Virus genome (UHGV): UHGV-0072739 | Source of the DNA: a virus | Length of the DNA: 19,762 bases | Reading direction: 5' to 3' (one strand) | In this document: piece after piece, positions 1 through 19,762 of the stretch | Layout of the letters: every line of letters begins with the position of its first letter | How positions within the stretch are numbered: the first letter of the stretch is position 1 | Position numbers and translations under genes: made by a program | The notes under the pieces: generated by a model | Databases searched by the model: none | Told to the model about the DNA's origin: nothing | The model's input: the letters and a program-made list of their open reading frames with translations, nothing else

Positions 1-306
1 ATGAAATGACTGAGTCAGCCGAGAAGTATTTCCCCGCTTATTCGCACCTTCCCTAAGTGACATACCTAAAGTTTCGATATGCTGCTGAATATCCTGTAGC
101 GTCTGCGCCTGAGATAACAGGATTTCACGGTTGCATAACTCTTTAACCAGATGCTCAAACTTGCTGTAATAACCGATACGACTTAGTGTTTCTTTCCCTG
201 CATTCTCGCCTTCTTTGATAATTCCTCTTTCGCTAAGAATCAGATCGTGTTTGGTTCCGGTAATAACGTATTTTCCGAGGTCGATGTTTAGCTTCATTGT
301 TTTCAT
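1..306 (-). CDS. Hypothetical protein, C-terminus cut by window edge (102 codons visible, starts MKTMKLNIDLGKYVITG)
   Basis: Hand-translated reverse-strand ORF with ATG at 306 and no stop before position 1; GAGG 9 nt upstream; absent from the ORF track, presumably because it has no stop in the window. Confidence 0.45.
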   Translation of the reverse strand, partial: MKTMKLNIDLGKYVITGTKHDLILSERGIIKEGENAGKETLSRIGYYSKFEHLVKELCNREILLSQAQTLQDIQQHIETLGMSLREGANKRGNTSRLTQSFH

Positions 307-316
307 TGTTAATTCC

Positions 317-613
317 TCAGTCATTACTGATAGCGCCATAGCGTGAGCGGTAATTACGCAGGCGAGGGTCGATATATTCAGGGAAGTGGGTATATGTGGC
401 TTTGCGGAATGGTCGGATTGATGTCTGGTAAATTCGCTCGCGTTCTTCTTTCTCTGCAAGCCATATACAATGGCGAAATTCCTTTTCCTCTTTCGTTTCC
501 TGCGGTAGCGACATTATCCGGTCGTAGTTTTTTCTGAATTTATCCAGCACCTCCGATACGGAATTGCCGGAACAGCGGCGCGGGTCATCCGCACCATACT
601 GAGGCGCTGGCAT
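317..613 (-). CDS. Hypothetical early-left protein (98 aa)
   Basis: ORF track; AGGAG-like SD (caggagaaaatc) before the ATG at 613; packed directly downstream of ssb in the same orientation. Confidence 0.55.
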   Translation of the reverse strand: MPAPQYGADDPRRCSGNSVSEVLDKFRKNYDRIMSLPQETKEEKEFRHCIWLAEKEERERIYQTSIRPFRKATYTHFPEYIDPRLRNYRSRYGAISND

Positions 614-626
614 GATTTTCTCCTGA

Positions 627-1133
627 TTAAATTGCGTGAATAGCGTGACGAGGGAAGGGGAGAGTTACTGGTGCAAAAGGTATATCGTCGTCAAAATCCA
701 TCGGAGGTTCGTTGTGTTGTGCTGGTGATGATTGCTGCTGTGGCTTCTGTGATTGCCTGCTGGCTGCTTGTTGTTTGCTGTCGCCAATGCCGCCAAGCAT
801 TTGCATCACGCCATTAATTCCGACATGAACCTCGGTTGTGTAACGGTCTTGCCCTGACTGGTCTTTCCACTTTCTGGTTCTCAGCATTCCCTCGAAATAA
901 ATCTGATCACCTTTTTTCACATACTGCCCCACGACCTCAGCCAGTTTCCCGGATACAGCAACACGATGCCATTCAGTCAATTCCTTTTGCTCGTCAGTAT
1001 TTTTATCTCGCCATTGTTCTGACGTGGCTATTGTCAGGTTAGCGAACGCTGTTCCTGATGGTGAGTATCGAACTTCCGGGTCTTGTCCTACCCGACCAAG
1101 GATAATCACCTTATTTACGCCTCTGCTTGCCAT
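627..1133 (-). CDS. ssb: Single-stranded DNA-binding protein (SSB)
   Basis: 168 aa with an OB-fold-like N-terminal region, a Gln/Pro/Ser-rich linker and the acidic C-terminal tail ending DFDDDIPF that is characteristic of bacterial and phage SSB. Confidence 0.9.
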
Positions 1134-1841
1134 TTATGCCGCCTGTTTTAGTTCGTTAACTCTGATGTTCATTACCTGAACGCATTTAGCCTGCGCCTCC
1201 TCGTTGCCAGCCATTAATTGCCAGTCACGCTGATAACGCTCGATGAGTTTTTTCTTGTCAGTTTCTGTTGACGCATAATCGCTGAAGTCTTTCAGGATTT
1301 GTTCGCAGTCAACCGATGGAGATTTCTGGTTGGTATTTTCTGGTGATGGTTTGTTATCTGATGCTGGGATTGCCCATCCCGGCAGCGATGGAGGGAGCCA
1401 GTAAAATCCTGTTCCATCCTTCAGTTTTGCCCTGTGCCACCCCTGCTTTTTATCGAGAGATGTTTGTGCGAAACCTTCCTCAAGGTTATACAGATACCGA
1501 CCGATTCCCCATTGAACGGCAGCGCGCTTCATTGCACCGGAACGACCACCTTTGACGGCTTCTACCTGCGTGTTTTCAGCAGCATCCCATTTGGTTACCC
1601 ATTCGGAATCAATCTTTATTGATATGCCGCATTCAACTCCGCCGTTGTTGGGAATATCGCGGTATTCATTGCGCCATCCTGCTTTGCCGCAAACATCGTC
1701 CAGGCGTTTCATGATTGCCCGGTTCGTGACATAAGCCAGCACCATAGCCCACACCTTGCCATCGCGTGTTTTACCGCTTTGCTGTATTCGCCATTCGATA
1801 TCTTCAGGGCTGAATGGCTCATCGAATTTATTCAAATCCAT
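1134..1841 (-). CDS. Single-strand annealing recombinase, Rad52/Sak-like N-terminal domain with an Erf-like C-terminal tail
   Basis: 235 aa; the N-terminal half looks like phage Rad52-family SSAPs; the last ~50 aa (TETDKKKLIERYQRDWQL...CVQVMNIRVNELKQAA) resemble my recollection of the P22 Erf C-terminus; stop abuts the ssb start. Confidence 0.75.
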   Translation of the reverse strand: MDLNKFDEPFSPEDIEWRIQQSGKTRDGKVWAMVLAYVTNRAIMKRLDDVCGKAGWRNEYRDIPNNGGVECGISIKIDSEWVTKWDAAENTQVEAVKGGRSGAMKRAAVQWGIGRYLYNLEEGFAQTSLDKKQGWHRAKLKDGTGFYWLPPSLPGWAIPASDNKPSPENTNQKSPSVDCEQILKDFSDYASTETDKKKLIERYQRDWQLMAGNEEAQAKCVQVMNIRVNELKQAA

Positions 1842-1849
1842 AATTCACC

Positions 1850-2020
1850 TCAGAATGGACATGGCCCAAGGAAATAACGCTGATTTAATACTTCAGTCTT
1901 TGCCGCATTTAAAAATACGCGAACACCTTCACGATCTCCCTTCTGGCGATACATTAACGCCTGCTGCGTGTACATGCGTCTCTGTAACTTGCTCTCCTTC
2001 ACTGTGGTTGCAAGTGACAT
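1850..2020 (-). CDS. Small ORF (56 aa, MSLATTVKESKLQRR...) immediately upstream of the recombinase; overlaps the alternative ORF 1929..2099 in another frame
   Basis: Hand translation; GGAG 6 nt before the ATG at 2020; stop lies 8 nt before the recombinase start. Below the 60-aa cutoff of the ORF track. Confidence 0.3.
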   Translation of the reverse strand: MSLATTVKESKLQRRMYTQQALMYRQKGDREGVRVFLNAAKTEVLNQRYFLGPCPF

Positions 2021-2099
2021 GCATATCTCCTTCGTTACCGATTAATTCTTTCATCTGACGAATGAATTCTTCGTCTGACCAGTTATCTGTAAAGCTCAT
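1929..2099 (-). CDS. Alternative small ORF (56 aa, MSFTDNWSDEEFIRQMKEL...), start coupled to the stop of the Kil-like ORF
   Basis: Internal ATG of track ORF 1929..2114, preceded by caggaa; its ATG overlaps the TGA of the upstream small ORF (ATGA). Cannot tell from sequence whether this or 1850..2020 is the real gene. Confidence 0.25.
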   Translation of the reverse strand: MSFTDNWSDEEFIRQMKELIGNEGDMHVTCNHSEGEQVTETHVHAAGVNVSPEGRS

Positions 2100-2248
2100 T
2101 TCCTGCGATACCACGGAAGGTTGATAGCTGATTTCATCGCTTTATTTGCTTCAAGCCACATTTTGGAATCACCAATAAATCTGGCTATTACTGCTTTGTT
2201 TTGTGCAGCACGAAGCATTTGGTGATTGATGGCTATTTCATTGCGCAT
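2096..2248 (-). CDS. Small protein (50 aa), possible Kil-like host-division inhibitor
   Basis: Hand-translated MRNEIAINHQMLRAAQNKAVIARFIGDSKMWLEANKAMKSAINLPWYRRK; strong SD (GGAGG) before the ATG; occupies the kil position of the lambda early-left operon; similarity to Kil is from memory only. Confidence 0.35.
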   Translation of the reverse strand: MRNEIAINHQMLRAAQNKAVIARFIGDSKMWLEANKAMKSAINLPWYRRK

Positions 2249-2367
2249 AACGCCTCCAGTTGTTTCTTTGCTGCTCTGATTAATTGTTTAACTCGGCGTG
2301 ATAATTCAGATTCGTGCGGGTAGAAAGCGGACATGACGCCGCTACCCGCGAGCTGAAAGTGCATCAT
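2233..2367 (-). CDS. Small protein (44 aa), possible cIII-like FtsH inhibitor
   Basis: Internal start of track ORF 2233..2418 at MMHFQLAGSG, with AAGGAG 6 nt upstream; the motif ...AG..V....P.ESELSRR..K.L... resembles lambda cIII as I recall it; position matches. Confidence 0.4.
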   Translation of the reverse strand: MMHFQLAGSGVMSAFYPHESELSRRVKQLIRAAKKQLEALCAMK

Positions 2368-2442
2368 GGGTGACTCCTTATATTTGATTGCATAACGAAA
2401 ATGCCTCTCGTGAAGCATTATTGGTATGCGGTAAAGCCGCGC

Positions 2443-2811
2443 TCAGGCGGCTTTGATAGTCATATCATCTGAATCAAATATTCCAGATGTGTCGATATCG
2501 GTAATTCTTATTCCTTCGCTACCATCCATTGAAGGCCATCCTTCCTGACCATTTCCATCATTCCAGTCGAACTCACACACAACACCATATGCATTTAAGT
2601 CGCTTGAAATTGCTATAAGCAGAGCATGTTGCGCTAGCATGATTAATACAGCATTTAATACAGAGCCGTGTTTTTTGAGTCTGTATTCAGAGTCTGACCA
2701 GAAATTATTAATCTGGTGAAGTTTTTCCTCTGTCATTACGTCATGGTCGATTTCAATTTCTATTGATGCTTTCCAGTCGTAATCAATGATGTATTTTTTG
2801 ATGTTTGACAT
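2443..2811 (-). CDS. Hypothetical early-left protein (122 aa), same size and position as lambda Ea10
   Basis: ORF track; starts MSNIKKYIIDYDW; sits just downstream of a reverse-strand terminator; identity with Ea10 is inferred from size and synteny only. Confidence 0.6.
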   Translation of the reverse strand: MSNIKKYIIDYDWKASIEIEIDHDVMTEEKLHQINNFWSDSEYRLKKHGSVLNAVLIMLAQHALLIAISSDLNAYGVVCEFDWNDGNGQEGWPSMDGSEGIRITDIDTSGIFDSDDMTIKAA

Positions 2812-2830
2812 CTATTCATTTCCTCATAGA

Positions 2831-2857
2831 TAAAAAATCGCCCTCACATTGGAGGGC
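2831..2857 (-). terminator. Rho-independent terminator (reverse strand) inside the early-left operon
   Basis: Perfect 6-bp GC-rich stem GCCCTC/GAGGGC with a 6-nt loop, followed on the reverse strand by TTTTTTAT. Confidence 0.5.
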
Positions 2858-2952
2858 AAAGAAGATTTCCAATAATCAGAACAAGTCGGCTCCTGTTTAG
2901 TTACGAGCGACATTGCTCCGTGTATTCACTCGTTGGAATGAATACACAGTGC

Positions 2953-3138
2953 TTATTCGCGAGCTTTGAGCATTGCGTCTGCCATCGCATAAGCTTCTTT
3001 AGCAAGTGGTTCGTTGTCATAAAGCCTGTCTGGATTTGCACAAACTCCCTGCATGAACTTTGCTGCGAAGTAATCACGTAATGTCGCATCACTTGCCATT
3101 TCTGGGCGTTTGATATCTGCTTCATAAAACTCGCACAT
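2953..3138 (-). CDS. Hypothetical small protein (61 aa)
   Basis: ORF track (2953..3141); the ATG at 3138 is preferred, with GGAGG 6 nt upstream; it overlaps the TGA of the upstream small ORF (TGATG). Confidence 0.5.
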   Translation of the reverse strand: MCEFYEADIKRPEMASDATLRDYFAAKFMQGVCANPDRLYDNEPLAKEAYAMADAMLKARE

Positions 3139-3272
3139 CACTCACCTCCAAGAGCATTTGCAGCCTCTTTTGCTTTGTGAATCCATAGCAGAGCCATGTA
3201 GTACACAGCCTTTTCGTCGGCTCCTGTGATATCTTGCTCTGCCATCCATTTTGTAAATTCAACTGCGTTCAT
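3138..3272 (-). CDS. Small ORF (44 aa, MNAVEFTKWMAEQDITGADEK...)
   Basis: Hand translation; GAGGTG SD upstream of the ATG at 3272; stop overlaps the start of the next gene. Confidence 0.4.
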   Translation of the reverse strand: MNAVEFTKWMAEQDITGADEKAVYYMALLWIHKAKEAANALGGE

Positions 3273-3311
3273 ATTCACCTCTGTTGTTTATGCCAAAAAT
3301 AAAGGCCACCA

Positions 3312-3512
3312 TCAGGCAGCCTTGTTATTCTGTTTACCAAGTTCTCTGGCAATCATTGCCGTCGTTCGTATTGCCCATTTATCGACATATTTCCCATCTT
3401 CCATTACAGGAAACATTTCTTCAGGCTTAACCATGCATTCCGATTGCAGCTTGCATCCATTGCATCGCTTGAATTGTCCACACCATTGATTTTTATCAAT
3501 AGTCGTAGTCAT
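3312..3512 (-). CDS. 66-aa Cys-containing protein, possible Ral-like restriction-alleviation protein
   Basis: ORF track; four Cys arranged C-x5-C-x2-C-x5-C; same length as lambda ral and, as in lambda, preceded by a 28-codon ORF; the assignment is positional and from memory. Confidence 0.5.
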   Translation of the reverse strand: MTTTIDKNQWCGQFKRCNGCKLQSECMVKPEEMFPVMEDGKYVDKWAIRTTAMIARELGKQNNKAA

Positions 3513-3582
3513 ACGGATAGTCCTGGTATTGTTCCATCACATCCTGAGGATGCTCTTCGAACTCTTCAAATTCTTCTTCCAT
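3496..3582 (-). CDS. 28-aa highly acidic peptide (MEEEFEEFEEHPQDVMEQYQDYPYDYDY)
   Basis: Hand translation; GAGGTG 5 nt upstream of the ATG; 3' end overlaps the start of the 66-aa ORF. Confidence 0.3.
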   Translation of the reverse strand: MEEEFEEFEEHPQDVMEQYQDYPYDYDY

Positions 3583-3692
3583 ATATCACCTCAAATAAGT
3601 GGTTTGCTGCCTAATTTCATTTTCTGGCGACCAACACAAGTCACACCCATTTCACTGCGTGGCTTGCGGTAGTAAATTAGGTTTGTTCAGAC

Positions 3693-3715
3693 AATAAAAA
3701 ACCCACCGAAGTGGG
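3693..3715 (-). terminator. Rho-independent terminator (reverse strand), tL1-like, directly after ORF 3716..4060
   Basis: Stem CCCAC/GTGGG with a CGAA tetraloop, followed on the reverse strand by TTTTTTATT; begins 1 nt after the stop codon. Confidence 0.55.
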
Positions 3716-4060
3716 CTATGACCATTTTTTATTTGGATTTCGTTGGTGAGCGTGATTAACAACTCTGTGCATTACATCCTCATATTTTTCATCTTCAATT
3801 TTTTCGACATCGCGAGGAAATGGTGTTGCTAATGCTTTGTCAACTTTGTCCATTGGGTCTTCATTAATCTTATATTCAGGGCCATCATCTATAGCATTAA
3901 ATCCAGGTGTTACACCGTTTTTTAATGCATATGCTATCCTTTTTTCCCATCTCGCTATTCTCCTCCTGTCTCGAGATGTAAGACCTCTATCAGATACTTT
4001 TCTGTTTTGTCCGCGGTCAGGATTAACATAAATAGTCTTTTTCACCATAAGCATACTCAA
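3716..4060 (-). CDS. Hypothetical basic protein (about 110-114 aa) co-transcribed with N, upstream of the first early-left terminator
   Basis: ORF track; TTG at 4060 with in-frame ATGs at codons 3 and 5; start region overlaps the N stop; Arg/Lys-rich stretch TSRDRRRIARWEKRIAYALK; no family recognised. Confidence 0.55.
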   Translation of the reverse strand: MSMLMVKKTIYVNPDRGQNRKVSDRGLTSRDRRRIARWEKRIAYALKNGVTPGFNAIDDGPEYKINEDPMDKVDKALATPFPRDVEKIEDEKYEDVMHRVVNHAHQRNPNKKWS

Positions 4061-4362
4061 TAAGCACCGTACGGTAGTTTACTGTACAATTTTATTTTTT
4101 GGACTGCATGTATTTTGTTTCCTAATGGGTTTGAATCTTTGTAATAAATACTTCTATTTTTTCGAACGACTTCTTCTTTCTTCTTGCAGCAAAGGCTTCC
4201 TAGCGATGCTGCTTTGTCTGCTCTGACGCAACCAGAGAGCTTTAGCGCAATTTTTCGCGCCAGTGCTTCATTACTGCGTCGCTCGGCAATAAGTTCTGCT
4301 CTGCGAGCTTTGTAGCGGCTTTTTGCCGTACCTTTGGATTCTTTCCAGACAATGGTTACCAT
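4057..4362 (-). CDS. N: N transcription antiterminator, phage-21 type
   Basis: Start at the second Met of the track ORF (MVTIVWKESKGTAKSRYKARRAELIAERR...) with AAGGAG 6 nt upstream; the arginine-rich motif GTAKSRYKARRAELIAERR matches the phage-21 N boxB-binding peptide as I recall it; sits directly downstream of nutL. Confidence 0.8.
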   Translation of the reverse strand: MVTIVWKESKGTAKSRYKARRAELIAERRSNEALARKIALKLSGCVRADKAASLGSLCCKKKEEVVRKNRSIYYKDSNPLGNKIHAVQKIKLYSKLPYGAY

Positions 4363-4472
4363 GATGGTCTCCTTTAAGTGGCTTTGGCGCATGACGCGTC
4401 GAGGTGCTTATCTTCTCGATCGCTGTCTTGCAGCTGCAATTCGCGCCATCCCCAAAACCACTCAAGTTCTGG

Positions 4473-4513
4473 TCTCAACGGTTAGGTTGAGAGTCCGTCG
4501 ATGTTAAAGAGCC
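4473..4513 (-). promoter_or_regulatory. nutL: boxA (reverse-strand GGCTCTTTAACA, 4502-4513) and boxB hairpin (4473-4492, stem UCUCAAC/GUUGAGA, loop CUAACC)
   Basis: boxA is close to the CGCTCTT(T)A consensus; the 7-bp stem and 6-nt loop lie 9 nt downstream; both sit between pL and N. Confidence 0.6.
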
Positions 4514-4558
4514 TGCCAATCTGTTCCGTTTGGCTTCCAGCGTCCTGCTGATGGCTTA

Positions 4559-4587
4559 AATTTAAGACTTCTTAATTTATTGGTCAA
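4559..4587 (-). promoter_or_regulatory. pL-like early leftward promoter with overlapping operator palindrome
   Basis: Reverse-strand TTGACC, 17-nt spacer, TAAATT; the spacer contains the palindrome TTAAGA-N2-TCTTAA (plus 4562-4575), the same motif found in the oR region. Confidence 0.4.
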
Positions 4588-4649
4588 GTGCATTTTTGAA
4601 GAAAACTTAATTTTATGGGCGTGAATTTAGTTTGTCTTTGATTTTTAAC

Positions 4650-4678
4650 GGGAAATAAAAAAGGGGCGAAAGCCCCTT
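4650..4678 (-). terminator. Rho-independent terminator at the end of cI (reverse strand)
   Basis: Stem AAGGGGC/GCCCCTT with a GAAA tetraloop overlapping the cI stop codon, followed on the reverse strand by TTTTTTATTT. Confidence 0.55.
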
Positions 4679-5327
4679 AAGGAAGGTTTGCTAGCTTGGC
4701 ATCAACGACAACGCCAATGATTTTACAGTTCCCATTGATTTCAATCATTGGGTATTGTGGATTGAGTGGTTTCAGGAATTTTCTACCGGCATCAATAACT
4801 AACTTTTTGAATGTCGCCTCGTTTTCTCCTTCAAGTTTGGCGACTACCAACTTTCCATTACGTGGTTCGACTTCTGGGTCGACGAGAATAATCATCCCCT
4901 CAGGAATACTCAGTCCTGCCGGGGCAGTCATTGAATCGCCTTTAACGTCGAGCCAAAAAGAGTCTTCAGAACAATCTACCGTTGTGTCGTACCAGTTATC
5001 TATTGCACGCCTATGATATGGCTCTACAGCTTCCATCCAACATCCTGCGCTTACCCAACTAATTAGAGGATACGAACCTCTTGGATCATGCCTGCTGTGA
5101 TAGGCAATGTTTGAAAGACTATCCTCTCCTTTCAACAGGTAATCAGGGGAGCACTGCAAAGCCTTGGCTAAGGCCAATAGGTTTTCGCCATTGGGCTCAG
5201 TTTCAGATCGCTCCCATTGGGAAATAGCAACATTAGACACGCCAACCATCTTGCCAAGGGCAGCCTGCCTAATCTTGAGTTCTTTTCTGCGAGCGCGAAT
5301 ACGCTCACCCATCAGTTGTGTATTCAT
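4677..5327 (-). CDS. cI: CI-type prophage repressor (HTH_XRE N-terminal domain, S24 LexA-like autopeptidase C-terminal domain)
   Basis: 216 aa; HTH motif RQAALGKMVGVSNVAISQWE; C-terminal domain carries a GDSM serine motif and a downstream lysine (VVAKL); divergent from cro across an operator region; no SD before the ATG, so probably leaderless. Confidence 0.9.
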   Translation of the reverse strand: MNTQLMGERIRARRKELKIRQAALGKMVGVSNVAISQWERSETEPNGENLLALAKALQCSPDYLLKGEDSLSNIAYHSRHDPRGSYPLISWVSAGCWMEAVEPYHRRAIDNWYDTTVDCSEDSFWLDVKGDSMTAPAGLSIPEGMIILVDPEVEPRNGKLVVAKLEGENEATFKKLVIDAGRKFLKPLNPQYPMIEINGNCKIIGVVVDAKLANLP

Positions 5328-5407
5328 AGTTAAGACATCTTAAATAAACTTGACTTAAGATTCCTTTGGTGGATAATTTAAGTGTTCTTTAATTTCGGAG
5401 CGAGTCT
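5328..5407. promoter_or_regulatory. oR/pR/pRM control region
   Basis: Plus-strand pR: TTGACT (5350-5355), 16-nt spacer, GATAAT (5372-5377); perfect palindrome TTAAGACATCTTAA at 5330-5343 and two degenerate copies overlapping pR. Confidence 0.6.
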
Positions 5408-5593
5408 ATGTACAAAAAAGATGTTATTGACCACTTCGGAACCCAGCGTGCTGTTGCTAAAGCACTAGGCATTAGCGATGCAGCAGTCTCTCAGTGGAAA
5501 GAAGTTATCCCAGAGAAAGACGCCTATCGATTGGAAATCGTTACAGCTGGCGCCCTGAAGTATCAAGAAAGTGCTTACCGCCAAGCGGCATAA
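5408..5593 (+). CDS. cro: Cro-like repressor (61 aa, HTH)
   Basis: GGAG SD 7 nt upstream; HTH segment QRAVAKALGISDAAVSQW; first gene of the rightward operon, opposite cI. Confidence 0.8.
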   Translation: MYKKDVIDHFGTQRAVAKALGISDAAVSQWKEVIPEKDAYRLEIVTAGALKYQESAYRQAA

Positions 5594-5598
5594 GCAAA

Positions 5599-5641
5599 TT
5601 GCTCTTTAACAGTTCTGGCCTTTCACCTCTAACCGGGTGAG
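5599..5641 (+). promoter_or_regulatory. nutR: boxA (TTGCTCTTTAACA, 5599-5611) and boxB hairpin (5623-5640, stem UCACCU/GGGUGA, loop CUAACC)
   Basis: boxA consensus followed 11 nt later by a hairpin with the same loop as the nutL boxB but a different stem; located just after cro. Confidence 0.65.
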
Positions 5642-5708
5642 CAAACATCAGCGGCAAATCCATTGGGTGTGCCGCTATAACTCAATATCAATATAGGAAA
5701 ATTAACAA

Positions 5709-6005
5709 ATGGCACAAGCAAGCTACAGCAAGCCAACACAGCGAGAAATTGATCGCGCTGAAACTGATTTACTCATCAACCTGTCAACGCTTACCCAGCG
5801 CGGTCTGGCAAAGATGATTGGCTGTCATGAATCGAAGATAAGCAGAACGGACTGGAGATTTATTGCTTCGGTCTTGTGTGCTTTCGGAATGGCATCAGAC
5901 ATCAGTCCGATTAGCAGGGCTTTTAAGTATGCGCTTGATGAAATCACAAAGAAAAAATCCCCGGCCGCCACCGAGGATTTTAAGCAAATTGATATGCAAT
6001 TCTGA
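5709..6005 (+). CDS. cII: CII transcriptional activator
   Basis: 98 aa; C-terminus [18 protein letters not shown] closely parallels lambda CII (KKRPAATERSEQIQMEF); HTH in the middle; position after cro and nutR. Confidence 0.85.
5718..5731 (-). promoter_or_regulatory. Candidate CII-binding direct repeat (TTGC-N6-TTGC on the reverse strand) marking a pRE-like promoter
   Basis: Plus strand reads GCAA-GCTACA-GCAA within the first codons of cII, as in lambda where the same repeat lies in the 5' end of cII. Confidence 0.4.
5952..5980 (-). terminator. oop-like antisense terminator within the 3' end of cII
   Basis: On the reverse strand a 9-bp stem (one G.U pair) with a 6-nt loop, followed by TTTTTT; on the plus strand the same stem has a C/A mismatch, so the structure is strand-specific; same placement as the lambda oop terminator. 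Confidence 0.45.
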
Positions 6006-6037
6006 GGGAATTACTGGATCAATCCACAGGAGTAATT

Positions 6038-6184
6038 ATGACAAAACAACTCAGTCCTTACCAGGACAAAATTCACAAACACATACTACGTGATCGCTTC
6101 CTGTCCAGCTTCAAGCCGCCTGGTCGATTCCGGGCTGAGTTGGAAAAAGTGAAGCTGATGCAGAAGGAGAAAGGTCATGAGTAA
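6038..6184 (+). CDS. Small ORF (48 aa) between cII and the replication initiator
   Basis: Hand translation ([21 protein letters not shown]...); AGGAG 5 nt upstream; stop overlaps the start of the O-like gene. Confidence 0.4.
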
Positions 6185-7076
6185 CATATCTAATCTAGCC
6201 GAAGCCAGAGAGGCCAGAAGGCTACAACAACCGCATCAAAGCAGCGGTAAGGGGTATGCCTTGCTGCACCGTAAAATTATGGATGTGCCGTTTTACAAGG
6301 ATGCAGAAGCAGCGCATCTGTGGGTTCACTTAATCCTCAAAGCAAAGCATACGCCTGAGTATGTAATGACTGACGCAGGAGAAATTCTGGTAGGCAGAGG
6401 GAAGCTACTTGGCGGTAGAAACTCTCTGGCGTTTGAAACAGGACTCAAACCAGATCGCGTTCAGTACCTGCTTAGAAAGTTCAAAAAACTCGGCATGATT
6501 GACTGGGTTTCACACGGTAAATTCTCAGTTTTCTCGGTAGAGAAATATGACGATTATCAGTCAAATTTTGTACCAGCAGATTACCAGCAAATTACCACCT
6601 CAAAGCCAGCAATACCAATGCCTGTAAGCAATGCTGTACCAGCAGATTACCAGCAAATTACCACAGATAAAGAATATAATAATATTATCTCTAATACTGA
6701 CGTATTAGAGAGTGCCACAGCAGACAAAAAGTCTGACAAGAAAAAACCTTCCGTCAGCTGTCAGGATGTTGTCGATGCTTACCACGAAATCCTTCCTGAA
6801 GCTCCAAGAATCCGCGCACTGAATGACAAGCGTAAAAACCAGATCCGAACGTTCTGGCGCAAAGCCGGAGTGATAACCCGCCAGCTTGACGGGCATGGGT
6901 TCACGATGCAGGACTGGAGAAATTATTTGAGCTACGTTGGCGAAAATTGCCGATGGATGTTCGAAGAGCGCCCAAACCATCAACGCGGAACCGTCTGGCA
7001 CAAAAAGGGATTTGATTTCCTGCTTAACGATAATACCTACCTGAAAGTTCGTGAGGGTGAACACGATGACCGATAA
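6177..7076 (+). CDS. Replication initiator (lambda O-like): N-terminal DNA-binding domain, internal iteron-encoded linker
   Basis: 299 aa; AGGAG SD; the protein contains a tandem duplicated peptide [10 protein letters not shown] encoded by the iterons; followed by a helicase gene. Confidence 0.8.
6570..6710. repeat. Origin of replication: iterons plus AT-rich region inside the O-like gene
   Basis: Two identical 29-bp direct repeats (6570-6598 and 6636-6664), each holding two ATTACCA cores 11 bp apart, followed by an AT-rich stretch (6665-6700). Confidence 0.6.
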
Positions 7077-8502
7077 TTTTTATGCGCCGCCCCATAGCAT
7101 CGAGGCAGAGCAGGCGGTGATTGGTGGATTGCTTCTGGATGATGACAGCAGTGAGCGCGTCCAGAAAGTTCTGGCGATGCTGAAGCCTGACTCATTTTAC
7201 AGCCGGCCACACAAAATCCTTTTCGAAGAAATAACCAGAATGCACCGGGAGCAAAAGCCAGTAGATGGCCTGACGCTTTTCGATGAACTGGAGCGTAAAT
7301 CGTTAATGGCGTCTGTTGGCGGTTTTGCTTATATCGCTGAGATCGCAAAGAACACGCCAAGCGCAGCAAACATCGTTGCCTATGCAATGCAGGTTCGTGA
7401 AACCGCAATGGAACGCTACGCCATCAACCGCATGACTGAAGCGACGGAATTGCTCTATTCCCGCAACGGAATGACTGCAACGCAGAAGTACGAAGCTATT
7501 CAGGCGATTTTCACGCAACTGACAGACCATGCAAAAACCGGATCGCGTCGCGGCCTTCGCTCATTTGGTGAGGTCATGGAAGACTGGGTTAGCGACCTTG
7601 AGAAGCGATTTGACCCGTCAGGCGAACAACGAGGAATGAGCACAGGGATCCCATCGCTGGACAGGATGCTGTCACCGAAAGGTCTGGTGAAAGGCTCTCT
7701 GTTTGTCATTGGCGCTCGCCCTAAGATGGGGAAAACGACGCTATACAGCCAGATGGCAATCAACTGCGCAGTGCATGAGAAAAAGCCCGCTCTGATGTTC
7801 AGCCTTGAAATGCCCGGTGACCAGATACTGGAAAAACTGGTAGGGCAGAAGTCTGGTGTTAACCCGAATATTTTTTACCTTCCGGCGACAAATGACGCTG
7901 ATGACGGCTATCAGGGTGATTACGATGGTGACTTCAACAGGGCGATCGAAACAGCCAATCGCTTGAGTGAAATCGACCTGCTTTACATCGACGACACGCC
8001 GGGATTATCTCTGGCTCAAATCGTCAGCGAAAGCCGTCGAATCAAGCGAGAAAAAGGATGTGTTGGCATGATTCTGGTCGATTACCTGACACTAATGACC
8101 GCTGAAAAGGCCGATCGCAACGACCTTGCTTACGGCATGATCACCAAAGGACTGAAGAACCTTGCCAAAGAGCTTGATTGCGTTGTTGTGCTTCTGACAC
8201 AGCTTAACCGCGCACTGGAAAGCCGAACCAATAAACGCCCATTACCAAGTGACTCACGAGATACAGGGCAGATTGAACAGGATTGCGATTATTGGGTGGG
8301 GATCCATCGTGAAGGTGCTTTTGATGACAGCGTTCCTCCTGGTGAAACCGAACTAATCCTTCGCCTCAATCGTCATGGCAATACCGGCACGGTGTATTGC
8401 ATTCAGGCAAATGGCGCTATTTATGACACAGACCAACAGTCTGCTGAAATGCGCCGCCGTGAACGTGAGGAACCGCAGTCCAAGAAGAAAGGAGGATTCT
8501 GA
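7066..8502 (+). CDS. DnaB-family replicative DNA helicase
   Basis: Start at ATG 7066 (MTDNFYAPP; GAGGGTGA SD); DnaB N-terminal signature (IEAEQAVIGGLLLD), Walker A GARPKMGKTT, RecA-like core. Confidence 0.9.
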   Translation: MTDNFYAPPHSIEAEQAVIGGLLLDDDSSERVQKVLAMLKPDSFYSRPHKILFEEITRMHREQKPVDGLTLFDELERKSLMASVGGFAYIAEIAKNTPSAANIVAYAMQVRETAMERYAINRMTEATELLYSRNGMTATQKYEAIQAIFTQLTDHAKTGSRRGLRSFGEVMEDWVSDLEKRFDPSGEQRGMSTGIPSLDRMLSPKGLVKGSLFVIGARPKMGKTTLYSQMAINCAVHEKKPALMFSLEMPGDQILEKLVGQKSGVNPNIFYLPATNDADDGYQGDYDGDFNRAIETANRLSEIDLLYIDDTPGLSLAQIVSESRRIKREKGCVGMILVDYLTLMTAEKADRNDLAYGMITKGLKNLAKELDCVVVLLTQLNRALESRTNKRPLPSDSRDTGQIEQDCDYWVGIHREGAFDDSVPPGETELILRLNRHGNTGTVYCIQANGAIYDTDQQSAEMRRREREEPQSKKKGGF

Positions 8503-8582
8503 TGACCATCTACATCACTGAGCTAATAACAGGCCTGCTGGTAATCGCAGGCCTTTTTATTTGGGGGAGAGGGAAGTCATGA
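8502..8582 (+). CDS. 26-aa hydrophobic peptide ORF (MTIYITELITGLLVIAGLFIWGRGKS)
   Basis: Strong SD (AAGGAGG, 6-nt spacer); start overlaps the helicase stop and stop overlaps the ninB start; the sequence also folds into a terminator-like hairpin, so coding status is uncertain. Confidence 0.25.
   Translation: MTIYITELITGLLVIAGLFIWGRGKS
8531..8562 (+). terminator. tR2-like rho-independent terminator between the replication and nin genes
   Basis: Perfect 8-bp stem AGGCCTGC/GCAGGCCT with an 8-nt loop, followed by TTTTTATTT. Confidence 0.45.
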
Positions 8583-9019
8583 AAAAACTAACCTTTGAAA
8601 TTCGATCTCCGGCACATCAGCAAAACGCTATTCACGCAGTACAGCAAATCCTTCCAGACCCAACCAAACCAATCGTAGTAACCATTCAGGAACGCAACCG
8701 CAGCTTAGACCAAAACAGGAAACTATGGGCCTGCTTAGGTGACGTCTCTCGTCAGGTTGAATGGCATGGGCGCTGGCTGGATGCAGAAAGCTGGAAGTGT
8801 GTGTTTACAGCAGCATTAAAGCAGCAGGACGTTGTTCCTAACCTTGCCGGGAATGGCTTTGTGGTAATAGGCCAGTCAACCAGCAGGATGCGAGTAAGCG
8901 AATTTGCGGAGCTATTAGAGCTTATACAGGCATTCGGTACAGAACGTGGCGTTAAGTGGTCAGACGAAGCGCGACTGGCTCTGGAGTGGAAAGCAAGATG
9001 GGGAGATCGGGCTGCATGA
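8579..9019 (+). CDS. ninB: NinB recombination protein (Orf family)
   Basis: 146 aa from MKKLTFEIRSPAHQQNAIHAV...; near-identical to lambda NinB as I recall it. Confidence 0.9.
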   Translation: MKKLTFEIRSPAHQQNAIHAVQQILPDPTKPIVVTIQERNRSLDQNRKLWACLGDVSRQVEWHGRWLDAESWKCVFTAALKQQDVVPNLAGNGFVVIGQSTSRMRVSEFAELLELIQAFGTERGVKWSDEARLALEWKARWGDRAA

Positions 9020-9543
9020 CTATCAAATCAAATACGCCAGCACACGACAAGGACTGCTGGCAAACGCCGCTTTGGCTTTTTGATGCACTGGATATTGAGT
9101 TTGGATTCTGGCTGGATTCGGCAGCGAGCGACAAAAATGCTCTGTGTGCTCACTGGCTAACTGAGGCCGACGACGCGCTAAATTCTGAGTGGATAAGCCA
9201 CGGTGCAATCTGGAATAACCCACCGTACAGCAATATCAGGCCGTGGGTGGAAAAAGCCGCTGAGCAGTGCATACAACAGCGACAGACGGTAGTGATGCTT
9301 GTGCCAGAGGATATGTCAGTCGGATGGTTCAGCAAGGCTCTGGAGAGTATTGACGAAGTTCGCATCATTACTGATGGACGGATTAATTTTATCGAACCAT
9401 CGACAGGGCTGGAGAAGAAGGGAAACAGCAAAGGTTCCATGTTGCTGATTTGGCGACCGTTCATCAGTCCTCGACGGATGTTTACTACCGTATCCAAAGC
9501 GGCATTGATGGCGATCGGGCAGGGCGTCAGGAGGGCGGCATGA
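9016..9543 (+). CDS. Phage-type DNA N6-adenine methyltransferase (Dam family)
   Basis: Start at ATG 9016 overlapping the ninB stop (ATGA); N-terminal [15 protein letters not shown] motif and catalytic NPPY motif (IWNNPPYSN). Confidence 0.85.
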
Positions 9544-9716
9544 GGCGACAGCGACGAAGCATCACCGACATAATCTGCGAAAACTGCAAATACCTTCCAA
9601 CGAAACGCTCCAGAAATAAACGCAAGCCAATCCCAAAAGAATCTGACGTAAAAACCTTCAATTACACAGCTCACCTGTGGGATATCCGGTGGCTAAGATA
9701 TCGTGCGAGGAAATGA
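9540..9716 (+). CDS. ninE: NinE
   Basis: 58 aa [22 protein letters not shown]...; matches lambda NinE; start overlaps the Dam stop. Confidence 0.85.
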
Positions 9717-9718
9717 CA

Positions 9719-10060
9719 ATGGATTATTCACAGTTAAGTGATTTTGAAATTAACAGAATGGTAGGAGACATAATTTTTAAAGGCCTTTGGGCAAGTAAAC
9801 CGGAAACATCAGGGAATAACACCAACAAATGGTATTACGGAAATGCTGATACAACTTTTGAGCCATTAAATCATTTGCCTGACTACTGCAATGATCCGAG
9901 CGCTTCATGGCCGATTATTGAGAAATACAGGATTTCTATCTTAGACCAGTTAACTGAATGGTGTGTGGATGCAAAAGGCGTAAGCCCAATATTTGATACC
10001 AGACCTCTCCGCGCCGCCATGATTGTCTTTCTCCTGATGCAGGAGGCCAATAATGCTTAG
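9719..10060 (+). CDS. Hypothetical nin-region protein (113 aa) between ninE and ninF
   Basis: Track ORF 9677..10060 with the start placed at the second ATG (MDYSQLSDF), which has a GAGGA SD at suitable spacing; no family recognised. Confidence 0.6.
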
Positions 10061-10229
10061 CCCATCTCAATCCATTCAATACCAGAAAGAAAGCGTCGAG
10101 CGAGCTTTAACGTGCGCTAACTGCGGTCAGAAGCTGCATGTGCTGGAAGTTCACGTGTTCTCCGATTGCTGCGCAGAACTGATGAGCGATCCGAATAGCT
10201 CAATGTACGAGGAAGAAGACGATGAATGA
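10053..10229 (+). CDS. ninF: NinF
   Basis: Hand-translated 58-aa [61 protein letters not shown]; AGGAGG SD; matches lambda NinF. Confidence 0.8.
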
Positions 10230-10944
10230 GTTAATAAATGGCAATGCCATCAAAATGACAAGCATTGAAATCGCTGAGTTGGTGGGAAGTCGTCCAGATA
10301 ACGTAAAAATATCAATAGAGCGCCTGGCTAAATCTGGAGTTATTCAACTTCCTGCATTGCAGGTTTTCGAAAAAATCAATAACTTAGGACTGCGACGTAG
10401 TGTCGAGGCTTACGTCTTCGAAGGCGAACAAGGTAAGCGCGACAGCATTATTGTCGTCGCTCAGTTGTCGCCGGAATTCACCGCTCGTCTTGTTGACCGT
10501 TGGCGAGAGCTTGAAGAAGCTGCGGTTAATATCCCCAAAACGCTACCAGAAGCGTTGCGCCTTGCTGCTGATCTTGCTGAGCAGAAAATGCAACTGGAAA
10601 ACCAGCTCGCAATTGCCGCACCTAAAGTTGAGTTTGCCGATCGCGTTGGCGAGGCCAGCGGAATTTTGATTGGAAACTTTGCAAAGGTTGTTGGAATTGG
10701 TCCAAACAAACTGTTTGCGTGGATGCGCGATCACAAAATCCTTATTGCTTCAGGTTCCCGGCGCAATGTGCCAATGCAGGAATATATGGATCGCGGCTAT
10801 TTCACAGTGAAAGAAACAGCGGTCAACACAAATCACGGAATACAGATATCGTTCACCACAAAAATCACCGGGCGTGGTCAACAGTGGCTGACCAGAAAGC
10901 TGCTCGATAACGGAATGCTGAAAGTAACCGGGGAGGCTGCTTAA
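10222..10944 (+). CDS. Phage antirepressor (Rha-like N-terminal domain, KilA-C/Ant C-terminal domain)
   Basis: 240 aa; N-terminal SIEIAELVGSRPDNV typical of Rha-family regulators; C-terminal KVEFADRVGEASGILIGNFAKVVGIGPNKLFAWMRDHKIL typical of the antirepressor C-terminal domain. Confidence 0.8.
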   Translation: MNELINGNAIKMTSIEIAELVGSRPDNVKISIERLAKSGVIQLPALQVFEKINNLGLRRSVEAYVFEGEQGKRDSIIVVAQLSPEFTARLVDRWRELEEAAVNIPKTLPEALRLAADLAEQKMQLENQLAIAAPKVEFADRVGEASGILIGNFAKVVGIGPNKLFAWMRDHKILIASGSRRNVPMQEYMDRGYFTVKETAVNTNHGIQISFTTKITGRGQQWLTRKLLDNGMLKVTGEAA

Positions 10945-11234
10945 TGGCTAACCTACGCAAAGAAGCGCGCGGCAGAGAATGCCAGGTACGTATTTACGGC
11001 GTATGCAATGGCAACCCTGAAACTACAGTTCTGGCACATTACCGGATGGCTGGAATTTGCGGAACGGGAATGAAGCCTGACGACCTGATCGGCGCATGGG
11101 CTTGTAGTGACTGCCACGCGGAGATCGACCGACGCACCCATAACCTCGACAACAAAGACGCCAGACTTTATCACCTCGAAGGCGTGATCAGGACGCAGGC
11201 GATCCTGCTGAAGGAGGGGAAGATTAAGCCATGA
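10944..11234 (+). CDS. YbcO-like protein (DUF1364 family, Cys/His-rich, putative nuclease)
   Basis: 96 aa, MANLRKEARGRECQVRIYGVCNGNPETTVLAHYR...; resembles E. coli DLP12 YbcO, which also sits immediately upstream of rusA. Confidence 0.7.
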   Translation: MANLRKEARGRECQVRIYGVCNGNPETTVLAHYRMAGICGTGMKPDDLIGAWACSDCHAEIDRRTHNLDNKDARLYHLEGVIRTQAILLKEGKIKP

Positions 11235-11593
11235 ACGAATATCAGTTTGTGCTTCCTTACCCGCCGTCGGTGAACACCTACTGGCGAAGACGGGGAAGCC
11301 AATACTACATCAGCGATAAAGGCCAGAAATACCGAAAAGACGTTCAGAAAATCATCAACCAACTCAAGTTAGATATTTTCACCAAATCACGACTCCGCAT
11401 CAAAGTAATCGCAGACGTTCCAGACTCCCGCCGCCGCGACCTCGATAACATCCTGAAAGGTTTACTCGACTCCCTTATCCACGCCGGATTTGCGGAAGAC
11501 GACGAGCAATTCGATGACATTCGCGTAATTCGTGGTGTGAAAGTACCAGGCGGACGGCTTGGAATAAAAATCACCGAACTGGAGAACGTATGA
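11231..11593 (+). CDS. rusA: RusA Holliday-junction resolvase
   Basis: 120 aa; conserved RusA motifs (PPS.N.YWRRR, DVPDSRRRDLDNILKGLLDSL, GGRLGIKITEL). Confidence 0.9.
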   Translation: MNEYQFVLPYPPSVNTYWRRRGSQYYISDKGQKYRKDVQKIINQLKLDIFTKSRLRIKVIADVPDSRRRDLDNILKGLLDSLIHAGFAEDDEQFDDIRVIRGVKVPGGRLGIKITELENV

Positions 11594-11778
11594 ACGCCAC
11601 AATTCAAACGATACCAGAGCTTCTTATCCAGACACGAGGCAATCAGACCGAAGTGGCGAGGATGCTTTCCTGTGCAAGAGGAACAGTGCTCAAGTACAAC
11701 CGAGACAGCAAAGGTGAGCGTCACGTAATAGTTAACGGCGTCCTGATGGTCAAACAGGGCAGGAGAGGAAGACGATGA
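11590..11778 (+). CDS. ninH: NinH
   Basis: 62 aa; GNQTEVARMLSCARGTVLKY...IVNGVLMV matches lambda NinH. Confidence 0.8.
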   Translation: MNATIQTIPELLIQTRGNQTEVARMLSCARGTVLKYNRDSKGERHVIVNGVLMVKQGRRGRR

Positions 11779-12398
11779 GACTCGAAAGCGTAGCTAAATT
11801 TCATTCGCCAAAAAGCCCGATGATGAGTGACTCACCACGGGCTACGGCTTCTGACTCTCTTTCCGGTACCGATGTGATGGCTGCTATGGGGATGGCGCAA
11901 TCACAAGCAGGATTCGGAATGGCTGCATTCTGCGGTAAGCACGAACTCAGCCAGAACGACAAACAAAAGGCTATCAACTATCTGATGCAATTTGCACACA
12001 AGGTATCGGGGAAATACCGTGGTGTGGCAAAGCTCGAAGGAAATACTAAGGCAAAGGTACTGCAAGTGCTCGCAACATTCGCTTATGCGGATTATTGCCG
12101 TAGTGCCGCGACGCCGGGGGCAAGATGCAGAGATTGCCACGGTACAGGTCGTGCGGTTGATATAGCAAAAACAGAGCAGTGGGGGAGAGTTGTTGAGAAA
12201 GAGTGCGGAAGATGCAAAGGTGTCGGCTATTCAAGAATGCCAGCAAGCGCCGCATATCGCGCTGTAACGATGCTAATCCCAAACCTTACCCAACCCACCT
12301 GGTCACGCACTGTTAAGCCGCTGTATGACGCTCTGGTCGTGCAATGCCACAAGGAAGAGTCAATCGCAGACAACATTTTGAATGAGGTCACACGTTAA
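11775..12398 (+). CDS. Q: Q late-gene antiterminator (lambda type)
   Basis: 207 aa, essentially identical to lambda Q as I recall it, including the zinc-finger CRDCHGTG...CGRCKG. Confidence 0.95.
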   Translation: MRLESVAKFHSPKSPMMSDSPRATASDSLSGTDVMAAMGMAQSQAGFGMAAFCGKHELSQNDKQKAINYLMQFAHKVSGKYRGVAKLEGNTKAKVLQVLATFAYADYCRSAATPGARCRDCHGTGRAVDIAKTEQWGRVVEKECGRCKGVGYSRMPASAAYRAVTMLIPNLTQPTWSRTVKPLYDALVVQCHKEESIADNILNEVTR

Positions 12399-12440
12399 CA
12401 GCATGATTGCCACGGATGGCAACATCTTTACGGCATGATA

Positions 12441-12480
12441 TTGACTTTTTGAATGAAGTTGGGTAAATTTGACCCAACGA
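12441..12480 (+). promoter_or_regulatory. pR' late promoter with qut site
   Basis: TTGACT (12441-12446), 17-nt spacer, TAAATT (12464-12469); flanking sequence closely matches lambda pR'/qut (TTGGGTAAATTTGAC.CAACGATGG). Confidence 0.7.
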
Positions 12481-12504
12481 TGGATAAATGCACTCGTTAA
12501 ATAA

Positions 12505-12540
12505 AGCCCTGAGTTAATAGCTCGGGGCTTTTTGCGTTTT
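12505..12540 (+). terminator. tR'-like rho-independent terminator close to pR'
   Basis: 9-bp stem (AGCCCTGAG/CTCGGGGCT, one G.U pair) with a 6-7-nt loop, followed by TTTTTGCGTTTT; lies about 30-60 nt downstream of the predicted start. Confidence 0.6.
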
Positions 12541-12810
12541 AATCACGACCTTTCTGAAAGCACATCAAACCAAATACCAGACAGACAAAAATAATCACCT
12601 TATCCGCTGTGGCTACGGTGCGGTGTGCTTTGCATAAAAGAAAACCAGCGCAATGGCTGGCTTCGTGAAAGCGGGTGGCAAGAGGTTGCGCTAACAACCT
12701 CCTGCCGTTTTGCCCGTGCATATCGGTCACGAACAAATCTGATTACTAAACACAGTAGCCTGGATTTGTTCTATCAGTAATCGACCTTATTCCTAATTAA
12801 ATAGAGCAAA

Positions 12811-12840
12811 TCCCCTTATTGGGGGTAAGACATGAAGATG
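12811..12840 (+). promoter_or_regulatory. sdi stem-loop and dual-start motif of the S holin gene
   Basis: Hairpin TCCCC-TTATT-GGGGG immediately upstream of ATG-AAG-ATG (Met1 and Met3), the lambda S107/S105 arrangement. Confidence 0.6.
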
Positions 12841-13155
12841 CCAGAAAAACATGACCTTTTAGCCGCCATTCTCGCGGCAAAGGAACAAGGCATCGGGGCA
12901 ATCCTTGCGTTTGCAATGGCGTACCTTCGCGGCAGATATAATGGCGGTGCGTTTACAAAAACAGTAATCGACGCAACGATGTGCGCCATTATCGCCTGGT
13001 TCATTCGTGACCTTCTCGACTTCGCCGGACTAAGTAGCAATCTCGCTTATATAACGAGCGTGTTCATCGGCTACATCGGTACTGACTCGATTGGTTCGCT
13101 TATCAAACGCTTCGCTGCTAAAAAAGCCGGAGTAGAAGATGGTGGAAATCAATAA
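12832..13155 (+). CDS. S: Holin S (class I, dual start)
   Basis: 107 aa [39 protein letters not shown]..., matching lambda S. Confidence 0.95.
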
Positions 13156-13615
13156 TCAACGTAAGGCGTTCCTCGATATGCTGGCATGGTCAGAAGGAAC
13201 GGATAACGGGCGACAACCGACACGTAACCACGGTTATGATGTTATTGTTGGTGGCGAACTGTTCACTGATTACTCCGATCACCCTCGCAAACTTGTCACG
13301 CTAAACCCAAAACTCAAATCAACAGCCGCCGGACGTTACCAGCTTCTTTCACGCTGGTGGGATGCTTACCGTAAACAGCTTGGCCTGAAAGATTTTTCTC
13401 CAGAAAGCCAGGACGCTGTAGCTCTGCAGCAGATTAAAGAGCGTGGTGCTTTACCGATGATTGACCGCGGCAGTATTCGTCAGGCAATCGACCGTTGCAG
13501 CAATATCTGGGCGTCGTTACCTGGTGCAGGTTACGGTCAGTATGAACATAAAATCGGTGACCTGATTGCCCGATTTAAAAAAGCTGGTGGGGTAGTAAAT
13601 GAAGCTGAGATATAA
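13139..13615 (+). CDS. R: Endolysin R (lytic transglycosylase, lambda type)
   Basis: 158 aa [26 protein letters not shown]..., matching lambda R; start overlaps the end of S. Confidence 0.95.
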
Positions 13616-13991
13616 GCTGGTTATTGTTGCCTTCGTTGTTACCGTCATTGGTTCCTTCATCTGGTCTGCTGGGCATTACTACAGCAAATATCAGCACGAA
13701 AAGGAGCGTGCTGATGAGGCTGTACGAAATGCTGAATCAGCAACTGCCATTACCCGTAACGTTCTGCAATCACTGCAAATCATCAATACAGTTATAGAGG
13801 CTAACCAGCATGCAAAAGAGCAGATCGCACTGGACGCATCGGGAGCCTCGGCTGATATCCGGGTTGCTGTTGCGAATGATGATTGCACTAATCGCCATGT
13901 CCCTGCTGGCGCAGTTAAGCGGCTGCAACAATTCGCGAACGGTCTACGTCAAAGTGCCGGTAGTCCCGTTACCGGCCAGCCTGACGGCTGA
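13599..13991 (+). CDS. Rz-like inner-membrane spanin (i-spanin), not lambda type
   Basis: 130 aa; N-terminal transmembrane helix (LVIVAFVVTVIGSFIW) followed by a charged helical region; GGTGGGG SD; start overlaps the end of R. Confidence 0.7.
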   Translation: MKLRYKLVIVAFVVTVIGSFIWSAGHYYSKYQHEKERADEAVRNAESATAITRNVLQSLQIINTVIEANQHAKEQIALDASGASADIRVAVANDDCTNRHVPAGAVKRLQQFANGLRQSAGSPVTGQPDG

Positions 13992-14133
13992 CACCCCGCA
14001 ACCGGAAATCCCTGACAACCTGACGTGGGGCCAGAGCCTAGATTTAAACGTCAGTCTCCTATCAGCGCTTGGGCAGTGCAACCGGGATAAGGCAGATATT
14101 AGGCAAGCTGTAAAGAAACAAGCGGGCCAATAA
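13876..14133 (+). CDS. Rz1-like outer-membrane lipoprotein spanin (o-spanin), overlapping the 3' end of Rz in another frame
   Basis: Internal start of track ORF 13810..14133 at MMIALIAMSLLAQLSGC (signal peptide plus lipobox LSGC); Pro-rich mature region. Confidence 0.6.
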   Translation: MMIALIAMSLLAQLSGCNNSRTVYVKVPVVPLPASLTADTPQPEIPDNLTWGQSLDLNVSLLSALGQCNRDKADIRQAVKKQAGQ

Positions 14134-14160
14134 GCCCGCACTTATGGAGGATTCAAAATG

Positions 14161-14721
14161 TTACAGAACCCACCACCTGATCGAATCTGTGGGTATGGTT
14201 GCAGCCTCGACATTCTGGATCATACCCAACTCGGTGGCCCTTCCCGGATCAATGATGGTTGCAGAAGTGATCAAATTAGCCCAGTCAATTTGCTCATCTG
14301 GGGCTACAGCGAGAGCCTCGATATTCATCACCTGCACAAATCTTTGCAAGTCGTCATCCAGACATGCCGCCCATTCCCTAAGCCTGAGGTGATCTGCTTG
14401 TGGGGCGGCAAATCCCCAATGTAAAGGATGTAATAAAAATCGCGAGAGAGGATTAGCAAACCGCTCAGATCCAGCCATGAAAATAACATTTGCTATAGAT
14501 TCCACGTTACTAAGGTTATGTGTCTTCACCTTTACAGGAAGAGACTTAAGAAAGTTGTATGCGGTAAAACCTGCAACGGTATCTCCACCTTTACTAGAGA
14601 TGTAAATCCTGATCTCAGAGGCTGGTTGGTTAGGGCTTGATATCGCTTTGAGGCAAACATCCATAAGGCTGGATACAGAAGCAACTGTCACATCTGTCAT
14701 GAAGTGTACGGTATGGATCAT
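14161..14721 (-). CDS. ClpP-like serine peptidase homolog (S14/ClpP-crotonase fold), antisense moron gene
   Basis: 186 aa; IRIYISSKGGDTVAGFTAYNFL...NLSNVESIANVIFMAGSERFANPLSRFLLHPL aligns with the ClpP core, with the active-site Ser and His positions conserved and the Asp uncertain; opposite strand to the flanking late genes. Confidence 0.65.
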   Translation of the reverse strand: MIHTVHFMTDVTVASVSSLMDVCLKAISSPNQPASEIRIYISSKGGDTVAGFTAYNFLKSLPVKVKTHNLSNVESIANVIFMAGSERFANPLSRFLLHPLHWGFAAPQADHLRLREWAACLDDDLQRFVQVMNIEALAVAPDEQIDWANLITSATIIDPGRATELGMIQNVEAATIPTDSIRWWVL

Positions 14722-15183
14722 TTAAGTTTCCCAGAGATATGCCGCAATTGGCATTTTCATAATGCACATAAAGTGAAAGGTTTTCTGCGTAAACCCGGAT
14801 GAAATTATTTCATGAAGTAAGGCATTACAGAAGCCCTTCATTGAGGGGCTTCGATAATGAAACCGGAATTTATTCTGGGTAACCAGTTACGGCAGTACAG
14901 CGAAACAACCCAAGCCAGTAAGTGGGGAAATAACACTGGCAGCCACTGAAAGATGAACCTCCTGCCTTATGGCAAAAAAGATTCTTTGTGGTGGCGGACT
15001 GATGGAAAGACATCGGTTATTGCAGAGACCATTCAATGAGTGGTCTCGACAATGGCTTATACCCTACACGGGATAACTTAACTGATATCCCCACAAGCGG
15101 ATAAAGAGATTCTCAATGTCAGGAATCTACTTTTAGTCCTAGTAATGATGAACTAGATATCAGCTGAGTCGCTTGGGTGGTGA

Positions 15184-15420
15184 TTACGATTCTGCTTCAA
15201 ACTCAGAAATTAGTTGATGAACACGTTCAGTATATGATGGGTTAGAACCTAGAAACTCTTCCACTGTCTGAATGGTTTCATCACCCTCCCATTCAAAATG
15301 GCTCACAGGTGACGAATGACCAGCCCTGACTTGGTAGGAGCCATTGTCCAATTTGTCCAGGAATATATAAGTTTCATTATCATGACCTGTATTTCGGTAA
15401 AAAATTTGCTTTGAGTTCAT
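15184..15420 (-). CDS. Hypothetical small acidic protein (78 aa)
   Basis: ORF track; AGGA 8-9 nt upstream; its start lies 24 bp from the divergent terminase small-subunit start; no family recognised. Confidence 0.5.
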   Translation of the reverse strand: MNSKQIFYRNTGHDNETYIFLDKLDNGSYQVRAGHSSPVSHFEWEGDETIQTVEEFLGSNPSYTERVHQLISEFEAES

Positions 15421-15444
15421 TAAAGAAATCCTCTAGAGAAAACT

Positions 15445-15996
15445 ATGGCACTCACCGACAAACAAGAGATGTTCTGTCGCGAGTACCTCATCGATTTAAA
15501 CGCCACACAAGCGGCTATTCGGGCGGGGTACAGCGCAAAGACAGCTAACCGTACCGCATCCGAAAACATGTCAAAACCTGACATCCAATTCAGAATCGCC
15601 GAACTGAAAGCGCAACGCAATGATCTTGTTGGTATTAATGCAGAATATGTGCTTAATCGCCTTATTGAAATCGACCAGATGGATGTGCTCGACATTCTCC
15701 TGCAAAACGGTGAGTTAAAGCCCATTAAAGACTGGCCTAAGGTATGGCGCACAACGTTATCAGGAATGGATGTTGTGGAGATGGTATCCGCAGATAGTGC
15801 TGCTCTCCTGAAGAAAATCAAATGGCCTGATAAGGTTAAAAACCTTGAGTTGCTCGGGCGTCATGTTTCTGTTCAGGCGTTTAAAGACAACGTCAAAAAT
15901 GAAGTGACTGGTGCTGACGGAGGACCAGTCAGAACAGAAATTACCAACTTAACGCCGGAGCAGGCTGCAGAGGCGTATAGAAAAATGATGGGCTAA
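15445..15996 (+). CDS. Terminase small subunit (Terminase_2 / P27 family)
   Basis: 183 aa; N-terminal [32 protein letters not shown] is the signature of this family; followed by the large subunit. Confidence 0.85.
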
Positions 15997-15998
15997 GT

Positions 15999-17621
15999 AT
16001 GCCGTTACCATTCCCCTTCGATTTTAAACATCCTGATTACCAGATGGTTTTTGAATGGCGGATGGAACGCTTACAGCGCATTCGCCAGAACCCTGAAATA
16101 TTGCCAGCACTAAAACAGTTTTACCGAACCAACCCGGCTCAGTTCATCATCGACTGGGGCATGACAACGGACCCGCGTAATATTGATTATGGCCTGCCGG
16201 TGACCATTCCGTTTTTACTCTTCCCTAAGCAGGAGGAGTGGATCCACTGGATTATGGAACGCTGGGGTAATCGGGAGAATGGTATTACCGAAAAATCCCG
16301 TGAAATGGGGCTCAGTTGGACCGCGATCGGACTGGCCTGCTCGCTTTGTCTCTTCAACAAAGAAATGGTTATCGGTTTCGGCTCCCGTAAAGAGGAATAC
16401 GTCGACAGCACCGGTGACCCGAAAGCATTGTTCTGGAAGGCGCGCAAGTTCGTGGAAACACTACCTGTAGAGTTTCGCGGTTCGTGGAGCGAGAAGAAGC
16501 ACGCGCCATATATGCGTGTTGAGTTTCCTGAAACTGGTGCCGTTATCAAAGGCGAGGCTGGCGATAATATTGGTCGTGGTGACCGTACCACGCTTTATCT
16601 GGTTGATGAGGCTGCATTCCTTCAGCGTCCTCTGCTGATTGATGCGGCGTTGTCACAAACGACGCGTTGCCGTATCGACCTGAGTTCGGTTAACGGCATG
16701 GCGAACCCGTTCGCGCAGAAGCGTCACGGCGGGAAGATACCGGTATTCACATTCCACTGGCGGGATGATCCTCGCAAGGATGAAGAGTGGTATCGCAGGG
16801 AATGCGAGAAAATCGATAATCCGGTGGTGGTGGCACAGGAACTTGATCTGAACTACAGCGCATCAGCGGAAGGCGTCCTGATTCCATCCGAATGGGTACA
16901 GGCTGCCGTTGATGCGCATATCAAACTGGGTATCCAGCCAACAGGCAAACGACTTGGCGCGATGGATGTCGCTGATGAAGGCAGGGACAAAAATGCCTTT
17001 TCCACCCGTCATGGCTTCCTCCTGGAAAATGTGCGGGAATGGTCTGGTGTGGGTAGCGACATTTATCAGTCCGTCGAGAAGGTCTTCGGTTTTTGCGAAC
17101 AGGACAACCTCGAAGAGTTTCGCTTTGACGAGGACGGGCTGGGCGCTGGCGTTCGCGGCGATGCACGCGCTATCAACGAACTGCGTAACGCTGCGCGCCG
17201 ACCGTCAATACTCGCCACACCGTTTCGAGGTAGTGGCGCGGTATTTGATCCGGACGACGAAGCGGTGCGCGGTGACAACGGACAGGCCGCCCGCCTGAAC
17301 AAGGACTTCTTCGCTAACGCCAAAGCCCAGAGCTGGTGGCGGTTACGTAAACTTTTTCAGAATACCTGGCGCGCCGTGGTTGAAGGTATGGATTACAACC
17401 CGGACGAAATCATCTCAATCAGCAGTAGCATGGCACTCAAAGATAAACTCATCATCGAGCTTTCGCAGCCGACCTATTCCATTAATGGTGTGGGGAAAAT
17501 CGTTATTGATAAACAGCCTGATGGAACCCGGTCGCCAAACCTTGCCGACTCGGTGATGATCAGCTACGCGCCAATGAATTCAGCCCTGAATATCTGGGAG
17601 CTGCTAGGGAGACAGGCCTGA
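15999..17621 (+). CDS. Terminase large subunit
   Basis: 540 aa; ATPase Walker B-like [11 protein letters not shown]-terminal nuclease domain; lies between the small subunit and the portal, with start and stop codons overlapping its neighbours. Confidence 0.9.
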
Positions 17622-19090
17622 TGGCACGAAACAAACAAGCCACGCGGCGAACGGCACAGGCCACCGCTGATGGATATGAGAACTTTGTCGCCCGCGTGGG
17701 GATGCAGACGCCTAACCAGCACTCAGCATCGACCTACCGGGCTAACTTCACCAGCCGCAACCGCATGCTGGTGGAATGGTCCTATCGTTCGTCCTGGATC
17801 ATCGGCGAAGCGGTCGACGCTATCCCGGATGATATGACCCGCAAAGGCATTCGCATCACTTCGGAAATTGATGCAAAAGATCGCGGCATTCTCGAATCAC
17901 AACTTGATGAGTTGCAGATCTGGGATGCGCTGAACGACGTGCTGAAATGGTCTCGCCTCTACGGCGGCGCGGTCGGCTTCATCATGATCGAGGGGCAGGC
18001 ACCAATGACCCCGCTGCGGCTCGAAACCATTGGAGAAGGCAAGTTTAAGGGCATTCTCCCGCTCGACCGCTGGATGATTAACCCGGCCCTGACCCGCCGC
18101 ATTAAAGAGATGGGGCCAGATCTCGGCAAACCTGAGTTTTACGACGTGGTGACCACTGCAACGGGCATCCCGGCCTGGCGCATCCATCACAGCCGCCTGA
18201 TTCGCTTCGATGGCGTCACGCTGCCATTCCAGCAGAAGATGACCGAGAACGAATGGGGAATGTCGGTTGTAGAGCGAATCTGGGATCGGCTTACTGCGTT
18301 CGACAGCGCCACTGTCGGCGCGGCTCAGCTGGTCTACAAAGCGCATCTGCGCACCTACAGCGTGGAGAAGCTGCGCGAGATTATCGCGCTTGGTGGCCCA
18401 GCTTTCGAAGCGTTGCTGAAGAACATCGACCTGATCCGCCAGTTCCAGAGCAATGAAGGCATGACGCTCATGGACTCGCGGGATAAGTTTGAAACGCATC
18501 AGTACAGCTTCAGTGGTCTGGATGACATCCTATCGCAGTTTGCAGAACAGATTAGTGGCGCTGTTGGTATTCCACTGGTGCGGTTGTTCGGACAGTCCCC
18601 GAAAGGATTTTCTACCGGTGATGCAGATCTTGCCAACTATTACGACCGGGTGAGCTCATTGCAGGAGCGCCGCTTACGGATGCCGATGCGCCGGATACTG
18701 GACATTATGCACCGCTCGGAACTCGGTAAGCCGCTGCCGGACGATTTCACGTTTGAGTTTAACCCGCTCTGGCAAATGTCTGATGTCGATCGCTCAACGG
18801 TGGCGTTAAACACTACCAACGCAATCAGTACGGCGCTGGGTGATGGTCTGATGACACTGAAAGCCGCTATGACCGATTTGCGCGAAAATTCTGACGTAAC
18901 CGGCATCGGGGCATCCATTACCGACGAGGACATAGAGAATGCCGAAGACGAAGCGCCGCCAGGCATCGGCGAACTTGGCGACAAACCGCCAGAGTCGCCA
19001 GGCGGAGATCCGATATCGAACGAGCCTACGGCAGATAGCGCGGGCGGTCGGGGATATCGTAAATGGGCGCTACGATGGTTCAAACGATAG
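17621..19090 (+). CDS. Portal protein (Mu gp29-like family)
   Basis: 489 aa; start overlaps the TerL stop (TGATG); acidic, low-complexity C-terminal tail; followed by a Mu F-like head morphogenesis gene. Confidence 0.85.
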   Translation: MARNKQATRRTAQATADGYENFVARVGMQTPNQHSASTYRANFTSRNRMLVEWSYRSSWIIGEAVDAIPDDMTRKGIRITSEIDAKDRGILESQLDELQIWDALNDVLKWSRLYGGAVGFIMIEGQAPMTPLRLETIGEGKFKGILPLDRWMINPALTRRIKEMGPDLGKPEFYDVVTTATGIPAWRIHHSRLIRFDGVTLPFQQKMTENEWGMSVVERIWDRLTAFDSATVGAAQLVYKAHLRTYSVEKLREIIALGGPAFEALLKNIDLIRQFQSNEGMTLMDSRDKFETHQYSFSGLDDILSQFAEQISGAVGIPLVRLFGQSPKGFSTGDADLANYYDRVSSLQERRLRMPMRRILDIMHRSELGKPLPDDFTFEFNPLWQMSDVDRSTVALNTTNAISTALGDGLMTLKAAMTDLRENSDVTGIGASITDEDIENAEDEAPPGIGELGDKPPESPGGDPISNEPTADSAGGRGYRKWALRWFKR

Positions 19091-19712
19091 CGTAACCGAA
19101 ATAATGGATGCGCTGGAGCGCTACAGCGAAATCATCACCCCCTGGGCGACGAAGGTAGCTGAGAACTTTACCGCAGACATAGCGCGCCAGAATGAAAAGC
19201 AGTGGCGTCAACACAGCCGGAACATCAGTGCAGAGCTGCGCAACATGGTTGACTGCGCCCCGGTAGGCCAGGTGATGAAATCCATCGTTGCCGAGCAGAT
19301 TAAGTACATCAAATCGCTACCTCTTGAGGCCGCCGATCGGGTGTATGACATTCAGAACAAAGCCATCGAGGCAGTTGTGACTGGCGGGCGGGCTGAGTCA
19401 TTCGCGAAAGAGATAGCGGCGTCAGGTGACGTGTCACGCTTGCGAGCGAACCTTATCGCCCGTACCGAACTTGGACGCGCAACCGGCGCGCTCGATCAGG
19501 CGCGTGCGCTGTCAATTGGTTCGAATGGTTATATCTGGCGTACAGCCGAAGATGGCGATGTCCGGCACTCTCATCGTGAGATGGAGGGCAAGTTTGTCGA
19601 ATGGGGCCGACCTCCAACGCTTGACGGTATGACCGGTCACGCTGGTGAGCTGCCGAACTGCCGCTGTTACAAAGAAATCGTCTTCCCCAACCCTCATTCT
19701 TATCTCGCCTGA
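18939..19712 (+). CDS. Head morphogenesis protein (Mu F-like / SPP1 gp7 family)
   Basis: 257 aa; C-terminal motifs RTELGRA...HSHREMEGK...PNCRC; the first ~50 codons overlap the portal 3' end in another frame, so the true start may be further downstream (for example ATG 19107). Confidence 0.75.
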   Translation: MPKTKRRQASANLATNRQSRQAEIRYRTSLRQIARAVGDIVNGRYDGSNDSVTEIMDALERYSEIITPWATKVAENFTADIARQNEKQWRQHSRNISAELRNMVDCAPVGQVMKSIVAEQIKYIKSLPLEAADRVYDIQNKAIEAVVTGGRAESFAKEIAASGDVSRLRANLIARTELGRATGALDQARALSIGSNGYIWRTAEDGDVRHSHREMEGKFVEWGRPPTLDGMTGHAGELPNCRCYKEIVFPNPHSYLA

Positions 19713-19726
19713 ATCGCAGGTAAACC

Positions 19727-19762
19727 ATGAAATATTTTTTCAATACCCGGCTGGGGGAAACC
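19727..19762 (+). CDS. Start of the next head gene (12 codons visible, MKYFFNTRLGET...)
   Basis: ATG 14 nt after the preceding stop and open to the window edge; too short to characterise. Confidence 0.2.
   Translation, partial: MKYFFNTRLGET

Follow-up and report, generated by a model that had tools for sequence, protein, structure and literature searches.

The window analysed here is a stretch of 19,762 nucleotides from the virus genome UHGV-0072739 and contains the immunity region of an imm21-type phage, as the original prediction, made from the letters of the DNA, had recognised; the repressor is identical in 216 of 216 residues to the repressor of phage DE3 imm21. Between the repressor stop and a pL-like promoter (4559..4587, minus strand; TTGACC, 17 nt, TAAATT) lies a strong terminator hairpin (AAGGGGC-TTTC-GCCCCTT and a T run; 4661-4678, minus strand), and both promoter and hairpin are identical in DE3 imm21. 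The promoter is followed by a nutL site of the phage-21 type (4473..4512, minus strand) with boxA GCUCUUUAACA (4512-4502) and a boxB that folds as UCUCAAC-CUAACC-GUUGAGA (4492-4473). A nutR site of the same type is present on the plus strand (5600..5641) with boxA TGCTCTTTAACA (5600-5611) and a boxB hairpin (5622-5641), whose loop is again the hexaloop CUAACC. The pL-nutL region is identical to that of DE3 imm21 in 313 of 314 positions and nutR in 114 of 115.

Downstream of nutL follows the gene for a phage-21-type N antiterminator (4057..4362, minus strand; 101 codons from the annotated start ATG 4362, within a maximal open reading frame 4057..4392), which matches PHROG 271 with E=1e-31. This N is 79% identical to the N of DE3 imm21, the N-terminal ~60 residues being the same in both. 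Directly behind it, where the original prediction had placed it, is an open reading frame of maximally 114 codons beginning with TTG 4060 (3716..4060, minus strand), the subject of this analysis, which we identify below as nun.

The coding sequence of nun is likely 3716..4048 on the minus strand (110 codons and the stop codon TAG), because three sources agree on ATG 4048 as the start: the homologues with 54-67% identity begin with M-[AK]-KK-T aligning to this codon, the revised HK022 record lets nun start at the equivalent position, and chain N of PDB entry 6ALG is the same protein, as started from ATG 4048, minus its Met. An in-frame alternative is ATG 4054 (112 aa), the start chosen by PGAP and in the mEp235 record. 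The same three sources speak against the start at TTG 4060, which was set aside. Only with TTG 4060 does the gene overlap the N stop, as had been stated; from ATG 4048, on sequence grounds the likely start, it begins 8 nt past the N stop at 4057. The protein, which had been described as basic and rich in Arg and Lys, has indeed a computed pI of 9.65 overall, but it is tripartite: both ends are basic (pI 11.5 for the N-terminus, 11.0 for the C-terminus), and the middle is acidic (pI 4.3).

The original prediction recognised no family for this protein and called it uncharacterised. It is HK022 Nun with one substitution. The product is identical in 108 of 109 residues to chain N of 6ALG (E=2.5e-71), which is the cryo-EM structure of a Nun-arrested elongation complex of E. 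coli (PMC5386594), and in 26 of 26 residues to chain B of 1HJI, an arginine-rich peptide named NUN-PROTEIN, which was solved on lambda boxB RNA according to Faber et al. (2001), as cited in PMC5386594. PHROG 5632, "Nun-like transcription termination factor," matches over profile positions 1-112 of 112 with E=4.8e-71. The protein is 99% identical to the Nun of HK022, O276 and mEp235, the sole change relative to HK022 being S11R (PDB numbering), outside both functional segments, and megablast against phage records gave 96.8% DNA identity to HK022 nun, the ~115 bp upstream included. The gene carries the name Nun in the records of mEp235, mEpX1, HK022, HK75 and O276. We conclude with a probability of about 90% that the open reading frame is nun, the orthologue of the transcription termination (arrest) factor of HK022, located in an imm21 prophage, where a phage-21-type N immediately precedes it.

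The profile search that had been suggested as a check thus returns an answer in PHROG 5632 and the PDB, Pfam and NCBIfam being silent: scans of the frame with Pfam, NCBIfam and PADLOC matched no family, and specifically no Ral, anti-restriction or defence family. Nor did any of the N profiles match (PHROG 271; Pfam PF25694 and PF11438), while the upstream gene does match N. RefSeq/PGAP gives the label "hypothetical protein" to Nun (WP_000930321.1) as well as to the phage-21-type N (WP_000256573.1) (3716-4362; L004), as would be expected when Pfam and NCBIfam have no model; PADLOC has no Nun model either. A textbook protein has in this way been left "hypothetical" in RefSeq, with PHROGs and the PDB as the only resources to identify it.

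The only role described for Nun is to keep superinfecting lambda out of the lysogen, which it does by arresting RNA polymerase on lambda nut transcripts (PMC4496710; PMC5386594). The arginine-rich motif binds lambda nut RNA and competes with lambda N for boxB (PMC5386594), and the C-terminus, which enters the elongation complex, prevents translocation at pause sites shortly beyond nut (PMC5386594, PMC4496710). NusA, B, E and G stimulate the arrest and Mfd frees the arrested complex (PMC5386594, PMC4496710). HK022 phages mutated in nun show normal lytic growth and lysogenisation, and no other function of the protein has been described (PMC4496710).

Both functional segments are intact in the window. 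The arginine-rich motif DRGLTSRDRRRIARWEKRIAYALKNG, encoded by 3914..3991 (minus strand), would be a lambda boxB binder, as judged by the sequence identity to 1HJI; its core DRRR.ARW.K is invariant among the homologues with 54-67% identity. The C-terminal segment HRVVNHAHQRNPNKKWS (3719..3769, minus strand) should, from what is known of HK022 Nun, enter the RNA polymerase elongation complex and block translocation. H93, R94, N97, H98, H100, R102, K106, K107 and the penultimate aromatic residue W108, which were tested or found in contact (PMC5386594), are all present in the alignment to 6ALG chain N, and the C-terminal motif is kept throughout the family as well as in a second subfamily (see below).

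Upstream of nun, within the last codons of N, lies a sequence corresponding to the promoter PNun (4081..4109, minus strand), with -35 ATGCAG (4109-4104), a 17-nt spacer and -10 TACAGT (4086-4081). The record of O276, an HK022/lambda hybrid (MH547045), annotates the -35 and -10 of a "nun gene promoter," and hexamers and spacer are identical in O276 and the window. The depositor of that record, R. A. King, is presumably the King who heads the author list of the nun-promoter paper from 2000. By its title, King et al. (2000), as cited in PMC5386594, is about how a repressed prophage constitutively expresses nun and about the promoters that transcribe the gene; within what that citation conveys, the activity of PNun is established for HK022 only, and an estimate of ~100 nM Nun is drawn from the same work. 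A scan for the generic sigma-70 consensus did not detect PNun, which scores poorly against the consensus, and a scan that misses it cannot argue for or against the promoter.

At its other end nun runs directly into an intrinsic terminator (3690..3717, minus strand): the stop codon TAG (3718-3716) leads into a hairpin of seven pairs with a UUCG loop (3717-3700; AGCCCAC-UUCG-GUGGGUU), which is followed by UUUUAUUG within a T-rich tail (3699-3690) containing a run of six T, with a folding energy of -10.3 kcal/mol. The strong terminator that had been predicted right after the frame is therefore there. Its stem reads CCCAC/GTGGG in the window and CCCGC/GCGGG in HK022, a compensatory pair change; its position is retained in most relatives, and strong hairpins stand at the same place 3' of the Nun-like gene of a Citrobacter braakii contig (L009) and of the pair of Nun-like genes of a metagenome-run contig (L007), both described below. 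The terminator of nun is eroded in phage PA28 (GGTGGG changed to GATAGA, L006 2580-2625), where no stem folds.

A scan of the minus strand from the pL-like promoter (4587-4559) to the nun terminator found no further terminator-like site. Since the stretch from pL to the end of the frame is free of predicted terminators, immediate-early expression of the gene together with N from pL, as originally proposed, fits the sequence; what the proposal missed was a constitutive prophage promoter of the gene's own, for which the identity of the PNun hexamers to the O276 annotation speaks. From its sequence nun looks like a self-contained cassette of promoter, gene and terminator that would also be co-transcribed with N from pL. 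The variants of PA28 and of Stx1a-converting phages with an eroded terminator hairpin indicate that such a tight cassette is not universal.

No lambda boxB was found within 3 mismatches anywhere in the window. Lambda imm21 hybrids reportedly escape exclusion by HK022 Nun, an observation ascribed to Robert et al. and the year 1987. The carrier phage should escape its own Nun, because Nun is tethered by lambda boxB (PMC5386594, PMC4496710) and the window contains none. Sequence identity, conserved motifs, promoter hexamers, terminator and nut types are established at this locus.

From the work on HK022 we infer promoter activity, lambda exclusion and self-immunity also for the phage in the window, and propose that its Nun would work as follows. 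In the repressed prophage the weak constitutive promoter inside the last codons of N would give rise to a short transcript that stops at the hairpin right after nun, yielding a low level of Nun in the lysogen. When a phage with lambda-type nut sites enters, the arginine-rich helix of Nun would bind the nascent boxB of nutL and nutR in competition with lambda N, and the C-terminal segment HAHQR..KKW would insert into the elongation complex and block translocation, aided by NusA, B, E and G. Early lambda transcription would be halted just past nut and the incoming phage excluded, the carrier being spared by its nut sites of the phage-21 type. Upon infection or induction of the carrier itself, nun would also be co-transcribed with N from pL, and polymerase modified by N would pass the terminator behind nun and go on to transcribe ral and the recombination genes.

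Among 5426 complete E. coli genomes, 218 contain a 491-bp segment comprising nun and its promoter and 213 a 711-bp segment comprising N and nun, each counted at a query coverage of at least 80% by the segment. With 213 genomes for N plus nun and 218 for nun, nearly all natural copies of nun sit behind a phage-21-type N, and the layout of HK022 is the rare one. What the window contains is thus an HK022-type Nun in its common N-linked context, which is real but already known. That about 4% of complete E. coli genomes have a lambda-specific exclusion gene matters for the use of lambda-derived vectors and phages on wild strains.

The last ~38 codons of N in the window (~4060-4175, minus strand) correspond to the DNA upstream of nun in HK022 (L001 2859-2975). 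HK022, which is without N, retains there a relic of 38 codons that is 97% identical to the C-terminus of N in the window, the stop codon TGA being changed to TGG. Since the ~115 bp that HK022 and the window have in common upstream of nun are the 3' end of N in the window, PNun lies in the coding sequence of N or in its relic. The literature that could be searched contained no mention of the N relic in HK022, nor did it yield anything relevant on phages with both N and Nun or on the Nun of mEp235 and mEpX1. It is conceivable, though we would rather bet against it, that nun normally belongs behind a phage-21-type N, that HK022 represents a derived layout, and that Nun made from pL could hit co-induced prophages with lambda-type nut sites and not only defend the lysogen. 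If so, expression from pL would supply Nun whenever such a phage infects or is induced, and the protein might be offensive too, e.g. in Shiga-toxin polylysogens.

The tight linkage could also be read to mean that in phages having both N and Nun the latter acts on the carrier's own transcription, for instance by damping or timing N-dependent read-through, rather than on foreign phages. A position directly behind a phage-21-type N in ~98% of the E. coli occurrences would then be no accident, and Nun has an affinity of ~300 nM for elongation complexes without boxB (PMC5386594). The arginine-rich motif is, however, residue for residue that of the peptide solved on lambda boxB, the boxB of the carrier has a different stem and the CUAACC hexaloop with no lambda-like boxB beside it, HK022 Nun plays no role in the growth of its own phage (PMC4496710), and the embedding of PNun in the 3' end of N can explain the linkage. 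We hold this action on the carrier to be very improbable, and exclusion of phages with lambda-type nut sites stays the preferred function.

Very improbable, too, is the function that had been proposed at the outset, an immediate-early protein made with N for host takeover or anti-defence, such as restriction alleviation. The frame does belong to the pL transcript, in which no terminator is predicted ahead of the end of the frame, and Nun does target the host RNA polymerase; overproduction of Nun is toxic (PMC4496710), by which the toxicity assay suggested with the prediction is already answered in the literature. But the product is one residue away from the well-studied HK022 Nun, whose mutants grow and lysogenise normally and for which lambda exclusion is the only role described (PMC4496710; PMC5386594), PADLOC, Pfam and NCBIfam offer no other family, and ral is a separate frame, the next one, past the terminator. 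RefSeq, in annotating an identical prophage, assigns this ral, the first gene after the nun terminator (3312-3512, minus strand), to the antirestriction Ral family. Anti-restriction in this operon thus lies behind the nun terminator and is presumably N-dependent.

Conservation of the frame, absence or interruption of which in relatives was to count against the prediction, is borne out. A tblastn search found a full-length homologue in 29 of 30 phage records, and the pair of N and the frame is 98-99% identical at the DNA level in mEp235, mEpX1, Kapi1 and PDP110P1 and 90.6% in PA28 and Stx1a-converting phages. The cluster of Nun at 90% comprises 556 member sequences on 860 contigs. To judge by the comparison with HK022 nun, with 8 nucleotide differences in synonymous codons and 1 in a non-synonymous codon, the gene is under purifying selection. 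That nun is a decaying passenger without current function in this prophage, as occasional frameshifted or truncated alleles might suggest, can practically be dismissed, given a frame intact here and in those 29 records, a main cluster of that size, mostly synonymous changes and functional motifs invariant down to 54-67% identity. Of the rare alleles P0002, P0010, P0012 and P0020, one duplicates seven residues in the arginine-rich motif (RIARWEK twice), and three (P0010, P0012 and P0020) have frameshifted or truncated N- or C-termini. In PA28 a 1-nt deletion lengthens N by ~11 codons across the start of nun (L006 2922-2968), and the intact nun frame has been left unannotated in the GenBank record of this phage.

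More distant Nun-like proteins, with 61-65% identity, are encoded on the Citrobacter braakii contig (L009) and the metagenome-run contig (L007) already mentioned. Right before these Nun-like genes (L007 3855-3935, L009 450-530) is a sequence ~90% identical to putL, the annotated antiterminator RNA of HK022, which extends the pairing of put and nun to Citrobacter and other enterobacterial prophages. Rfam holds no family that matches these putL-like sequences: at the gathering threshold there was no match in the window, HK022, L007 or L009, so that put and nut RNAs go unrecognised there. On the Citrobacter contig a relic of the C-terminus of N (ERKNHRTWYKDANPFGNKIHAVQKSRGKSTPLI, L009 959-1060) comes downstream, past the nun-like gene and the terminator of that gene; in HK022 the relic lies on the other side of nun.

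On the metagenome-run contig a second Nun-like open reading frame of 97 aa (L007 4324-4617) overlaps the end of the preceding Nun-like gene, the two forming a tandem pair. The 97-aa product carries the C-terminal motif of Nun (VNHAHQRRPDKKWS) and a different arginine-rich N-terminus. About 480 nt further downstream of the two genes is an N with an arginine-rich motif of the lambda type (MDAQARRRERRAEKQAEWKAAN), preceded by a GC-rich, strongly folding spacer (both within L007 4640-5440); a lambda-like boxB was not recognisable in this phage, in which putL, a double Nun with a lambda-like motif in one copy, and a lambda-type N occur together.

The 97-aa frame defines a second, small Nun-like subfamily of 14 clusters (P0021-P0034), of which the two named by source are from Klebsiella and Enterobacter. 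Its C-terminal motif is VNHAHQRRPxKKWS, and its conserved arginine-rich N-terminus, KDNSKNRRYKxRGELIAKRKAE, is faintly like the motif of phage-21 N. A tblastn search of the phage collection with this subfamily gave no match. These proteins may be a Nun aimed at another type of nut. Taken together, the sequences suggest a Nun family in which one constant module for arrest may be combined with RNA-recognition modules that can be exchanged.

Among the known systems HK022 is the closest. The two Nun proteins agree in 108 of 109 residues, with arginine-rich motif and C-terminal arrest segment identical, the hexamers of the annotated promoter stand upstream of both genes and a terminator is found in the same place. 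They differ in S11R and in the compensatory pair of the terminator stem and, above all, in their surroundings: HK022 has no N gene, uses put RNA and has nun in the place of N, whereas in the window nun follows a complete N, and N and nut sites alike are of the phage-21 type. The order N-nun is the same in mEp235, mEpX1, vB_EcoP_Kapi1, PDP110P1, PA28 and Stx1a-converting phages, with 90.6-99.1% DNA identity over 851 bp; of these, PA28 and the Stx1a phages differ by seven amino-acid changes, a 1-nt deletion that carries N over the start of nun, and the eroded terminator.

With lambda N and phage-21 N, Nun has in common that all are small proteins with an N-terminal arginine-rich helix acting on the boxB of nut RNA together with Nus factors. 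The N proteins bring about antitermination and Nun arrest, the C-terminal parts are unlike, and the two kinds of protein fall into different families, the N antiterminators into PHROG 271 and Nun into PHROG 5632. Lambda rexAB and sieB are likewise accessory genes beside the immunity region that are expressed from the repressed prophage and protect the lysogen against other phages. Compared with these, Nun has a uniquely narrow target, transcripts with lambda nut sites, and acts by arrest of transcription (PMC4496710).

Follow-up and report, generated by a model that had tools for sequence, protein, structure and literature searches.

A truncated ClpP-type peptidase subunit carried as single-gene cargo by enterobacterial prophages

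The minus-strand ORF at positions 14161-14721 of the 19,762-nt stretch of viral DNA that we analysed (called the window) was confirmed to encode an N-terminally truncated ClpP-type peptidase subunit, and comparison with other prophages supports its classification as a single-gene cargo cassette (moron). In our estimate, it is about an even bet that this cargo provides an accessory ClpP serine peptidase subunit of the type of ClpP1 from Pseudomonas plecoglossicida (PpClpP1), which would be expressed in the lysogen and work through the ClpP of the host. The kind of protein, an accessory truncated ClpP, is known. What is new is its context, i.e. a single-gene prophage cargo, co-transcribed with the repressor gene mnt in many phages, in hosts that presumably have a single ClpP.

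The gene is common. Its mnt-linked form is present in 149 of 5426 complete E. coli genomes, and the protein of the window belongs to a cluster labelled Klebsiella pneumoniae complex, with 206 member sequences. Public automatic annotation uniformly names these proteins 'ATP-dependent Clp protease proteolytic subunit' or 'head maturation protease', and both labels, that of an ordinary Clp subunit and that of a head maturation protease, are misleading. The original prediction had described a ClpP-like moron without a described function. This holds for the phage-borne form, as we found no paper describing a ClpP-type moron in enterobacterial prophages, but not for the family as a whole, since a chromosomal relative, PpClpP1, with 33% identity, has been characterised (PMC12900304).

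Fold, active site and truncation

The coding sequence under study is as follows.

14161..14721, minus strand: ClpP-like CDS, 186 aa, with its ATG at 14719-14721 and its TAA at 14161-14163

The product had been predicted to match the ClpP core along its length, and profile and structural searches agree on this. The Pfam model CLP_protease (PF00574) matched residues 31-111 with 46.5 bits against a cut-off of 20.2 (E=4.9e-12), and the PDB entry 9UXT ('Clp protease') matched residues 3-185, i.e. the full length, with E=2.3e-30. A Foldseek search with an AF2 monomer model of the 186-aa protein (pLDDT 87.7) returned 9uxt_A as the best match, with TM-scores of 0.86/0.88, followed by canonical ClpPs with TM-scores of about 0.7. 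Only generic phage ClpP-like proteins, with identities of 26% or less, were found in a BFVD fold search. The dN/dS values are about 0.07-0.17 relative to homologues at 78-98% identity; hence, this is not a chance ORF. As purifying selection acts strongly on the minus-strand frame, the plus-strand ORFs 14144-14392 and 14158-14424 were discarded as antisense artefacts.

The alignment that we built included, besides the protein itself, E. coli K-12 ClpP, PpClpP1 and two genuine prohead proteases; E. coli residues are numbered as in the mature chain. Ser75 aligns with the catalytic Ser97 of E. coli ClpP and His98 with His122. As had been proposed, both are conserved: none of 21 family members (48-100% identity) deviates at either position, and among the best 135 representatives of the wider family in a profile search, the Ser is present in 133 and the His in 132. 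The catalytic triad is nevertheless incomplete, as Ala154 stands where E. coli ClpP has the catalytic Asp171. PpClpP1 has a Pro there, and the same 135 representatives mostly have G, A, S, P, R or E at this position. An exhaustive profile search yielded 55 cluster representatives at E<=1e-30 and 1811 at E<=1e-10, and named members of this wider family include proteins of Pseudomonas, Castellaniella and a thaumarchaeal MAG. By sequence, these proteins form a distinct, widespread subfamily of short ClpPs with a Ser-His pair and a predicted active site devoid of the canonical Asp.

The absence of the N-terminal axial region, also predicted, was borne out by the alignment. The chain begins at the first core beta-strand, and 40 residues of the E. 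coli precursor (26 of the mature protein) have no counterpart; the 26 N-terminal residues of mature E. coli ClpP form the axial loops and the gate. This truncation is general, with a median of five residues before the column of the first core strand in the 135 representatives versus 40 in the E. coli precursor. The residues Y60, Y62, F82, I90, M92, F112 and L114 of E. coli ClpP are those that we take to form the hydrophobic pocket for the IGF/LGF loops of ClpX/ClpA. The corresponding positions in the ClpP-like protein are R38, Y40, S60, H68, L70, F88 and N90, of which four are polar (changes Y60R, F82S, I90H and L114N relative to E. coli), and the position of F82 is occupied by S, A or G in nearly all relatives. 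At the C-terminus, the alignment showed a conserved WWV motif and no extension like those of prohead proteases. The NCBIfam equivalog model of canonical ClpP (TIGR00493) scored 26.1 bits against a cut-off of 308.6. This score, together with the missing Asp and gate and the partly polar docking pocket, rules out a canonical ATP-dependent ClpP.

The cassette and its place in the prophage

The window holds the right half of a lambdoid prophage, whose early region is 96-98% identical to those of mEp235 and HK022. Its genes are, in order, SSB, a Rad52-type recombinase, cI (S24 repressor), CII, O-like, DnaB, NinB and a methylase, then Ant-like, YbcO, RusA, Q, holin, lysozyme and Rz/Rz1, and finally TerS, a 540-aa ORF at the TerL position, the portal gene and a Mu-F-like gene. 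The features around the ClpP-like gene are listed below.

13139-13615, plus strand: gene at the lysozyme position, 158 aa
13599-14133, plus strand: Rz/Rz1, with the end of Rz1 at 14133
14112..14139, minus strand: intrinsic terminator of the ClpP-like gene (terminator scan), with a 7-bp GC-rich stem at 14122-14139 followed by TTGTTTCTTT
14722..14813, minus strand: cassette-specific 5' region of the ClpP-like gene, 92 nt, containing a weak SD (GGGA)
14722-14724, within the 5' region: in-frame TAA abutting the ATG
14799-14813, within the 5' region: 15-bp palindrome ATGAAATAATTTCAT
14804-14812, overlapping the palindrome: candidate extended -10 promoter TGaAATAAT, from our own lenient scan
14823..14859, strand unspecified: hairpin I1 at the upstream cassette junction (-18.3 kcal/mol, z -3.8)
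15445-17621, plus strand: TerS/TerL, with the start of TerS at 15445
15999-17621, plus strand: gene at the large-terminase position, 540 aa

The genes at the lysozyme (158 aa) and TerL (540 aa) positions had no Pfam match at E<=0.01, and their role labels thus come only from position and annotated homologues. The ClpP-like gene is antisense to both of its neighbours, Rz/Rz1 and TerS/TerL, as the original prediction had stated. No Clp ATPase was found among the proteins of the window, where the only AAA-type protein is the DnaB helicase; this agrees with the claim that no ClpX/ClpA partner is encoded nearby. The tRNA scan found none, and the Rfam search of positions 13900-15600 gave no match.

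The terminator folds on the minus strand with -14.7 kcal/mol (z -3.1). Its hairpin overlaps the stop codon of Rz1 and is devoid of a U-tail on the plus strand; therefore, late transcripts should read through it, antisense to the ClpP-like gene. On the other side of the gene, a scan for strict sigma-70 consensus promoters found none upstream. The extended -10 candidate is conserved in close copies of the cassette and, judging from its sequence, is a putative promoter. The M(I/L)HT start and the SD are conserved across the family, and in the mnt-linked group, the ATGA overlap with mnt fixes the start. The TAA that precedes the ATG in the window is replaced by GAA in other copies. The in-frame TAA and the conserved start together rule out the longer versions that begin further upstream (199 aa in RefSeq for ECCTRSRTH03 and 238 aa in the Klebsiella cluster), and the real product is therefore of 186 aa, starting with the ATG at 14721. 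Public annotations over-extend the start of the gene (locus L003, 6062-6661; protein P0001).

The cassette recurs in the E. coli prophage ECCTRSRTH03, in which the CDS is 100% identical. The 110 nt upstream of the CDS, which include the 5' region, also match, except for the TAA/GAA difference and one base of the palindrome. In ECCTRSRTH03, the cassette sits after Rz1 and before a lambda-type terminase, gpW, the portal gene and the prophage's own S49 head protease gene, and the packaging genes and terminase differ from those of the window. In mEp235, the same slot contains a KilA-N gene and gp60 on the late strand, and homology to the window resumes only at 14814, upstream of the cassette-specific 5' region. 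The gene has its own terminator, and the content of its slot is replaced between related phages, as for other morons; both the moron position and the preference for cargo over a head protease had been anticipated. The GC content of the cassette is slightly lower, at 42-46% versus 48-55%. An identical cassette occurs in 7 of the 5426 complete E. coli genomes.

The segment around hairpin I1 is common to the cassette copy of ECCTRSRTH03 and to the intergenic region of mEp234/mEp235, and the hairpin may be a boundary or a terminator-like element that insulates the cassette from the upstream antisense ORF. It has a look-alike at 15019-15053. Both hairpins have the flanks AUUnUCGA...UCUGnAAU and the loop CUCAWUGAA; compensatory changes distinguish their 7-bp stems, and neither has an Rfam match. 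They lie inside a non-coding segment of 290 nt (14814-15105), which shares 90-94% identity with the intergenic stretch before the HNH gene in the HK97-like phages mEp234/mEp235. Directly upstream of TerS and antisense to it, a 78-aa ORF (15184-15420, minus strand, i.e. that of the ClpP-like gene) is present only in the closest copies of the cassette (loci L006 and L024). It has no match in Pfam, PHROG or PADLOC and may be a second small moron.

Relatives in other prophages

We analysed 80 IMG/VR viral loci encoding relatives with 53-100% identity, using simple gene calling and BLAST labels. In the largest subgroup, which comprises 43 of the 80 loci, the ClpP-like gene lies directly downstream of an Arc/Mnt-type gene, identified as mnt by the Pfam models Arc and Repressor_Mnt, and it is translationally coupled to this lysogeny repressor gene, with a 0-nt ATGA overlap. 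These mnt-linked copies face arc and ant within modules of the immI type. P22-like phages, e.g. phiv205-1, carry them, and in PhiR12, they are inserted among lambda-type tail genes. As in the window, the gene is convergent with the lysis cassette in 21 of the 80 loci. Three relatives are antisense beside the tape-measure gene, two have the lysis genes on their upstream side and the remaining 13 are elsewhere. Genomes added two further settings: a Chromobacterium prophage of the myovirus type has a relative flanked by tail-fibre and lysis genes, and a lambdoid prophage of Proteus carries one in antisense orientation, with N on one side and erf/ssb on the other.

When only genes of at least 100 aa are considered, the closest neighbours on either side are both on the opposite strand in 57 of 79 loci, and no Clp ATPase was found beside the relatives whose surroundings were examined. 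The family thus occupies at least five cargo slots, rather than being found only as head-maturation proteases: in many enterobacterial prophages, it has hopped from one such slot to another, and purifying selection on it is strong.

Some of these prophages have further small genes nearby. In the subgroup at 78% identity, a 182-aa gene (phrog_5483) devoid of Pfam and PADLOC matches is located 79 nt upstream on the same strand (locus L011, 5374-5922; also L012-L017), and it may be a co-transcribed second cargo gene there. We considered the possibility of a conserved partner gene and rejected it, as the 78-aa ORF is present only in the closest copies and the phrog_5483 gene only in the 78% group; the cassette is therefore a single gene. 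In some prophages, a YafO-type toxin gene (Pfam YafO_toxin, E=4e-21; locus L047, 6586-7002) is convergent after the pair formed by mnt and the ClpP-like gene, and this slot thus accumulates several cargo genes.

A proposed accessory subunit and rival roles

The full-length structural match, 9UXT, is PpClpP1, characterised in 2026 (PMC12900304). This protein is N-terminally truncated, has a Ser-His-Pro active site and forms a homotetradecamer with a pore of 42.7 A. Its peptidase activity is about 13-fold below that of the canonical ClpP2, its Ser and His are essential and it can do without the third residue. No binding of ClpX was seen for PpClpP1, but with canonical ClpP2, it forms a heterotetradecamer of higher activity, whether ClpX is present or not (all from PMC12900304). 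The phage protein, with 33% identity, has in common with it full-length homology, the fold, the N-terminal truncation, a Ser-His pair with a non-acidic third residue (Pro in PpClpP1, Ala in the phage protein), a length of ~183 aa and the absence of an adjacent Clp ATPase.

The two genes differ in their settings. PpClpP1 is encoded by a syntenic chromosomal gene, in a host whose canonical ClpP gene is in the clpX operon, whereas the ClpP-like gene is mobile prophage cargo. The flanks of the PpClpP1 gene are conserved in 58-64 of 66 Pseudomonas loci, and their synteny across the P. putida group rules out a prophage gene. PpClpP1 is thus a P. putida core gene, and the gene of the window belongs to a mobile, phage-borne branch of the same subfamily. 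Given the 33% identity and the chromosomal, non-phage nature of this core gene, the biochemistry of PpClpP1 may not transfer to the phage protein. In the P. putida group, some 80 species (loci L084-L163) have the PpClpP1 gene in a syntenic position, which the source paper does not discuss. According to naive ORF calling and by-eye labels, its neighbours code for a phospholipase-D-like protein, a small membrane protein and a glycine-rich stress-type protein.

If the phage protein is indeed an accessory subunit, it would be produced in the lysogen, and late transcription running antisense to its gene would shut it off in the lytic phase. We infer lysogen expression from the coupling of 43 relatives to the repressor gene mnt through the ATGA overlap. 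By analogy with PpClpP1, the protein would assemble into a gate-less tetradecamer of low activity without ClpX/ClpA docking of its own, and it would stack or mix with the single ClpP of the host, giving rise to hetero-tetradecamers. These could alter the rate or the cleavage pattern of ClpXP/ClpAP proteolysis, and the host would in effect gain a two-ClpP system. The selected benefit would probably be control of the regulators that choose between lysogeny and the lytic cycle, or hostility towards those superinfecting phages that have Clp substrates among their replication or regulatory proteins. The biological role may therefore be lysogeny control or exclusion. In the fullest version of this scheme, which we put forward as a tentative possibility, the phage would express its subunit together with lysogeny repressors; assembled with the ClpP of the host, the subunit would retune ClpXP/ClpAP and thereby stabilise lysogeny or destroy key proteins of superinfecting phages.

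The concept is similar to that of cellular accessory ClpP paralogues (P. aeruginosa ClpP2, PMC13056064; the ClpP1P2 systems of Listeria, Mycobacterium, Streptomyces and Chlamydia), in which a second subunit without its own ATPase docking acts through hetero-tetradecamers with the canonical subunit. P. aeruginosa ClpP2 tunes ClpXP assembly in a rheostat role (PMC13056064). In contrast with the phage protein, these paralogues are cellular, of about 200 aa, and none is phage-borne; their similarity to it is about 30 bits, i.e. the general ClpP level.

The main rival to the accessory-subunit reading is an autonomous peptidase acting as an exclusion or abortive-infection effector. Such a gate-less enzyme, independent of ATP and of host ClpP, would protect the lysogen by degrading proteins of superinfecting phages that are unfolded or have just been ejected or synthesised or, once triggered, host proteins. 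Without a gate, unfolded chains should be able to enter independently of an ATPase, to judge from ClpP mutants with N-terminal deletions and from ClpP opened by ADEP. The invariance of the catalytic Ser and His in the 21 members fits this reading, as does the organisation as a single gene with its own terminator. The slots are also known for exclusion or defence cargo, i.e. after mnt, where P22 has sieA (PMC8022706, PMC2629481), and upstream of the packaging module, a site of Tai defence genes (PMC11364771). However, the characterised relative PpClpP1 is weakly active alone (PMC12900304), and the cassette has no sensor or partner gene. Moreover, the defence models of PADLOC-DB v2 matched none of the family members tested (the window protein, three relatives and PpClpP1), and we found no paper on such an effector. 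We consider this explanation rather unlikely. Less probable still is a poison subunit that would co-assemble with host ClpP and lower ClpXP/ClpAP output, stabilising phage or host proteins that Clp removes; rings unable to dock the ATPase would leave only singly capped or uncapped complexes. The loss of the docking pocket and of the axial loops points in this direction, as do the lack of ClpX binding by PpClpP1 (PMC12900304) and the P. aeruginosa ClpP1P2 heteropeptidases (PaClpP1P2), which are ClpX-capped on one side only and were proposed to 'tamp down' degradation (PMC13056064). The complex of P. plecoglossicida ClpP1P2 with ClpX (PpClpP1P2-ClpX) is nevertheless more active than ClpP2-ClpX, not less (PMC12900304), and the strict conservation of Ser and His suggests that catalysis itself is selected, which argues against a poison.

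The role suggested by part of the public annotation, that of the head-maturation (prohead) protease of the phage, is effectively refuted, and we consider it very improbable. The best PHROG match is phrog_94 'head maturation protease' (E=5.7e-22), the NCBIfam model Clp_rel_HeadMat (NF045542) also matches (E=1.1e-12), one GenBank record so labels a 57% homologue, and, like the S14 prohead proteases (PHROG 94; NF045542), with which it shares 26-34% identity, the protein is phage-encoded and has a ClpP fold without axial loops. However, the NF045542 score of 48.2 bits is well below the cut-off of 120. Genuine ClpP-type prohead proteases are encoded on the late strand between the portal and major capsid genes and have C-terminal extensions, whereas the ClpP-like gene has neither this position nor the extension: it is antisense, outside the head module, and followed by its own terminator. 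The identical cassette furthermore co-exists with an S49 head protease in ECCTRSRTH03, and P22-like phages have relatives of the gene in their immI regions. These phages recycle their scaffold and are not known to need a prohead protease. The last explanation, a decaying and functionless remnant, would account for the in-frame TAA directly 5' of the ATG, where other copies have GAA, and for the lack of a strong promoter upstream in the sigma-70 scan. Nevertheless, the dN/dS values and the complete identity of the CDS in the unrelated background of ECCTRSRTH03 make it hardly credible, and the family-wide conservation of the start and SD places the TAA outside the real gene.

ClpXP and ClpAP control many bacterial regulators and classic phage proteins such as lambda O. 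Under the accessory-subunit reading, a prophage with its own ClpP subunit could reprogram this control in the lysogen, and the ClpP-like gene family may let a prophage retune the main protein-degradation machine of its host. If so, a mobile prophage gene would hand a second ClpP to enterobacteria with a single one, and the protein would be the first phage-encoded ClpP rheostat, adding a new class to lysogenic conversion or defence. This can be put to the test directly, as a structure and assays are already available for the closest relative, PpClpP1.

The gene also resembles other morons in its genomic logic. We take lambda bor, located after Rz, to be a lysogen-expressed single-gene moron in a comparable slot. 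The lysogen-expressed morons known from the same slots, P22 sieA beside mnt and the phi80-type Tai genes upstream of packaging (PMC11364771), similarly are small independent units embedded in, or antisense to, a late operon and vary between related phages. Their proteins are unrelated to the ClpP-like protein, however, and none is a ClpP-fold peptidase.

Finally, the prophage of the window codes for an Ant-type antirepressor in its nin region (10222-10944, plus strand; phrog_63, E=7e-97). In view of the mnt linkage in other prophages, this antirepressor could matter if circuits of this kind are a target of the ClpP-like protein.
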